Virus record (IMG/VR): IMGVR_UViG_3300044844_000928 | Length of the DNA stretch: 64,000 nucleotides | Source: a virus | Strand: one strand, 5' to 3' | Shown: piece after piece, positions 1 to 64,000 of the stretch | Layout: the number at the start of each line of letters is the position of its first letter | Numbering within the stretch: position 1 is the first letter of the stretch | Notes under the pieces: model-generated | The model's input: only the letters and a program-made list of their open reading frames with translations | Database searches by the model: none | Told to the model about the DNA's origin: nothing | Made by a program: the position numbers and the translations under genes

Positions 1-107
1 TTGTTTGATGATAAAATATCAACAAAACCATTTTCAGTTTCAACTTCCCAATCTGATACGTCAAACGATTCTATAAATTTTTTAGTTATTGTTTCAGAAA
101 GTTTCAT
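1..107 (-). CDS. Terminase large subunit, C-terminal half beginning with a split-intein C-fragment (runs off the window)
   Basis: Not in the ORF track. ATG at 107 overlaps the upstream TGA (ATGA) and reads MKLSETITKKFIESFDVSDWEVETENGFVDILSSN; WEVETENGFVDI resembles the intein beta-strand motif (cf. IEVTSPDGWVNV in the gp41 intein). Confidence 0.75.
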   Translation of the reverse strand, partial: MKLSETITKKFIESFDVSDWEVETENGFVDILSSN

Positions 108-1168
108 TTATTAAAGGTAATTTTAAATTTGTTATTTGCATAATTTTTATCAGATAATGTTTTAAATTTATCTAATAATAATTCCTGATTGTTTTCTGTT
201 ATAATTTCTGTCCAACCAAATACACCATAATCTACTTTTTCTATAGTTTGTTGGTATTCAAGTTTCAATAACTGTTCTATTTGAAATGCATGTTTTATTG
301 AATCTACCATCTCAAATAATAAAACAACATGCCCAGTTAAATGTCTTTTATTGTATCTGGCGTATATTGAATTTTTTGATGTTATTCCAATTTTATATTT
401 GTTGTCGCACAATTTAATTATGTAAAAATTTCCTGGTTCAGTTAAATCCTTTCCCCATAACGTTTTAAAATTGATTTTCGTTGATTTTAGGCTATTGATT
501 TTATCAATTTCTTCTTGAGACTTAGAGTTTAAGATATGCTGCCATTTGTCTTGGCGATCCTGCCAAATTTTAGTTCCTTCTTCAACTCCATACTTTTCCA
601 TACAAATTTCTAAAGAGAATGTGGTTTGCCTTTCACGCAAAGCGTCAATTGCTTTATCTTCACTCATACCACGTTTAATGTAATATTCTACTGTGCATGG
701 ATTATTATGATTCTCTTCTTTAGTTTGAACGGCTTGCTCTTTAAGGTTCTCTATGTATTCGTCGCCTTTATAATTAATGAAATTTTTGCTGAATGGCGAT
801 AATTTACCGCCGTGTTGATAAGCAGGATTTTTGTCACCTGTCATAGCGTCAACAAAATTTTTACATTTAATCCCACCGTATAATTGAGTGTAATCCTTTG
901 TTGAAATTTTATGGATTCTAATATGTGAACCAATATCAGCCGCCCGTAGACCACAAAGTTTACACTCAACATATGTATTTGGATCAGCACTTTCAGGAAA
1001 TTTTAATAATGACGATTTTAGCCTAGCATTATTTTCATAATCTTTTTTGTGCTGATGCTTACATTCAGGTGAACATAATTTACTATTAAATGAACCAAAA
1101 AATTCTGTATTACACTGCACACATGTAATTTTAACTACATTTTTTATGGAACTCTTCTGCTGTGACAA
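104..1168 (-). CDS. Free-standing homing endonuclease (Zn-finger/NUMOD-like N-terminus; GIY-YIG/T5orf172-like C-terminus)
   Basis: CxxC clusters, GDKNPAY motif and FYIIKL...YKIGIT motif; lies between the two terminase halves. Confidence 0.75.
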   Translation of the reverse strand: MSQQKSSIKNVVKITCVQCNTEFFGSFNSKLCSPECKHQHKKDYENNARLKSSLLKFPESADPNTYVECKLCGLRAADIGSHIRIHKISTKDYTQLYGGIKCKNFVDAMTGDKNPAYQHGGKLSPFSKNFINYKGDEYIENLKEQAVQTKEENHNNPCTVEYYIKRGMSEDKAIDALRERQTTFSLEICMEKYGVEEGTKIWQDRQDKWQHILNSKSQEEIDKINSLKSTKINFKTLWGKDLTEPGNFYIIKLCDNKYKIGITSKNSIYARYNKRHLTGHVVLLFEMVDSIKHAFQIEQLLKLEYQQTIEKVDYGVFGWTEIITENNQELLLDKFKTLSDKNYANNKFKITFNK

Positions 1169-1484
1169 TTTGGGTTTCTCCTGTAATTTTATTCCTTACA
1201 GTATATGTAGTATCCTTTTCAACGCATTTACCCTGTTGGCGACTAAACATTCCAGCGACCTTTCTATTTGTATGAATAGCGTTGATGAATCTTTGTTGGT
1301 ATTCATACAAATCAAAATTAACAAATCCTCTATCTAACGAAACAACCTTACAGTATGTTCTTATGAAGTAGACAGGATCGTTTTTACATTTAATGTATTC
1401 TTCGAGTCGCTCTGCGGTAAACTCAATTGGTAACCCAACCTGCTTTAAATTTCGGTTGCCGTTATATCCATTGTTTATATCCAT
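1131..1484 (-). CDS. gp17: Terminase large subunit gp17, N-terminal fragment fused to a 31-aa split-intein N-fragment
   Basis: YNGNRNLK, EYIKCKNDPVYF, LYEYQ and Walker A SRQQGK, followed directly by CVEKDT (intein block A) and a stop. Confidence 0.92.
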   Translation of the reverse strand: MDINNGYNGNRNLKQVGLPIEFTAERLEEYIKCKNDPVYFIRTYCKVVSLDRGFVNFDLYEYQQRFINAIHTNRKVAGMFSRQQGKCVEKDTTYTVRNKITGETQIVTAEEFHKKCS

Positions 1485-1532
1485 TATATCCTCAGTATTT
1501 TATTCACTGTAAATTATTTAATAAAATAAAAC

Positions 1533-1600
1533 TTTACTTTATACGTCCAAACACGTATAATAGCCTAGTCGGGCGTGAATTGAGGTTAAGCGCTTAAAAA
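1533..1600 (+). repeat. Copy 1 of promoter plus conserved 39-bp element
   Basis: TTTACT-N17-TATAAT then agcctagtcgggcgtgaattgaggttaagcgcttaaaaa; identical core at 26643-26681 and, inverted, at 56653-56691. Confidence 0.95.
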
Positions 1601-1624
1601 TATCATTAAGCCTTAAAATAAAGC

Positions 1625-1652
1625 TTTACTTTTGAGTCATTTAAGGTATAAT
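1625..1652 (+). promoter_or_regulatory. Early promoter
   Basis: TTTACT-N16-TATAAT with an A-rich upstream tract. Confidence 0.85.
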
Positions 1653-1695
1653 AGATCGTAATGAAGTTATCTTTAGTTAAATTGGAGTGTAAATT

Positions 1696-2091
1696 ATGAA
1701 ATCAGCATACGAAGTAGCGTTAGGACTAGTTGAAGCATTAGAAAAACCAAATAGTAATTCTCAAACAATGGAGTTAACTAATAAGTATTACAAACAAACC
1801 AATCCTAATTTATGGGATCAGCCTTTTGCTGATAACGATATCCAGTTTACAAAATTGTTTGAGATTGTAGAATTAACTCAACGTGAAAAAGATATAATGT
1901 ATGTCAGTAATTTCTTTCACTCATCCTATACCACATTACATGTTAAAATATTGACATTAGGCGATAAACCTACCGAAGTAGATATTTATGAATTAAAACG
2001 CACATTTTCTGCTTTAACTAGGTTAAACTGTTTAGATGTATTATTGAACGGTAAAATTACTGAATACGAATTTTTATCTTTATTAGGTTAA
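1696..2091 (+). CDS. Hypothetical early protein
   Basis: ORF with GGAG RBS after an early promoter. Confidence 0.7.
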   Translation: MKSAYEVALGLVEALEKPNSNSQTMELTNKYYKQTNPNLWDQPFADNDIQFTKLFEIVELTQREKDIMYVSNFFHSSYTTLHVKILTLGDKPTEVDIYELKRTFSALTRLNCLDVLLNGKITEYEFLSLLG

Positions 2092-2095
2092 CACT

Positions 2096-2641
2096 ATGAA
2101 TATTTTTTATCTTGACAATGACCAGTCTGTATGTGCCAAATATCATGTTGACAAACATGTCGTCAAAATGATTCTTGAATATTCGCAGTTATTATCAACT
2201 GCGCATCGTGTTTTAGACGGCGTTGAAACTGCGGCTGTTTCAGCTTCAGGTCGTAATAAAAAAGTTTGGAAACTTAACAATTCATATGATGGTATTTTAT
2301 ACGCCGCGACTCATATAAATCACCCATCTGCTATTTGGGTTCGTCATGGGTTTGAAAATTATCAATGGCTTCATTCTTTACTTGTAGAGTTGTGTAAAGA
2401 ATATACCTATCGATATGGTAAAACTCATAAATGTGAGCGTACAGGCTTAGTTGATAAATTACAGTATGCTCCATTTAATATTTCGACTAAATTATTTACC
2501 GAGCCAACGCCGGCTATGCCAGTTGACTATATCATCAAAGGTGACTCTCTTCAGTCATATCGTAACTATTACAATGGCAGTAAAACTAAATTACACAGCT
2601 GGAAACAACGACCTGTTCCTAATTTTATTAAAATAATTTAA
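2096..2641 (+). CDS. Pyrimidine-dimer DNA glycosylase-like (DenV/Pyr_excise-related) protein
   Basis: MNIFYLD...HVDKHVVKMILEYSQLLSTAH, THINHPSAIW, YRNYY motifs. Confidence 0.7.
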   Translation: MNIFYLDNDQSVCAKYHVDKHVVKMILEYSQLLSTAHRVLDGVETAAVSASGRNKKVWKLNNSYDGILYAATHINHPSAIWVRHGFENYQWLHSLLVELCKEYTYRYGKTHKCERTGLVDKLQYAPFNISTKLFTEPTPAMPVDYIIKGDSLQSYRNYYNGSKTKLHSWKQRPVPNFIKII

Positions 2642-2727
2642 AATAAAGCTTTACTTTTAAAAAAAACATAGTATAATAGACCGTAATGAAGTTAAACCTT
2701 AATGAATTATCCGGAGTGTATATTATG
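2641..2727 (+). promoter_or_regulatory. Repeated early promoter-leader-RBS cassette
   Basis: aaagcTTTACTttt...gTATAATaga..gtaatgaagttaaaccttaatgaattat..GGAG..atg; near-identical copies at about 17731 and 18171. Confidence 0.9.
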
Positions 2728-3102
2728 TCTACAAATTCTTCTATCGCTGTTATTCGTAAAGATGGTTCAGTTATTCAAATATTTTGTCATTGGGACGGTT
2801 CTATTGAACATAACGGTAAAGTGTTGTTTGAGAACTATAATAACCAAGAAAAGGCAGAAGCGCTTGTTCTTGCTGGTAATTTATTATCATTAGGCGCTAC
2901 GTTAGAAGAATGTAGACATGAGTTTGTTCATTACAATTCTTTTAAAGATTATGATTCTTATTATAAAACTTTTTTGGAAGAAGATTTTGATGATGAATTT
3001 AATTACTACTTCGATGAACATGGTATCTGGAACGTCAGAACTAAAGGCGAACGAAACTTTATGTGGTTAGAATGGGAATTAATTACTGATGAGGAACTTT
3101 AA
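2725..3102 (+). CDS. Conserved phage hypothetical protein
   Basis: True start after GGAG (MSTNSSIA...IFCHWDG); the MKLNLNEL extension is an artefact of the promoter repeat. Confidence 0.75.
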   Translation: MSTNSSIAVIRKDGSVIQIFCHWDGSIEHNGKVLFENYNNQEKAEALVLAGNLLSLGATLEECRHEFVHYNSFKDYDSYYKTFLEEDFDDEFNYYFDEHGIWNVRTKGERNFMWLEWELITDEEL

Positions 3103-3410
3103 TGATTACGGCTAAAGAAGCAGGAAAAAAATCAAATAATGCTATTAAGCAACGTGAAGCGGAAATGCAACAATTGGTTGACCAATGTATCCCTACTATT
3201 GAAGCGGCTATTAATACCGCCACTGAAAATGGCTTAATTTCTTTAGATATTGAGCACTATAAATTTCCTATTGCGTTATCTTTAGATGTGATGCACGCAT
3301 TATGCGATATGTTGAGACAACACGGTTATGTCGTTTCAGTTTGTCCTGTTCAAGAAAGTATTACAATATCTTGGCACCAAGAAAATCAAATTTATACCAA
3401 ACGACTTTAA
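3102..3410 (+). CDS. Hypothetical protein
   Basis: TAATG-coupled ORF. Confidence 0.65.
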   Translation: MITAKEAGKKSNNAIKQREAEMQQLVDQCIPTIEAAINTATENGLISLDIEHYKFPIALSLDVMHALCDMLRQHGYVVSVCPVQESITISWHQENQIYTKRL

Positions 3411-3423
3411 GGCTTTACTTTCA

Positions 3424-3741
3424 ATGAAAAAAGTATTATTATTGCTATTGCTGACTGGAAACGTATTTGCAGATGATACGGTTTACCCTGAGATTCAGTA
3501 TGATATTCCAAAATCTAAATGGGAAAAAGCGCCTAAGTTTTATTCATCTGGTAAATGTAAAGATCCTATGAACCTAGTTGAAACTTGTAAATCTAAACGA
3601 TTGGTTGAAGCTGAAGTCAAACAAAAGATTTTCTTTAATACACATAAACAGTGTTCAAAATGGAAATATGTTAAACTAAATGAGAGCTGTGTCAATAAAC
3701 CATCTAATGTAGATAAGAAATGGAAAAAGACGAATCATTAA
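3424..3741 (+). CDS. Hypothetical secreted Cys-containing protein
   Basis: MKKVLLLLLLTGNVFA signal-peptide-like start; 4 Cys. Confidence 0.55.
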   Translation: MKKVLLLLLLTGNVFADDTVYPEIQYDIPKSKWEKAPKFYSSGKCKDPMNLVETCKSKRLVEAEVKQKIFFNTHKQCSKWKYVKLNESCVNKPSNVDKKWKKTNH

Positions 3742-3959
3742 TACCGGCGGGTGACTATTGTTATAAATTCACCGGCGAGAAAACACCAGATGGATTTCTG
3801 GCTATAAATGTTTGTCCTTACTGGACTTGGCATACAGATAAAGATTACGAACAAAACGGATATTGTGAGTTTCTTGATATTGGAGACTGGATGGATAATG
3901 GATATATAACTTGGTTGTTTGACCACCAGAAAATTTGCGAAATAAATGAAGATGAGTGA
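3720..3959 (+). CDS. Hypothetical Cys-rich protein
   Basis: IPAGDYCY...CPYW...GYCEFL...KICEIN. Confidence 0.6.
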   Translation: MEKDESLIPAGDYCYKFTGEKTPDGFLAINVCPYWTWHTDKDYEQNGYCEFLDIGDWMDNGYITWLFDHQKICEINEDE

Positions 3960-4092
3960 TGATGAAATGAAGGTAATCTACAACGAAATGCTAGATATGT
4001 TTGGCACTTTACCTAACCATAAACAAGAGCCTTTACGGTTTGCGCATTACGTTAGGCTTTACCGCTATTACAAAAGCAAGGAATCAAAATGA
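3952..4092 (+). CDS. Small hypothetical protein (46 aa)
   Basis: ATG at 3952 to TGA overlapping the next ATG; below the ORF-track cutoff. Confidence 0.55.
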   Translation: MSDDEMKVIYNEMLDMFGTLPNHKQEPLRFAHYVRLYRYYKSKESK

Positions 4093-4397
4093 GTGAATAT
4101 TATCCTGATAAATGGGTTATCGTTAATATTGCTACTCCAGAATATAGAATCAGAAAAGTATTAGGTTCTTGGTGCGGCGGGTTTTATAGCGGAGATAGTT
4201 ACAGATTGAGCAGTGGTATTACTGAAACTATTGACAAAGGTAGCTACTACGAAATTCATAATGAATCTGGCAGTATCTATAACTGCTATAAAGACAATTT
4301 TGGTATGAGCTTATTTACATCAGGCGTTTATGATAGTATGTTACAAAATATTCCGGATGATGTGAATATGTATGTTGAAGTGTTTCCTGGAACATAA
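4089..4397 (+). CDS. Conserved phage hypothetical protein
   Basis: YYPDKWVIV...SWCGGFYSGDSYRLSSGI...ESGSIYNC. Confidence 0.7.
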   Translation: MSEYYPDKWVIVNIATPEYRIRKVLGSWCGGFYSGDSYRLSSGITETIDKGSYYEIHNESGSIYNCYKDNFGMSLFTSGVYDSMLQNIPDDVNMYVEVFPGT

Positions 4398-4417
4398 CTT
4401 TTAATAATAGGCTAAAA

Positions 4418-4612
4418 ATGAACGAAGAATTTATTGAACGATTAAAAAAATTAGCCGCTATGGAATCGTGGGCTGATGAAATATACAGCGATTCTAGTGT
4501 AGTAGATGACTTTGCTGCAGGAAACGTTGATGACGCATTTTGGGGAGGGCATCGCTCTGGAGAAATTCAATTAGCGCGTGATGTACTGAGTGCTCTTGAC
4601 ATAGAATGGTAG
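4418..4612 (+). CDS. Hypothetical protein
   Basis: ORF with RBS; shares the taggctaaaaatgaacgaa start context with 4620. Confidence 0.6.
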   Translation: MNEEFIERLKKLAAMESWADEIYSDSSVVDDFAAGNVDDAFWGGHRSGEIQLARDVLSALDIEW

Positions 4613-4619
4613 GCTAAAA

Positions 4620-5048
4620 ATGAACGAAGTGCTTCAAAAACTTGACGATGAAGCTTGTGACTACGCCACCTCAAAGGTAGACGACAATGACGAAGATTGG
4701 AGCTTTCAATGGGACAGAGACCACACGACTAAGTTTGCCGAGTTAATCATTAAAGATTGTGTTAGTGTATGGAATGCAATCGATAACGGTAATGAAATTT
4801 CCGGAACTAGATATTTCCCTGAAGCATTATTTACAAGATACGGGATTAATGTGAAAAAAGAACTCACTAATATAACATATCCATGTTTAGGTTGTTATCC
4901 TTCTGGTGCTGTTGTGTTGTTCACTTCTTTAACGAAAGGAACATTACTGCGTGGAGGTAATGACTCAACCCTAGCTATAGGTGTTACAAATTCTAATTAT
5001 ACACCAGACTGGGTTCCATTCAAGGGTAAATTTGTTATGGAAAATTAA
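4620..5048 (+). CDS. Hypothetical protein
   Basis: ORF in the early cluster. Confidence 0.6.
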   Translation: MNEVLQKLDDEACDYATSKVDDNDEDWSFQWDRDHTTKFAELIIKDCVSVWNAIDNGNEISGTRYFPEALFTRYGINVKKELTNITYPCLGCYPSGAVVLFTSLTKGTLLRGGNDSTLAIGVTNSNYTPDWVPFKGKFVMEN

Positions 5049-5051
5049 AGC

Positions 5052-5080
5052 TTTACTTTTATATGTCGCCATAATATAAT
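5052..5080 (+). promoter_or_regulatory. Early promoter
   Basis: TTTACT-N17-TATAAT. Confidence 0.8.
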
Positions 5081-5092
5081 ATATTTTTAATT

Positions 5093-5377
5093 ATGAATAG
5101 GTGGTACAAAATGGAAATAACTCATGATGAATTTATAGAAAAATATGCTAATGTTAGAGTACATTTTGCATCTTACTACAAATACTCTTTCACATATGTG
5201 GGAATTACTGAAGACAAAATCATAGTATCTGTAGATTATGGTGGGCATGCTGATTACATTTACCGAGTAGAGGTAGGCGCTAACGATTCATTTTTATTGG
5301 GCGAAACCAGTAAAACATTCAGATGCGGTAAAGCATCAAAACATGGTGAAACGATTGATGTATTTTATTATTTCTGA
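5093..5377 (+). CDS. Hypothetical protein
   Basis: ORF downstream of a promoter; may start at 5111. Confidence 0.6.
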   Translation: MNRWYKMEITHDEFIEKYANVRVHFASYYKYSFTYVGITEDKIIVSVDYGGHADYIYRVEVGANDSFLLGETSKTFRCGKASKHGETIDVFYYF

Positions 5378-5419
5378 AAGAATACTATGTTTAAATTATC
5401 TAGAGAATAAATTTTTATT

Positions 5420-5587
5420 ATGAATATATATCACATGTTATTAGTTATTTTTATAACTTTAAAAGTAACAAACTATATAGACTGGTCATGGTGGTTAGTA
5501 TTTACACCAATTTACGCGGCGTTTGTAGTTGGCTTATTGCTCGAATTTGTGGAATCAAAATATCCAGAAAAATTCAATTTATGGTAA
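5420..5587 (+). CDS. Small membrane protein
   Basis: Hydrophobic; IDWSWWLVFTPIY motif. Confidence 0.55.
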   Translation: MNIYHMLLVIFITLKVTNYIDWSWWLVFTPIYAAFVVGLLLEFVESKYPEKFNLW

Positions 5588-5629
5588 AATACACCAAATT
5601 TAGTTTGGTTTAACTGGTTTTAAAATACT

Positions 5630-5884
5630 ATGGAGAAAAATATGACAAACAAAATAAGAATTTTTGCTAACAACAGCTTATCTGATATTGTAATCAATAA
5701 ACAGCATATTATATGTATGGTTATTGAAAAACAGGAATCTGAAAAGGGTAGCTATCATATGCTTGAAATTTGTTTTACTGCTGGTACGATGCGTTTTCAT
5801 AGCGACCAAAATAACAGAGATGATGAATATTTGGAAAATTCTATACTTTGGTCAATCCATAATCAATGGGCAAGTAGCGAGTAA
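5630..5884 (+). CDS. Hypothetical protein
   Basis: ORF; probable start at 5642 after GGAG. Confidence 0.55.
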   Translation: MEKNMTNKIRIFANNSLSDIVINKQHIICMVIEKQESEKGSYHMLEICFTAGTMRFHSDQNNRDDEYLENSILWSIHNQWASSE

Positions 5885-5887
5885 TTC

Positions 5888-6370
5888 ATGCATAAACACT
5901 TACCATTTGAACAATGTATAGAGTTAGCCGGTGAAGAGCCGGCTGAGGTTGAGCCTATATTAAACTGGGTTTGTTCTAGAAATGGCACACTAACTTATTT
6001 TGATTCACAAAATGCGGCTGAAGTTCACGGCGGGGTTATTCAAGAAGTTGTTATTAATGAGAAGGAACTCGAAAAATATAAAGAGCTATATAAAGAATAT
6101 GCTGGAAGAGTACACGAAATTTGGTTTGAAAACTTGTATAAAGAATTTGAACAGTACGGCTTAAATGACTCTTTCTGGGATATATATCAATACATTGAAG
6201 CAGAGCATGAATACCATTTAGATTTTATCGATCCTGATGAAATTTATATTTCAATGTTAAAAATGGTAGAAGTTGTGTTAGCACCGTTTACTGATAATGT
6301 TCTTAAACAAGTGTCAACTACAAGAAACGCCTTTTATTTTAAAACGTCCTCTGGGTACACCAAACTGTAA
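5888..6370 (+). CDS. Hypothetical protein
   Basis: ORF in co-directional cluster. Confidence 0.55.
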   Translation: MHKHLPFEQCIELAGEEPAEVEPILNWVCSRNGTLTYFDSQNAAEVHGGVIQEVVINEKELEKYKELYKEYAGRVHEIWFENLYKEFEQYGLNDSFWDIYQYIEAEHEYHLDFIDPDEIYISMLKMVEVVLAPFTDNVLKQVSTTRNAFYFKTSSGYTKL

Positions 6371-6379
6371 GGAAACAAA

Positions 6380-6709
6380 ATGTCAACATTTCAAGAATTT
6401 AGAGAATTAGTATTAGAAGAAGCTTTGAACGAAGCGAAAAAAGATACGAGCATTCTTCATCACTCAACATATACTTCAGCAGTTCAACATGCTCAAGCGC
6501 AAGCTAACGCTAAAGGTTACACCATTCCAGATGACGAATGGCACGACAAAATTACTGTTGGTCCAGGTAAGCCTAAAGACGGTGAAACTACTCGTCACAG
6601 TTTAGCGCTTGAAAAAGATGGTAAACCAAGCAAAAAAGCTTTACATATTCAAGTTTATAATCGCGGTACAAATACAAATCCTTACGAATTGAATCACTAT
6701 ATCAATTAA
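6380..6709 (+). CDS. Putative internal head protein with capsid-targeting-like N-terminus
   Basis: MSTFQEFRELVLEEALNE resembles the T4 internal-protein leader MKTYQEFIAE plus an LxE cleavage site. Confidence 0.6.
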   Translation: MSTFQEFRELVLEEALNEAKKDTSILHHSTYTSAVQHAQAQANAKGYTIPDDEWHDKITVGPGKPKDGETTRHSLALEKDGKPSKKALHIQVYNRGTNTNPYELNHYIN

Positions 6710-6715
6710 TGTTTG

Positions 6716-6743
6716 TGGCTGGGTGTAAAAGCCCAGCCATTTT
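6716..6743 (+). terminator. Hairpin, probable terminator
   Basis: tggctggg / cccagcca stem followed by tttt. Confidence 0.55.
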
Positions 6744-6759
6744 AATCACACAAGGTAAT

Positions 6760-6972
6760 ATGACAAATAAACCACACTGGAAAGATGCTCCTGATTGGGC
6801 GAATTATTTAGGCAATGATATTTATGGTGCAACAGTAGAATGGTGGTGGTTTGAAGAAGAACCATTTAGAACAGATACGGGGTATGATGTTAAACATGGA
6901 AGATACCAAAAGGCTATTGACGCAACAGTTCCTACTTTGATACTAGAAACAAGACCTTTACTTTTCAATTGA
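6760..6972 (+). CDS. Hypothetical protein
   Basis: MTNKPHWKDAPDWANYL...WWWFEEEP. Confidence 0.6.
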   Translation: MTNKPHWKDAPDWANYLGNDIYGATVEWWWFEEEPFRTDTGYDVKHGRYQKAIDATVPTLILETRPLLFN

Positions 6973-6985
6973 AATCATTTATAAT
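6957..6985 (+). promoter_or_regulatory. Promoter for uvsX
   Basis: TTTACT-N17-TATAAT. Confidence 0.8.
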
Positions 6986-7008
6986 TGTATTTTTGATTAA
7001 GGAACATT

Positions 7009-8079
7009 ATGAGTATATTAGAAAAACTGAAAAAAAATTCAACTATTAAAGAAACCGCTATTCTTAGTGAATCCAAATTCTTCACTAAAGCAGATATGGT
7101 TCAAACTACAGTTCCAGCATTAAATATCGCTTTGAGTGGTTCATTAGACGGCGGGTTAACTCCTTCATTATTCGTTATAGCCGGTAAATCTAAACATTTT
7201 AAAACATCATTTTCGTTAGTGATGGCGAAAAGCTATCTTGACAAATACCCAGAATCAGTCTTACTTTTTTATGATTCTGAGTTTGGTTCTCCTCAAGCTT
7301 ACTTCAGTTCATTTGGTATTGATACCAGCCGTGTTCTTCATACACCTATTATGGATGTTGAAGAACTTAAATTCGATATTATGGCACAAATGAAAAATAT
7401 CGAACGAAATGATAAGGTTATTATCATCATTGATTCAATAGGTAACTTAGCTTCTAAAAAAGAAGTTGAAGATGCTATCAATGAAAAATCAGTAGCAGAT
7501 ATGTCTCGTGCTAAACAGTTAAAATCTCTTTTCCGTATGGTTACTCCATACTTGACCACTAAAGATATTCCGTTAATTGCTATCAATCATACCTACGATA
7601 CGCAAGAAATGTATAGTAAAGCGGTTGTATCAGGTGGCACTGGTATTTATTATTCTGCTTCAACAATCTGGATTATTGGTCGTCAGCAAGAAAAAGAAGG
7701 CACTGAAGTCGTAGGGTATAATTTTGTCATTAACATTGAAAAATCACGATTTGTTAAAGAAAAATCTAAGATCCCTATTACTGTTTCTTGGGATGGCGGT
7801 ATTTCTACTTGGTCTGGTTTATTAGATATTGCTTTAGAATCCGGCGCGGTTATTAAGCCTAGCAACGGCTGGTATCAAAAAGTGAATTTAGATACTGGTG
7901 AGTTAGAAGAAAAGAAATATCGTGCTAAAGAAACTAACACTAAAGAGTTTTGGTTGCCGGTATTAAAGCAGGCTAAATTTAGATCTTGGATTGAAGATAC
8001 CTATAAAATTGCTTGTGGTCAAATGATATCAGATGACAGTATAGTTGATGAATTAGAAGATATCGATACTGAAATCTAA
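7009..8079 (+). CDS. uvsX: RecA-like recombinase UvsX
   Basis: AGKSKHFKT, FYDSEFG, IDSIGNLASKKE, SGGTGIYYSA. Confidence 0.97.
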   Translation: MSILEKLKKNSTIKETAILSESKFFTKADMVQTTVPALNIALSGSLDGGLTPSLFVIAGKSKHFKTSFSLVMAKSYLDKYPESVLLFYDSEFGSPQAYFSSFGIDTSRVLHTPIMDVEELKFDIMAQMKNIERNDKVIIIIDSIGNLASKKEVEDAINEKSVADMSRAKQLKSLFRMVTPYLTTKDIPLIAINHTYDTQEMYSKAVVSGGTGIYYSASTIWIIGRQQEKEGTEVVGYNFVINIEKSRFVKEKSKIPITVSWDGGISTWSGLLDIALESGAVIKPSNGWYQKVNLDTGELEEKKYRAKETNTKEFWLPVLKQAKFRSWIEDTYKIACGQMISDDSIVDELEDIDTEI

Positions 8080-8082
8080 AAC

Positions 8083-8111
8083 TTTACTTTGTAAAAACAA
8101 AAGCGTATAAT
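8083..8111 (+). promoter_or_regulatory. Promoter
   Basis: TTTACT-N17-TATAAT. Confidence 0.8.
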
Positions 8112-8151
8112 GTTAATTCGTTATACGCTATTTTCATTTTATGGGAACATT

Positions 8152-8433
8152 ATGATAAATTACCAAGCAATAAATTATATCGATAAAACCGGCTCTGAAG
8201 TTACCGCAATCGAGTTTGACTTTTTAACAGAAAATGAATCTATCTATTGTGTACTTACATATGATGATGTAAAATTCGTTGAGATACCAGATGAGGATGG
8301 TGGTATGTTAGAATTTAATTATGTTTTACAAGAAGGGCATATTCCTGAAGATGATTTGATGACATTTAAGAAAATGATTGGTGATATTTTGGTTGATATT
8401 ATTACCACAGGAATTGAAAACATTAAAGCTTAA
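8152..8433 (+). CDS. gp40: Probable head vertex assembly chaperone gp40
   Basis: Small acidic ORF in the uvsX-40-41 position; LEFNY...IGDILVDII. Confidence 0.6.
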   Translation: MINYQAINYIDKTGSEVTAIEFDFLTENESIYCVLTYDDVKFVEIPDEDGGMLEFNYVLQEGHIPEDDLMTFKKMIGDILVDIITTGIENIKA

Positions 8434-8443
8434 CAGGACTGAT

Positions 8444-10237
8444 ATGCGAATTGAAGATATTATTATTTCTAATCTGATTTACAATGAAGAGTTTACTAGA
8501 AAAACCTTACCTTTCATTAAAAAAGAATATTTTACCGATAGGATGGAATCTATTCTTGTTAACGAAATTGGCGAATACTTTACCAAGTTCAATAAGATTA
8601 TTACACCACAGATTCTTGATATTGAAATCAGAAACAGAACTGACATCAATGATAAAGAATTAACTGAGTTAACGGCGCTTGCTTCTAAAATTGAACAAAA
8701 AGATATTAATGATGAATGGTTATTACTTGAAACTGAAAAATTCTGTAAAGATAAAGCAGTTTATGGTGCCATATTACATTCTATTAAGATTATTGAGGGC
8801 AAGGATAAACAGTTCCGTGAAGATGCTATTCCGTCTATATTATCTGACGCATTAGCGGTATCTTTTGATACAAATGTTGGTCATGATTACATTTTAGATT
8901 ACTCTGAACGATACGACCATTATCATAACGTTGAAACTAAAATTCCGTTTGACTTAGAGTTGATGAATAAAATTACGGGCGGCGGGTTAAGCCTTAAAAC
9001 GTTAAATTGTTTCTTAGCAGGTTGCGTTCATCCTGATACGTCTATTTCAGTTAGGATTACCAGTAAACAGGGTTGGGTAGCTGAAAAGCATATTGCGATT
9101 GGTGATGTTAAAGATTTGTTATTAGATTATAAAATAGAGGTAACATCTCCAGATGGTTGGGTTAACGTATCGAATTTTGTGGATAAAGGTTTTTGGGATG
9201 AGTATGTCCTTACGTTATCTAACGGCGATACTGTTAGATGTAATGAGATTCATTTGTTTGAAACTCAGGCAGGTTGGTATTATGCTAAAGACCTTGTAGA
9301 CCAAACAGTAAACTTTCATACAGATAAAGGTTTAGTCAGCGGCTATATTGTTGAAACTGGTGAGTTGATTCCTATCGTTGATATTACGGTTGACCATGAT
9401 AACCATAGGTACTATACAAATGGGGTTTCTTCTCATAACACGGGCGTTGGTAAATCTTTAGCGATGTGTCATATTGCGGCGGCTACTATGGCGCAGGGTA
9501 AAAATGTTCTATATATTACAATGGAAATGTCTGAAGAACGTATTGCTGAGCGTATCGATGCTAATCTTTTGAATATTCCTATTACAGAGTTGAAAACTGT
9601 TGAACGACCTGTATTTGAAACTAGGATTCAAAGGTTGATGGAAAAGACGACCGGTAAATTAATCATCAAAGAATATCCGACGTCATCAGCTCATGCTGGT
9701 CATTTTAGAGTTTTGCTTGAGGAGTTAAAGGGTAAAAAGAACTTCAAGCCTGACCTCATCTGTATAGATTATTTGAATATTTGTGCGTCTCAAAGAATGA
9801 AATACGGTAGCGGTGTTAATTCTTATATGTTGATTAAATCTATTGCTGAAGAGTTGCGCGGGTTGGCGGTAGAGTATAATGTTCCGGTTGTCACCGCGAC
9901 TCAGCCTAATCGTGAAGGGCAGACTTCTACCGATATGGATTTAACTAATGTCAGTGAATCTATAGGTATCGCCCATACGTTAGATTTATTCATAGGCTTA
10001 ATGTCTACTGAAGAGTTAGAAGAAATGGGTCAGATTATGGTTAAGCAGTTGAAAAATAGATATAATGACATTTCCTATTATAAGCGTTTCACTATCGGTA
10101 TAGATAGAAGTAAGATGAGATTGTTTGATGTTGAAAGCTCTGCTCAGCATAATATATCCGGCGCGGGTACTGTTGATACAAATAACGGCTTTCAAACTAA
10201 AACTAAACGAATTGAAACGAATGGATTCAAATTTTAG
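8444..10237 (+). CDS. gp41: Replicative DnaB-like helicase gp41 containing an intein
   Basis: TEKFCKDKAVY, split P-loop LAG|TGVGKS, YITMEMSEE, IKEYPT, KQLKNRY. Confidence 0.96.
   Translation: MRIEDIIISNLIYNEEFTRKTLPFIKKEYFTDRMESILVNEIGEYFTKFNKIITPQILDIEIRNRTDINDKELTELTALASKIEQKDINDEWLLLETEKFCKDKAVYGAILHSIKIIEGKDKQFREDAIPSILSDALAVSFDTNVGHDYILDYSERYDHYHNVETKIPFDLELMNKITGGGLSLKTLNCFLAGCVHPDTSISVRITSKQGWVAEKHIAIGDVKDLLLDYKIEVTSPDGWVNVSNFVDKGFWDEYVLTLSNGDTVRCNEIHLFETQAGWYYAKDLVDQTVNFHTDKGLVSGYIVETGELIPIVDITVDHDNHRYYTNGVSSHNTGVGKSLAMCHIAAATMAQGKNVLYITMEMSEERIAERIDANLLNIPITELKTVERPVFETRIQRLMEKTTGKLIIKEYPTSSAHAGHFRVLLEELKGKKNFKPDLICIDYLNICASQRMKYGSGVNSYMLIKSIAEELRGLAVEYNVPVVTATQPNREGQTSTDMDLTNVSESIGIAHTLDLFIGLMSTEELEEMGQIMVKQLKNRYNDISYYKRFTIGIDRSKMRLFDVESSAQHNISGAGTVDTNNGFQTKTKRIETNGFKF
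9023..9439 (+). mobile_element. 139-aa mini-intein in the gp41 Walker A motif
   Basis: Starts CVHPDT, block B CNEIH, ends YYTNGVSSHN followed by Thr; no endonuclease domain. Confidence 0.95.
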
Positions 10238-10238
10238 T

Positions 10239-10276
10239 CTAAATACCTTTACTTTGAAACGGGTTTAAAGTATAAT
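10239..10276 (+). promoter_or_regulatory. Promoter of the modification cluster (early type, with upstream CTAAATA)
   Basis: TTTACT 10248-10253, TATAAT 10271-10276. Confidence 0.8.
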
Positions 10277-10304
10277 TATTATTTTTATAAGAGGAATTTG
10301 AATT

Positions 10305-11711
10305 ATGGCTAATGTTATTGTTGCCAAATCTAAACTAGATTGTGAGCACCTATTGGGTAGATTTCTTGATGAATCTCATTACGATATTTTGGTTGAAGAA
10401 GATACCGACTGTTATATGCCTGCTATGTGTGATTTATCTACACAGGTAGATTGTGAATCAGATTGTAGCTCATGCGATAAAGGTCAAGACGAACTGCGTA
10501 TTGCGTTCAAATTTAGAAAAAACTTCTTCAGTAAAGAAGAGCACGACTGGGCGTATGAGGGGTTAAAAGATGCTGCCACTGTATCTAATAACAGAGGTCT
10601 TGCCGCCGGTACGTTTCAAGATACAGGTAATATTGATGGTACATTTAGCGATAACTCTGGTCGTATTAGGGTTAAGCCTAAAGAACATGCTATTTTAGAT
10701 TACTTCATTAATCCTATTGACGATTTGTATAATGAAGGTGATGAGTTTGATAAAATCAAAAATGCTCATTATGTTGATAATGAAATTCGTTGCCAGGTTT
10801 GGTTGCCTTCTAAATTACCTGAAGGATTTAATTTTGATGAGTGGGCTGAAGCGACTTCTAAGTTACCGCGTGAAGCGGCTAAAGCTGAAGCTGAAATGGT
10901 TGCTAAAGAATTCATTTCTAGTACAAACTATGCTGTTCCATGTAATTCTGGTGTAGCAGGTTGGTTTGATAGATACCCTAGAATTCCATATGGTAGACCA
11001 ACATCATATACAAATTATCAGTTTGATAAATTCAAAAAATGTTTCCCTTTTATCCAGTCTTTGAACAAAGGGTTTAAAACCTTATTGCCATGGCGCTGGG
11101 GTAATCAAAAAGCGGCAGCTGATAAAATTGATGAAAAGTTTTTGGTTCCAGGCACGGTATTTACTACATTAACAGTGAATAATACCTTTAGAACGGCGGC
11201 TCATTATGACGCCGGCGATTTGAATGAAGGCTTATCTAATTTACTAGTGTTATCTGTTAATGATAACTATTCTGGCGGCTATCTAGTATTTCCAGAATAC
11301 AGAATCGCGGTTAGCGTTAGACCTCTAGATTTGTTACTTGTTAATAATCATGAAGTTATGCATGGTAACACGCCTATCGTTAAAAATGACGACTTAGCTG
11401 AGCGAGTTTCTATTATTTGTTACTTCAGAGAAAATATGTTAAACTTAGGTTCTTACGACTACGAAGATTGCCGGTTCAATTTCGTTGAATCTAGAAAAAA
11501 TGACCCAGACCATAAAGACCAACGGTTTAGATGGAACGGTATTACTCCAGGAATGTGGGCTGACCATGAATCTAAAGATGGTGATTATTCTAAAGCTAAA
11601 GAATGGTACGATTATCTAAAGGCTCAGCCTAATGGAAATGAATGGTTAGATAAGTATCACCCTTGGCTTAAAAACGCCTATGAAAGTGTGTCATTAGAGG
11701 AATTCTTTTAA
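10305..11711 (+). CDS. TET/JBP-family 2-oxoglutarate/Fe(II) dioxygenase
   Basis: FTTLTVNNTFRTAAHYD (HxD), GGYLVFPEY, MHGNTPI (distal His), ERVSIICYFR (2OG-binding Arg). Confidence 0.88.
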   Translation: MANVIVAKSKLDCEHLLGRFLDESHYDILVEEDTDCYMPAMCDLSTQVDCESDCSSCDKGQDELRIAFKFRKNFFSKEEHDWAYEGLKDAATVSNNRGLAAGTFQDTGNIDGTFSDNSGRIRVKPKEHAILDYFINPIDDLYNEGDEFDKIKNAHYVDNEIRCQVWLPSKLPEGFNFDEWAEATSKLPREAAKAEAEMVAKEFISSTNYAVPCNSGVAGWFDRYPRIPYGRPTSYTNYQFDKFKKCFPFIQSLNKGFKTLLPWRWGNQKAAADKIDEKFLVPGTVFTTLTVNNTFRTAAHYDAGDLNEGLSNLLVLSVNDNYSGGYLVFPEYRIAVSVRPLDLLLVNNHEVMHGNTPIVKNDDLAERVSIICYFRENMLNLGSYDYEDCRFNFVESRKNDPDHKDQRFRWNGITPGMWADHESKDGDYSKAKEWYDYLKAQPNGNEWLDKYHPWLKNAYESVSLEEFF

Positions 11712-12910
11712 TGAATTTATATGAATTAGACTTAGATTTATCATCGTACAAGGATGTACGATTACCACAAAATAGACTTGAAGCTTTTAGACGAGTTGCT
11801 GTCACTAGAATGTATGAAGGAGATTTAGACCATTGGCATTCTGGTTTAGTTATTTCCGATATGATGGGGTTAACTAAAGACCAAAAAGCTTTGTATTGTT
11901 TGGTATTTGGACAATCATACCGTAACCACTGGGCAATGATTGTACTCCAGCAGTTTCCTGACTTACTGAATACAAAACATGAACATATAGTTGAGTGGCA
12001 CGATGTTAACTGGAAACGAGCATTTTATGCTAAAGACGCAAAATGGAATTTAAGAAAATTTCCTGATTATGTGAAGTCGATTAAAGCGACAATAGGAAAC
12101 GACTCCCCATATGATTACCTTGAGCGGGTATCCACTGTCGGTAATACGGCAGAAAACTTTTACTCCTTGAATAAATCTTTACAAAGTATGTATTCTATAG
12201 GAAGAATGACTGCGTGGTTAGCACAACAGACTGTATATGAATTTTTCGATTTTGACGTCGACCACTGGGATCTACAGTTGTATTCTGATACATGGAGTCA
12301 ATATGATTCTTTGTGTTACTTATTCAATAGAGAAGATATAGCGACTAAGAGAAATGGAGTGAAGGTTAAACCTGCTAAGTCAGAAATAAATTTGATGGAA
12401 ACGAATTTCCAGTATTTGATGGAATACATCAACAGCAACTCTAACATAAAATTAGATGTCTATAATATTGAATCATGTTTATGTGAGTTCAGAAAAACCG
12501 CAGGTGCTGGTGGAAGAAAGCCTAAAGAATTTACAGGATGGACAACTAACGAACTTGCTGATCAATATGATGCGTTATCTTCTGCGTGGGAAGAAATTGA
12601 CTGGAAACCTTATATTGCTGGGTTGATGACTAAAGGCAAAAACTTCACTGATTTTTCTTTAAATGAAGAATATTTCACTGTGATGAAAAATTATGGACTA
12701 AATTTGAATATGCATCTGTACTACAATGATGAACCTGATGTACATAAATTATTGTCACTGGAAAAATTTAAAACAAATAGCATGAAAAAACTGGATTCGG
12801 ATTGGGTTGAGTTGTTCAGCGAAACAGAAAGAGATATGTTAAAAGTTAAGTTTGACCCAACGCTATTTTTAAGAAAACAAAATATTGTTGATACATGCTT
12901 TACTTTATAA
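11711..12910 (+). CDS. aGPT-Pplase / amino acid:DNA transferase-like protein (HhH glycosylase fold)
   Basis: SIGRMTAW HhH-like motif and C-terminal IESCLCEFRK (ExxLCxxxK); adjacent to TET and in a cluster with a P-loop kinase. Confidence 0.72.
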   Translation: MNLYELDLDLSSYKDVRLPQNRLEAFRRVAVTRMYEGDLDHWHSGLVISDMMGLTKDQKALYCLVFGQSYRNHWAMIVLQQFPDLLNTKHEHIVEWHDVNWKRAFYAKDAKWNLRKFPDYVKSIKATIGNDSPYDYLERVSTVGNTAENFYSLNKSLQSMYSIGRMTAWLAQQTVYEFFDFDVDHWDLQLYSDTWSQYDSLCYLFNREDIATKRNGVKVKPAKSEINLMETNFQYLMEYINSNSNIKLDVYNIESCLCEFRKTAGAGGRKPKEFTGWTTNELADQYDALSSAWEEIDWKPYIAGLMTKGKNFTDFSLNEEYFTVMKNYGLNLNMHLYYNDEPDVHKLLSLEKFKTNSMKKLDSDWVELFSETERDMLKVKFDPTLFLRKQNIVDTCFTL

Positions 12911-12927
12911 AGAAAATCATTTATAAT
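12899..12927 (+). promoter_or_regulatory. Promoter
   Basis: TTTACT-N17-TATAAT. Confidence 0.8.
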
Positions 12928-12951
12928 ATTATTTTTATTTAGGAAAAACAA

Positions 12952-14244
12952 ATGTCAAAAATACGAGTAGCATTAGTGGGTGTTGGTTCTTGCGCTAAAT
13001 CTTTGGTGGAAGGCGTCCAATACTACATAGAAAATCAAAATGATACAGTCGGTTTAATGTATCCAGATATCGGTGGCTATACCGTTAACAATATCGAATT
13101 CGTGTGTGGGTTTGATGTTGATATTCGTAAAGTTAACCTACCACTAAAAGAAGCATTAAGAGCAAATCCAAATTGCTCTATGGATCATGTTAATGAAATT
13201 TCAGACGCATGTGTACCAAAAGGCGCTATCGTTTATTCTGGTCCGGAGTTAGATGGTGTGGCTCCTCATATGTTAGACTATCCAGAAAACGTTTCGTTTA
13301 GAACCGGCGCTATTCCGGCTGAATCTTTTCAACGTGTTGTTGAATTGTTAAAATACCATAAAGTTGATGCCGTCGTTAACTATCTTCCAGTAGGCTCTCA
13401 CGAAGCAAGCAAATTCTATATCGATGCGGCGGTTAAAGCTGGCTGTCATTTTGTTAACTGTATTCCTACATTTATTTCTACTGAAGAAGCTCAACTTGTT
13501 GAACAAAAGTTTATTGACGCAGGGTTGACTATTGTTGGTTCTGATATGCGTTCTGGGTTCGGTGCTTCACGTTTATCTGAGATTTTACAAGGCGGTATGC
13601 TTGACGCGGGATTATTAGTTACTCAACATATCCAAATGAATATGGCGGCTGGCACTACGCAAGGTCAAGAAAATATCCGTACCGGTAGAACAGCCAACAC
13701 CGATTTCTTAAATATGGCTAAAACTGACCGATTAGAATCTAAACATATTTCTAAAGAAAATGTATTGAAAGGTCAAAATAGTGTTCGAAATACTTCTATT
13801 GATGGAATGACTTTATATGCTGGTCCATCTTTAACAGTTATTCAAAAACCAGGAGGAACTTATGTCGGTTCTGATAATAAAATTGCCAATATTGATATTG
13901 TAGCTTACGGGTTTGCCGGTGCTAGATATGAATTAACTGCTAGATTATCAGTTCAAGATTCTCCTAATTCCGGTGCGGTTGTTGTATCTGCTATTAGATT
14001 TTGTAAAGTGGCTGCTGAGTTAGGTATCGTTGGGTTCTTACGCGGTGCTTCTCATATTACGCAAAAAACGCCGCCGGTTCAAATGAAAATTGAAGATGCT
14101 AAATTTGAGTGTGACGCATTAGCAAGACGTATTGTTACGCCTATGACTGAATCTCAATTGAAAGAAAATAACCCAATTGCTAAAAATTTACCTTATACAT
14201 TCCAAAAAGCGGTAAACGACTATGCAACTAATTCTCCACGATAA
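12952..14244 (+). CDS. ino1: Myo-inositol-1-phosphate synthase homolog
   Basis: VALVGVGSCAKSLVEG (Rossmann), VNYLPVGS, FVNCIP, NTDFLNM, RLESKHISK, DSPNS, KTPP. Confidence 0.92.
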   Translation: MSKIRVALVGVGSCAKSLVEGVQYYIENQNDTVGLMYPDIGGYTVNNIEFVCGFDVDIRKVNLPLKEALRANPNCSMDHVNEISDACVPKGAIVYSGPELDGVAPHMLDYPENVSFRTGAIPAESFQRVVELLKYHKVDAVVNYLPVGSHEASKFYIDAAVKAGCHFVNCIPTFISTEEAQLVEQKFIDAGLTIVGSDMRSGFGASRLSEILQGGMLDAGLLVTQHIQMNMAAGTTQGQENIRTGRTANTDFLNMAKTDRLESKHISKENVLKGQNSVRNTSIDGMTLYAGPSLTVIQKPGGTYVGSDNKIANIDIVAYGFAGARYELTARLSVQDSPNSGAVVVSAIRFCKVAAELGIVGFLRGASHITQKTPPVQMKIEDAKFECDALARRIVTPMTESQLKENNPIAKNLPYTFQKAVNDYATNSPR

Positions 14245-14247
14245 ACT

Positions 14248-15510
14248 ATGACTAAAAAATTAAAAATTGGAATTTTGATTACAAACGATGTGACAATGGA
14301 CGGTAAAATCATGTCGGAGTTTCTGTACTTCAATGCTGTGTACGAAAAACAGAAACAGTACACACCAGACCTTATTGTTGATTTGATAACCTTATCAAAA
14401 AACAGTTTGCGTCTGGTTGAACGGTACGATGTCGCATCATTAGAGGGTGATAGTTGTTTTGATTTTCCTCATAAAACAATTTTGGTGACTGATGATATTG
14501 GTATCGAACGTGTTTCCGACGAATATGATATATTGATAACAACCAGAAATTATGGTGTTATTTTCGGTGGTATGTTAAGCGGTAGATCTATCTTACAATA
14601 TAAACTTTCTAATATGTTTAGCAGAAAAAATAAGCCTGTTATGATACGGGTTACTGATTCTGAAGATGTCGCATGTGATTACTTAAAACTTGCTATGTTA
14701 AATATAGACGGCATGGAAAAAAATATTAAAGATAAAAACCCAGAAGCATATGAGCAGGCTAAAACATTTGTCGAAACTCAACAATTTATAGATTACAATA
14801 ATGTCTATTGGTTAGCTAATGGTTCGCCTAAAATAAACTGGTTATATGATACTGTGCTCAATAAAAAATCAGCTGGTCCATTAGCCGGCTTGGTTTCAGA
14901 AGATGTGGTAAAACGCAACACAATATACCTTTCCGATGATATTTTTTTCCTTGTTAAAGAAAACCATAGCAAATATGGTTATCTGGATAAAACTGTTCCT
15001 AAAAATAATTCGTTTTGTTTTATAGGCTTTTTGAGTGGAATTAACAAAACGCGGTTGAAAGTTTTTAATAATTTACTAAAGGAAAATCCTGCTAATTTGC
15101 CACCGATACATTTCTTTGGTGATGTTGACAAGTTATCTTCTGATATTCCTGTTGTTGATATAGAACAAGGTAGCATATTGGGCAACTCCCCAGAATATTT
15201 TGAATTTATTAATAATCACCTTGCATATTTGTTTGTAGGTAAAGGCAGAGAGAATATTTCTTATGTTGGTAAAACCTGCTATGATTCCCTTGTCGCAAGA
15301 ACACCAATAGTTGTGTATTCAAAATGTGATGTCGATAGGGTTATGTTCCCTAATAATCCAGAATTCTATTTCGATAATGTTACAGAGTTAGCCGCTATGT
15401 ATGAATTACTTCAAGATAACATAGTTAGATCTAAATGGGTCGATATTCAAACTAAAGTTATCTTCAAAGAATTAGACGTTGAGCCTGTAGATTTTTCTTT
15501 ACTTTGTTAG
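14248..15510 (+). CDS. DNA beta-glucosyltransferase-like (T4 BGT, GT-B) glycosyltransferase
   Basis: Colinear matches to T4 BGT as recalled: DEYDILI..IFGG, TD, IHFFG, AYLFVG, PEFYFDNVTEL...IQ. Confidence 0.75.
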   Translation: MTKKLKIGILITNDVTMDGKIMSEFLYFNAVYEKQKQYTPDLIVDLITLSKNSLRLVERYDVASLEGDSCFDFPHKTILVTDDIGIERVSDEYDILITTRNYGVIFGGMLSGRSILQYKLSNMFSRKNKPVMIRVTDSEDVACDYLKLAMLNIDGMEKNIKDKNPEAYEQAKTFVETQQFIDYNNVYWLANGSPKINWLYDTVLNKKSAGPLAGLVSEDVVKRNTIYLSDDIFFLVKENHSKYGYLDKTVPKNNSFCFIGFLSGINKTRLKVFNNLLKENPANLPPIHFFGDVDKLSSDIPVVDIEQGSILGNSPEYFEFINNHLAYLFVGKGRENISYVGKTCYDSLVARTPIVVYSKCDVDRVMFPNNPEFYFDNVTELAAMYELLQDNIVRSKWVDIQTKVIFKELDVEPVDFSLLC

Positions 15511-15526
15511 ATAATTAAGTTATAAT
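15498..15526 (+). promoter_or_regulatory. Promoter
   Basis: TTTACT-N17-TATAAT. Confidence 0.8.
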
Positions 15527-15558
15527 TGAATAGTAAAATTAACTTTAGGGTATTATGA

Positions 15559-15939
15559 ATGCAAATTAACACTTTTGATATTGATGGCGTTATTTATATG
15601 GGCAAAGGGTTACGCGGTGTTAGACCTGACCCAGATGATATTATTATAACAGGTAGATCTATAGAAGAAACGCGGGCAACGCTAACTATGTTACATCAAC
15701 GCGGTATTTATAATCAAGTCTTCTTTAATCCTATTCGATATCATGAAAAAACTCGCGTTAGTTCTGGTTTACATAAGGCTAGAACTATCGAAATGCTGAT
15801 CGAGTCTGGTTATGATATTCAGTTTCATTTTGAGGACGATCCTATTCAAATAGAAACCTTAAGAAATTACTGTAAAAAAGTACATGTTATTGCTATAGAT
15901 TCCCCTACTGAAAAAGAAAACGTGAGAGCTGAATTATGA
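15559..15939 (+). CDS. Capless HAD-superfamily phosphatase
   Basis: FDIDGV (motif I), ITGRS (II), K (III), FEDD (IV). Confidence 0.88.
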   Translation: MQINTFDIDGVIYMGKGLRGVRPDPDDIIITGRSIEETRATLTMLHQRGIYNQVFFNPIRYHEKTRVSSGLHKARTIEMLIESGYDIQFHFEDDPIQIETLRNYCKKVHVIAIDSPTEKENVRAEL

Positions 15940-16481
15940 GAAAAATTATTGCTGTTTGTGGTGTCCCTGGAACCGGTAAAACTACTTTGTTTCGTGAGTT
16001 TATGAAAAACTATACTTGGGAGCGGCGCGAAGAAGCTAAACTTGTTTCGTCAGAATATTGTAAAGATTTGAATTTACATATCCTAGGAAAGTATGACGAA
16101 GGTGAAGTATTTGCCGGCACGGACAAGTTGAGCCTTGCTGTCCAACCAGAATTTATAAAATGGTTAGAATCTTCAGATACCAATGTTTTATGGGAAGGAG
16201 ATAGGTTGACTAGCGCAAAACTTTTTGAATTCTGCGCTAATATGAAAGGAGTAGATTTTGAAATTATAGTCTTAAAATGTCCAGATGAAACTTTAAAGGA
16301 AAGATATGGTGAGCGTGGTTCTGAACAATCAGAAACGTTTTTAGCTGGTAGGTACACTAAGATATCTAATATTGAATCTAATTTTGATTTGATGTCAAAT
16401 GTAACTGTCTATAAAAATTCTTCTAAGGAAGAACAAGCTGTACTTTTAAGTAAATTAAATTCTTCCTTTGTTAATCTATAA
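15936..16481 (+). CDS. P-loop kinase, 5-hmdU DNA kinase-like
   Basis: GVPGTGKT, ILGKY..GTD, VLWEGDRL, ERxxERG; neighbourhood of a modification cluster. Confidence 0.75.
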   Translation: MRKIIAVCGVPGTGKTTLFREFMKNYTWERREEAKLVSSEYCKDLNLHILGKYDEGEVFAGTDKLSLAVQPEFIKWLESSDTNVLWEGDRLTSAKLFEFCANMKGVDFEIIVLKCPDETLKERYGERGSEQSETFLAGRYTKISNIESNFDLMSNVTVYKNSSKEEQAVLLSKLNSSFVNL

Positions 16482-17323
16482 AAATCTGGCTTATTAGGGT
16501 TAGCAAGCGCCTTTCCTATATTTATTTTTATGTTATTGTTTTTATACCATAAAGAAGCTGCTGAAATTGATTCAAATATCATACCCTGACAATAGACCGG
16601 TTTTTTTGACGCATTAATTGCAATGTTTATACTATAGTCAATTTGTTCCTTTGTACGGCGCTTATTTGCTTCAGCAACAGCTTTTTTTTGTTTATCTGAT
16701 GTTGGTTTCCCTACTCTAGTGACTCTTAGCTTTTCTATGTGTTCTTTTGTCTGCTTTTTTCCTTTACAGGGACTTGGTTTTTGTATCCAAGTCCCATTAA
16801 GCACATTTGGGTCATTTTTATCTACTCTACCCAAATATTCCCCAGTTTTAGCATCCAATGCTAATATTTTACCCAATAATGCTTCTCTACGTTTTATTTT
16901 AACACTTTCTTTTTTTGATGGATTATTTTCTGTCATTTGTTTGGAAGTGCGAACAGAATTATCTAATTTTAATTTTTCATAAATTTTTGAATTAATACGG
17001 GTATAATCTCTTTGTTGGTTTGAAGAACCAACATTATTCATTTTTACAAATCCTTTTATTTGACTTCCTCCATACGCTTTCCATAATATCCAATGTAACA
17101 AATAATGCTGTCTAGCTGTGACTATCAATTTATTCCATGCAAACATTTTTAAATTTGCATATTCAGGAAAAAGATCCTTTGCTCGAGGGCAAATATGGTG
17201 GTTTTCTGTGTAAACAAAATCATCAATTTTCTGTGTTTTGAACGATTCAATTAAAGTGTAGTATCTGTTGATGTAGTGCTGTGAATGTGGTTTTGACTGT
17301 AAAACCGCTAAAATATCTACCAT
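16409..17323 (-). CDS. Free-standing HNH homing endonuclease
   Basis: YTENHHICPR...TARQHYLLHWIL; basic NUMOD-like C-terminus; CTAAATA late promoter upstream on the minus strand (17350-17356). Confidence 0.85.
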   Translation of the reverse strand: MVDILAVLQSKPHSQHYINRYYTLIESFKTQKIDDFVYTENHHICPRAKDLFPEYANLKMFAWNKLIVTARQHYLLHWILWKAYGGSQIKGFVKMNNVGSSNQQRDYTRINSKIYEKLKLDNSVRTSKQMTENNPSKKESVKIKRREALLGKILALDAKTGEYLGRVDKNDPNVLNGTWIQKPSPCKGKKQTKEHIEKLRVTRVGKPTSDKQKKAVAEANKRRTKEQIDYSINIAINASKKPVYCQGMIFESISAASLWYKNNNIKINIGKALANPNKPDFYRLTKEEFNLLKSTACSSLEEFL

Positions 17324-17378
17324 GGCAAAATCTCTATTGGTTAAAATATTATTTAGTTGTAATTATATATGACTGTTC

Positions 17379-17423
17379 AACCAAGAAAAGATTTTAAACT
17401 TCATTAATAGTAAATTTGCGTGA
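17379..17423 (+). pseudogene. Orphaned 3' end of the P-loop kinase gene
   Basis: Reads NQEKILNFINSKFA*, aligning without gaps to the kinase tail EQAVLLSKLNSSFV; immediately precedes the operon terminator. Confidence 0.55.
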
Positions 17424-17429
17424 TGAATT

Positions 17430-17452
17430 AGCCGGCTTTGTGCCGGCTTTTT
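17430..17452 (+). terminator. Rho-independent terminator
   Basis: agccggc-tttgt-gccggct followed by a T run. Confidence 0.9.
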
Positions 17453-17460
17453 GCTCCTAA

Positions 17461-17566
17461 AAATAAATTTAAAAATAATTAAAAAAAAGCTTTACTTTTG
17501 GAAATAATCAAGTATAATAGAGTCTAATGAAGTTAAACCGTAATGATATTTGGAGTGTGTAAAATG
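17461..17566 (+). promoter_or_regulatory. Repeated early promoter cassette
   Basis: TTTACT 17491, TATAAT 17513; upstream AT tract shared with 39620-39656. Confidence 0.85.
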
Positions 17567-17731
17567 ATTAGATTTATTATTGGCTTTTTGGTTATGTTAG
17601 GCGCATCAAGTTTGACTGATGTTGAACCTACTGTTTCTTTGCTGAACATTTTTGGGTTAGCGGTACTGGGTATTTCTTTAATGGCAAGTGGTACTATTGC
17701 CTTGCGTAAAAAAGAATTTGAAAATAATTAA
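17564..17731 (+). CDS. Small membrane protein
   Basis: Two hydrophobic segments; start after GGAG. Confidence 0.6.
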   Translation: MIRFIIGFLVMLGASSLTDVEPTVSLLNIFGLAVLGISLMASGTIALRKKEFENN

Positions 17732-17817
17732 AATAAAGCTTTACTTTTACAAAATTAGTAGTATAATAGAGTCTAATGAAGTTAAACCTTAATGAATTAT
17801 TTGGAGCGTATAAAATG
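17731..17817 (+). promoter_or_regulatory. Repeated early promoter cassette
   Basis: TTTACT 17740, TATAAT 17762, shared leader. Confidence 0.88.
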
Positions 17818-18150
17818 ACTAATAAAATTAAATTGACTGAAGTAGTGGCTTTAATCGCTGCTGAGTTTAAAGCAACACCTGCTAAAGAAGTTATAAAAAA
17901 CCAATTCAACCCTGAACATAAAGCAATTAGAAAATTGGTCGAAAATACCTATTCAGTATCAGAAGATATTTCTTACACTTTATTACAGGTTGCATACGGC
18001 TTTTATGGTAAAGAACATTATATTGAACGCCAAGCAAACGCTGAGCAAAGATTACAGTATGCCGATAGTTACCAAGCCGGTTCATGGGATAGAGAAGATA
18101 TTAAGTATTACTCTGATATCAACCACTTCTTAAAACACAATGTTGAGTAA
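17815..18150 (+). CDS. Hypothetical early protein
   Basis: Start after GGAG. Confidence 0.65.
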   Translation: MTNKIKLTEVVALIAAEFKATPAKEVIKNQFNPEHKAIRKLVENTYSVSEDISYTLLQVAYGFYGKEHYIERQANAEQRLQYADSYQAGSWDREDIKYYSDINHFLKHNVE

Positions 18151-18170
18151 AATTATTTTTAAAAAAGATA

Positions 18171-18256
18171 AAAAAAGCTTTACTTTTACAAAAAACATAG
18201 TATAATAGATCGTAATGAAGTTAAACCTTAATGAATTATCCGGAGCGTATAAAATG
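18171..18256 (+). promoter_or_regulatory. Repeated early promoter cassette
   Basis: TTTACT 18179, TATAAT 18201, shared leader. Confidence 0.88.
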
Positions 18257-18742
18257 ACTAACCAAACTTCTTCTAAAGCTAAATTTACTCCTGACGAATA
18301 CTTAGGCGTTGCAGTTGCCTTTTATAACCGTTCGCCAAAAGGCGTTTCTGGTTTAACTAAAACTGACTTTGAATTGACTAACGCATATTTCGGCGTTAAA
18401 GGCGCTCCATCGTTTTTATGGAAATGGCAACGTGATAACAGAATCTCTACTGGTATCTACGCTATTCCTAATGTGTCTGTCGTTGACTTAGCTGATAACG
18501 ATATCGAAACTAACGATGTTGAGTTTGAATCAAATATCCGTACCCAATTGTACAAAACTATTGACACTGAAGGTAATTACCAAGTTGTGTTTTTAAACAA
18601 CGATCGCGTTAATGTTAACGTTGATACCGCTGAAAAAGTGTTATCGTTTTTAGATTTATTGAAACCAGAATTAAGATTAACCGTTCAAGAAGCTATCGTT
18701 GAATCTGTAGCTAAATTTAACGCTGTTGTTGCTATGATTTAA
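18254..18742 (+). CDS. Hypothetical early protein
   Basis: Start after GGAG. Confidence 0.7.
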   Translation: MTNQTSSKAKFTPDEYLGVAVAFYNRSPKGVSGLTKTDFELTNAYFGVKGAPSFLWKWQRDNRISTGIYAIPNVSVVDLADNDIETNDVEFESNIRTQLYKTIDTEGNYQVVFLNNDRVNVNVDTAEKVLSFLDLLKPELRLTVQEAIVESVAKFNAVVAMI

Positions 18743-18762
18743 TTCATTACTCTCCGAAGTCT

Positions 18763-18787
18763 GCCGGCTATTAAGCCGGCTTTTTTA
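18763..18787 (+). terminator. Rho-independent terminator
   Basis: gccggct-atta-agccggc followed by T7. Confidence 0.9.
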
Positions 18788-18798
18788 CGCCTGAAATT

Positions 18799-18807
18799 CA
18801 CTAAATA
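18799..18807 (+). promoter_or_regulatory. Late promoter (cTAAATA)
   Basis: T4-type late -10 core about 25 nt before the ATG. Confidence 0.65.
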
Positions 18808-18830
18808 ATAGTATCAAAATAGGAGATTTT

Positions 18831-20261
18831 ATGTTAACATTTAAAGATTTTAGAAATAGGCTAAACCAGCTTGATGAAGGCACAGAATATCACCTTGGAC
18901 AAAGTGGATTTATTAAACTATTAGAAAAAAATCCAAACTTCAAACCATTAGTGGACGCACTAGAATCAGTTTCGTCCCAATTACATTTGTTGGTTAAAGA
19001 TGATACTTTATCTAATGTAATCACGTTTAAGGTTTTAACCGGTAAAGATTTCACTAAAATTGAATCAATATTCAATAAAGTGATTCACATTGTGTCTGAT
19101 GTAAAGGTTAAGCATGGTGTTCAAATTGAATTCAAATACGAAGGTGTTAAATTCGTATTGTATAGTTCCGGCGGTAGGTTAACCAATGTATTTGATGAGC
19201 AAGGAAATAAGCTTAAAGACTCAGCGCCTAAAACTGAGCAACAAGAAGATGCTGTAACCTTTGCGCTTAATCAACACTCATTACCAACTGAAGATGAAAT
19301 TAATAAAAAGATTGGGTTCAAGTTTGATTCTAAATGGCACCATTCTTTTGCTAGAACGTATAATTTAATCACTAACCAACTTGGAATAGGACAATATACA
19401 TTTTATAGAGATTCGAGCAAAAATAAGCCGGCTATTCTTAACAAAATGATGACGTCCAAATATCTGCCAGACTCAAAAGATAACTGGAATCCTTCTGACG
19501 TTTGGGCTATACATAATGGCAAAGAACAAGAAGTGACTGCGCGAATTCAAGAAGTGCTATCATTATTCGATAAAAAACAAGCTACCATTTATGATTTGAA
19601 CCTTGAACTTGAAAACCTGTTCATAGAAAAATTATTGATTGGAATTTCTTTAAAGAAAATTGAAAAAGGCGCGGGTTCAATTAAACCGGTAAAGGTAACA
19701 GAACATTATGTTAGTTCTGTTAAATTCGTTAATCCTATTTCAGAATCTAAATTCAAATATGACACAACATTGAGTTACATTGATTTGAACTGCGAATTCA
19801 ACGTGTTAAATGATTCTATAAATTATCAGTTTAGAATTGCACCAAGAGCTTCTTCTGGTGATTTGAATCTTTACATACAGGGCGCTATTTTTCCACAAAA
19901 GGGTAAATGGGATGGGTCTGTATCTAAGATATTACTTAACACATCAACTGAAAATAAAATTGCTGATTTTAAACAAACTGCTGAAGTATTAGAGGTAGGT
20001 AATACCGTTCAACAAGGATTAGTGGCACTAGGCGATGAAAACTTTACGAATTGGGTAAATAAAGGAAGTTCAGTATTCCTTAGTTCTATTACAGGAATAG
20101 ATGATGAATTAAAGGATACATATACAATTAAACGGGCGTTATGCTTATTGAATTTCGTATATGAGTTAGAACAGTTAAACATTCCAGATATATTTAGAAA
20201 AATGTTCTTGAGTTCAACTAAGATGAATGATTTTTCATCTATCCATTTTAAAGTATCATAA
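18831..20261 (+). CDS. Putative PD-(D/E)xK-fold nuclease with capsid-targeting-like N-terminus
   Basis: TEQQE...DNWNPSDVWA...IGISLKK; MLTFKDFR..LDE leader. Confidence 0.55.
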   Translation: MLTFKDFRNRLNQLDEGTEYHLGQSGFIKLLEKNPNFKPLVDALESVSSQLHLLVKDDTLSNVITFKVLTGKDFTKIESIFNKVIHIVSDVKVKHGVQIEFKYEGVKFVLYSSGGRLTNVFDEQGNKLKDSAPKTEQQEDAVTFALNQHSLPTEDEINKKIGFKFDSKWHHSFARTYNLITNQLGIGQYTFYRDSSKNKPAILNKMMTSKYLPDSKDNWNPSDVWAIHNGKEQEVTARIQEVLSLFDKKQATIYDLNLELENLFIEKLLIGISLKKIEKGAGSIKPVKVTEHYVSSVKFVNPISESKFKYDTTLSYIDLNCEFNVLNDSINYQFRIAPRASSGDLNLYIQGAIFPQKGKWDGSVSKILLNTSTENKIADFKQTAEVLEVGNTVQQGLVALGDENFTNWVNKGSSVFLSSITGIDDELKDTYTIKRALCLLNFVYELEQLNIPDIFRKMFLSSTKMNDFSSIHFKVS

Positions 20262-20310
20262 CACGCTAAATATAATAAACACGATAATGAATATATCGTC
20301 TCCTACACAC

Positions 20311-21003
20311 TTAACATTTTTTATTGGCACTTACAATTTCTCCAGTTGACCATCTAATATCATTTTTAGAAATTCGACCTAAAGATTCTCCGGTTGACAC
20401 TAATTTTGCTGAAGCTGTGTTTAAACTTGTTTCAGATGCACGCATTCTTTGGTATTCTGATTGAGGTTTCTGTATATAATTTTCGTGTATAGTTTTCCAT
20501 TGTAAAGCTTCTTTACAAGTTACACCACCATAAATTTCTTTATTTGAATAAAATTGTTCTTTTGTTACACGCACTCGTGTATTAAGTTGTTTATCCCACG
20601 CAGATACCATCCCATAACCTATATTGGAAGAACCGCGTTGACTTTCTGAAAACATCTTTTTAGCCGCAGCATATAGCACAGATAATGACCGTTGATGTTT
20701 TTGTTTATTCTGATTGCACATGCCGTTAAATGCTGAAATCATTTTGTAATTATTTGTTGCTTTAGCCAACAAATAATGTGCAATAAAATGTGCTCTGTGT
20801 GGAAGTTTAATTAAATTAAAATTTGATATTTTAAATTCTGGAAATAATGATTTAGGTAATATGTGATGATATTCAAAATATCCACTTATTGTGTATTGCA
20901 TAGACTCATAATGATTAATAAATTTTATGTATCTATCCATGTATAATTTATTTTCACTTATCGCAAAAAGTTTTTCTGTTACGCATATATTTGTACTGGT
21001 CAT
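20311..21003 (-). CDS. Free-standing HNH homing endonuclease
   Basis: FEYHHILPKS...NLIKLPHRAHFIAHYLL. Confidence 0.85.
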   Translation of the reverse strand: MTSTNICVTEKLFAISENKLYMDRYIKFINHYESMQYTISGYFEYHHILPKSLFPEFKISNFNLIKLPHRAHFIAHYLLAKATNNYKMISAFNGMCNQNKQKHQRSLSVLYAAAKKMFSESQRGSSNIGYGMVSAWDKQLNTRVRVTKEQFYSNKEIYGGVTCKEALQWKTIHENYIQKPQSEYQRMRASETSLNTASAKLVSTGESLGRISKNDIRWSTGEIVSANKKC

Positions 21004-21106
21004 AGTAATTTCCTTAAATTATCTTTAGAATGATTAGCGCTACTGGGAATTGACGTTCCGCGAGTGGCTTTTATAAATTTTTCTATTATATTTAACAAGG
21101 TTTAAC

Positions 21107-22252
21107 ATGAGTTTATTACACGAATATTTAAAAGTTGATAATTTAAATGGTGGTTATGGGCAACCACAATTATTATTATGTGGCGGAAATGTATCTATTG
21201 GTGACATTTCCGCAGAACGTATCGACCTCTCAAAAATAAAACGTGACGACATTGTACCTGTCCTTGATGACGCACTTCATAAAATGTCTGCAGCATTCAC
21301 TAAAATGAACGGCTTACCTTTATGGGACGCAAAGTTACTTAAATCAAAAGAATTTTTATCTGGTTCAGCGTTCCACTTTTTCGATTTAAAACATATCGAT
21401 TCAAACATGTTCTCTTCTAAAAAGAAATCTGTTGGTGATATTGATACCCAAGCAGACGTTCTATTAACGCCTATGATTGAAGATTGGTTAATCAAATCTG
21501 TCAATCAAACATACGGCGACCTTACCTTAATCGGTCATAAAAATTCTGCTGGTCAATTTATTTCATTATGGTACTCTAAACAGTTTGATATTAATATTCA
21601 GATTGATTTTGAATTGGTTGACTTTAAAAACGGTAAACCAACAGAATGGAGTAATTTCTCTCATTCATCATCTTGGACAGATATCGTTGAAGGAATTAAA
21701 GGTTTACATCATAAATTCTTGATGCAAAGTTTAGCCGCAGATAAAAAAGAGCCAATCATTATTCTTACAGGTAAAACCAGAAAGCCTAAAGAAACTGATA
21801 AGACTAAGTTAGCATTCTCTGTTCAAAAAGGCTTGAGACTCCGTTACGTTCCGCATTTAGATGATGCTGGGAATATCGTTATGCAAAACGGTAAACCTGT
21901 GTATGATGAAATTGATGCTAAAGATTCTGTAATCCATACCGAACTTGAAACAATTTTTGATATCTATTTTGAAAGAAAAGCTACTAAAGCCGATATCGAA
22001 AGTATGAAGTCGTTTATAGGCTTAGTGAAACTGGTTAAACAATATAAATCGCATGCACAAATTGCTGAAATTTTTGACGATTACGTTGAAAGATTGTTTG
22101 GCAAAGGCGCTCAAGGAATCGTTAAAGGAAATCCTTTAGGTGATTATGATGAGAAGTTTCCTGGAGTTTATTATTTCTCTCAACAAGCTAATATCAATCT
22201 AGACAAATACAAACAGATGATTGCTGATTACTATAAAAATTACAAGGTGTAA
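21107..22252 (+). CDS. Pol-beta-superfamily nucleotidyltransferase-like protein
   Basis: LSGSA...GDIDTQ (hG[GS]..DxD) and third Asp in QIDF. Confidence 0.65.
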   Translation: MSLLHEYLKVDNLNGGYGQPQLLLCGGNVSIGDISAERIDLSKIKRDDIVPVLDDALHKMSAAFTKMNGLPLWDAKLLKSKEFLSGSAFHFFDLKHIDSNMFSSKKKSVGDIDTQADVLLTPMIEDWLIKSVNQTYGDLTLIGHKNSAGQFISLWYSKQFDINIQIDFELVDFKNGKPTEWSNFSHSSSWTDIVEGIKGLHHKFLMQSLAADKKEPIIILTGKTRKPKETDKTKLAFSVQKGLRLRYVPHLDDAGNIVMQNGKPVYDEIDAKDSVIHTELETIFDIYFERKATKADIESMKSFIGLVKLVKQYKSHAQIAEIFDDYVERLFGKGAQGIVKGNPLGDYDEKFPGVYYFSQQANINLDKYKQMIADYYKNYKV

Positions 22253-22253
22253 T

Positions 22254-23159
22254 ATGATAACATTTAGTCAACTTAGAGCAAAATTAGACGAAGCAGTTGT
22301 TGCTACCAGTCGTGAATCTATTATCCATCTTCAAGGAATGAAGGATGTTGAGTTTATCAATTTTATGCGTTCAGTTAAATCTGAACTCAAAGGTAAACTT
22401 AAGAACATACCGGTAGCGCTTAAAGTGGATGGATTTGGTTTCAGAGTAGGTAAAAATGACGCCGGTAAAATATACGTTGAGTCTTCACGTTCTGGTCCAA
22501 TTTTTGATTCAGGCGCGTTCACTTCATTCAATAAATCTAAAGGTGTTACCGATCCTATTGTGCTTGAACGCTCGGCACATTATGATGACGTTCTTGAGCA
22601 TTTTAAATCAAGTAAATTTGCCGCCGTTTTACCTACCGATTCAAAGGTTGTCGTAGAAACGCTATATAATCCATTGGGTAAACAAGAAAATGATTGGATT
22701 CAGTTTGTGTCTGTCAAATATGACAAATCTAAACTGGGTTCTTTAATGACATTATTTCCTTTGAAAGTTTTAGTATCATCAACCGGTGAAACTCATCCTG
22801 ATGAAGCAGAAATACTCAAGGCGCTTTATGCTACTTCAAGCGATTCAATTAAGGTTCTTGATCCAACATTAAAAATGAAAGAGATTGATATTTCTGGATT
22901 TATTAGTCCTCTTGATTCAATCACAGACAGAACGATTGAAATTATCAACAGCAGAAAAGCCGCAGATAAAGAAGAAAAGTTAGCGGTAAAGGCTATGCTT
23001 CAAAAACTGAAAGATGAGTTGGCTGAATACATTATATCTCATCAAAACATACAAGGCAAAGATATGATTGGTAAAAATTTAGAGGGTATCGTTATGAAGA
23101 TATCTGATAAATTAGTTAAAATTACTACAACTGAATTTAAAAACAGAGCTAAATTATGA
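22254..23159 (+). CDS. Ligase-like covalent nucleotidyltransferase-fold protein
   Basis: KVDG (motif I), EGIV (IV), VKI (V); MITFSQL..LDE leader. Confidence 0.6.
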   Translation: MITFSQLRAKLDEAVVATSRESIIHLQGMKDVEFINFMRSVKSELKGKLKNIPVALKVDGFGFRVGKNDAGKIYVESSRSGPIFDSGAFTSFNKSKGVTDPIVLERSAHYDDVLEHFKSSKFAAVLPTDSKVVVETLYNPLGKQENDWIQFVSVKYDKSKLGSLMTLFPLKVLVSSTGETHPDEAEILKALYATSSDSIKVLDPTLKMKEIDISGFISPLDSITDRTIEIINSRKAADKEEKLAVKAMLQKLKDELAEYIISHQNIQGKDMIGKNLEGIVMKISDKLVKITTTEFKNRAKL

Positions 23160-23779
23160 AAAAGACATTAGTATGTGCGTTCGGCAGAGCAAACATTTTT
23201 CATAAAGGTCATATGGCGTTGGTTACTGAAATTGAAAGAATTGCCAAACAACATGATGCAGACCCAGCTGTATTTTTATCTCATACAGAAAATAAAAAGA
23301 ACCCACTTCCATATGATGTAAAAGCTAAACTGATGAATAAATGGACTCGTGGTACGGTCAAACTTGACCCAGATACTAAAGTCAAAATCATAGGTAACTT
23401 ATTACATTATGCAAATGAACATAATTATGAGAATATAATTATTGTATGTGGTTCGGATAGATATCCTGAATACAGTAAATCTTTGCCGGCTTTTGCTGAA
23501 AGCCGAGATTATTTCAAATTCAAAAGTGTAAAGGTAATGGCGCTTCAACGCGATCCAGATGCAGATGAAAGCGATGCTGCTAGTATGTCTGGCACAGCTA
23601 TGCGCAAATATGTTACTGAGGGCGATTTTGATTCTTTTAGAAAATCTTTACCAGATCCTTGTACTGATGCTGAAGCTAAAATCGTTTGGAAGTTAGCGCA
23701 AAAGGGGTTAGGCGTTAAAGGCTTGACTGAATCAATATTATCTTATAAAGACTTTAAGGTGCTTAATGAAACAGAATAA
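23156..23779 (+). CDS. Cytidylyltransferase-like (HIGH) nucleotidyltransferase
   Basis: FGR..HKGH, NPLPY, GSDR, MSGTAMR. Confidence 0.85.
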   Translation: MKKTLVCAFGRANIFHKGHMALVTEIERIAKQHDADPAVFLSHTENKKNPLPYDVKAKLMNKWTRGTVKLDPDTKVKIIGNLLHYANEHNYENIIIVCGSDRYPEYSKSLPAFAESRDYFKFKSVKVMALQRDPDADESDAASMSGTAMRKYVTEGDFDSFRKSLPDPCTDAEAKIVWKLAQKGLGVKGLTESILSYKDFKVLNETE

Positions 23780-24665
23780 AGATGTAATCAAAATTTTAGC
23801 AGATATCTTTGGTGTTGACCTTAAAGATAAAGACGCTAATGCTAAGATATTAAAGAAGTTAAAAACGGCTAATGTGCCGGCAGAATTAAAACAATCGGCT
23901 ATGAATATTCTTATGCCAACGACATCTGAGAGTGTTATGAATTTTAAAGATTTTAGAAAAAAATTAATGGAACACGGTTCTGTTTCTATGTCTACATCTT
24001 CTGATATAACTAAGCCGGTAGACAATGACCGCAAAGTGGCAGGAAAACAAGGCGATGAAACCGGTAAATTCGCAGACGTGAATATGGATATTGAAGATGG
24101 CATGGAACATATGTCTGATGAAGAAATCGATAATATGCTAGGCGATGTTAACGATCTTGAAGATCTAGTTGACTTAGGTGGCGTAGATTCAGACGAATTG
24201 CATGTTGTGAGTGATACAGGCGATTCTGTTGCTGATGTTGTTGATGACGATGATGACGAAGCAGGCGAATCTGCGGGTAAACTTAAAAAATCAAAACAAG
24301 ACCCATTAGAGGGAGAATTGTCTACTGTTGATGAAGCTTGGAAAGGGTTAACCGTAGCGGATAGAATTAAACGCAGACAAGTATTTGCCAGAAGCGCGGT
24401 TAAACGTCAACGCGGTATGAAATTGGCTTTACACACTATGCCTTCTCCTCAAAGAATTGAAGACCGCGCACGTAGAACTGCGGTCGGTTTGTTAAAAAGA
24501 AAACTTTCTAATGGTAAGTCTGATGCGGAATTGACTTTACCTGAAAAGCAAAGAATGGAAAGAATCATTGCCAAGAAAGGACCTCTGCTAGCCAAAATGG
24601 CGGCAAAATTAACTAGCAAAGTGAAACAAATTGCTATCTCTAGATTTAAGCATCGCCCACACTAA
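23766..24665 (+). CDS. Conserved T4-like hypothetical protein (acidic middle, basic C-terminus), likely virion-associated
   Basis: Internal FKDFRKKLME motif; RARRTA basic region. Confidence 0.6.
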   Translation: MKQNKDVIKILADIFGVDLKDKDANAKILKKLKTANVPAELKQSAMNILMPTTSESVMNFKDFRKKLMEHGSVSMSTSSDITKPVDNDRKVAGKQGDETGKFADVNMDIEDGMEHMSDEEIDNMLGDVNDLEDLVDLGGVDSDELHVVSDTGDSVADVVDDDDDEAGESAGKLKKSKQDPLEGELSTVDEAWKGLTVADRIKRRQVFARSAVKRQRGMKLALHTMPSPQRIEDRARRTAVGLLKRKLSNGKSDAELTLPEKQRMERIIAKKGPLLAKMAAKLTSKVKQIAISRFKHRPH

Positions 24666-24677
24666 AAGGAAACAACA

Positions 24678-25262
24678 ATGAGTTTATGGAAAAAAGAAGA
24701 TACTGAAGCTGGCGTTCCAGCTTATTTGTCAGAAGAAGATCGTAAAAAAGCTATTTTTGTAGATAATACTGAAGCAGCTGACGCAGATACTAAAGCAAAG
24801 GGTATTACCGGACCAGGATGGTGGTTATACGAAAGTCGTAAAGATTCATCTGGCACTCTTCGTCATTATGCTGAAAAATTAGTCCCAATGAGAGCTGTAG
24901 CTGGTGTTAGTGTTGATGACCGTATCGGCGATACCAATATCGAAGTTGCTGATACTTATGTATTATCTGTAACAACTGCACCGGTTAACCGTTCAGTCAC
25001 AGCTCCAGCGGCTACTACGTTTGGTGTCACTGCTGCTATCTCTTCAGGCGGCGGCTCTATTAGTTATCAATGGCAAGTTGCTAACGCAGGTTCTAAATCG
25101 TTTACTTCAATCACTAATGGTGGAGTTTATACTACGGCAACAACTGCAACATTGAATATTTCTAACACAACTGGTTTAACCGGTAAAAAATATCGTGTTA
25201 TTATTACTGCTACAAATGCTGTAGCTGTTACTTCAAGTTCTGCTACATTAACTGTCGCATAA
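24678..25262 (+). CDS. Virion protein with Ig-like domain
   Basis: ISYQWQ...LNISN...KYRVII...TLTV. Confidence 0.75.
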   Translation: MSLWKKEDTEAGVPAYLSEEDRKKAIFVDNTEAADADTKAKGITGPGWWLYESRKDSSGTLRHYAEKLVPMRAVAGVSVDDRIGDTNIEVADTYVLSVTTAPVNRSVTAPAATTFGVTAAISSGGGSISYQWQVANAGSKSFTSITNGGVYTTATTATLNISNTTGLTGKKYRVIITATNAVAVTSSSATLTVA

Positions 25263-25275
25263 CTATAGGTAATTT

Positions 25276-25623
25276 ATGGGTCTGAATAACGACAATTTTA
25301 TGTTGTTTTGTATAACACATTACGATAATGTGCAGTGTCATTCTTTTGATGAATTTAAAAAAGATTTGGCATTATTTGTTATGTTGAAAAAGTTGTTATT
25401 CAGATTCGTATACAAAGATGATGATTGTATACGACTAATCGTTAATAACATAACAACTCTATACAATTTATTTGGTGACGCAACACAGGAATTGTTGCTT
25501 TTCAAACTAGATAAAAAATATCATTCTATTGTATTTACAGTTCTGGCGTATCTTGGCAAAGTTAATTATAACGAATCCAATATGGATAAACTGACTGTTG
25601 AAAAACTTAAAGGATTATTATAA
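25276..25623 (+). CDS. Conserved T4-like hypothetical protein
   Basis: NFMLF..HYDN.QC...EF..DL, RLIVN...NLFG. Confidence 0.7.
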   Translation: MGLNNDNFMLFCITHYDNVQCHSFDEFKKDLALFVMLKKLLFRFVYKDDDCIRLIVNNITTLYNLFGDATQELLLFKLDKKYHSIVFTVLAYLGKVNYNESNMDKLTVEKLKGLL

Positions 25624-26072
25624 TGACACCGATTACACATTCTGATGTAAATATAAATAAAAAGCAGATTACGCTCAACCCGCTGGTAGATAACTTGCTG
25701 GCGCTAAAGGTTTTGACTCTTTTGATTCAACCCTTTACAGAATATGATGCATATAAACTAGGTATTATTGATGGCGAAGGCAACGTCCTGAAACATTATA
25801 ATACATTGAACAAAGCAGAAGAAAAGGCGGCTACTAATTACCTCTATAGAATTGTGATTAACATTAAAAAATTAATTGCTAAACTGCCTATGGGTGATTG
25901 GTATATGCGACACCTTGCTACCTCTCTATTTTTGGTTAAAGAATCTTACGATAACCCAGAAATGGATTTAGCCTTACTTGAAGATAAATTCTTCTCTGTT
26001 TTACAATCTGAACAGCTAATCATTGAAGAACTTGCTGTAATAGAATTTATGAATAACCATAAGGAAAAATAA
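25623..26072 (+). CDS. Conserved T4-like hypothetical protein
   Basis: PF..YDAYKLGIID..G. Confidence 0.7.
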   Translation: MTPITHSDVNINKKQITLNPLVDNLLALKVLTLLIQPFTEYDAYKLGIIDGEGNVLKHYNTLNKAEEKAATNYLYRIVINIKKLIAKLPMGDWYMRHLATSLFLVKESYDNPEMDLALLEDKFFSVLQSEQLIIEELAVIEFMNNHKEK

Positions 26073-26347
26073 TGTTAGGGTTTGAAGAATTTAAACAAAC
26101 TGTATTAGAAAGCCTTTCTTCTGATATCGAATATGAATTAATTGAAGAAAGCGAAAAGGGTGAATATGATGCGGTTGGCTGGCGAACAACTAAAACGCCA
26201 GAAGGGCATAAATGGCAAGTCCATGGTTTTAAATATGGCAAAGGTGAAACTGTTATCCATAGCGGTATTGAAGACACTAGAGCTAGAGCTGTAGGAAAAG
26301 CCAAAAAACATGTTGTCCCTGCAAGACGCGCAAACGAAACTAAATAA
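26072..26347 (+). CDS. Putative internal head protein
   Basis: MLGFEEFKQTVLES leader. Confidence 0.6.
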   Translation: MLGFEEFKQTVLESLSSDIEYELIEESEKGEYDAVGWRTTKTPEGHKWQVHGFKYGKGETVIHSGIEDTRARAVGKAKKHVVPARRANETK

Positions 26348-26386
26348 AAATAAAATAATCTAAACCGCTACGGCAGTTTACACTCC

Positions 26387-26413
26387 AACCCAGCCTAATC
26401 CGCTGGGTTTTTT
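26387..26413 (+). terminator. Rho-independent terminator
   Basis: aacccagc / gctgggtt stem plus T run. Confidence 0.85.
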
Positions 26414-26458
26414 GTGCCTAATACTTCATAAAAGATATAATTTTTAACATAAAATTTC

Positions 26459-26530
26459 GTAAGTCATTGATTTTATTAGCTTTTATTAAAAATGCTTAAA
26501 ATATAAACCCGTTATAAATCAATGACTTAC
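26459..26530. promoter_or_regulatory. 15-bp inverted repeat, each arm matching the IHF consensus
   Basis: gtaagtcattgattt (26459-73) and aaatcaatgacttac (26516-30); fits WATCAANNNNTTR. Confidence 0.7.
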
Positions 26531-26613
26531 AAAATAACAAAATTAAGGGATGAAAAACGGGTAAAGGGTAAGGGGTCAAAAATATAGAACGCGATTTGAC
26601 GTAAAAATAAAAC

Positions 26614-26681
26614 TTTACTTTATGTCCTCAAACACGTATAATAGCCTAGTCGGGCGTGAATTGAGGTTAAGCGCTTAAAAA
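26614..26681 (+). repeat. Copy 2 of promoter plus conserved 39-bp element
   Basis: Core identical to 1562-1600. Confidence 0.95.
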
Positions 26682-26702
26682 TATTCCTATATTGATTAAA
26701 GC

Positions 26703-26731
26703 TTTACTTTAGGTTCAATTCGCCGTATAAT
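26703..26731 (+). promoter_or_regulatory. Promoter
   Basis: TTTACT-N17-TATAAT. Confidence 0.8.
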
Positions 26732-26755
26732 TAACTCTCTTTAAAAGGAAACATT

Positions 26756-26968
26756 ATGTATAATTATTTTGCTAGTCCATGGTTTATTTTCACAAGTATT
26801 TTGCTATTCTTTAGCGTAATTTTGTCTATCGTAATATTAACCGATGATGTTCCAGGAAATTACTATATGCAAAGGTTTGAAGCTTGCCAAGCAGATCCTA
26901 AGTGTGTGTATGATATTCACGATTTACCAGCTTCAAAAATCAGAGAATTCGCAAAATCTAAAGGGTAG
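26756..26968 (+). CDS. Small membrane-anchored protein
   Basis: N-terminal hydrophobic helix. Confidence 0.6.
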   Translation: MYNYFASPWFIFTSILLFFSVILSIVILTDDVPGNYYMQRFEACQADPKCVYDIHDLPASKIREFAKSKG

Positions 26969-26973
26969 GTGCT

Positions 26974-27972
26974 ATGTTGCATATAGATGTTAAATTCATC
27001 AATCTTATCTCATCTAGATTGGAGAATTTTAAACAGTTAGCTGATTCAAAATATCAATTCAGATGTCCTTTTTGTGGCGACTCTAAACGAAATAAATTGA
27101 AATCGCGCGGCTTTATATACAGAAAAGAAAATGCTCTATTTTTTAACTGTTTTAACTGTAATCATTCTACCACTTTGGGAAACCTAATAAAGCAGGTTTC
27201 CCCATTAGATTATGATGATTATGTTGTTGAACGATACAAATCTAACACGAATAAATTTGCTGCACATGCTAAACCAGAGTTCGTTTATGAATCTCCAAAG
27301 TTTGAACCTAAACCTGTATCGCTATTGGATAAACTGCTACCTGTAACTGAATCACGGGCGGGGTTATCTTATTGTTTGAAACGCAAAATTCCAGATGATA
27401 AGATACCTTTGCTATATTATTCCGATTCATTCTTTCAGTTTGTAAATACAATTATCCCTAATAAGTTCAAAATGTCTAAGGGTGATTCTCCTAGATTAGT
27501 CATACCGTGTTACAATCGTGATAAACAACTTGTCCAGTTAACCGGTAGGGCGATTGACGATAATAAGATGAGGTATGCGCATATCTCGTTAGTTGATGAG
27601 CCTAAAACCTTTGGCATAGAGCGGTTAGATTTTTCAAAACGTATATTTGCTGTAGAAGGTCAAATTGATTCGTTGTTTATTGATAATTGTGTTGCGATGG
27701 GTAGCTCTGCGTTCGATACTAAATTCACCCGTGATAATAAAGATAATATCACGTTGGTTTATGATAATGAACCTAGAAGTCCTGAGATAACTAAATTAAT
27801 TGAGAAAAGTATTAAAGCCGGTTTTGATATTTGTTTGTGGGACGACAAGGTGATTGGAAAAGATATTAACGAGATGGTGTTAAACGGAGTAAATGTTCAG
27901 CAAGTCATTTCTGATAATACGTTTACCGGCGCTGAAGCATTAATGCGATTTATTTCGTGGAAAAAATGTTAA
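26974..27972 (+). CDS. gp61: DNA primase gp61
   Basis: FRCPFCGDS, CFNC zinc finger, VEGQIDSLF, YDNEPR, KDINEM. Confidence 0.95.
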   Translation: MLHIDVKFINLISSRLENFKQLADSKYQFRCPFCGDSKRNKLKSRGFIYRKENALFFNCFNCNHSTTLGNLIKQVSPLDYDDYVVERYKSNTNKFAAHAKPEFVYESPKFEPKPVSLLDKLLPVTESRAGLSYCLKRKIPDDKIPLLYYSDSFFQFVNTIIPNKFKMSKGDSPRLVIPCYNRDKQLVQLTGRAIDDNKMRYAHISLVDEPKTFGIERLDFSKRIFAVEGQIDSLFIDNCVAMGSSAFDTKFTRDNKDNITLVYDNEPRSPEITKLIEKSIKAGFDICLWDDKVIGKDINEMVLNGVNVQQVISDNTFTGAEALMRFISWKKC

Positions 27973-28010
27973 CTAAATTAAATTAGAACCAATTTTGAAA
28001 AGGATAATTA

Positions 28011-28721
28011 ATGAGTGATGTGAAATATGTTGGTATGGCGGTTGAATTAATTACTAGCATGGGAACAGATTCTTCTGTTGTTAATGCTGCTAGGGTATCA
28101 ACTGCAAAAGATGATAGATTTAAAACGAATATAGATTCTAAAGATGAAGGATTGATTAGATACTTAGCGGCACATAAACATTGGACACCTTTCGCTCATA
28201 CTGCCATAACTTTTAAATTAAAAGTGCCAATTTTTGTTGCTAGGCAACTTGTGAAACATCAGGTAGGCGGTGTTGTAAACGAAATTAGCCGCCGATACGT
28301 TGATTCAACACCAGAGTTTTATATCCCTGCTGAATGGCGTGCTAGACCAAAAAAATCAATTAAACAGGGTTCAGGCGGCGTAATACCTTTTGACGACTCA
28401 CATATTAAAACTTCAGTTGCATATGCTTTGTCTACATATGAAGATGCATTAAAAGATGGTGTTGCCCCTGAATTAGCTAGAATGGTTCTTCCTCAAAATA
28501 TGATGACAGAGTTTTATTGGACAGGCAGTTTGTTATTTTTTGATAGAGTAAGGTATTTCCGAGTAGACCAACATGCTCAACAAGAATGTAAAGAGATCGC
28601 TGAGTTAATTAGCGCCGAATGTGAAAAGTTATTTCCAGTATCATGGCGTGAATTATCTAAAAATGTTTTAACGGTTGAGCAACCGAAACGTTCTTTTTAC
28701 TCAAAATTAAAATTCTGGTAA
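28011..28721 (+). CDS. thyX: FAD-dependent thymidylate synthase
   Basis: VVNAARVS, HWTPF, PIFVARQLVKH..NEISRRY, ARMVLP, HAQ.E. Confidence 0.95.
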   Translation: MSDVKYVGMAVELITSMGTDSSVVNAARVSTAKDDRFKTNIDSKDEGLIRYLAAHKHWTPFAHTAITFKLKVPIFVARQLVKHQVGGVVNEISRRYVDSTPEFYIPAEWRARPKKSIKQGSGGVIPFDDSHIKTSVAYALSTYEDALKDGVAPELARMVLPQNMMTEFYWTGSLLFFDRVRYFRVDQHAQQECKEIAELISAECEKLFPVSWRELSKNVLTVEQPKRSFYSKLKFW

Positions 28722-28800
28722 AATTATGGCGGTATATATAAATGACATATGCGGTGAATATACCGTATGAATATGGAAATTATAACACAATAGGATTGAT

Positions 28801-29793
28801 ATGGCAATAAGATTATTAACACCAAAATCAACATACACAGTGGATTATCCTACTGCGATTGAATTTGCTAAACAACAGGCTGAAATATTTTGGTTACCAG
28901 ACGAAGTTGAAGTAGAGAAAGATTTACACAGTTTAAAAACAGAATTTACTGAAGCGGAATATCATGGTGTTATTTCTACGCTTAAACTGTTTACAATTTA
29001 TGAGTTATCTGTCGGAAATGATTATTGGCAAAATTATGTGTGTAAGCTATTTCCTAGACCAGATATTCAAAGAATGGCAACAACATTCAGCTTTTTTGAG
29101 ATAGGCGTACATGCTCCCTTTTATTCAAAATTGAATGACGTATTAGGGTTAGATACTGATGAATTTTATTCTTCATATAAAGAAGATCCTACACTAGCAA
29201 GTAGAATGGCTTGGATTGGGACAAGAACTGAGAAAAAAGATTCTGTTTATAATGTGCTAAAATCTATTGGTGTGTTTTCTATGATAGAGGGCGCTATACT
29301 TTATTCGTCATTTGCCTTTCTAAAACATTTTAATAGTGTAGGAAAAAACAAGTTGGTGAATGTTAACGCCGGTATTAATTTTTCAGTAAATGATGAAACG
29401 ATGCATTCTGAAGCCGGCGCGTGGTTATTTAGAACTCTGCTAAAAGAAGCTATTGATGATGGTCAAATGTCTGAATCAGAATTAGAGCGTTTACATTCTG
29501 AACTTGAAGAAACAACTAAAGTTATTTTTGAGCATGAATCTATCATTATCGATAAGATTTTTGAAAAGGGTAGCATAAAAGGCATTACTGATAATCAATT
29601 AAAACATTTTGTTGAGTCAAGACTAGATATTTGTTTGGTGAATTTAGGCTATAAGGCTATTTTCAAGCCAAGTTATAACCCAATCGAAAAATGGTTTTAC
29701 AAAGATTTGAAGTCATCTGTGTTACATGACTTTTTCTCGTCACAAGGTAATGACTATAACAGAAATTGGGTAGAAGGGAGATTTGAATGGTAA
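28801..29793 (+). CDS. nrdB: Ribonucleotide reductase class I beta subunit
   Basis: FWLPDEV, EIGVH..FY, IEG..LYSSF, DETMH. Confidence 0.93.
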   Translation: MAIRLLTPKSTYTVDYPTAIEFAKQQAEIFWLPDEVEVEKDLHSLKTEFTEAEYHGVISTLKLFTIYELSVGNDYWQNYVCKLFPRPDIQRMATTFSFFEIGVHAPFYSKLNDVLGLDTDEFYSSYKEDPTLASRMAWIGTRTEKKDSVYNVLKSIGVFSMIEGAILYSSFAFLKHFNSVGKNKLVNVNAGINFSVNDETMHSEAGAWLFRTLLKEAIDDGQMSESELERLHSELEETTKVIFEHESIIIDKIFEKGSIKGITDNQLKHFVESRLDICLVNLGYKAIFKPSYNPIEKWFYKDLKSSVLHDFFSSQGNDYNRNWVEGRFEW

Positions 29794-31496
29794 AAGATAT
29801 TTCAATTTATGAACAATTAGGCGAAGAACGCAAACTGTTACAGGAACAAGGTAAATTACCAGATTGGGTAACAACTGCTTCTTGGCAGATGCTTAAAGAA
29901 AATTATCTTTCTAAAGATTACCCTGATTTACAAAGTGTTTATACCAGAATAGCAAAACACGCGGCTAAATATACTTCATCTCCTGATGAGTGGGAAACAA
30001 AATTCTTTAACTTATTTTGGAAAGGTTGGTTAGCAGCGTCAACGCCGGTTTTATCTAATATGGGTATGGATTTTGGTTGCCCTGTGAGTTGTAGCGGTAA
30101 CTATGTGCAAGATTCTGTTTACGACTTTTACAATTCACAAAAAGAAGTTGCCATATTATCCAAAAATGGATTTGGAACATCAAGTTATCTTGGTGATATT
30201 CGCCCGAGAGGGTCAAAGATTAATGGAATGAAAGGGAGCGCATCTGGTGTATTGCCTGTTTTTAAAGATTTCGTTCAAGTTTCACGAGATATATCCCAAG
30301 GTAGCCAGCGCCGTGGCGCGTGGGCAGGATATATCGAGATTGATCATGATGATTTTTTCGAATTAGTCAACTACATTAGCAAAAACCCAGATGATGCAAA
30401 TATTGGTTGGATAGTTTCTGATGCCTTTATTGAAAGACTAGATGCTGGCGATAAAGATGCGCTTGACCGCTACCAAAAGGCGCTTAAACTTAAAATGATT
30501 TCTGGTAAGGGTTATTTCTTTTTTGTTGATAAAACGAATAGACAAAATCCTCAAATGTATAAAGATAAGGGGTTAACCGTAAAGGCATCTCAACTTTGTA
30601 CTGAAATTACATTATTCTCAGATAAAGATATTACATATTCTTGTGTTTTATCATCGATGAATGCGGCTAAATACGATGAGTGGAAAAACACATCGGCTGT
30701 ATTTGACGCAACTGTTTTCCTTGACTGTGTTAACCAAGATTTAATTAGAATCGGTAAAAACATACAGGGAATGGAAAAAGTAGTGGCTTTTGCTGAAAAA
30801 AGTCGGGCACTTGGTTTAGGCTTATTAGGGTTCCATACTTATCTACAAGATAATATGATTGCCTTTGAGTCTATGGATGCTTATTATAAAAATATAGAAA
30901 TCTTTAAACATCTTGACGAAGAATCCTTAGCCGCAACACAATGGATGGCTAAAGTATTTGGTGAACCAGAATGGTGCGTAGGTTACGGTGTACGAAACAC
31001 TCATAGATTAGCGGTAGCGCCTAATTTGAGTTCGGCATTAATTTGTGGTGCTGTGTCTCAGGGCATCGAGCCTATATACAAAAACGCTTATGTCCAAAAC
31101 ACGGCGGCGGGTAAAATTGATAGAGTTAATCCTTCATTATTACGGGTGATGAAAGAACGCAATGTGTATTCTGAAGAAACTGTAAAAGATATTATCGCAC
31201 ATAGCGGCTCAGTTCAGCAAGTTGATTGGTTAAGCGATGAAGAGAAAGCAGTGTTTAAAACGGCGTTTGAGATTAATCAAACACAAATTATTAGATTAGC
31301 ATCAGCGCGTCAGCGGTATATTGACCAAGCACAAAGTATCAATTTATTCTTTTCGGCTGATGAAGACGAACGTTATATTAGTGAAGTCCACAAATTAGCG
31401 TTCAAAGATCCATACATTAAATCTTTATATTATATCAGAAGCGAAACCGGCGTAAATTCTGCAAGTAAAGAAGCTTGTTTGGCTTGCCATGGTTAA
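29787..31496 (+). CDS. nrdA: Ribonucleotide reductase class I alpha subunit (no ATP cone)
   Basis: STPVLSN, PVSC, RRGAWA, LCTEI, AVAPN, IDQAQS, LYY, C-terminal CLAC. Confidence 0.95.
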   Translation: MVKDISIYEQLGEERKLLQEQGKLPDWVTTASWQMLKENYLSKDYPDLQSVYTRIAKHAAKYTSSPDEWETKFFNLFWKGWLAASTPVLSNMGMDFGCPVSCSGNYVQDSVYDFYNSQKEVAILSKNGFGTSSYLGDIRPRGSKINGMKGSASGVLPVFKDFVQVSRDISQGSQRRGAWAGYIEIDHDDFFELVNYISKNPDDANIGWIVSDAFIERLDAGDKDALDRYQKALKLKMISGKGYFFFVDKTNRQNPQMYKDKGLTVKASQLCTEITLFSDKDITYSCVLSSMNAAKYDEWKNTSAVFDATVFLDCVNQDLIRIGKNIQGMEKVVAFAEKSRALGLGLLGFHTYLQDNMIAFESMDAYYKNIEIFKHLDEESLAATQWMAKVFGEPEWCVGYGVRNTHRLAVAPNLSSALICGAVSQGIEPIYKNAYVQNTAAGKIDRVNPSLLRVMKERNVYSEETVKDIIAHSGSVQQVDWLSDEEKAVFKTAFEINQTQIIRLASARQRYIDQAQSINLFFSADEDERYISEVHKLAFKDPYIKSLYYIRSETGVNSASKEACLACHG

Positions 31497-31522
31497 TAGT
31501 AAATAAACAAAAAGGAATTTAG

Positions 31523-31675
31523 ATGACAACAAAACAGTTCGACTGTGACCATTGCGAGTCAAGCGGAAAAATAAGTATTAAAACAAAAGAAATAACGTTA
31601 AACGACATAGCGATTTGTCCCGTATGCGGGTCGCCGTTATTACAAGACGATGATGATTTTGAATTTGAAGATTAA
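31523..31675 (+). CDS. Small zinc-ribbon protein (50 aa)
   Basis: CDHC...CPVCG with acidic tail; AAGGA RBS. Confidence 0.7.
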   Translation: MTTKQFDCDHCESSGKISIKTKEITLNDIAICPVCGSPLLQDDDDFEFED

Positions 31676-31694
31676 TTAACATTAGGAGTACATT

Positions 31695-31868
31695 ATGGCA
31701 GCAGTAAGCAAAGGTAGCAGAAAAGCGAATCCATTATTAACTAAAAACGGGAAACCTCGTCTTAAGTTATTAAATTTAACACAACTTGCCGCTCTATATG
31801 ATAAGAGCCAACGACCTAAAGATAAGAATAAAATTCGAAATAGGGTTGCGCATATGACTAAGCCATAA
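31695..31868 (+). CDS. Small basic protein (57 aa)
   Basis: AGGAG RBS; MAAVSKGSRKANPLLTKNGKPRL. Confidence 0.65.
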   Translation: MAAVSKGSRKANPLLTKNGKPRLKLLNLTQLAALYDKSQRPKDKNKIRNRVAHMTKP

Positions 31869-31902
31869 TCAAAAAAAGGGGTGAACTTTTATTAGTTTGC
31901 CC

Positions 31903-31954
31903 CTTTACTTTTGGTAGAATTTATAATATAATGATTTTAACTAAATAAGTATTA
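31903..31954 (+). promoter_or_regulatory. Dual early+late promoter cassette
   Basis: TTTACT-N17-TATAAT then CTAAATA; near-identical copy at 32761-32812. Confidence 0.8.
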
Positions 31955-31980
31955 CTCATATTTTTAACGGGAAACCAAAA

Positions 31981-32346
31981 ATGTCAGGATTTGAACAGTT
32001 TAAAAACGCAGTTATGGAATCTGTATTGAATGAAGCAACAGAAGCATTTTTTGCTAATTTTAAAGACACAATGAAAAACCCTATGCAAATTACATCGCAC
32101 ACGGGCGGTAAAGCAAATTTAAGATCTAAAGGCGCTGCTGAATCTTTAAGTAATATGCGTTGGATGCTTGATGACAAAGATAAGGTTGCCGTTCATAAGT
32201 TAGGTGGCGGTACACAAGTTGAAAATGATTTTATACTTAAAAAAATTAATGATGTCCGCAGTAAATCTAAAGACGAAAAATCTTTTGTTAAAAATTTGAA
32301 TTCAAGTTTTAACGGGAATTTCTTTACTGCAGGTCAAATCTTTTAA
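31981..32346 (+). CDS. Putative internal head protein
   Basis: MSGFEQFKNAVMESVLNE leader. Confidence 0.65.
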   Translation: MSGFEQFKNAVMESVLNEATEAFFANFKDTMKNPMQITSHTGGKANLRSKGAAESLSNMRWMLDDKDKVAVHKLGGGTQVENDFILKKINDVRSKSKDEKSFVKNLNSSFNGNFFTAGQIF

Positions 32347-32356
32347 AGGGTGGATT

Positions 32357-32713
32357 ATGACGAATGAATTTTATGAAGATTTTAAACGAATTGTAATGGA
32401 ATCGTTTTTAAACGAAGAAACTGGAGCAGAACAAGGTGCTAGGTTATTATCAGATATGGATGCTTTATATCCAAAATGGACTAATACTAGTACATCACAA
32501 GGAGATAAAGATATTTACAAAAAAGAGTTGTTAAAATATCTAACTAAAACTTGTGGTAATGAACATAAAAAAGATATTCAAACCGTTATTGACCAAATAA
32601 TAACAAAAAATTCAGTAATAGAAAATGGACCTAAAAATGGTAGACAAACAGCCAATTTAGATATATTAAGAACATTGGTTAAACGCAAAATATTACCTCC
32701 TCCTAACGCATAA
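32357..32713 (+). CDS. Putative internal head protein
   Basis: FYEDFKRIVMESFLNE leader. Confidence 0.6.
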   Translation: MTNEFYEDFKRIVMESFLNEETGAEQGARLLSDMDALYPKWTNTSTSQGDKDIYKKELLKYLTKTCGNEHKKDIQTVIDQIITKNSVIENGPKNGRQTANLDILRTLVKRKILPPPNA

Positions 32714-32719
32714 ATAGAT

Positions 32720-32743
32720 AGCCGACGTAATTGTCGGCTTTTT
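32720..32743 (+). terminator. Rho-independent terminator
   Basis: agccgac-gtaatt-gtcggct plus T run. Confidence 0.85.
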
Positions 32744-32760
32744 ATTGTGTAAGATATTCT

Positions 32761-32812
32761 CTTTACTTTTGGTACAATTTATAGTATAATGATTTTAACT
32801 AAATAAGTATTA
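32761..32812 (+). promoter_or_regulatory. Dual early+late promoter cassette (second copy)
   Basis: Near-identical to 31903-31954. Confidence 0.8.
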
Positions 32813-32836
32813 TTATATTTTAAAAAGGAGTACAAA

Positions 32837-33655
32837 ATGGTTAAAGAATTTACACCAGATATGAGAGAATTGAAACAAATCCATAAAGCATATAAGTCTT
32901 GGAAAAAGGCTGATACTGAAACTTTATTGCGTAATAATAACTCTATGAGCAGAGTACAAGCCACAGCAAAAACTATGGGTGAAGCCGGCGGAAAAGAAGC
33001 TATTATAACTAGATTAATATACGCAAAATTTAATTCTAAACAAGTTGACTATTATTGGGACATGAAAGCTAAAGATAAAAAAGCTCTTGAAGAAGGTTAC
33101 GAAAGATTAGGGTTTGAAGACTTTAAAATGTCTGTTATGGAATCTGTATTGAATGATTCAAAGGTACATATTAGAGAAGGATTTGGTATAACTTATGTAC
33201 AAACTAAACCTGAAGATTTTGACCACTCAGAGTTAGATAAAACTGATTATACTACAGAAAACTCTATACATGGGAAAACTCATAGATTAATTTTTAAAGT
33301 TATCCCAGAACATTTACGCACAGGAACAACTACAAGAGGTTCTACTTTTATTACTGATATGGCATCGACAATAAAAGTTAAAGTTGCGAGTAAAAAGGTA
33401 TGGAAACACGCTGATGGTTCAACTTATAAAGATGAATCGCATTTTACCGGTAAAGCACAAGATATTACAAAAATTTGGTCTTATATAAAATCTAACGGTA
33501 AACCATTAGAACCAGGAAAGACTGGAGAGTTTAACTCGGAAGGTAGAAGAGAATCAATAAAATTAGACGGTGTTGTGTATTCAAAATCAGGTGATGATTC
33601 TGATACTATATCGTATACGTCACCAAATAGAACGTCTGCTCGCTGGAATAGATAA
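32837..33655 (+). CDS. Putative internal head protein with internal targeting motif
   Basis: Internal LGFEDFKMSVMESVLND. Confidence 0.6.
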   Translation: MVKEFTPDMRELKQIHKAYKSWKKADTETLLRNNNSMSRVQATAKTMGEAGGKEAIITRLIYAKFNSKQVDYYWDMKAKDKKALEEGYERLGFEDFKMSVMESVLNDSKVHIREGFGITYVQTKPEDFDHSELDKTDYTTENSIHGKTHRLIFKVIPEHLRTGTTTRGSTFITDMASTIKVKVASKKVWKHADGSTYKDESHFTGKAQDITKIWSYIKSNGKPLEPGKTGEFNSEGRRESIKLDGVVYSKSGDDSDTISYTSPNRTSARWNR

Positions 33656-33668
33656 ACAAATATTGTGT

Positions 33669-33693
33669 AGCCGGCGTAATTGCCGGCTTTTTT
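33669..33693 (+). terminator. Rho-independent terminator
   Basis: agccggc-gtaatt-gccggct plus T run. Confidence 0.88.
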
Positions 33694-33744
33694 ACACCAA
33701 AAATTCAGCACCACTAAATATATTATTTGAGGAGATAATATATT

Positions 33745-34170
33745 ATGTGGCATTACAATGAAAAGGAATTCATTTCTGAAAACATCGGCGATGCAATTGG
33801 ATTCGTATATTTGATAACGAACTTGACTAACGGGCGGCGCTATATCGGGAAAAAACAATTTTACTCTTTTACTTCATCTATGAAAACTGTCACCCTAAAA
33901 AGTGGCGAAAAGAAAAAGAAAAGAGTCAAAAAAACCAGTGAATCAGATTGGAAAGATTATTATTCCAGTTCTATAGAATTGAAAAATGATGTTGAACTGT
34001 TAGGGAAAGATAATTTTAAAAGGGAAATCCTACATTTGATTAAAACAAAAGGAATGATGAGTTACCTTGAAGCAAAGTTGCAATTTCAACATGAGGTACT
34101 TGAGCATCCTGATTTATGGTATAACGGGCAAATTCAATGTCGAATATCTAAATCACATATCAAATTGTAG
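33745..34170 (+). CDS. GIY-YIG nuclease
   Basis: GFVYLITN..NGRRYIGKK, YYSS, FKREIL, WYN. Confidence 0.85.
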   Translation: MWHYNEKEFISENIGDAIGFVYLITNLTNGRRYIGKKQFYSFTSSMKTVTLKSGEKKKKRVKKTSESDWKDYYSSSIELKNDVELLGKDNFKREILHLIKTKGMMSYLEAKLQFQHEVLEHPDLWYNGQIQCRISKSHIKL

Positions 34171-34195
34171 GATTCATAATCTACAAGAGGTGCAT

Positions 34196-34702
34196 ATGGT
34201 AACAATTGAGTTTACATATGATTATGATTCACGATTTTTACCGATTTATAGAAGTATGTTTGAGTCAGAGTTTACCGGTAGGGATTGGTTCGATAGAATA
34301 AGATATATTCCAGATAATGTATTGGAATACAAATTACAATCTACATTATTAAATAGAAGAATTAATTCGCATGAAATGAAGATGATGGTTATTTATCAAG
34401 ATGGAATTCCTGTAGGGTTAAGTTTTCCCAAAAAATCATTTATTGATTCTGAAAAAGAAACCTTTAAACTAGACGGGGATAATTGGTATAAGATAGGTTC
34501 TATTGTTATACTAGATAAATATCGAAATAAAGGAATAGGCTATAAAGCTTGTAGAGAGTTTCTTAAACTTTATCCGAAAATATTTTACCATGTTGATGAG
34601 AAAAATATAGCATCTGTTAGGGTGGCTGAAAAATTAAAACTCAACTTCTCGCATATGGCAAGTCTTAATGAAATAAATTACAGGGTGTACAAATCCATTT
34701 AA
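34196..34702 (+). CDS. GNAT-family acetyltransferase
   Basis: YRNKGIG acetyl-CoA motif; NIASVRVAEKL. Confidence 0.75.
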   Translation: MVTIEFTYDYDSRFLPIYRSMFESEFTGRDWFDRIRYIPDNVLEYKLQSTLLNRRINSHEMKMMVIYQDGIPVGLSFPKKSFIDSEKETFKLDGDNWYKIGSIVILDKYRNKGIGYKACREFLKLYPKIFYHVDEKNIASVRVAEKLKLNFSHMASLNEINYRVYKSI

Positions 34703-34709
34703 TTGATAA

Positions 34710-34735
34710 AGCCAGCCTAATAAGCTGGCTTTTTT
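34710..34735 (+). terminator. Rho-independent terminator
   Basis: agccagc / gctggct stem plus T run. Confidence 0.85.
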
Positions 34736-34737
34736 AC

Positions 34738-34766
34738 TTTACTTTTGACATATTATAGTTTATAAT
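34738..34766 (+). promoter_or_regulatory. Promoter
   Basis: TTTACT-N17-TATAAT. Confidence 0.75.
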
Positions 34767-34805
34767 TGCCTATATAAAATTGAATTACGTTAAAAAGGAA
34801 ATAAA

Positions 34806-35360
34806 ATGAAAAGACCATCTAAAAAAAGTGTACAAAACGCAATCGTTGATATTACTACTGTTGATGATGCAGTTGAAATTACAACACCAGCAACAGAAAC
34901 GGTAGCACCGGTTGAAGAAGTTGTTGTTGAAGAAGTTGTTGTTGAAGAAGTTGTTGTTGAAGAGGTTCAAGTTGAAACTATTGAACCGGAACAAATTGTT
35001 GTAGAAGAAGTTGTTATTGAAGAACCAGTTGTATCTGAAACGCCTGAAGTCGTTGAAATTCCAAGCCATAAATTTCAAATCAGATTAGACGATAAACTAT
35101 TTGGTGTGACCGTTTCTAACGGCTTACTAAATTGGCAAACGGCTTATAACTGGGCAGATTCTACCGGTAACGTGTTACCTGATAAAGATATTATTTCAAA
35201 GGTTTATATGCAGGCTAAAGATTCATTCGGTATTGGTGAATGGTGGTCTGCTTCTAGAGTAGATGATGATAAAGCATGGGTCATTGATTTCGTGAAGAAA
35301 AATCGGTCGGCAAAACGTGTTAAAGACGGCGCGTTTGCTTTTTACTTAACTGAGATTTAA
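34806..35360 (+). CDS. Protein with Glu/Val low-complexity region and DUF1566/C-type-lectin-like C-terminal domain
   Basis: EEVVV repeats; LNWQTA...LP...WWSAS...AWVIDF. Confidence 0.55.
   Translation: MKRPSKKSVQNAIVDITTVDDAVEITTPATETVAPVEEVVVEEVVVEEVVVEEVQVETIEPEQIVVEEVVIEEPVVSETPEVVEIPSHKFQIRLDDKLFGVTVSNGLLNWQTAYNWADSTGNVLPDKDIISKVYMQAKDSFGIGEWWSASRVDDDKAWVIDFVKKNRSAKRVKDGAFAFYLTEI
34911..34962 (+). repeat. 15-bp tandem repeat (gttgaagaagttgtt)
   Basis: About 3.5 copies encoding VEEVV. Confidence 0.9.
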
Positions 35361-35361
35361 T

Positions 35362-35607
35362 ATGCCGTTCTATACTTTTAAGAACAAAGAAACTGCTGAA
35401 ACAATTGAAGTGTTTATGTCTATCAGCAAATTAGACGCATACAAACTTGAGCACCCTGAACTGGATGTTGTTATTGGAACGCCAAAAGTTATTGATCCAA
35501 CCCGACTTGATGCTACTCGAAAGGTAGATGGTGGATTCAAAGAAGTATTGAATAAGATTCATTCCAGAACCGCAGGTTCATGTTTAGACAGAACAGCTAA
35601 ACTATAA
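35362..35607 (+). CDS. FmdB-like small protein of T4-like phages
   Basis: MPFYTFKNKET...GFKEVLNKI. Confidence 0.65.
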   Translation: MPFYTFKNKETAETIEVFMSISKLDAYKLEHPELDVVIGTPKVIDPTRLDATRKVDGGFKEVLNKIHSRTAGSCLDRTAKL

Positions 35608-35623
35608 AAAGGGATTATATATT

Positions 35624-35911
35624 ATGGAAAACCCGCTTTACTTTGTCATGTCAATATATTATAATAATGATATTCCTGGTTGTGATAAGGATTTTGTTAT
35701 TCAAGAAATTATGAAAAATGATAAGATAACGTATCAAGGCAATGAAGAGTTTTTATCTGAAGATGAAGACGCATTGATTAACGCCTTACGAAAACTTTAT
35801 TTGACATTTTCTCATATTAAAGATATCGCAACTGAAATCGTTATTTATTCTGTCATTGATATTAAGACAGTTAATTTTGAAGCAGTTTTTGACAAAAGTA
35901 GGTTAAATTGA
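35624..35911 (+). CDS. Hypothetical protein
   Basis: ORF with RBS. Confidence 0.55.
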   Translation: MENPLYFVMSIYYNNDIPGCDKDFVIQEIMKNDKITYQGNEEFLSEDEDALINALRKLYLTFSHIKDIATEIVIYSVIDIKTVNFEAVFDKSRLN

Positions 35912-36561
35912 AAACACATATAGCACATCCTGAAATAACGCAGTTGACACGGGTTAACGTTAACGGCTCAAGATGGTACCAAACACCGGAGGGTAAACGT
36001 TATCCTTCAGTGACTTCGGTGACATCTCATGCTTCCAAGGGTGCTATTAACGAATGGAGGAATAAGGTAGGACATGCTGAAGCTGATAAAATATCCGCAC
36101 GTGCTTCTAATCGGGGCACACGAATCCATTCTTTATGTGAGGACTATCTCAACAATAAAGAGATAACGCCGTCAGATTTTGATTTAGATTCATGGAGATC
36201 TATGAAACCTCTACTAGATTCTATTGATAATATTCACGGTAATGAACTCAGATTATATTCTGATTTGTTAGAGGTAGCGGGTACTGCTGATTGTATAGCA
36301 GACTATAATGGCGTCTTATCAGTAATTGATTTTAAAACGTCAGGGAAATTGAAACGTAAAGAATGGATCACAAACTATTTTCAACAAGCGGCTTTTTACA
36401 GTTTAGCATTTAGAGAAAGAACAGGCTTATCGGCAAACCAAATTGTTATTTTAATATCGGTTGATGATGAGAATCCACAAGTATTCGTGGAACCTGTTAA
36501 AAATTGGTTGTTATCCGCTAAACAATGTCGGGATGATTTTAGGAAAGCAACTGGTCAATGA
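35908..36561 (+). CDS. PD-(D/E)xK (Cas4-like) exonuclease
   Basis: YPSVTSV, RGTRIH, AGTADC, IDFKTS, YFQQ..FY. Confidence 0.88.
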   Translation: MKTHIAHPEITQLTRVNVNGSRWYQTPEGKRYPSVTSVTSHASKGAINEWRNKVGHAEADKISARASNRGTRIHSLCEDYLNNKEITPSDFDLDSWRSMKPLLDSIDNIHGNELRLYSDLLEVAGTADCIADYNGVLSVIDFKTSGKLKRKEWITNYFQQAAFYSLAFRERTGLSANQIVILISVDDENPQVFVEPVKNWLLSAKQCRDDFRKATGQ

Positions 36562-36668
36562 GAAAATAACCAAATCCAAATTACCAGTAAGAACATTATA
36601 TACTGATTTGGGTAAAGAGTAAGCTTAATTGTTGTACGGCTTACTCTGAACTAATAGGAAAAATAATT

Positions 36669-37154
36669 GTGTTAAAACTAATATTATCAGCAGCAATTGT
36701 GTTATCGTCAACTACAGCAGTCTACGCTAAACATGAAGAAAGTAAATTTCTTGAATCAGAAATCAATTGCTTGGGGGACGCGATCTTTAGAGAATCTCGT
36801 TCCGAACCATTGGTAGGTAAAGTCCTAGTCGGTCAAGTTGTAATGAACCGGTTACGTCATAAATCCTTTCCAAAAACTGTATGTGAAGTGGTTCACCAAA
36901 AGGGACATAAACATGGAAGGCTAATTTGTCAATTCTCATGGGCATGTATGAATTTACCGCCTATCCCTAAAACGGGAAAAGAAAGATTTGACAGTTATTA
37001 CCTAGCCAGAATGATTTATAATCATGAACTTAGAGATGTATCAAAAGGCTCGTTGTTTTTCTTTAAAGATAACGAACTTAAATACGTCAAACAAATGAGA
37101 ATTGCCTTAGTAACTAAAGTCGGGCAACATGGGTTTTATAAAGAACGGGCGTGA
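36669..37154 (+). CDS. SleB-like cell wall hydrolase (Hydrolase_2)
   Basis: Signal peptide, IFRESRSEP..G...V..VVMNR, FPKTVCEVV.Q, QFSW, H.FY. Confidence 0.9.
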   Translation: MLKLILSAAIVLSSTTAVYAKHEESKFLESEINCLGDAIFRESRSEPLVGKVLVGQVVMNRLRHKSFPKTVCEVVHQKGHKHGRLICQFSWACMNLPPIPKTGKERFDSYYLARMIYNHELRDVSKGSLFFFKDNELKYVKQMRIALVTKVGQHGFYKERA

Positions 37155-37157
37155 CGC

Positions 37158-37186
37158 TTTACTTTTAGACTAAAATAAGTTATAAT
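37158..37186 (+). promoter_or_regulatory. Promoter
   Basis: TTTACT-N17-TATAAT. Confidence 0.8.
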
Positions 37187-37209
37187 TGTATTTTTGTAAT
37201 GGAGAACTT

Positions 37210-37425
37210 ATGTTTAAAACATCTAATGAATTCTCAATTTTTATTGAAACTAAATCAGCTGTAACTAAAAAACCTGTGCTAGATATTATCCTCGAATATT
37301 GCGAAGAGCATTATCTTGATGTAGTAGATGTTGTGCCTATGCTTAATCGCTCTATTCGGGGTAAACTAGAAAACGAATTTGTCGCAAACGGTATGTTGCC
37401 TAAAGTTGCTACTCTGGACGTATAA
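37210..37425 (+). CDS. gp33: Late transcription coactivator gp33
   Basis: FSIFIE...LDIILEYCEE...KLENE; 33-59-32 synteny. Confidence 0.8.
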   Translation: MFKTSNEFSIFIETKSAVTKKPVLDIILEYCEEHYLDVVDVVPMLNRSIRGKLENEFVANGMLPKVATLDV

Positions 37426-38006
37426 TGAACGGGTATCAGATTTATCAATATTACAGTTCTATAAAGCTACATTTCACGTCAAATAATTATGATGTGTTTG
37501 CTAATAAGGGTAAAACAAAAACAAGCTATTCGGCATATTTGAGCAGAAAGGATTATAAATTGTTTGAAGCTGTTAGCAAATACTTTAAATCTGACATGGA
37601 AGTTATCCAGTTCACGGCGGCTAATATTGCTTATGGGTATCCTAATTTTATATATGCCATTGATGATGGGTGCGTTGATAATTACCTACTTTTTCTAAAA
37701 CGTAAACAAAGCTTGACTAACGTCTTTAAAGACGATCTTGCTAAAATTGAATGGGAACTAGATAAAGGTGAAACAAACCTGTTTGAATTTAAAGATGGTG
37801 AAATACCATTAACGTTCAGAATGTTTATGGGCGGCTTTATTACTATTGAAACCATGAACATATTAAATAAAATGTTTGGGTTTTTGGATATCGAATATCC
37901 AATGTTTCAAAAAGAATTTCTTCGAATCAAAAAACTGTCCGGATTCGTTGAATATGATTTAGATAAACTGAAAAATGTTTATCAACAATCTAGTTTACTT
38001 TCATAG
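37425..38006 (+). CDS. gp59: Helicase loader gp59
   Basis: Y..IKLHFT..YD...RKD..F; ITIET; synteny. Confidence 0.88.
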   Translation: MNGYQIYQYYSSIKLHFTSNNYDVFANKGKTKTSYSAYLSRKDYKLFEAVSKYFKSDMEVIQFTAANIAYGYPNFIYAIDDGCVDNYLLFLKRKQSLTNVFKDDLAKIEWELDKGETNLFEFKDGEIPLTFRMFMGGFITIETMNILNKMFGFLDIEYPMFQKEFLRIKKLSGFVEYDLDKLKNVYQQSSLLS

Positions 38007-38022
38007 TGTATTAACGTATAAT
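37994..38022 (+). promoter_or_regulatory. Promoter for gene 32
   Basis: TTTACT-N17-TATAAT. Confidence 0.8.
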
Positions 38023-38087
38023 ATGAAAGTTAGGGCAGTTGACTAATCGTAAATACATCGTAATCTATCGTAAATAAAGGAAATAAT

Positions 38088-39017
38088 ATGACAATCAATA
38101 TCGAATCTTTAAGAAAAATGCGTAATGCTGACTTCGGCGCTATTACCGCTGAAATGGAAAAAATCGTTAATCCACAAACTAACAATAGTGATGATGAACG
38201 TTACTGGAAGTTGACTCGTGATAAAGCTGGCAACGGTTCAGCTGTTATTCGTTTTTTACCTAAAAAAGAGGGTGATGATTTACCTTGGGTGAAAATCTAT
38301 AATCATGGTTTTCAAGGACCAACCGGTAAATGGTTTATTGAAAATTCATTAACCACTATTGGTCAGGAAGATCCCGTTTCTATTGCTAATTCTGCATTAT
38401 GGAATACCGGTAATGAAAAGGATAAAGAGTTGGCGCGTGCTAGAAAACGCCGCCTACAATACTTTGCAAATATCGTAGTTCTTGACGATCCAGCGAATCC
38501 TGCTAATAACGGCAGAGTGTTTATCTTTAAATTTGGTAAAAAGATTTTTGACAAAATTATGGATAAAGCAAAACCAACCTTTGCTGATGATAAACCAGTG
38601 AATGTGTTTGATTTATGGGAAGGCGCTAATTTTAAATTGCGTATCCGTACCGTTGAAGGTTATCCTAATTATGACCAATCAGTTTTTGCTGAACCATCCG
38701 AATTATTCGGTGGTGACGAAGCCAAACTTGTTGCTGCTGTAAATGCACAATATCAGCTGAATGACTTTTTAGCGCCTTCTAACTTTAAAACTTATGAAGA
38801 ATTATCTAGAAAATTAAATTCAGTTATTAATCCTGATTCGCCAGCTGTACCTAACGCGAACTCTATGACTAATTCTTACGCTGAAGCACCGGTTAAGGTT
38901 GAATCTGCTTCATCTTATATGACTGCGTCAGCTCCAGCGCCTGTTGCGGCTTCAAAGTCTGACGATGATGATGAAGACGTAATGGCATATTTTGCTAGAA
39001 TTGCCGCCGCCGGATAA
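38088..39017 (+). CDS. gp32: Single-stranded DNA binding protein gp32
   Basis: DERYWK..DKAGNGSAVIRFLP, HGFQG, FGKKIFDKI, GANFKL, acidic tail. Confidence 0.97.
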   Translation: MTINIESLRKMRNADFGAITAEMEKIVNPQTNNSDDERYWKLTRDKAGNGSAVIRFLPKKEGDDLPWVKIYNHGFQGPTGKWFIENSLTTIGQEDPVSIANSALWNTGNEKDKELARARKRRLQYFANIVVLDDPANPANNGRVFIFKFGKKIFDKIMDKAKPTFADDKPVNVFDLWEGANFKLRIRTVEGYPNYDQSVFAEPSELFGGDEAKLVAAVNAQYQLNDFLAPSNFKTYEELSRKLNSVINPDSPAVPNANSMTNSYAEAPVKVESASSYMTASAPAPVAASKSDDDDEDVMAYFARIAAAG

Positions 39018-39035
39018 TCCTTTTAAGGATTAGTT

Positions 39036-39071
39036 AAGCCGCTCTATCTTAATTGGTAGATCGGCTTTTTT
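39036..39071 (+). terminator. Terminator (direct-repeat copy 1)
   Basis: aagccgctctatcttaattggtagatcggctttttt. Confidence 0.85.
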
Positions 39072-39100
39072 GTTTTAAATAATATTTTATGGAGGAATAT

Positions 39101-39559
39101 ATGTTAAGTTATAAAGAATTTACTGGACATTTAAATGAACAAGTCAAACCCGTTAAATTGAAACAGGGAAATGTACAAATAGTAACGCCGTTAAAAGCAA
39201 CAAAAGACCCAGATTGGGGTGATTATTCTATTGACCACCCAAAATTCCCTAAGGAATCAAGAGTTGATGCTAATAAAATTACCATCAAAAATGGTATGGT
39301 TGTAGGTATGACGGAAACGTTGGCTAAACAACTTGGAGTTGAAACTGTAGGTGATAAATTTGGAAAAACTGCAGATGAACAAAGAAAAGAAAAAGAAACA
39401 TTGGCTAAAGAAAAAGCACATAAAGAATTTCAAAATTCAGCAACCGGCGCTATAGTTAAATCTTGGGGCATAAAAAATGCCGTAAATACAGGCAAAATCA
39501 GCAAAGAAGATGGTGAACTTAGATTGAAAAATTTAGCTGATAAATTCAATAATAAATAA
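39101..39559 (+). CDS. Putative internal head protein
   Basis: GGAGG RBS, TAAATA upstream, MLSYKEFTGHLNE leader. Confidence 0.65.
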   Translation: MLSYKEFTGHLNEQVKPVKLKQGNVQIVTPLKATKDPDWGDYSIDHPKFPKESRVDANKITIKNGMVVGMTETLAKQLGVETVGDKFGKTADEQRKEKETLAKEKAHKEFQNSATGAIVKSWGIKNAVNTGKISKEDGELRLKNLADKFNNK

Positions 39560-39577
39560 CACAAATCATACAACAAA

Positions 39578-39613
39578 AAGCCGCTCTATCTTAATTGGTA
39601 GAGCGGCTTTTTT
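39578..39613 (+). terminator. Terminator (direct-repeat copy 2)
   Basis: One mismatch from 39036-39071. Confidence 0.88.
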
Positions 39614-39619
39614 GTGCCT

Positions 39620-39731
39620 AAAATAAATTTAAAAATAATTAAAAAAAAGCTTTACTTTTTTATAAAACATAGTATAATAGATCGTAATGAAGTTTTAAAC
39701 CGTAATTAAATTATTTGGAGTGTGTAAGATG
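39620..39731 (+). promoter_or_regulatory. Repeated early promoter cassette
   Basis: TTTACT 39651, TATAAT 39673, leader shared with the 17461 copy. Confidence 0.85.
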
Positions 39732-40025
39732 AGTAAAGAAGTTGCCCTTTCTATTAAAGAAACCGCTGTTCGTTTAGGCTGGACTGTTGAAGTTCGCGGT
39801 TCTATTTTGACCATCAAAAAACCTATTAGCGGCAGAGAAGAATTTGTAACCGCTGATATGGAATACTACTCTATTCTTGGTTTATTACCACAAACCTCTC
39901 CTGGTAGCATTTGGGGAACTGACGGCGGCGGTATTGGTGCCGTATCTGCGATGTCTAAAGGTTTATTTGTTATGAATAAATCTGGTGGTTCAAAAAGAGT
40001 ATTAAATGCTCTTGCTAAACTATAG
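39729..40025 (+). CDS. Hypothetical early protein
   Basis: Start after GGAG; GSIWGTDGGGIG. Confidence 0.7.
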   Translation: MSKEVALSIKETAVRLGWTVEVRGSILTIKKPISGREEFVTADMEYYSILGLLPQTSPGSIWGTDGGGIGAVSAMSKGLFVMNKSGGSKRVLNALAKL

Positions 40026-40124
40026 GGAGAACGCTTATGATAGCGAAACAGTGTGCTCAAAAAGTTAATGGTCATTGTCCATTACATAACCTATTTTGTA
40101 AATATCCTGAATGTGAGAAATAAA

Positions 40125-40451
40125 ATGGCAAATTATATTTTAGTAAAAGTAGACACAAATGATGGCGATTACGCAAGTAACTTTACTGAAATCAGCGACG
40201 AAACATTAGCGATTATACAGCCTTTGATTGAAAAAATTAAAGCTAACCCAAACAGTCACAATTTCAATTATCGCGAAGGTTTAGATGAGGATGAACATGC
40301 ATATGACGTATACATAGCCAAAGAAACGGCTGAAGAAGACGAAGAAGTTCTTGATATATTTTGGGATTTTCTTCCTATGCCAGAATATGGTTTTCATACA
40401 ATAGTTTCTATTGAAATTTATGAAGTTAGTCGCGTTGAGAAACTATTATAA
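40125..40451 (+). CDS. Hypothetical protein
   Basis: DTNDGDY...LP..EYGFHTI.SI. Confidence 0.65.
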   Translation: MANYILVKVDTNDGDYASNFTEISDETLAIIQPLIEKIKANPNSHNFNYREGLDEDEHAYDVYIAKETAEEDEEVLDIFWDFLPMPEYGFHTIVSIEIYEVSRVEKLL

Positions 40452-40734
40452 ATTGGATAATACGATGCATAATGAAATAACCTATCTATATTTTTGTACA
40501 CTCGGCGGGTTAGCTAACCCTCGTTGTATGAAAATGGAACACCGAAACGGGACTCATGTTTATTATACCTACCATTTTGGAGTTGAATGATGGCATCCTC
40601 ATATTTTATATGTTGTACAAATTTAGAAACTAAATTATCAGAGCATTTTAAAGTGCCACATTCAATATATGTTTATATTAAACAGTTAGAATGTCAGATA
40701 TATAAACTTAAAAAAGAAAATTGTAACGGAGAAA

Positions 40735-40968
40735 ATGATGAAAACTGAAATTGAAAAATTGATTAAAAGATGGGACGAATCCTTAGTTGATGAAAATGAA
40801 GAATTTGAAGAACAAATGGCTAAACTTGTAAAACTGGTTATAGAGGATGTTCTATATTATGTTGAAGATGAAGTCAATTATGAAGCCGGTAGAACTGTGG
40901 CAAAAAATGTTGATGCTGCTATTAAAGAACATTACGGGTTGAAAGATAATGAAACTGCAAACAAATAA
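40735..40968 (+). CDS. Hypothetical protein
   Basis: ORF with GGAG RBS. Confidence 0.55.
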   Translation: MMKTEIEKLIKRWDESLVDENEEFEEQMAKLVKLVIEDVLYYVEDEVNYEAGRTVAKNVDAAIKEHYGLKDNETANK

Positions 40969-41013
40969 ATCATATCGAAATAATGAGCATGAATTTACAC
41001 CTTGACGCAATGT

Positions 41014-41121
41014 AAATTATTTTTAAAAAAAAGATAAAAAAAGCTTTACTTTTACAAAAAACATAGTATAATAGAATCTATAAATTGAACTTAAATCCTA
41101 ATTTTCGGAGTGTATATTATG
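41014..41121 (+). promoter_or_regulatory. Repeated early promoter cassette
   Basis: Shares aaagataaaaaa(a)gctttacttttacaaaaaacatagtataataga with the 18171 copy. Confidence 0.85.
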
Positions 41122-41781
41122 TCTAAATTAACTTTTTCTGTTATCAAAGCTGCTGTTGAAACCGCTGTTTCTGCTTACGATACTCGTCGTGAGAACGCAT
41201 TTAAATCTCTTGTTGAAAGCGCCGGCGTTGCGCCAACCATCGGTAAAGATGGTCGTTTTCATGCGCCTTGCGATGGGTATCAATGGGGAGAACAAGTTTA
41301 TATGGGCGGTCAATACCTACCATATGATGAAGACGATAACCGTTCGTCTGTTATCAAAGGTAAATACAAAATCGAAACTTCTTTGTTTGAAGAGTTTAAC
41401 CAACTTTTCGGTGGCAACTGCTCTATAGGTAAAAGCTGGGTTCAAAATGGCGTTGAGGTTGCTTACCTTTACTGCATGCTGTCTAGAACTCAAAATACCG
41501 CTATTTCAAAATTGGTTCCGGAAGGTGGTAAAATTGTTGTCGCAGTTAAAGAAGGAGAAACGCCTACTAATTCTGTATGGAAATGGAGCGATGCTCGTCA
41601 GTGGAATAAAATCGTTAATTCTGGTATGGATATTGATACCGCAGAATTCTTTTATTCTCCTGGAGTTAAATGGAAAGTTGAGCCTGGCAGAAAAATTAAA
41701 GGTAAACTTCGCGAGGTCTATTCGGATCTTGATGGCAAACAGGTTCACTACGAACACATCGACAACACTATCTACGCTTAA
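41119..41781 (+). CDS. Hypothetical early protein
   Basis: GRFHAPCDGY...GGQYLP. Confidence 0.7.
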   Translation: MSKLTFSVIKAAVETAVSAYDTRRENAFKSLVESAGVAPTIGKDGRFHAPCDGYQWGEQVYMGGQYLPYDEDDNRSSVIKGKYKIETSLFEEFNQLFGGNCSIGKSWVQNGVEVAYLYCMLSRTQNTAISKLVPEGGKIVVAVKEGETPTNSVWKWSDARQWNKIVNSGMDIDTAEFFYSPGVKWKVEPGRKIKGKLREVYSDLDGKQVHYEHIDNTIYA

Positions 41782-41794
41782 TCAGGAGAATACC

Positions 41795-42025
41795 ATGGCA
41801 ACATTTAGATACAGAGATATTATTTGTAACAGAGATACCGTTGACGGCGTTGTTAAAGTTAAATCATCATTTGAGTTTAAAACGGTTAAAGAACTCAATG
41901 AGAAACTAAGAATTAATGATTCTGATAAGTTTTATGTAAAAACTGTCCAATATTTTTCTGAAACGCTTAAACCGGTTTATCAAAAATATTCAGAGTTTGA
42001 TGTGCTCATGGGATGGGTCGAGTAA
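41795..42025 (+). CDS. Hypothetical protein
   Basis: AGGAG RBS before ATG 41795; the longer track ORF is a shadow extension. Confidence 0.6.
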   Translation: MATFRYRDIICNRDTVDGVVKVKSSFEFKTVKELNEKLRINDSDKFYVKTVQYFSETLKPVYQKYSEFDVLMGWVE

Positions 42026-42180
42026 TGAACGAAACACACTTCCTAAAAATTGACGGCGAAACATTCATATGTGAATGTGGCTCAAATATGTTCCATTATG
42101 ATATTAATCCACCCGCCGGTTATGAGTGGCACGTATGTAATGGGTGTGGAACAACTTACCAATCTGAAGAGATAAATTAA
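42025..42180 (+). CDS. Small Zn-ribbon protein
   Basis: CECGSNMF...CNGCG. Confidence 0.6.
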   Translation: MNETHFLKIDGETFICECGSNMFHYDINPPAGYEWHVCNGCGTTYQSEEIN

Positions 42181-42188
42181 AATAAAGC

Positions 42189-42217
42189 TTTACTTTAAAT
42201 TAAAATTAAGGTATAAT
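42189..42217 (+). promoter_or_regulatory. Early promoter
   Basis: TTTACT-N17-TATAAT. Confidence 0.8.
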
Positions 42218-42381
42218 TCCTTGAACTTAAAAATTGAGGTGTTAAATGAATTTTAAATCTGTGTTAGAAAAAACTTTACAAACCGCCGGCGCTAAACCTG
42301 AACCTATGCAGGCTAAAACCAACACCCAAAAAGAATTGATGGAATGGGTTGTGATTCAACAAGAAATTGTGAGAACTGCTA

Positions 42382-42615
42382 ATGTCTGATACAATGTTTT
42401 ATAATCATATCGGACCAACATTAGGCAGATTGTTGATGAAGTTTGATGATGAAATTAATTCTAGCGAAGAACGCCTTGATAAAATTAAAGATTTGTTAGC
42501 AGAATTTGACCATCTAAAGCCTTATGCCTTTGGCAAGTTATATAATTTGAACGCAGAAGATTTAGCTATCGATATGATGGCTTTCCACAATAAAGTATTA
42601 TGGGAAAAATATTAA
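42382..42615 (+). CDS. Hypothetical protein
   Basis: ORF in co-directional cluster. Confidence 0.5.
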   Translation: MSDTMFYNHIGPTLGRLLMKFDDEINSSEERLDKIKDLLAEFDHLKPYAFGKLYNLNAEDLAIDMMAFHNKVLWEKY

Positions 42616-43304
42616 TGAAAATTATCAGCGACTTTAAAGATTATTATGATTATCTTTCTCACCAATATGGCGTTGATGAGAAAATCGTTTTTAACAGAAA
42701 GCCTATTCCTAACAATGATGAAACTAAATCTATTCTAAAGGAAACATTAGGATTGGTCAGAGAATATAAATATGCATTAGATAACAAACTTTTTAGTATT
42801 GGCAACGAAAAAAGCTCAAATTACAGATGGCTTTCAGTCAATGGTATTTTGTATTTGGTATACAGAGAAAGGTTGATGTATGCCAATTCTCCATATAAAG
42901 TTTTTACCCGCGAACAATATGACTTTTTCTTTCCTAAAGATATACATAGTTTTAGAAAAAAACGTTTGTATGGAGACTTAGTAGGTAACGCAAACTTTGT
43001 TAAAGAGTTAACCGGTATTCATGCCAAATTAAATACTCCAGTATTTTGGTTTGATAACACAGGGTTTGGTGAAATGTTATTTATTGGTGAGTCTAACGAA
43101 TCTAAATATAAAGCTCCAATTTTATCTGAACTTGGATTTGCTTCTATTTACCCAGCAGATAAACTATTTCAGGATATCTCATATTTTATGGGTAATGTTA
43201 TGAGAGGATCTCCTGATATTAAACCGCCCGTAGAAATTGAAAATAAAGACAAAATTCTTGCTCATGGGTTTGACCTTAAACAAAGTTTTAGACATCGGAA
43301 ATAA
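42615..43304 (+). CDS. Conserved phage hypothetical protein
   Basis: MKIISDFKDYYD...HGFDLKQSFR. Confidence 0.7.
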   Translation: MKIISDFKDYYDYLSHQYGVDEKIVFNRKPIPNNDETKSILKETLGLVREYKYALDNKLFSIGNEKSSNYRWLSVNGILYLVYRERLMYANSPYKVFTREQYDFFFPKDIHSFRKKRLYGDLVGNANFVKELTGIHAKLNTPVFWFDNTGFGEMLFIGESNESKYKAPILSELGFASIYPADKLFQDISYFMGNVMRGSPDIKPPVEIENKDKILAHGFDLKQSFRHRK

Positions 43305-43305
43305 T

Positions 43306-43515
43306 ATGGTTTCAAACAAACAAAATTTATTAAAATTAAAAATTCGCTCAATGGTTATAGTTGGTGTATTACTTAATGCTGTGATTGTATATATGTCTAT
43401 AAACTCATATTACACTTGGGCGTTTGTTGCTACGGTAGCGCTTCAATGTATAAATTTATTATCAATCGTAAAATTGAATCATCGATATGAATGGATTTAC
43501 GGTGATGAGATATAA
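43306..43515 (+). CDS. Small membrane protein
   Basis: Two hydrophobic segments. Confidence 0.5.
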   Translation: MVSNKQNLLKLKIRSMVIVGVLLNAVIVYMSINSYYTWAFVATVALQCINLLSIVKLNHRYEWIYGDEI

Positions 43516-43516
43516 C

Positions 43517-43554
43517 AAAAAAAGACCCGATTCCGGCTAAGGTTTCGGGTCTTT
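43517..43554. terminator. Terminator between convergent early and late units
   Basis: aaagacccga / tcgggtcttt stem with an A tract on the left. Confidence 0.8.
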
Positions 43555-43556
43555 CA

Positions 43557-46139
43557 TTATGAATTAAATTTGTATCGGCTATCAAACAACCGGTTTAACG
43601 AACCATCATTATTTTTAACATCCTTTCTTACTACATTAGTTTGATTAGAGTTTGTTATCGTTGTTGGTGATATAATAGTCGTACCAGAATCACCGTTATT
43701 ACCCGCCGCCATTCTAGCATCTTCAGACCCTGTACTTGCTTTAATTAATTCTCTTGATGAATCAACTTTTTCGGCAGTAGGTTTTAATTGATAAAATCTA
43801 GCAGTCGTTGGGTCTTCATTATCTTCCAACATTTTTCTAATTTGGTCTTTAGGCTTATTATCCCTTTCAGCAAGTAGGTTAACTTTCATATCTTCAACCT
43901 TACTTAATTGTTCTTTAAAGATTTTTATATCTTCTTCAGTATTTGATGATTCAGATAACTGTTTTGCGGCTTTGACTCGTTCTTCCTCAACCTTCTTAAA
44001 CTCAGTATTGTAATCTTTTGTTGCAGGTTCAGCCTTTACCGGTTGACCGTTTACCGTAGCTTCTGTTGTTTGCGCAGTATCAGCGTTTGGTTTAACATCA
44101 GTTCCTAATTCACCTGTAGTAACATCCGGCTTATCAGCGTTTGGTTTAACATCAGTTCCTAATTCACCTGTAGTAACATCCGGCTTATCAGCGTTTGGTT
44201 TATCTTCCGGTTTAATTCCTTCTAATAGTTTACCCGCGTCTTCTTTAGGTGTTTCCTCAGCTTTTGGTTCTTCAGTGCCAGTTAACTTTTTCATCTCTTC
44301 CCAAACTTGGTTTTTGACTTCAGTTAATCTGGTTCCAGCTTCTGGGTCTTCTTCCGGTTTAATTCCGTAAACATCTTCATAAACTTCTTTAGCGACTAAT
44401 GCCGCTGTAGCAGGAATAGCAGTTGCCGCTGAACCTAATCCACTGACAGCTTCTAATCCGGCGGCTACCTTATCACCTTCAGCTAATGAGACAGCAGCAG
44501 CACCTAATCCTATTAATGCACCTATTCCTGGGATAGATTTTCCAGCGGCTTTCAATGCGGCTTTCGGTAGGCGTTTTGCTATAGATTCTGATATCAGTTT
44601 ACCTGTATCTTTTAACGCTTCAGATTTTACTACTTTAGCAACACCAGTTTTAGCTGCACCTGCTACCTTTGACACAGAACCCTTAGCAGTCTCGGCAAGC
44701 TCTACGGCTTTAGTTGGTATTCCTTTAGCAGCTGCCCCAATAGCACCAACAGCGGCTTTACCGGACTCTAGAACAGCTTTACCAGCTGTTGCCGCACCTA
44801 CCGCCATACCTCCTACTACACGCGCAACATTAGCCGCTCCACGTTTTAATATATTTCCTTTTGGGTTTCTTCTAGAAGTTCTTGTAGGACTTCGTTTAGG
44901 GTTTCGGTCTCTTTTTTCACCGCCTAAAAAATCATCAAATACTGAATCATCATTTTTGTTGTTTCCTCCACCAAAACCTTTACTTTCAAATCTTTGTAAA
45001 ATTTCATATATTTTGGTTTGAATTTTTAATTGTTCATCAGAGGTTTTATATTGTTTACTCGATATGTCTAACTGCTGTTTATTTTGATTAAGTAGGTTTT
45101 CTTGAAATTTAAAATTGTCGATTTCTTCTTGAGACTTAGTGTTACTGTCTTTATGCTCGGCTTCATCTAATGATGTTGATGGAACAGCAGATTCTGGTTT
45201 AACCGATTCAGCCTTTACCGGCGCTTCTTTTATCTCTAATCTATTAGTTTTTTCAACATATTTTTTGATTTTTTCTATCTTAGTTTCGATGGTCTTAATC
45301 AATTTACTGTCTTGTGTTAAGTTGTTTTCTTTTAATACCTTTAAATCTTTTTCAAACTCAACATATTCTTTAGCCTGTTTTCTCAGTTCCTTTGATTCAG
45401 CTAACAGTTTGCCTTTTACTTCTTCAGTATTACCCTTTTTCAAAAGCTTAGGATTTTCCTTTAATACCTTATCAACATAAGCCTTATGTGATTTTGTGTC
45501 GGCAGCAAGTTTAGCCAACGGAGAAAACTGTACAGATGATTCTACAGCTTTTACTGCGCTTTTATTTGCTTTCTTTTCAGGTATAACCTGTTCAAATTCA
45601 GGCTTTTGTTTTTCGCTCAAATCGTATTTTGTAAATGCTAAAGCATTACTTACACGCTTACTCAGCATAGAATAATCTTTTACACCAAGCTTTTTCTGAA
45701 ACGCATCAATACCAGAAAAGAACCTACTTGGTGGTTCTTTTCTTATTGGTGGTTGAAATACTGGAGTCTGCGCTGGTTCATTAACTTTAGTTTCTGTTTT
45801 ATTAATGACAGATGAAGAAAACTTGCCTTTTAAGGATTCCATCAATTTTAATAGATTGCTATTTTTATCGTTGATGCCTTTATCGATGTTAGATAAAAGT
45901 TTACCGAAATCTGTATTCTCAAATGAATTATCAACTAATGAATGTAAATCGGCAGTGGCATTTAAAATTTTACTTCCTGTTTGAATAGGTGTGCCAGAAA
46001 CATTTCCGGCGGCTACTTTTATTTCTTCCTTTAACTCTACAGCTTTTTCTTTTAGTTCATTAGTATCTTCTTTGATATCAGACACCTGTTTTGCCTGCTT
46101 ATCCAGTAATGCGGTCAAACTTTTATCCCGTTTACTCAT
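43557..46139 (-). CDS. Probable baseplate hub / tail length determinator (gp29-like)
   Basis: Long helical Lys/Ala-rich protein with KSIPGIGALIG segment; follows gp26-gp51. Confidence 0.6.
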   Translation of the reverse strand: MSKRDKSLTALLDKQAKQVSDIKEDTNELKEKAVELKEEIKVAAGNVSGTPIQTGSKILNATADLHSLVDNSFENTDFGKLLSNIDKGINDKNSNLLKLMESLKGKFSSSVINKTETKVNEPAQTPVFQPPIRKEPPSRFFSGIDAFQKKLGVKDYSMLSKRVSNALAFTKYDLSEKQKPEFEQVIPEKKANKSAVKAVESSVQFSPLAKLAADTKSHKAYVDKVLKENPKLLKKGNTEEVKGKLLAESKELRKQAKEYVEFEKDLKVLKENNLTQDSKLIKTIETKIEKIKKYVEKTNRLEIKEAPVKAESVKPESAVPSTSLDEAEHKDSNTKSQEEIDNFKFQENLLNQNKQQLDISSKQYKTSDEQLKIQTKIYEILQRFESKGFGGGNNKNDDSVFDDFLGGEKRDRNPKRSPTRTSRRNPKGNILKRGAANVARVVGGMAVGAATAGKAVLESGKAAVGAIGAAAKGIPTKAVELAETAKGSVSKVAGAAKTGVAKVVKSEALKDTGKLISESIAKRLPKAALKAAGKSIPGIGALIGLGAAAVSLAEGDKVAAGLEAVSGLGSAATAIPATAALVAKEVYEDVYGIKPEEDPEAGTRLTEVKNQVWEEMKKLTGTEEPKAEETPKEDAGKLLEGIKPEDKPNADKPDVTTGELGTDVKPNADKPDVTTGELGTDVKPNADTAQTTEATVNGQPVKAEPATKDYNTEFKKVEEERVKAAKQLSESSNTEEDIKIFKEQLSKVEDMKVNLLAERDNKPKDQIRKMLEDNEDPTTARFYQLKPTAEKVDSSRELIKASTGSEDARMAAGNNGDSGTTIISPTTITNSNQTNVVRKDVKNNDGSLNRLFDSRYKFNS
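44078..44202 (-). repeat. 54-bp tandem repeat (KPNADKPDVTTGELGTDV)
   Basis: About 2.3 exact copies. Confidence 0.92.
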
Positions 46140-46321
46140 TTTCTTTTATTCCTTTCTATTCGTTCCTTTTCTTCTTTCAAATGCATAATTAACAACGAAA
46201 CGTATATTTCCCTTTCAAATGGCATTAATCTTTCAATGTCGCCTATGCTGTATTTATGATATTGAATAAGGGCAAAATTCGTCTTCATATAATTCAGCAA
46301 ATTATCGTGGCTCATTGCCAT
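46136..46321 (-). CDS. gp51: Baseplate hub assembly catalyst gp51 (short form)
   Basis: NYMKTNFALIQYHKYS...MPFEREIYV. Confidence 0.85.
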   Translation of the reverse strand: MAMSHDNLLNYMKTNFALIQYHKYSIGDIERLMPFEREIYVSLLIMHLKEEKERIERNKRK

Positions 46322-47034
46322 TAAAAAAAATATTCGATCCCTTCTATAATTTTATTATGCGCTTTACCGCAATCAGGACATTTGTATTTTACCCGTTGAA
46401 CCATTTGTGGCATGGTTTCAAAAAATTCATAAACCTTGTTGAAGTTTTCTTTTGTTAAGGTGTTAAAGAAATCAACAACTTCTTCTTTAGTGTAATCTGA
46501 GATGTGATGTATTTCTTCTTTATCATAAATGTAATCAACGCTATCAATTACCAAATCGAATTCCATTTCTGTATCTTTCAAATTTGAATCCAGCAACTTC
46601 AATGATTTGTACGCAGGGTATTTCATCATAACGCCTACGTCATCAAATAAAGAAATTCGTTTTGTATGCTTAGGGTTTTTCTCAACGTTGATGTTTTCTA
46701 AATTGAAACTGATTTTAACCTTAGATGTTGGTGTAACACAATCATCACATGAGAATATTAACTCTGCGGTTTCACCTACCGATTTTGCTCTAATTTGAAG
46801 GAATATGTATTCGATGTCAAATATAGCTAACTTATCAGTGTCAAGTGGGCTTAGAACGCAACGGCTTATTACGTCTAAAATTGTATCAATCATTACATCA
46901 AGATCTTCTGATTCTTGAGCAATTAATAACGCTTTTTCATCTTCAACTAAAAATGGATGAAACTTGATAGTTTCCCCAGAAGATGGAATTTTTGTTGTAT
47001 AAACTGGGGCGCTTTTTTTAGGTTGTGGTAACAT
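46321..47034 (-). CDS. gp26: Baseplate hub subunit gp26
   Basis: PFLVEDEKALLIA, FDIEYIFLQIRAKSVGE, FFETMP, CPDCG. Confidence 0.9.
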   Translation of the reverse strand: MLPQPKKSAPVYTTKIPSSGETIKFHPFLVEDEKALLIAQESEDLDVMIDTILDVISRCVLSPLDTDKLAIFDIEYIFLQIRAKSVGETAELIFSCDDCVTPTSKVKISFNLENINVEKNPKHTKRISLFDDVGVMMKYPAYKSLKLLDSNLKDTEMEFDLVIDSVDYIYDKEEIHHISDYTKEEVVDFFNTLTKENFNKVYEFFETMPQMVQRVKYKCPDCGKAHNKIIEGIEYFF

Positions 47035-47035
47035 A

Positions 47036-47458
47036 CTATCCCTTATTCGTCAAATCATTAATCATTTTATTCAACTCGCTAGTTGTACCAACAAATATAC
47101 TATTGTTGGTGACAGTTTTAGGAGATTCACTTTCAACTTTACCCTTTAAGCCTTTTTTCTTAACATGTAAATCTATGACCTGATGGTTCATATCTGAAAG
47201 CTGTTTCAATAAACCGGCTACAATTTCAAACGCTCTAGGAGCTTCACTAGATTTTGCTATGTCAATTATAGACTCAAGCGCGTCTTCTCCTTGTGATATT
47301 AATGATTTTATATTTTCTCTTGCGTATTCAAAATCATTCTCAGCTTCAAACGGTTCTGCTCTCACTAACGGCGCTTTCGTTACTTCACCTACAATCTCAC
47401 CCTCAATTATGTTCGTATCTAAATTGAACACAGTAGCCAAATTATCATCAATTTTCAT
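47036..47458 (-). CDS. gp16: Terminase small subunit gp16
   Basis: DFEYAREN...A..SEAPRAFE...NNSIFVGTTSEL. Confidence 0.88.
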   Translation of the reverse strand: MKIDDNLATVFNLDTNIIEGEIVGEVTKAPLVRAEPFEAENDFEYARENIKSLISQGEDALESIIDIAKSSEAPRAFEIVAGLLKQLSDMNHQVIDLHVKKKGLKGKVESESPKTVTNNSIFVGTTSELNKMINDLTNKG

Positions 47459-48052
47459 TTATGCACCAACAGCAATAGAATGGAACTTATATGACAAATC
47501 TACGGTAACTTTAGCAAATCCTGCTTCATCATAACTTAATGTGATATCTTGAATTTGCTTAGGGTAAACTTCATACAATGTCATCGTCAGTCTGCGATTA
47601 GAATCTCTTTTTTTATCGCCTTGTTTGTTATTAAATGCTTCCGAAGCGCCATCATTAATACCTATAGTCATAGTGGTGGTATAATTTTCATAATATCCCA
47701 TAGTTCTTGTAACAGGGTCAATTACATATTCCGTCCATGCTTCAAAAAACCGGCGCGTCACTAAATCAATATCGCAAATGAATGTTAAAGAAATATCATT
47801 AAACTGTCTAGATGTTGGAATTTTTCTTTGCTCACCAAAGGTTTCGTAAACTGTTTGAACCAACATCATCCCTGGAAGTACAGTTGATTCACATAACATT
47901 GTCAAGTGACTAAATTGGTCAAACAACGATCTACCGGCTTCGTTATCAAAAGCTTTGGGCATAAAAATATCAACATCAAAATGACTGGCTTTACTTAACC
48001 CGTCATTTTTAACCAATGATATGAAATTAATTAAATCTTTGCCTTTACTCAT
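47459..48052 (-). CDS. gp54: Baseplate tail-tube initiator gp54
   Basis: Tube-like fold motifs: CESTVLPG, FFEAW, LYEVYP. Confidence 0.75.
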   Translation of the reverse strand: MSKGKDLINFISLVKNDGLSKASHFDVDIFMPKAFDNEAGRSLFDQFSHLTMLCESTVLPGMMLVQTVYETFGEQRKIPTSRQFNDISLTFICDIDLVTRRFFEAWTEYVIDPVTRTMGYYENYTTTMTIGINDGASEAFNNKQGDKKRDSNRRLTMTLYEVYPKQIQDITLSYDEAGFAKVTVDLSYKFHSIAVGA

Positions 48053-48796
48053 CTATAAACTCCATATTTGTTTAGTCGTCGCACCAACAAACATTTCGTT
48101 TGGTAGCATCGCGCTTAAAATCCATTTATCTGAATGTATCTTTTTTAACGGGGTTTTCAAATGAGCAAACAAATATCTATGAATACATTTTTCGAATTTT
48201 TTATTTTTAGCCGCCTGCTGTAATATTGAATACGAAATTTGTAATCTTTTTGATACTTCTTTTCTAGGGGATGTAGCAACCGCATCCAATGCGTCTAATA
48301 ATATAATCCGTTCTTTGTAATGTAAGTAATGTAAATTAATACCGTAAAATCCATCAGGCATAATTCTGAAAGGAAACACTAATGGAAATTTATCCCAGTA
48401 AGGTAAAGTATCTTTGTGTTTAGCATCATAGTAAAATGAATACATTTCTCCAGGAACAGGAGAACCAGTTGCTCTACCGCTAACCTTTAATGTGGTTGAT
48501 GCTGCTAATGATTTTGCTTCAGAATTAAACCACGCTTTAGATTTTAAAACCAAATCTTTCAACTCATAATTAGTTGATGTTTCTAAGGTGGCTTTTATAT
48601 TAGGCTTTACCGCTGTCTTACGATTCAGTTTATCCCAAGTATCGCCTGACATTTTAATAACGCCATTCTCCATTTTCTCAAATGTAGATGACGCAACGCC
48701 GGCTAAAGTTGCCGCCTTTTGTAAGGTTAACCCATTTTTTGTTCTTAGTTTTTTAATTGCAGCCGGACTTGGACTTTCAACATCTTGCTGTATCAT
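48053..48796 (-). CDS. gp2: DNA end protector gp2 with N-terminal XRE-type HTH
   Basis: YDAKHKDTLPYWDKFPL, GINLHYL, CIHRYL; N-terminal IKKLR..GLT..AA.LAGV...EKMENG. Confidence 0.88.
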   Translation of the reverse strand: MIQQDVESPSPAAIKKLRTKNGLTLQKAATLAGVASSTFEKMENGVIKMSGDTWDKLNRKTAVKPNIKATLETSTNYELKDLVLKSKAWFNSEAKSLAASTTLKVSGRATGSPVPGEMYSFYYDAKHKDTLPYWDKFPLVFPFRIMPDGFYGINLHYLHYKERIILLDALDAVATSPRKEVSKRLQISYSILQQAAKNKKFEKCIHRYLFAHLKTPLKKIHSDKWILSAMLPNEMFVGATTKQIWSL

Positions 48797-49260
48797 TTTG
48801 TTTTCCTTTGTGCTATACCTAAATCATATTCATCTAATACAATGAACCCTAACCCACGTTCTTTACAAAAACTTTCTGCCGCTTTCCATTTTGATTGATT
48901 AACCATAAATGTAGAACATTCATTTATGTATCTTTGGGTTTTCTTTCCTTTATATATAGGAGGATTTCTTTGTGAATTAGGCTTAATTTCAACAATATAG
49001 GTTTTAATATTACCTTGTGCATCTTTTACCTTAATTTTAAAATCAGGATAATATCTATGTGGTTTCATATCTGCCATAGATATGTAAGGTATAACCGTTT
49101 CCTCAGATGAATATGAAATTATAGCAGGGTTATTATCTGCCCAATTTAAAAATTTAGTTTCCCAGCTGCTTCTTGATATGATATTAGTTACATCACCAAC
49201 ATACTTTTCTGGGTTTTTAGGAAACCATTTTCGGGGTTTTGGAAATCTCGTTTTTCTCAT
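48793..49260 (-). CDS. gp4: Head completion protein gp4
   Basis: PKNPEKYVGD, RSSWE, SEE..IPY, HRYYPDF, EIKP, NQSKWKAA. Confidence 0.92.
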   Translation of the reverse strand: MRKTRFPKPRKWFPKNPEKYVGDVTNIISRSSWETKFLNWADNNPAIISYSSEETVIPYISMADMKPHRYYPDFKIKVKDAQGNIKTYIVEIKPNSQRNPPIYKGKKTQRYINECSTFMVNQSKWKAAESFCKERGLGFIVLDEYDLGIAQRKTK

Positions 49261-49265
49261 AATTT

Positions 49266-49283
49266 TATTTAGCGGCTTAAATA
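49266..49283. promoter_or_regulatory. Back-to-back late promoters
   Basis: CTAAATA on the minus strand (49266-72) and TAAATA on the plus strand (49278-83) between divergent late operons. Confidence 0.7.
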
Positions 49284-49330
49284 ATATAAATGAATGGTTT
49301 ATTTAACTTATTTAAAAGGATTTTATACCC

Positions 49331-50317
49331 ATGGCTTCGCCTTACGTGCAAACACTAATCTATCCCGACGATCTTCGTTCGGAAACAGATAACCCTTACG
49401 GTGCGAACTATGTCATGTTTGTGCTGTCAGACTCCTCTTTTAGAAACCCATTAAAAACATTAGAAAGTAAAAAGGCAAAAATTATATCTAATGCTCTCAA
49501 TACATTAGATAACCCATCGGCAAGAAATATCCTAGGCACTGTTTTTTCTTCTTTAGATTCATTATCTAGTGAATGGTCTGCAGGTAGCGGTCAGCGTTCT
49601 CAATCAGCTGCTCAACAAGCGGCTGTTGCTGCGCGTGGAGTTAGCGGTAAAGAAAGTCCATTTATCCCAACTCCACTTAAAAGTGGATTTTGTAATATCG
49701 TGCTTTATACACCACCGGCGCTTAGTTCAACATACAGCGCTAATTATGAATCAATGAGTTTGACTGATAGATTATTTGTTCTGCCAACGTTAACTGCTAC
49801 TCCAACAAATGGAATGAACGCAAAGGACGCAAAAAAAACAGAAATGATTAACAAGATGAAAGAGGGTGTAAATTCAGCGGTTAAAAATACGCCTGATTTG
49901 CTTAAACTTGGTTCTAGAATGTTATTGAATCCCCAACAAGAATTATTATTCAAAGGGGTTGATTTTAGAACGTTCTCTTTTTCATACACGTTTTCACCAA
50001 AAAGTAAAAAAGAATCAGATACAGTTCAAGAGATTATTCGCCAATTTAAAGGTAATATGATGCCTGAATTAACAGCAGGCACATTGATGTATAAATATCC
50101 AGCAGAATTTGACATCTATTACTATTTTGATAAAGATTTGAATAATAATGTGCATCAACATACCACATGTGTGCTTGAAAAGGTTTCAATCAATTATTCT
50201 CCTATTGGACAATTTTCTACATTTAATGACGGTTCTCCAAATCATATCACAATGACTTTAGAATTTAAAGAATTGGCTACACTTGATAAAGATTCTGTTC
50301 TAAATGGAGGATATTAA
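49331..50317 (+). CDS. gp48: Baseplate tail-tube cap gp48
   Basis: NPQQELLFKGVDFRTFSFSY.F.PKS..E, YP..F.I, L.FKE. Confidence 0.88.
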   Translation: MASPYVQTLIYPDDLRSETDNPYGANYVMFVLSDSSFRNPLKTLESKKAKIISNALNTLDNPSARNILGTVFSSLDSLSSEWSAGSGQRSQSAAQQAAVAARGVSGKESPFIPTPLKSGFCNIVLYTPPALSSTYSANYESMSLTDRLFVLPTLTATPTNGMNAKDAKKTEMINKMKEGVNSAVKNTPDLLKLGSRMLLNPQQELLFKGVDFRTFSFSYTFSPKSKKESDTVQEIIRQFKGNMMPELTAGTLMYKYPAEFDIYYYFDKDLNNNVHQHTTCVLEKVSINYSPIGQFSTFNDGSPNHITMTLEFKELATLDKDSVLNGGY

Positions 50318-50319
50318 TA

Positions 50320-50880
50320 ATGTATTTCACAAACGTGCCAACTCTGTATTACCCTTTTACGATTAACGATGAAGAACAGTTAATCGTATTAAAAGACATC
50401 ACACATAATGTCAGATTTAAAGAAATCGTTAAAGATAAAATTACGTCATATGAATACTATACAATACAAGACGGTGATACGCCTGAAGTTATATCTGAAA
50501 AAATTTATGGCACACCAAACTATCATTGGGCGCTTATGCTTCTTAATGACAGATTTGATTATCTAACAGATTTCCCAATACCGGTTAAAGTTTTTGACAA
50601 ATATCTTAGCGATAAATATGACGATATCCACGGTATCCATCATTGCCAAAAAATAATTGATGGAAATGTGATAAAAATAACAACTCCGGTTAAACTAGAA
50701 CAGCCTGTGGGGTATCCTTCTGTGACGACTCCGGAATATACGGCTTATCTAAACTACATCAGTTCATACGGGGTAACTAATTACGATTATGAAACCGTTT
50801 TGAATGAAGAGAAACGGTATTTGAAATACATCCCAAAAGAAATAATCACTTATATTATTAGAGAACTGAACGACTTATGA
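50320..50880 (+). CDS. gp53: Baseplate wedge gp53
   Basis: MYF..P, YTIQDGDTPE.IS..IYG..YHW, YE..LNE.KR. Confidence 0.9.
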   Translation: MYFTNVPTLYYPFTINDEEQLIVLKDITHNVRFKEIVKDKITSYEYYTIQDGDTPEVISEKIYGTPNYHWALMLLNDRFDYLTDFPIPVKVFDKYLSDKYDDIHGIHHCQKIIDGNVIKITTPVKLEQPVGYPSVTTPEYTAYLNYISSYGVTNYDYETVLNEEKRYLKYIPKEIITYIIRELNDL

Positions 50881-52235
50881 CCACTAGAAATTTAACATTT
50901 GCCGGCGAAGTTGTAATAAACAAAATGGAAATTGTATCCATTAATACGTCTTTTGTGGTTGACCTACAAAATATGTTTCTTGGGATAAACGTTTATGAAG
51001 ACATATTTGCGCCGTTTATAAATGGAACACTTGTAATTCAAGATGCTAATGCGCTCATCAATAAATTGCCTATTGTTGGTGAGGAATTTCTTGATTTAGA
51101 TATCGTTACTCCAGGATTCCCTGATGAGGATAAAAAGCATTCAATTCACGGGCGCTTTTATGTTTATAAAGTATCTGATAGACAATACACAAATGATCGT
51201 TTAGTTAGCTATATTCTTCATTTTGTTTCTGTTGAAGCTTTACTGGATATGAATATTAAACTTTCAAAGGGGTTTAATGCCAGTAAGATTTCGGACATTG
51301 CATCAGATATTCTTAAGCAATATTCGTATTTCCAAAATGATTCTAAAGAATTAACTGAAGAACAGCTGGAAAGATTTAATATTGAAGAAACATCAAATGG
51401 TCACGCTTACGTTTCTAATTTTTGGTCACCTGTTAAAAATCTCAATTACCTTGCTGAACACGCTATTAGTATGCCGGCAAATAATAACGGTACAATGACA
51501 GAAGGATCTCCAACATTTTTGTTTTTTGAAAATCGTAACGGCTTAAACTTTATTTCATTAGAAGCTTTATTCAGAAACGATATAACACGTGAGTTTAGAA
51601 AAGACAACTTTACCAGAGATATCCCTACAGATAAAGAAAACAGAACTACAACGTTCGACTTTGAGAAAAACTATTCGAGAGTGTTAGACTTCAACGTGGT
51701 TGAATCTTTTAGTTATATCGATAGAAACAGAAGTGGAACCTTTGCGTCTAACCTTATCGTACATAACATAACCAATAAAACCTATCGGAATATTGCGTTT
51801 GATTATAAGACCAACTATGATAAAGAAATTAGACTAAACGAATTTGCTCCTATTTCTAAACAGTCTATCAATACAAAAGAAAACGCCTACATTATGATGG
51901 AAAAGGCAAATGCTATTTTTGAAGGTAATCACGATATCTCTAATTCAAAAATTGCTCAGCGCCGGCTTTCTTTAATGAATTTGATGGATACACAGCAAAT
52001 TGAAATAACAGTATTAGGAAGAACAGATTATACTGCAGGGCAAAGGGTCAGCTTTGTATTGTACAAAGTTTGTAATCTTGAATTAGAAGATGAACAAGAA
52101 GATAAATTATTAAGCGGTAACTATCTTATAACAGCAATTAGGCACATAATAACAAACCAAAATCATCAGTGTGTGATGTTATTAATGAAAGATAGTTTAT
52201 CAATAGATTTAAACGAAGTTGAACGGGCGGCGTGA
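50877..52235 (+). CDS. Baseplate hub protein (gp27-like)
   Basis: YEDIF..F..G, LPIVGEE, FLFFEN, LSGNYLITAIRH; between gp53 and gp5. Confidence 0.75.
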   Translation: MTTRNLTFAGEVVINKMEIVSINTSFVVDLQNMFLGINVYEDIFAPFINGTLVIQDANALINKLPIVGEEFLDLDIVTPGFPDEDKKHSIHGRFYVYKVSDRQYTNDRLVSYILHFVSVEALLDMNIKLSKGFNASKISDIASDILKQYSYFQNDSKELTEEQLERFNIEETSNGHAYVSNFWSPVKNLNYLAEHAISMPANNNGTMTEGSPTFLFFENRNGLNFISLEALFRNDITREFRKDNFTRDIPTDKENRTTTFDFEKNYSRVLDFNVVESFSYIDRNRSGTFASNLIVHNITNKTYRNIAFDYKTNYDKEIRLNEFAPISKQSINTKENAYIMMEKANAIFEGNHDISNSKIAQRRLSLMNLMDTQQIEITVLGRTDYTAGQRVSFVLYKVCNLELEDEQEDKLLSGNYLITAIRHIITNQNHQCVMLLMKDSLSIDLNEVERAA

Positions 52236-53020
52236 TGAGTAACTTTTTCTTTGGAGTTGTAGAAGATAGATTAGATCCACTAATGCTTGGTAGATGTCGA
52301 GTTAGGGTTGTTGGAAAACATACAGAAAATAAAGAGGAACTTCCAACAGATATGCTACCTTGGGCATATCCGGTAATGCCTATCAACAACGCATCTATGA
52401 ATGGCATAGGATGGAGCCCAACCGGCGTGGTAACAGGAACATGGGTTGTCGTAGTTTTCGTAGATGAATACGAACAACAACCATTGATGTTGGGTAGCAT
52501 AGGCGGTATTCCTCAAACACTTTCTGCTCAGTTATATACAGAATCTCATAATGAAGTTATCTTTACTGATGAAAATGGTATATTAGGCACAACATCTGGT
52601 AACCCTAACGCGGCGGCTGAAGTTGAAAAAATGGCTGGTAAAGTGATGGATATAGTCAATGGTGTTGTATCAGAAGAATCTAATCTAGATGAAACGATGC
52701 CAGATAGTGTATATCAATTAATCAATACAACTAATGAAGTATTAGGTATTGATGAATGGCGCATAGTTGAAACTCAAGGGAACGGCGATATTGTTGCTTC
52801 AGGTACATATGACTCAGAGTTGAGTTCTTACATATTACATTTAGAAAATCCTGCGCAATGGGCAGCTGATAAACAATCTTTATTTGAGCAACCAGTTGAC
52901 GGACATAAATCTAAATATTTCTTTGCTCCAGATGGTGATAATACTATGCTGATGTTCTTCAATCAGAATTTTAACCCTGCTGACAAAATTGTTCCAACGA
53001 CAGATAAACAGGCAACATAA
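52232..53020 (+). CDS. gp5: gp5 N-terminal OB-fold portion as a separate ORF
   Basis: GVVEDRLDPLMLGRCRVR..G.H, LPWA, GTWV...F.D...QQP. Confidence 0.88.
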   Translation: MMSNFFFGVVEDRLDPLMLGRCRVRVVGKHTENKEELPTDMLPWAYPVMPINNASMNGIGWSPTGVVTGTWVVVVFVDEYEQQPLMLGSIGGIPQTLSAQLYTESHNEVIFTDENGILGTTSGNPNAAAEVEKMAGKVMDIVNGVVSEESNLDETMPDSVYQLINTTNEVLGIDEWRIVETQGNGDIVASGTYDSELSSYILHLENPAQWAADKQSLFEQPVDGHKSKYFFAPDGDNTMLMFFNQNFNPADKIVPTTDKQAT

Positions 53021-55836
53021 TGACTATAGCAACAGATAATCTTCCTGGAGATTACAATAAGGGCGCTCAGCGTGCACTTAGAATTAACAATTTTAAACGT
53101 ATTATCGCCCAGCTTGAAGCATCAGGAATAACAAACGATAATTGCCAAGCCGCGATTTGTGGTATTCTTATGCGTGAATGTACGTTTCTAGCAACAGAAG
53201 AATCTGCATTTTATAGCTATGCTGCACTAGGGCAATTCAAACGGGCAACTGAAGCTGCACGACAAGAATATGGTGGTTCAGTTAAAGCCGGTAGAAAAAC
53301 AAAGGAACAGTTTTTTGGTTGGTTGTATGGGACAAGTTATCCACACGGAAGTTACCAAGAAGGATCTAGGTATTTTGGTAGAGGGTTCGTACAGTTAACG
53401 GGGTTTGCTACTTATTCAGCAGCAACTAAAGCCGCCAAAGGTATGGGGTGGGATGATTTAGATTTTGTTAAGAATCCTGAAATAGCATTAAGCAGTGAAA
53501 ATAATAACGATACGCGGGCGCTTATATGTTTGTTGGTATGTAAGTTTGGTTCTTTAGCTAAACTACAAAGTAGACAAACAGATCCTAATATTTTCAACAT
53601 TATTGAACGGTATTTTAATCCAGGAGAACCCGCTGGGCAAATCGCGCAAAAAAGAAAATATTATGAGTTTTTTCTTAGCGGTGGCAAAGGTACGGTTCCG
53701 ATCGTTGATTCTATCATTAACCCAAAACCAACAAACAAAAATGCTGGCGGAACTGACGCACAACACTCTTTAGAAGAAATTAAAACTCATCCCAAATATA
53801 AACAAGAAGCGCTTACCGATAACCGTGACGGAAACCTAAGTAAAAATGGATTTACAGACCCATTCGGGAAATACCCTTTACGGGAATACATGAACGAAGC
53901 TGACACAAACCGGCTTGCTCGTGGAATGATTAAAAATACCTGTGTTGAATTTAAAGATTCAATGCGTAACACAGATATTCCTTCGGTTAATGATTCATCG
54001 TTTTCTCAACCGTCAGCGCCTTACTCTACTATGTATCCATTCAATAAAGTAATGGAATCCGAAAGTGGACACATTTTAGAGTTTGACGATTCACCTAATG
54101 CTGAAAGGATTAACCTATTCCATAGAGCCGGTACTTATACCGAAGTTGATGAAAACGGCACACAGGTAAATCAAATCATTGGTGATGGTTATTGGATTAC
54201 AGAAAGAAATGGTAATGTTTATATTAAGGGCGCTTGTAATGTAACAATCGTTGGTGATATGAATCTTTTATGTCAAGGAGATTCAACGGTAGAGGTTAAC
54301 GGTAACACCGAAATGATATATCACGGTGATGCTACAATTGGTGTTGCTAATAACTTATCGATTAATGTAGCAGAAAACTTTGAGATTTCGGTAGGTAAAA
54401 ACTTCAACATTGAATATGGTAAAATTGATGAGTTACCTGACGAAGAGGATAAGGAAAAGAAAACATACGGCGGTATGACTTTTAAAACTCCATATGGTAA
54501 ATTAGCCTTTGAATCTCCTAGCGATATAACCTTTAAGGCGGGTGCGGCTATTCGAATGGAGTCAGCTACAACTACAACGATAAACTCTAAAGGGAATTTG
54601 TTGTTGAATACAGATGGAACTGGCACGCTGAATGCTACAGGAAATGTTGCGTTATTTGGTAGCGACGCATACATTAAAGGTGGAAATATCAATTTGACTG
54701 GTAAAGTACCACTTGAAAAATATGTTAAACTAACAGCAACAGATTCTAGAGGTGATACGCATACACAATTAACTGGAGCTGGGTCTGGAACAGATACTTC
54801 AATTGACGCACCAAAAGCAACTCCTGTTACAATTACATATAATCCACAATCCAATGTTGTTGTTGGTGATGAAGACCAAACCACGAATATCACATCAGAA
54901 TCTATCTACTTTAAACGTAGCACATTGACAGGCAAATATCCTGATAAACGTGCGAGTTCCGGTGTCAATTTAGAGCCTTTAAAAACTGGTGAACGTCGTT
55001 GTGATTCTGCTATGAAGTTTGAGTCTGAAGAAGAAATCAATAGCAGTCCAGCTGGAAAGGCGCTTATTGATAAACAAAATGCTGAACGGTCAGTATTAGA
55101 TGGGGGTCAACCAGATAAAACAATTGACACACAAGACGAGTTAACGCCTAACGCGGAAGGGAGTGATGCGTTAACTAATTCATCACTTGGAGGATATGCA
55201 TTGAAACCAGGATCTAAATTGAACTCATCAAGCGACTCAAATTTACATAACACGATTGCTTCAAACAAATCGTTCCCATTAAACTTTAAAATTTCTAAAC
55301 ATTTTTGTCTTGGTAATTTTGTACAACCAGGAACAAATATCGCTGATATTATGTTACCTCCAGGATCTATATACGGTGGCGGCTCCGCAATGAGAAAATA
55401 CACCGTTTCTGAGTTGGTCGATAACTTAGCCTATCTTGCTGAAAATATTGCTGAACCAATTTATGATTTACTTGGACCAACAAGCGGTAAATATGCAGCA
55501 CAAGATCCTAGTGGTAAATGGTCAATTAATGATGGTATTAGAACAGAAGGAAATAAAAGCGGGTCTAAAACATCTGACCATTTTAAAGGTATGGCTATGG
55601 ATATTAGGTATAATCCAGCTAGATCTCATGAGGATATGTATAACTTAGCGGTCACATTAGATAAATTGTTACCGGCTTACTCTCAGATGATTCTTGAGTA
55701 TGATACAAATAAAGGATGGAATTGGTTGCATATCGCGTATAACAAAGACCATACAAATACGGATAAGAAAGGAATTGGTAAAATGACCGGTGTAAATGGC
55801 AAATATACACACGGCACATTTATCTTATACAAATAG
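53020..55836 (+). CDS. gp5: gp5 C-terminal portion: GH19-like lysozyme + beta-helix needle + peptidase M15
   Basis: YFGRGFVQLTG; YPFNKV.ESESGH..EFDD..ERI..H..GTY.E; SDHFKGMAMDI...WLHI. Confidence 0.85.
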   Translation: MTIATDNLPGDYNKGAQRALRINNFKRIIAQLEASGITNDNCQAAICGILMRECTFLATEESAFYSYAALGQFKRATEAARQEYGGSVKAGRKTKEQFFGWLYGTSYPHGSYQEGSRYFGRGFVQLTGFATYSAATKAAKGMGWDDLDFVKNPEIALSSENNNDTRALICLLVCKFGSLAKLQSRQTDPNIFNIIERYFNPGEPAGQIAQKRKYYEFFLSGGKGTVPIVDSIINPKPTNKNAGGTDAQHSLEEIKTHPKYKQEALTDNRDGNLSKNGFTDPFGKYPLREYMNEADTNRLARGMIKNTCVEFKDSMRNTDIPSVNDSSFSQPSAPYSTMYPFNKVMESESGHILEFDDSPNAERINLFHRAGTYTEVDENGTQVNQIIGDGYWITERNGNVYIKGACNVTIVGDMNLLCQGDSTVEVNGNTEMIYHGDATIGVANNLSINVAENFEISVGKNFNIEYGKIDELPDEEDKEKKTYGGMTFKTPYGKLAFESPSDITFKAGAAIRMESATTTTINSKGNLLLNTDGTGTLNATGNVALFGSDAYIKGGNINLTGKVPLEKYVKLTATDSRGDTHTQLTGAGSGTDTSIDAPKATPVTITYNPQSNVVVGDEDQTTNITSESIYFKRSTLTGKYPDKRASSGVNLEPLKTGERRCDSAMKFESEEEINSSPAGKALIDKQNAERSVLDGGQPDKTIDTQDELTPNAEGSDALTNSSLGGYALKPGSKLNSSSDSNLHNTIASNKSFPLNFKISKHFCLGNFVQPGTNIADIMLPPGSIYGGGSAMRKYTVSELVDNLAYLAENIAEPIYDLLGPTSGKYAAQDPSGKWSINDGIRTEGNKSGSKTSDHFKGMAMDIRYNPARSHEDMYNLAVTLDKLLPAYSQMILEYDTNKGWNWLHIAYNKDHTNTDKKGIGKMTGVNGKYTHGTFILYK

Positions 55837-55872
55837 ATACCAACATCACATGCGGTAAATTTTATGCGAAAA

Positions 55873-55895
55873 AAAGCCGGTAATTAGCCGGCTTT
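55873..55895. terminator. Terminator between convergent genes
   Basis: aaagccgg / ccggcttt stem. Confidence 0.85.
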
Positions 55896-55900
55896 CAAAA

Positions 55901-56191
55901 TCATTTTTTTACAGGTATGCATAACCAACCATAAGGTTTTCCTGTAAATGTTTGACCCATATACATTTGTCCAAATAGTTCTCCTGTTATTGTTAATAAT
56001 TCCCAACAAGGACCAGATTTGCGTAGGTGTAATTTTGTGTCAAGACTTTCACCAGCTGCCATCCATTTATCCACATTGTTAAATTGTTTTGCTTTATAAA
56101 CATTTGTGTCGCCGATAGCATTTTCATCTAATTCAGTCCCATCCAAAACTGATTCCATAACAGCATTTTTAAACTCTTTAAATCCTAACAT
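55901..56191 (-). CDS. Putative internal head protein
   Basis: MLGFKEFKNAVMESVLD..LDE leader; AGGAG RBS. Confidence 0.65.
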   Translation of the reverse strand: MLGFKEFKNAVMESVLDGTELDENAIGDTNVYKAKQFNNVDKWMAAGESLDTKLHLRKSGPCWELLTITGELFGQMYMGQTFTGKPYGWLCIPVKK

Positions 56192-56228
56192 TCTGACTCC
56201 TTAATAAGAATAATTTAGTTTTAAATAT

Positions 56229-56606
56229 TTATTTAGCGTTTTTAGGCGTTTTAAATTGTGTTATATCTATATCCGATTTTGGCACCCAACTTGATATCAA
56301 CCAACACAAATAATCATAGCATATTCCAGGAAACCCTTCTTTACTTCTTTCTGTGTAAATGGTTCCAGATTTAGGTTCTTTGACTCTGCGTAACATAATA
56401 CCGGTATCTTTATATTCTTCACGCTTTAGTACATCAGCATCCATCTTATACAGGTATTCAATAGCCGCCTGTCTAGTCACAAACAAACCTTTGAACATTT
56501 GTTTTTCTAATAGATTATCTTTTGTCCACGGTTGAACTTCACCTTTAAATTCATTTAAGAATCGTTCAATTCGTTCTTCGTCTAGTGTAATAGTTTCAGT
56601 TTCCAT
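56229..56606 (-). CDS. Hypothetical protein
   Basis: ORF downstream of repeat copy 3. Confidence 0.6.
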   Translation of the reverse strand: METETITLDEERIERFLNEFKGEVQPWTKDNLLEKQMFKGLFVTRQAAIEYLYKMDADVLKREEYKDTGIMLRRVKEPKSGTIYTERSKEGFPGICYDYLCWLISSWVPKSDIDITQFKTPKNAK

Positions 56607-56652
56607 AAATACCCAATAAAGTTAATATCATATAATTAATTTAGCGCTAAAC

Positions 56653-56720
56653 TTTTTAAGCGCTTAACCTCAATTCACGCCCGACTAGGCTATTATACGC
56701 TTCTAGGAGCAAAAAGTAAA
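56653..56720 (-). repeat. Copy 3 (inverted) of promoter plus conserved 39-bp element
   Basis: Reverse complement of 1562-1600 with its own TTTACT-N17-TATAAT. Confidence 0.95.
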
Positions 56721-56770
56721 GTTTTATTTTACAATTAAAGCGCTAAATAATATATCTTCACTTTAACTTA

Positions 56771-57829
56771 ATGCCGAATATGTCAACGATAAAACGCTAC
56801 AAGGATATCGACCTCAACTTCATGCCTAACCCTTCAGCATTTGAACGCATTTCAGGTAAAGGATATCTTAATTACAACTCTGGTTCGCCAATTGTGGTTG
56901 GGTTTGATACACAATTCACCCGTTACCTTTCTGTAGACGATAATCTTTATGTATCTAATTCATTCATAGGTAAAATTAAATCTATAGAATCTGACTCATT
57001 TTTAACGCTATATGAAAACGCTTTACTTTCGATAATGACGGATTTGTATGATGAAACATACTTACAGGTGACAGAGTCAACAGTATCCAACGGCACATTT
57101 ACATTCAATAAGGATGGAACAGAATACTTTTTTAATGTGTCTAACCTATCAAACAATCAGATAGAGTCAAATTTGATTCGTTTTGATGTTGATACAAATT
57201 ACCCTGATACAGAAAATTATCCTGTCAAATATAGAATTTTAGGGTTAGATTCTTTTGACGTTGTTGGCGAATATCCTAGAAATTCTGATAATACATTTAA
57301 CATTTCGGATTACCTTAGCGGGACTTTAGCATTTTATGAAAAGGCTCAAGATGTTTACACGGCATATGTTCAAATAAGAACTGTGACCGATAACGTTCTT
57401 GAAAACATAGAACATGCGATATTCGTATTGGAACTTGCTGATTCAACTAATCATATTACAGTGTCAGATGCTAATTTTACATTTTCGCATCCTGGTGATA
57501 TTACCTTTAAGATTGATGCAAACGCGGTTAAAACTTCTATTGAGCATCTTGTCAGAACAATGAATTATGAACGCCCGTTTAATTCAAATCTAGGCTCGCA
57601 AATCACCAGCCTTTTATTTGAATCTTCTTCTCCGGTTTACGCTGAAATTATTAAACGTACAATTAGAGAGGTGGTATCAGCATATGAGCCTAGAGCTACC
57701 TTAACAAATGTTGATGTTGTTATTAGTCCAGAATCTAATAAAAATTTGGCAAATATTAGTATTGAATTTTACATAACAGAATCTAATTTGCCATACACGC
57801 TTAACCTAACACTGGAACGTACACGATAA
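56771..57829 (+). CDS. gp25: Baseplate wedge gp25 with large insertion
   Basis: YKDIDLNF.PNP ... AVKTSIEHLVRT..YERPF..LGS....LFE, YEPR, LERTR. Confidence 0.85.
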   Translation: MPNMSTIKRYKDIDLNFMPNPSAFERISGKGYLNYNSGSPIVVGFDTQFTRYLSVDDNLYVSNSFIGKIKSIESDSFLTLYENALLSIMTDLYDETYLQVTESTVSNGTFTFNKDGTEYFFNVSNLSNNQIESNLIRFDVDTNYPDTENYPVKYRILGLDSFDVVGEYPRNSDNTFNISDYLSGTLAFYEKAQDVYTAYVQIRTVTDNVLENIEHAIFVLELADSTNHITVSDANFTFSHPGDITFKIDANAVKTSIEHLVRTMNYERPFNSNLGSQITSLLFESSSPVYAEIIKRTIREVVSAYEPRATLTNVDVVISPESNKNLANISIEFYITESNLPYTLNLTLERTR

Positions 57830-59643
57830 TGAATAAACAAATAAATGTTTCTGAACTTGACTTTGATAACATAAAAAATAATCTAAAAAACTTTCTAAAG
57901 GGTCAATCAACTTTATCTGATTATGATTTTGAGGGTTCTGGTTTATCTATCTTAGTTGATTTGCTTGCATACAATACGCATTACAATTCACTGTATACCA
58001 ATATGGCTCTTAACGAATCTTTTTTAGATACAGCATCTAAAAGGGAAAGTGTTGTTTCTTTGGCAACTATGCTAGGTTACTTACCGCGCTCGGCAAAATG
58101 CGCAACTGCTACTGTCGATTTGATTATCTCTAACCCTACGTTAACGCCGGCTTCAGCTATTTTGCCGAAATATTCTGCGTTCTCATGTACGGCTAATGGA
58201 AAATCTTACTTTTTCTATAACACAGAAGATATCCCTGTTGTGCCTGTTAATGGGATATATAGAGCAAATGCTATAGAGATTAAAGAAGGGATACCAAATT
58301 ATGAAACGTACACCGTTTCTGACACAACCAAATATATTATCTCAAACAAAAATGTTGATGTTGATACAGTAAAGGTAATTGTAAAAGAATCAAGTTCTTC
58401 TACCGCTGTAACTACATACACATTAGCAAGCGATATTCTTAATGTGAAATCAACAGATACCGTGTTTTTTCTTAAAGAAATTTACGACAATAATTTTGAA
58501 GTGTCATTCGGAAACGACAAATTAGGTAAAGCGCTAACAAACGGAAATATTGTAACAATTGAATACTTTATAACCAATAGAGCAGACGCTAACGATATTC
58601 GCCAGTTTGCGTTAACCAGAAGCATTGTTGAATTAGGTGGTTCTTCTTTTGTTATTACGGTATTACCTTCTTCTGGTGGCGATGAACCAGAAACAGCATC
58701 TGAAATTAGATTTAATGCCCCAAAACTATTAAATTCACATAATAGGGCGGTGACTGCTAATGATTACCTTTCTGTCATAAAGGCTAATTATACAAACATA
58801 GATACAATTAATGTGTGGGGCGGTGAGGATAACATTCCACCGGTTTACGGTAAAGTGTTTATGTGCATCAAACCAAAATATTCTAGCAAACTATCTGTAT
58901 CTGAAAAAGAATTAATTAAAATAGATTTGCTTAAAAACAGAAATGTGATAGGAGTAACGCCTGAATTTGTAGATCCTAATTATATCAATCTACAGGTTAA
59001 TATTGTTGCTCATTATGATAAGGCGGCTACGACTAGAACCAAAAATGATTTAATATCTGCTATTGATGTTGTTGTTAGAGATTATAATGAAACAAGCCTT
59101 AAAAAGTTTGATTCAGTTTTCAGGTATTCTAAATTTTTAAAATTGATTGATGGTGTTGATTCAGCTATACTTTCAAACATCACTAATATTTTGATTCGTA
59201 GACCAGTTAACATTTACTTCAATACAAAAACACCATATACAATTGATTTGCATAATCCTATATATGCGGCTGGTGTGCCTGAGGAAGCGGTTACTACGAC
59301 TGGGTTCTACGTGACAGGCGATGCGTCAACCATATTTTACATGGAAGACGATGGACTCGGGAACCTTATAAAATATACATTAGATACAGAGTATAATAAA
59401 ATTTATTCTGTTGGAACATTTGGAACTGTAAATTATGAAGAAGGCACTATTAATTTGACTGAAGTTTCAATTTCAAGACTGGCAAATACAAAATTTGAAT
59501 TTTTTATTAAGCCGGCTTCTAACGATATTATTTCAAGACAACATAACATAGTACAATTAGACACAAATAATATCATTATTGATGCTGTTGTTGATTCAAC
59601 TGCATTTGGTGGTTCTAGTTATGTATTTACAAAGAGTAGATAA
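57829..59643 (+). CDS. gp6: Baseplate wedge gp6
   Basis: ELDFD.IK, DYDFEGS, LAYNTHY, RAVTANDY, WGGED..P.YGKV. Confidence 0.95.
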   Translation: MNKQINVSELDFDNIKNNLKNFLKGQSTLSDYDFEGSGLSILVDLLAYNTHYNSLYTNMALNESFLDTASKRESVVSLATMLGYLPRSAKCATATVDLIISNPTLTPASAILPKYSAFSCTANGKSYFFYNTEDIPVVPVNGIYRANAIEIKEGIPNYETYTVSDTTKYIISNKNVDVDTVKVIVKESSSSTAVTTYTLASDILNVKSTDTVFFLKEIYDNNFEVSFGNDKLGKALTNGNIVTIEYFITNRADANDIRQFALTRSIVELGGSSFVITVLPSSGGDEPETASEIRFNAPKLLNSHNRAVTANDYLSVIKANYTNIDTINVWGGEDNIPPVYGKVFMCIKPKYSSKLSVSEKELIKIDLLKNRNVIGVTPEFVDPNYINLQVNIVAHYDKAATTRTKNDLISAIDVVVRDYNETSLKKFDSVFRYSKFLKLIDGVDSAILSNITNILIRRPVNIYFNTKTPYTIDLHNPIYAAGVPEEAVTTTGFYVTGDASTIFYMEDDGLGNLIKYTLDTEYNKIYSVGTFGTVNYEEGTINLTEVSISRLANTKFEFFIKPASNDIISRQHNIVQLDTNNIIIDAVVDSTAFGGSSYVFTKSR

Positions 59644-59645
59644 TT

Positions 59646-61799
59646 ATGGATAAAACTAAACTATCCTCGATAATATCGTCACAGTTTCCTGAATTTACCA
59701 TACCAAAATATGGCAATTTCATAAAATTTTTAGAACTGTATTATTCGTATATTGAACAAACAGATTTTAGGGCGTTTGGTAACTTAAAATCTTTAGATGA
59801 CAATTTAGATGTATTTGTGGAACATATCAAATCTGAATTAGGTATTTCAGACATACCATCTGTACATGGTACAGATGAAAGGTTACTTTTAAAGCATATT
59901 AAAGATTTTTACTCAGCTAAAGGCTCAGAAGAATCATTGAGAATTTTATTTAGACATCTGTTCGGTAAAGAGATTGATATATTTTACCCAAAAGATTTTA
60001 TTCTGAAAGCATCTGATGGCAGATGGAAACAAGAAATATCCGTTCTTGTTTCAGTTAGTTCTAATGACAAAGGGATATCAACTTCTTGGTTAAACGATAA
60101 AACATATCAAAATCAAACCGGTTCTATTTCTACATCTAAAAGTAGTACGATTGTAACAGGTTATAATACACAATTTACACATTTGCAAAAAGGTTCTATT
60201 TTACATAAAACTGATACAAATATTATTATTGGAACAATATATTCTATTCAATCTGACACAATTTTAACGTTAGTTGATCATGCTTATATTGATGCCATTT
60301 CTGCTATACAATTTAAAACTTCTGTTGCAGACGCATATTCGTTAACTGGCAAATATGTTAATATACAATCAACATATAAAACAATTGAAGTTTATGTTAG
60401 CAGAGTTAGAGCGGTAAATAACGGTCAATATGAAATCTTTATGGAAGGATTTTATCATAATGATTTGGAGCTATATAATGAAATTTTGTTTGAAGATGTA
60501 TTATGTGTTATACAGCCATCTGTTGCTAAACTTAGGGTTGAAAAGAAAGGCGCTAAATTCAAACTTGGTCAGATATTTGATTTAGACGCAGGTGGTAGCG
60601 GGGCAAAATGTAAAATTGTCGACATAGATGCAGACGGCGGTATCAAATCTATACAATTAATTTTTTTCGGGTCTGGGTATGAACAAAACTCTTATTTCAA
60701 TTTAGTATCTGGATTCAATAAATCTGAAACGTTTGACCCATCAAAATTATATGATTACACAACTGGGTTCGTTGAAGACGGGGTAATAACATATCAAGAT
60801 TATTTTGTTGAGTATGCACCTATAGATTATTCCGGTGAAGTTTTACGGGCATTTCATTCAGATTACACTGTTCCTCCTGGATATTATGTAACAGATGATA
60901 ATACCGCTATTATTGAAATTGAAATGGGAATTATCCGCAAATATCCTGGATCGTTTACAGCCAGCAACGGGTTTGCGTCTGATGCATTTGTTTTACAGGA
61001 TAATTATTATTATCAAATTTATTCTTATGCGATTAAAGTGTCAGAAGATATTCAGTTGTATAAAGATATTGTTAAACATGTGGTGAACCCAGCCGGCTAT
61101 TTAATGTTTGGTGAATACACCTTAAATAATGATATTGATATGTCAATATCTCTTGAGCAGATAGGCTATTTCTTTAAAAAATTATTCAAAGAAATTTTAC
61201 TTTTTACTGATGATCATTCTACATTAATTGAAAAGCCATTTGCTGATAGTGTTGGTAAAAGTGATTCTAGAACGAAATTATTTGGTAAGGCATTAGCAGA
61301 TTCCATAACAAATGCTGATAGTAGCACAAAATTGTTTAACAAAGGGTTAACCGATTATGTGACGCAATCTGAAAATAGAACGAAATTATTTGGTAAGGCA
61401 TTAGCAGATTCTATAACTGCGCCAGATTCTAGAACGAAATTATTTGGTAAGGCATTAGCAGATTCTATAACTGCGCCAGATTCTAGAACGAAATTATTTG
61501 GTAAGGCATTAGCAGATTCCATAACAAATGCTGATAGTAGCACAAAATTGTTTAACAAAGGGTTATCGGAAACGATTACTTATACTGAAACAAAAACGAC
61601 TGCGTTCTCTAAACAATTAGCAGATGCAATTACGCCATCTCAAACTTTCTCTAAATTATTAAGTAAAAGATTCAGTGATTCTACTTATGGCACTACAGAT
61701 ACTGGATCTTTAATTTTAACTAAAATAGCGCTTTCATATTTTCTTGAAGATTATAATTCTCAAGCATATGCAGAAGGCACATATACAACAAACTTTTAA
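59646..61799 (+). CDS. gp7: Baseplate wedge initiator gp7-like
   Basis: FY.AKGSEES..ILFR.LFG, LKASDGRW, QDNYYYQ.YSY, NPAG...FG; 6-7-8 synteny. Confidence 0.8.
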   Translation: MDKTKLSSIISSQFPEFTIPKYGNFIKFLELYYSYIEQTDFRAFGNLKSLDDNLDVFVEHIKSELGISDIPSVHGTDERLLLKHIKDFYSAKGSEESLRILFRHLFGKEIDIFYPKDFILKASDGRWKQEISVLVSVSSNDKGISTSWLNDKTYQNQTGSISTSKSSTIVTGYNTQFTHLQKGSILHKTDTNIIIGTIYSIQSDTILTLVDHAYIDAISAIQFKTSVADAYSLTGKYVNIQSTYKTIEVYVSRVRAVNNGQYEIFMEGFYHNDLELYNEILFEDVLCVIQPSVAKLRVEKKGAKFKLGQIFDLDAGGSGAKCKIVDIDADGGIKSIQLIFFGSGYEQNSYFNLVSGFNKSETFDPSKLYDYTTGFVEDGVITYQDYFVEYAPIDYSGEVLRAFHSDYTVPPGYYVTDDNTAIIEIEMGIIRKYPGSFTASNGFASDAFVLQDNYYYQIYSYAIKVSEDIQLYKDIVKHVVNPAGYLMFGEYTLNNDIDMSISLEQIGYFFKKLFKEILLFTDDHSTLIEKPFADSVGKSDSRTKLFGKALADSITNADSSTKLFNKGLTDYVTQSENRTKLFGKALADSITAPDSRTKLFGKALADSITAPDSRTKLFGKALADSITNADSSTKLFNKGLSETITYTETKTTAFSKQLADAITPSQTFSKLLSKRFSDSTYGTTDTGSLILTKIALSYFLEDYNSQAYAEGTYTTNF
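61262..61566 (+). repeat. 54-bp-period tandem repeat (DSRTKLFGKALADSITAP-type)
   Basis: About six 18-aa units of two subtypes, plus degenerate flanking units. Confidence 0.92.
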
Positions 61800-61808
61800 G
61801 GAATAAAA

Positions 61809-62255
61809 ATGATTTTAAATTCACAATCTGGAGTTACCGGCGTTGTTTCTATTGTAAAAACTAATAGCAATAATGAAGTTACAGACAAAGTTGTATCAAA
61901 CTTAGTTGTTACAACCGGCAAAACTATTATTGCCACATTGTTATCTGGTGGTACTGGTGCTATGACTCATATGGCTGTTGGTTCTGGGGCAGTTCCTGCC
62001 GCATCCGGTGATGTTGCATTAGGAGCACAAATTTCTACTCGTAAAGCATTAACATCAACAACTGCTTCTACAAATACAGTTACTTATGTTGCTACATTTG
62101 CGCCAACTGAAAGTACAGGAACATTGACTGAAGCAGGTTTATTCAATAGTGCAACGGGCGTTTTAACTAATATGTTGGCTAGAACTGTATTCCCTACTAT
62201 CACAAAAGAAGCTGGCGATACCATCACAATTACATGGGTAATCACAATTTCTTAA
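61809..62255 (+). CDS. Small baseplate/tail-associated structural protein
   Basis: NLVVTTG, THMAVGSG, LTEAGLF, ITW; paralog of the next gene. Confidence 0.65.
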   Translation: MILNSQSGVTGVVSIVKTNSNNEVTDKVVSNLVVTTGKTIIATLLSGGTGAMTHMAVGSGAVPAASGDVALGAQISTRKALTSTTASTNTVTYVATFAPTESTGTLTEAGLFNSATGVLTNMLARTVFPTITKEAGDTITITWVITIS

Positions 62256-62267
62256 TAAGGAAAATTT

Positions 62268-62717
62268 ATGTTTGGTAAAGAAATGTTAAAAATCACCGGT
62301 AAATTGACCATTGAAAAATTCGATTTGAATGGTATATTATTAGAAACTATTGAAATACCAAACATGATTGTTGATGCCGGTAAAAATCATATTTTGTTAA
62401 GGCTATTATCAGGGACGACAGAAACTCCCATGTCACACATGGGAGTTGGCAGTGGGGATTCGCGCGTATTAGTTAATGATACCGCGTTAACAACACCAAT
62501 CGGAACAAGAGTTAATTTATTAACACCAACAGTAAATGGCAACACCATAAGTTATGTTGGGACATTTTTAGCTGGAAATGCAACTGGTTCTATTAGTGAA
62601 GCCGGTATTTTTAATGCGCTAACCGGTGGTAAGATGCTATGCAAAACTGTATTTCCAACAATAACAAAAATAGCATCACAATCCATAATTATTTCATGGG
62701 TAATCACACTTTCTTAG
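62268..62717 (+). CDS. Small baseplate/tail-associated structural protein (paralog)
   Basis: NMIVDAG, SHMGVGSG, ISEAGIF, ISW. Confidence 0.65.
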   Translation: MFGKEMLKITGKLTIEKFDLNGILLETIEIPNMIVDAGKNHILLRLLSGTTETPMSHMGVGSGDSRVLVNDTALTTPIGTRVNLLTPTVNGNTISYVGTFLAGNATGSISEAGIFNALTGGKMLCKTVFPTITKIASQSIIISWVITLS

Positions 62718-62724
62718 GATTTTT

Positions 62725-64000
62725 ATGAGTTCAATTATTAGCCAAGGGTTTCATATCGCATTAGCTGATTCGACTTTTCGTGACATCAAAAGTAACACTG
62801 TAAAATTTTATTACTATCTTGGTAAAAGTTTACCCTATAATGTTACAGATGAACCGGAAACCCCTACAAAAACTTTCGTTTATGAACAACAAACTAAACG
62901 AGATGCAGTTTTTGTCAAGCGCGTATCTGTGAACGATATTTCTTTCGTTATTCCAAGAATCAATTGGGTTAGCGGTACAGTTTATGATGATTATGATGAT
63001 TTATATTCAACCACAAACTTGGCTAATTCTGGAGCTTCTTCACTTGAATCTGCTAAGTTTTATGTTGTGACATCATCTAATAAAGTCTATAAATGTTTAA
63101 ACAACAATAATGGTCAACCATCTACTGTTCAACCGTCTAATACAGACGTATTGCCGTTTAAAGAAGTTGACGGGTATATTTGGAAATTTATGTATGCAAT
63201 ACCTATTATTTTCCAGCGTAAATTTATGACACCGACGTTTGTTCCAGTGTCAAACTCTATGTCAACGAGATACTATAACAACGGCGGTATTGATAATGTT
63301 GTAATTTTAGATGGTGGATCTGGTTATCACCCTACAACCACAACAATTACAACTATTTCTCAAACAGGTGTTGGTGCACATATAACTCCTGATATTGATA
63401 ATATAACAGGACAAATAACTGGCGTGATTATTGACAATCACGGAGAAGGGTATCTTGATGTCCAATATCAAGTCACAGATGGTAATGCAACTCCAGGAAC
63501 GGGCGCTAAATTAACATCATCAACAGATTACGGTTCAGTAACAACGCAACAATCTAATGTTGAATTATCGGCTATAAATGGGTCAATTGAACGAATTAAG
63601 GTAACATTTGGTGGATACGATTATAATGTATTAACAACACAAATTATAATCAATGGTGATGGACAAGGATGTACTGCAATTCCTGTATTTAATTTATCTA
63701 ATCAAATTCAAAGTATCACTATTACAAATCCAGGATATGATTATACTTATGCAACTGTAACTATAACTGATTCTACAGGACATAATGCAACAGCTCGTGC
63801 TATTATTTCTCCATATGGTGGACATGGAAAAAATGCAATAAAAGAATTATTTGGAAATCGCATTATGTTTTCAACATCTATTCATAATGATAATATTAAC
63901 GGTTTTGTTATTGATAATGATTATAGACAGTTTGGATTAATTAGAAATCCAAACGGCGCCGATTCTTTACCATATACTGGAATTATAGGTTCTAGCTGTT
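62725..64000 (+). CDS. gp8: Baseplate wedge gp8 (partial, runs off the window)
   Basis: Not in the track. VIPRINWVSGTVYDDY, FYVV...VYKCLNN, DGYIWKFMY, ISPYGGHG, DYRQFGLI. Confidence 0.88.
   Translation, partial: MSSIISQGFHIALADSTFRDIKSNTVKFYYYLGKSLPYNVTDEPETPTKTFVYEQQTKRDAVFVKRVSVNDISFVIPRINWVSGTVYDDYDDLYSTTNLANSGASSLESAKFYVVTSSNKVYKCLNNNNGQPSTVQPSNTDVLPFKEVDGYIWKFMYAIPIIFQRKFMTPTFVPVSNSMSTRYYNNGGIDNVVILDGGSGYHPTTTTITTISQTGVGAHITPDIDNITGQITGVIIDNHGEGYLDVQYQVTDGNATPGTGAKLTSSTDYGSVTTQQSNVELSAINGSIERIKVTFGGYDYNVLTTQIIINGDGQGCTAIPVFNLSNQIQSITITNPGYDYTYATVTITDSTGHNATARAIISPYGGHGKNAIKELFGNRIMFSTSIHNDNINGFVIDNDYRQFGLIRNPNGADSLPYTGIIGSSC

Follow-up and report, generated by a model that had tools for sequence, protein, structure and literature searches.

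A phage gene cluster predicted to attach a phage-made cyclitol to thymine in DNA

A cluster of six genes in a 64,000-nucleotide stretch of viral DNA (IMG/VR record IMGVR_UViG_3300044844_000928; hereafter the window) is best read, with reasonable probability, as encoding a post-replicative hypermodification pathway in which thymine (T) is converted to 5hmU, then to 5-PmdU and finally to a cyclitol ether, the donor being a cyclitol made by the phage itself. As these genes travel together tightly across many phages, an inositol-bearing DNA base is the most likely product predicted from their sequences. The AADT-type pathway is already published; no paper on an inositol-bearing DNA base was found in the non-subscription literature searched. 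This agrees with an earlier note, made from the sequence alone, which had proposed such a pathway and knew of no such base. Its interpretation is supported as a whole, and the tests that it named for its own refutation, where run, did not refute it.

Organization of the locus

The window comes from a freshwater T4-like phage and holds the following features:

10248..10276, + strand: promoter-like motif before the TET gene; the window has 24 exact copies of this motif
10305..11711, + strand: TET/JBP Fe/2OG dioxygenase, 468 aa (Pfam Tet_JBP, 4e-23)
11711..12910, + strand: AADT / aGPT-Pplase2 transferase of a MIPS-linked clade, 399 aa (Pfam ADDT, 5e-10)
12899..12927, + strand: promoter-like motif before the MIPS gene, a copy of the phage's repeated motif
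12952..14244, + strand: homologue of myo-inositol-1-phosphate synthase (MIPS), 430 aa (Pfam Inos-1-P_synth, 3e-8)
14248..15510, + strand: T4 BGT-like GT-B glycosyltransferase, accessory, 420 aa (Foldseek, profile)
15498..15526, + strand: promoter-like motif before the HAD gene, a copy of the phage's repeated motif
15559..15939, + strand: small HAD phosphatase, 126 aa (weak Pfam HAD match; motifs)
15936..16481, + strand: P-loop nucleotide kinase 3, candidate 5hmU DNA kinase, 181 aa (Pfam Ploopntkinase3, PF18751, 7e-7, above cut-off)
16409..17323, - strand: homing endonuclease gene that overlaps the end of the kinase gene (phrog_655, 8e-25)
17430..17448, + strand: intrinsic terminator-like hairpin closing the region (sequence)
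28011-28721: ThyX

All six ORFs of the cluster are real, co-directional genes at the coordinates given in the earlier note, immediately 3' of a gp41-type helicase gene as it had described, and the ThyX that it reported is present. The promoter-like motif reads TTTACT, 16-17 nt, TATAAT, and with internal copies at 12899 and 15498 the six genes do not make up a single plain transcription unit. The same note had the genes closed by one terminator; the hairpin exists, but instead of directly following the kinase gene it lies about 950 bp further 3', beyond the antisense homing endonuclease gene. The latter is missing in another strain, and is a mobile element outside the pathway. In a contig from a different lake sample 307 other letters replace 16125-17379, so that the terminator there lies closely 3' of the cluster; the same contig is unbroken across 9000-16124, and the gene order is thus not an assembly artefact. 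The nearest related record to the window measures 39.5 kb.

The dioxygenase and its target base

The assignment of the first gene to the TET/JBP family is confirmed by the Tet_JBP match and by an intact HxD...H iron triad and 2OG-binding arginine (H300, D302, H353 and R367, all invariant). Its C-terminal tail resembles that of related phage DNA polymerases, the tail being present in 117/143 TETs and 53/56 polymerases; such resemblance suggests a tail of the sliding-clamp type by which the enzyme is probably tethered to the clamp. The protein is a probable thymine dioxygenase. Thymine is the likely target of modification given that no C5-methyltransferase was found in the 64-kb window by a local HMM search, that GGCC is fully avoided in it (none against 78 expected) and that TET-less versions of the cluster rely on hydroxymethylases of the dUMP type, homologues of thymidylate synthase recognisable by their Asn motif. 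These observations add to the case for thymine in the earlier note, which had likewise seen no C5-methyltransferase. The methyltransferase is also absent from five records of similar type, three of them complete, and the observed/expected ratio of GGCC is 0.37 in similar loci and 0.91 in loci of the hydroxymethylcytosine type. Oxidation of T is reported for those clade C1 dioxygenases that occur with P-loop kinases and AADTs (PMC13229309); the window enzyme resembles them in being linked to both genes and, within the window and related records, in having no cognate C5-methyltransferase. As a point against the pathway, clade C1 TETs without ParB were reported to be inactive in E. coli assays (PMC13229309); no ParB gene was found beside this TET, and PF02195 is absent in the five related records, a profile that divergent ParBs could escape.

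The transferase clade linked to MIPS

The product of 11711-12910 has the aGPT-Pplase/AADT fold that had been claimed for it, as judged by fold, catalytic residues and an above-cut-off ADDT match. It superimposes on PaMx11 gp46 (8z2m; Z 14.9, rmsd 3.7, 248 residues aligned; next family Z 9.9), with the same HhH-glycosylase-like fold, and matches a Kuttervirus AADT in profile comparison (probability 98.3). The clear structural match came only from a wide VIA search; Foldseek gave no significant match (gp46 at E 0.75), and PDB sequence searches with the AADT, kinase and HAD proteins returned nothing informative. In this family a metal-binding Glu and Thr/Ser precede the catalytic Cys by four and three residues (PMC13458397); the corresponding set here is E254, S255 and C258, with the Glu and Cys invariant in 78/78 proteins.

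These 78 de-replicated proteins, from loci gathered by an alignment scan (a single-sequence scan gave three loci only), were placed in a quick tree with long branches flagged. One deep branch of 35 rows (SH-aLRT 100), with members down to 23-27% identity, has a MIPS gene within 5 kb of the AADT gene in 34/35 rows, versus 0/43 elsewhere, so that the linkage anticipated for related phages was recovered across de-replicated lineages; before de-replication it was seen in 62/64 non-truncated loci of the clade. Its confinement to a single branch points to one origin long kept rather than many independent events. Both T4-like phages and PolA-type ones show the link, and its place in the genome differs. 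A glutamine amidotransferase-type gene occupies the same genomic slot beside 28/43 of the other-clade AADTs but none of the 35 MIPS-linked ones, indicating that the genes for donor supply differ from one AADT clade to the other, and MIPS is absent altogether from two near-complete genomes carrying the other clade. Tailoring genes next to the MIPS-linked AADTs encode FkbM-type methyltransferases and glycosyltransferases, which fits a polyol donor. HAD is missing from a few of the loci with AADT and MIPS (L123, L232), and in one virus (L132/L145) HAD is kept without MIPS. Among cultured phages, only the AADTs of Caulobacter phage Cr30 (E 1e-28) and Ralstonia phage RP13 (1e-27) are strongly related to that of the window, the next best scoring 2e-6. 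Cr30 encodes TET, AADT, MIPS, HAD and kinase, bearing out the expectation that the last four would co-occur elsewhere; RP13 encodes AADT, MIPS and HAD, and its DNA is reported to be highly modified by an unidentified chemistry (PMC13697223).

The putative donor pocket also sets this clade apart. Experiments have shown that the residue after the catalytic Cys helps to determine the donor, a Lys there being the one for glycine (PMC13458397); no such Lys directly follows the Cys of the window AADT, which has Glu, and the position is Gln/Glu in 35/35 of the MIPS-linked clade. Position 273 is Asp/Glu in this clade versus Arg in 43/43 other AADTs, and R33 and H41 are likewise clade-specific. An acidic donor pocket would suit amines too.

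The donor-supply pair, MIPS and HAD

The phage MIPS is a homologue of Mycobacterium tuberculosis Ino1 (1gr0; E 5e-55), and the call made earlier stands with its active site intact: the NAD-binding GxGxxA is present, and D198, N249, D251, K264, K268, D308, K310, D336 and K372, invariant in 107 phage sequences, are equivalent to Ino1 D197, N233, D235, K248, K252, D282, K284, D310 and K346. Both MIPS and the kinase are under strong purifying selection, with 112 synonymous versus 8 non-synonymous codon changes in MIPS relative to a sister phage. The NAD-binding and catalytic residues of Ino1 and of the five-membered-cyclitol synthase 6k96 are conserved in it, 6k96 having the same motifs, and it is nearer Ino1 (190 vs 106 bits). 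It departs from them in an altered phosphate-loop region and an insertion, and scores 216 bits against the cut-off of 638 for the actinobacterial Ino1 equivalog TIGR03450. The HAD phosphatase call likewise holds despite the weak Pfam match, as motifs I-IV are intact (DxD, T, K and DD conserved in 94 sequences); by sequence it has no solved relative. HAD adjoins MIPS in 80/83 MIPS loci. We infer myo-inositol in its free form to be the donor, in preference to the phosphorylated compound or a different cyclitol.

The MIPS-bearing system is not rare: at least 106 distinct phage MIPS sequences were found (the first scan covered the best 80 of 211 matches), and each of the 106 either belongs to a DNA-modification cluster or comes from a truncated contig. 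The MIPS genes of the three groups in culture are likewise part of DNA-modification clusters. The MIPS-HAD pair also occurs in hydroxymethylcytosine clusters and in the Menderavirus 7-deazaguanine cluster, without an AADT of this clade or such a kinase, and a cyclitol may thus reach DNA by another route. On balance we favour the view that phages turn hexose phosphate into a cyclitol with which they decorate DNA bases, a hypermodification of a new chemical class, as an inositol-ether thymine here and in methylated or glycosylated form in relatives, with the two-gene donor kit also plugged into hydroxymethylcytosine and 7-deazaguanine systems.

The kinase and the accessory glycosyltransferase

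The last gene encodes a P-loop kinase, as the earlier note had it, with an invariant Walker A; among Pfam models only PF18751 (Ploopntkinase3) and AAA models score, and membership in the proven 5hmU DNA kinase families was not borne out, the protein failing to score as HMUD1 or HMUD2 (PF18747, PF18748). Profile comparison with a Kuttervirus HMUD2 gives a weak match (probability 3%), and its Atlas look-alike clusters contain 27-31% PF18748 members (score 0.96-0.97). It belongs to a sister family of the proven enzymes and is a candidate 5hmU DNA kinase. It lies near an AADT gene in 64/78 representatives and accompanies both AADT clades. A PHROG label of "terminase small subunit" was rejected as a carried-over annotation. 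In Melnitz phages a related kinase adjoins a C5-methyltransferase and TET; a 427-aa ORF next to it was considered as an AADT and ruled out.

The 14248-15510 ORF has no Pfam match. The best Foldseek match of its model is T4 BGT (1qkj; E 6e-11) and its family profile matches BGT by sequence (E 5e-4), upholding the earlier call of a BGT-like glycosyltransferase with the GT-B fold. The invariant D137 lies at roughly the place expected for the catalytic Asp and may correspond to D100 of BGT. A copy of this gene beside MIPS is confined to the five nearest loci, placing glycosylation outside the core; the earlier note's glycosylation step retains its gene, but a core role is rejected on distribution. 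TET and glycosyltransferase pairs are common.

A model for the pathway and its alternatives

In the proposed pathway the TET/JBP enzyme, probably clamp-tethered, would oxidise part of the thymines of newly made phage DNA, giving 5hmU, which the P-loop kinase, by analogy with related 5-HMUDKs, would convert to 5-PmdU. MIPS would cyclise a hexose 6-phosphate, most likely glucose-6-phosphate to an inositol phosphate, and HAD would strip the phosphate from this product. By the mechanism published for the AADT family, Cys258 would attack C6 and expel the phosphate; a cyclitol hydroxyl would then join the exocyclic methylene to give a 5-(cyclitol-O-methyl)uracil ether, the same addition as that of the serine hydroxyl in phage ViI. 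The BGT-like enzyme might optionally place a sugar on the cyclitol or on leftover 5hmU. The likely purpose is protection against host nucleases.

It is unlikely that the cyclitol enters DNA in another form or order, be it from an inositol phosphate donor (giving an ether whose phosphate is kept or later trimmed by HAD, or a phosphodiester) or with HAD acting on a DNA-bound phosphate. MIPS-HAD does serve clusters without this kinase, in a few AADT loci of this clade one of the two genes is kept without the other, the clade-invariant R33 could bind a phosphate, and SP-15 and Carin-5 have phosphate-linked sugar chains on thymine (PMC12686479). Yet HAD and MIPS are near-constant neighbours, the change from Arg to Asp/Glu at position 273 disfavours an anionic donor, and the clamp-type tail carried by enzymes that work on DNA, TETs and polymerases among them, is found in 0/90 HAD proteins. 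That MIPS-HAD is instead a hitchhiking auxiliary metabolic pair of osmotic, envelope or phosphate function, with the AADT using a host amine or amino acid, we regard as unlikely. MIPS has its own promoter motif, all characterised AADTs but one use amines, and in phage 15599 diamines are bound by acidic residues of the pocket. A sister phage kept MIPS but exchanged its AADT for another with just 25% identity to it; the incoming AADT, however, belongs to the same MIPS-linked branch, and hitchhiking sits poorly with the confinement of all 106 MIPS sequences to modification clusters or truncated contigs, with the like placement in the cultured groups and with a link that persists across T4-like and PolA-type phages and genomic positions.

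Two other readings change the final base, and both appear very improbable. The TET could oxidise 5mC made by an unseen methylase, the cluster then decorating 5hmC: the same MIPS-HAD subfamily occurs in dCMP-hydroxymethylase clusters, interleaved with the present ones on the tree, Melnitz phages pair a related kinase with a C5-methyltransferase and TET, and the window is part of a genome only. Against cytosine stand the lack of a C5-methyltransferase in the window and five related records, the complete avoidance of GGCC, the restriction of known AADTs to 5-PmdU and the oxidation of T by clade C1 dioxygenases with kinase and AADT links (PMC13229309). Alternatively, TET and the BGT-like enzyme could make a base J-like glucosyl-5hmU as the main product, the other genes being secondary or decaying. 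The BGT fold and the frequency of TET-glycosyltransferase pairs would agree with this, but the glycosyltransferase is limited to the nearest relatives, the conserved core consisting of AADT, MIPS, HAD and the kinase, and purifying selection on MIPS and kinase is at odds with decay.

Comparison with known systems

Of the known pathways, that of Salmonella phage ViI to 5-NeOmdU (5-HMUDK gp67/gp243, serine:DNA transferase gp247 and a PLP decarboxylase) resembles the one proposed in that a hydroxyl nucleophile displaces the phosphate of 5hmU via a Cys-catalysed methylene, and gp247 is a precedent for O-linked transfer (PMC8989533). After Cr30 and RP13, the cultured phages whose AADTs come next in relatedness to the one in the window include Ackermannviridae. 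ViI differs in making 5hmU before replication with a dUMP hydroxymethylase, in using host serine, in lacking MIPS, HAD and TET, and in pocket residues unlike those of the window AADT. The glycine transferases of PaMx11, M6 and YuA and the polyamine transferases of PhiW-14 and SH-Ab 15599 share its fold and E-(S/T)-x-x-C motif (PMC8989533, PMC13458397) but form N-linked products from host metabolites; in the glycine enzymes the Lys after the catalytic Cys binds the glycine carboxylate, where the MIPS-linked clade has Glu/Gln. Metavirome clusters with TET/JBP, P-loop kinase and AADT, and the clade C1 T-dioxygenases (PMC8989533 Fig. 2; PMC8256090; PMC13229309), have the same three-gene post-replicative chassis; the genes published as lying beside them code for GATases, amidoligases and ParB. 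The word "inositol" is absent from the main text of these three papers, and no final product is characterised there. The arabinosyl-5-hydroxycytosine clusters of RB69, DLP3 and HY126 similarly include a phage-encoded donor supply with a small HAD sugar-phosphate phosphatase, but employ UDP-arabinose and glycosyltransferases on cytosine (PMC13326640). Base J, made by JBP plus a glucosyltransferase, and the product of T4 beta-glucosyltransferase are likewise oxidised pyrimidines with a C6 polyhydroxy group; base J is a glycoside, whereas the proposed base is an ether to a carbocycle whose core step needs no NDP-sugar. The inositol ether of 5hmdU has a formula identical to dJ (C16H24N2O11, 420.14, calculated).

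Implications

If the preferred reading is true, the natural substituents of DNA would gain a new class, a carbocyclic polyol, and the AADT would be the first with a phage-made donor among those in the literature searched. A gain of 162 Da on 5hmdU need not mean glucose, and since base J and the thymine adduct are equal in mass, the adduct may have been mistaken for glucosylation. A polyol-accepting AADT could be useful for DNA labelling. For the phages themselves, the cyclitol base offers a testable candidate for the heavy DNA modification of RP13 and a prediction for Cr30, a phage in common laboratory use, and a bulky, non-glycosidic mark of this kind could evade enzymes that recognise glucosylated bases.

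Organization of the locus

The window is a portion of a T4-like phage, and the public runs that match it best come from lake and freshwater metagenomes. ORF reading placed six plus-strand ORFs at 10305-16481, after uvsX and a gp41-type helicase gene, in agreement with the earlier note, and an independent sample of 2017 yielded a contig in which the span 9000-16124 recurs unbroken. That note also had one terminator closing the cluster: the terminator exists, but it lies past an antisense homing endonuclease gene missing from other strains, and a promoter-like motif repeated across the phage precedes the TET, MIPS and HAD genes.

Terminator and homing endonuclease genes
16409-17323, antisense: phrog_655 homing endonuclease gene
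17430: terminator, past the antisense homing endonuclease gene
20311-21003, antisense: phrog_655 homing endonuclease gene

The endonuclease at 16409-17323 ends in a clamp-type tail. The helicase, with a likely start codon at 8444, has a 139-residue insert at its Walker A motif (Cys through His-Asn, 9023-9439), probably a mini-intein given a weak HINT match; relatives without it are ~463 aa long.

Enzymes of the cluster

Pfam searches over the six ORFs recovered Tet_JBP, ADDT, Inos-1-P_synth and Ploopntkinase3, upholding the calls of TET/JBP dioxygenase (TET), AADT transferase, myo-inositol-1-phosphate synthase (MIPS) and P-loop kinase; the HAD phosphatase rests on a weak match together with motifs conserved across phage homologues. 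The fourth ORF had no family match in Pfam. Its proposed identity as a BGT-like glycosyltransferase (GT) is supported by its model (mean pLDDT 82), for which T4 beta-glucosyltransferase is the top structural match (E 6e-11), and by a profile built from 12 homologues, which matches BGT by sequence.

TET retains H300, D302, H353 and R367, and its C-terminal tail resembles that of DNA polymerases from related phages, which suggests sliding-clamp binding. The kinase, a P-loop kinase 3 with a faint profile match to Kuttervirus HMUD2 and with HMUD1 members (both 5hmU DNA kinase families) among its Atlas neighbours, is the weakest link of the proposed pathway. MIPS is nearest to M. tuberculosis Ino1, with nine active-site-region residues invariant across 107 phage sequences. 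Codon changes relative to a sister phage number 112 synonymous and 8 non-synonymous in MIPS, and 37 and 3 in the kinase; the cluster enzymes look intact. Because MIPS scores far under the Ino1 equivalog cut-off and its motifs are also common to a five-membered-cyclitol synthase, “cyclitol” is quite likely a safer product name than “myo-inositol”.

The aGPT-Pplase/AADT fold claimed for the transferase held in both profile comparison with a Kuttervirus AADT (310 aligned columns, probability 98.3) and structural comparison of its model with PaMx11 gp46 (Z 14.9). Family scores and an HMUD2 neighbour lead us to take the Kuttervirus protein to be of the ViI gp247 type. E254, S255 and C258 align with residues tested in phage 15599, namely the metal ligands and the catalytic Cys.

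A MIPS-linked branch of AADTs

Among the matches listed for the MIPS query (the best 80 of 211 viral matches, plus three cultured-phage groups), HAD lies beside MIPS in 80/83 loci. Querying in the opposite direction, with an alignment of AADTs, retrieved 66 loci, with MIPS in 62 of the 64 that are not truncated, so the linkage sought in related phages is present. Since that alignment was built from MIPS-linked proteins, a control set was drawn with TET and kinase queries. It yielded many TET-AADT-kinase clusters with shorter AADTs alongside glutamine amidotransferase (GATase), GNAT and amidoligase-like genes, and MIPS was not found in these. On the AADT tree, MIPS accompanies 34/35 members of one branch and 0/43 outside it, whereas GATase-type genes lie near 28/43 of the other AADTs and 0/35 of the MIPS-linked branch. 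The linkage is one deep branch, covering T4-like and PolA-type phages, not many independent events.

The pocket is special to this branch: Gln/Glu follows the catalytic Cys, Asp/Glu replaces the Arg of all others, and R33 and H41 are present. The residue after the catalytic Cys contributes to donor choice in assayed AADTs (PMC13458397). In a sister phage (L146), ~88% identical in DNA on both flanks, the AADT has been exchanged for one only 25% identical, plus a GT; the incoming AADT again falls in the MIPS-linked branch. This swap occupies window 11716-12897, with the TET stop codon on one side and the MIPS promoter on the other, and brings in a GT1-type gene together with an endonuclease-like ORF on the antisense strand. 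Divergence also affects the BGT-like gene in its N-terminal part.

The sole branch member without a nearby MIPS (L132 / L145:7221-10528) retains HAD, FkbM and kinase, and its host may supply the cyclitol. L147, L148 and ~40 like lineages, common in freshwater, combine TET, GATase, GNAT or amidoligase, a short AADT with a distinct pocket, and kinase. Locus L244:2875-4856 has two ORFs between TET and kinase, one a distant AADT and the other similar to it at the start but matching no assigned family.

Proposed pathway and alternatives

From these families, folds, residues and linkage we infer every substrate and product of a pathway that we consider reasonably probable: TET would convert T to 5hmU, the kinase would convert 5hmU to 5-PmdU, and a cyclitol hydroxyl would displace the phosphate by Cys catalysis, with glycosylation afterwards optional. 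The last step would parallel the Cys-catalysed displacement in Salmonella phage ViI, where the hydroxyl nucleophile is that of serine (PMC8989533).

MIPS-HAD has other settings as well. In one it accompanies a dCMP-type hydroxymethylase, a clade 1 aGPT-Pplase-like protein and a protein weakly like BGT; in the other it lies within the Menderavirus folE-queC-TGT-queE cluster. The window-type AADT and kinase were found in neither. On the MIPS tree the AADT and dCMP-hydroxymethylase contexts interleave, and well-supported branches require no fewer than three switches. These contexts link MIPS-HAD more firmly to DNA modification generally, and that the pair is hitchhiking metabolism appears decidedly unlikely. 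They also show that the route of cyclitol to DNA can differ between clusters; a cyclitol phosphorylated or linked differently in the window is unlikely. Plain base J as the product is highly improbable: the BGT-like gene is an accessory, one of several that come and go beside the MIPS-linked branch, whose variable neighbours are methyltransferases and glycosyltransferases.

Cytosine as the modified base is, to us, similarly improbable. As had been noted, the phage has ThyX and no C5-methyltransferase is visible; a search of the window and of five records carrying such a cluster recovered none. Clusters without TET (L090-L093, L102, RP13) carry thymidylate-synthase homologues with an Asn motif, which we take to be of the dUMP-hydroxymethylase type. 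GGCC, which contains no T, occurs 0 times in the 64 kb, where 78 copies would be expected. Observed/expected values for this site are 0.37 for TET-AADT-MIPS loci and 0.23 for the remaining TET-AADT loci, compared with 0.91 where the dCMP-hydroxymethylase motif is present, a contrast to which host differences could contribute. The whole window shows strong restriction-site avoidance: GATC reaches 0.30 of its expected count, and many palindromes of six bases do not occur. As several palindromes containing T are depleted too, any protection by modification is incomplete, which fits the low, sequence-specific T oxidation that has been reported with phage dioxygenases (PMC13229309).

In the large marine group (L024-L080, e.g. 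L039:6536-11769), a dCMP-type hydroxymethylase, deaminase, MIPS, HAD, BGT-like protein and C5-methylase occur together; the clade 1 aGPT-Pplase-like protein retains E-x-x-x-C-Q, and no kinase of the window's family was found. Stenotrophomonas phage Moby (L082:8207-13621) has MIPS and HAD inside a 7-deazaguanine cluster (folE, queC, TGT-like, queE), whose product is possibly a cyclitol-bearing deazaguanine. The TGT-like protein (403 aa) is related to KVP40-type proteins; AADT, HMUDK_hel and the window-type kinase were not found in the Moby genome.

Cultured phages

The co-occurrence of MIPS and HAD with AADT and kinase extends to cultured phages. Caulobacter phage Cr30 carries TET, AADT, a TAGT-like GT, MIPS, HAD and kinase; Ralstonia phage RP13 carries AADT, HMUDK_hel, MIPS (61% identical), HAD and an HMUD2-type kinase. 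RP13 DNA was reported as highly modified, its chemistry unidentified there (PMC13697223). That study states that no 5-hmdU DNA kinase is detectable in RP13, whereas ORF133 (L081:13279-14535) scores as an HMUD2 5-hmdU DNA kinase (E 1e-13). The TET-kinase-AADT chassis is already published (PMC8989533, PMC8256090, PMC13229309); inositol goes unmentioned in the main texts of these papers and in the 2026 Pplase2 survey, and searching the openly accessible literature on phage DNA modification for inositol found no inositol-bearing DNA base. The type of pathway is known and the base probably new, and the proposed modification is directly testable on cultured phages.
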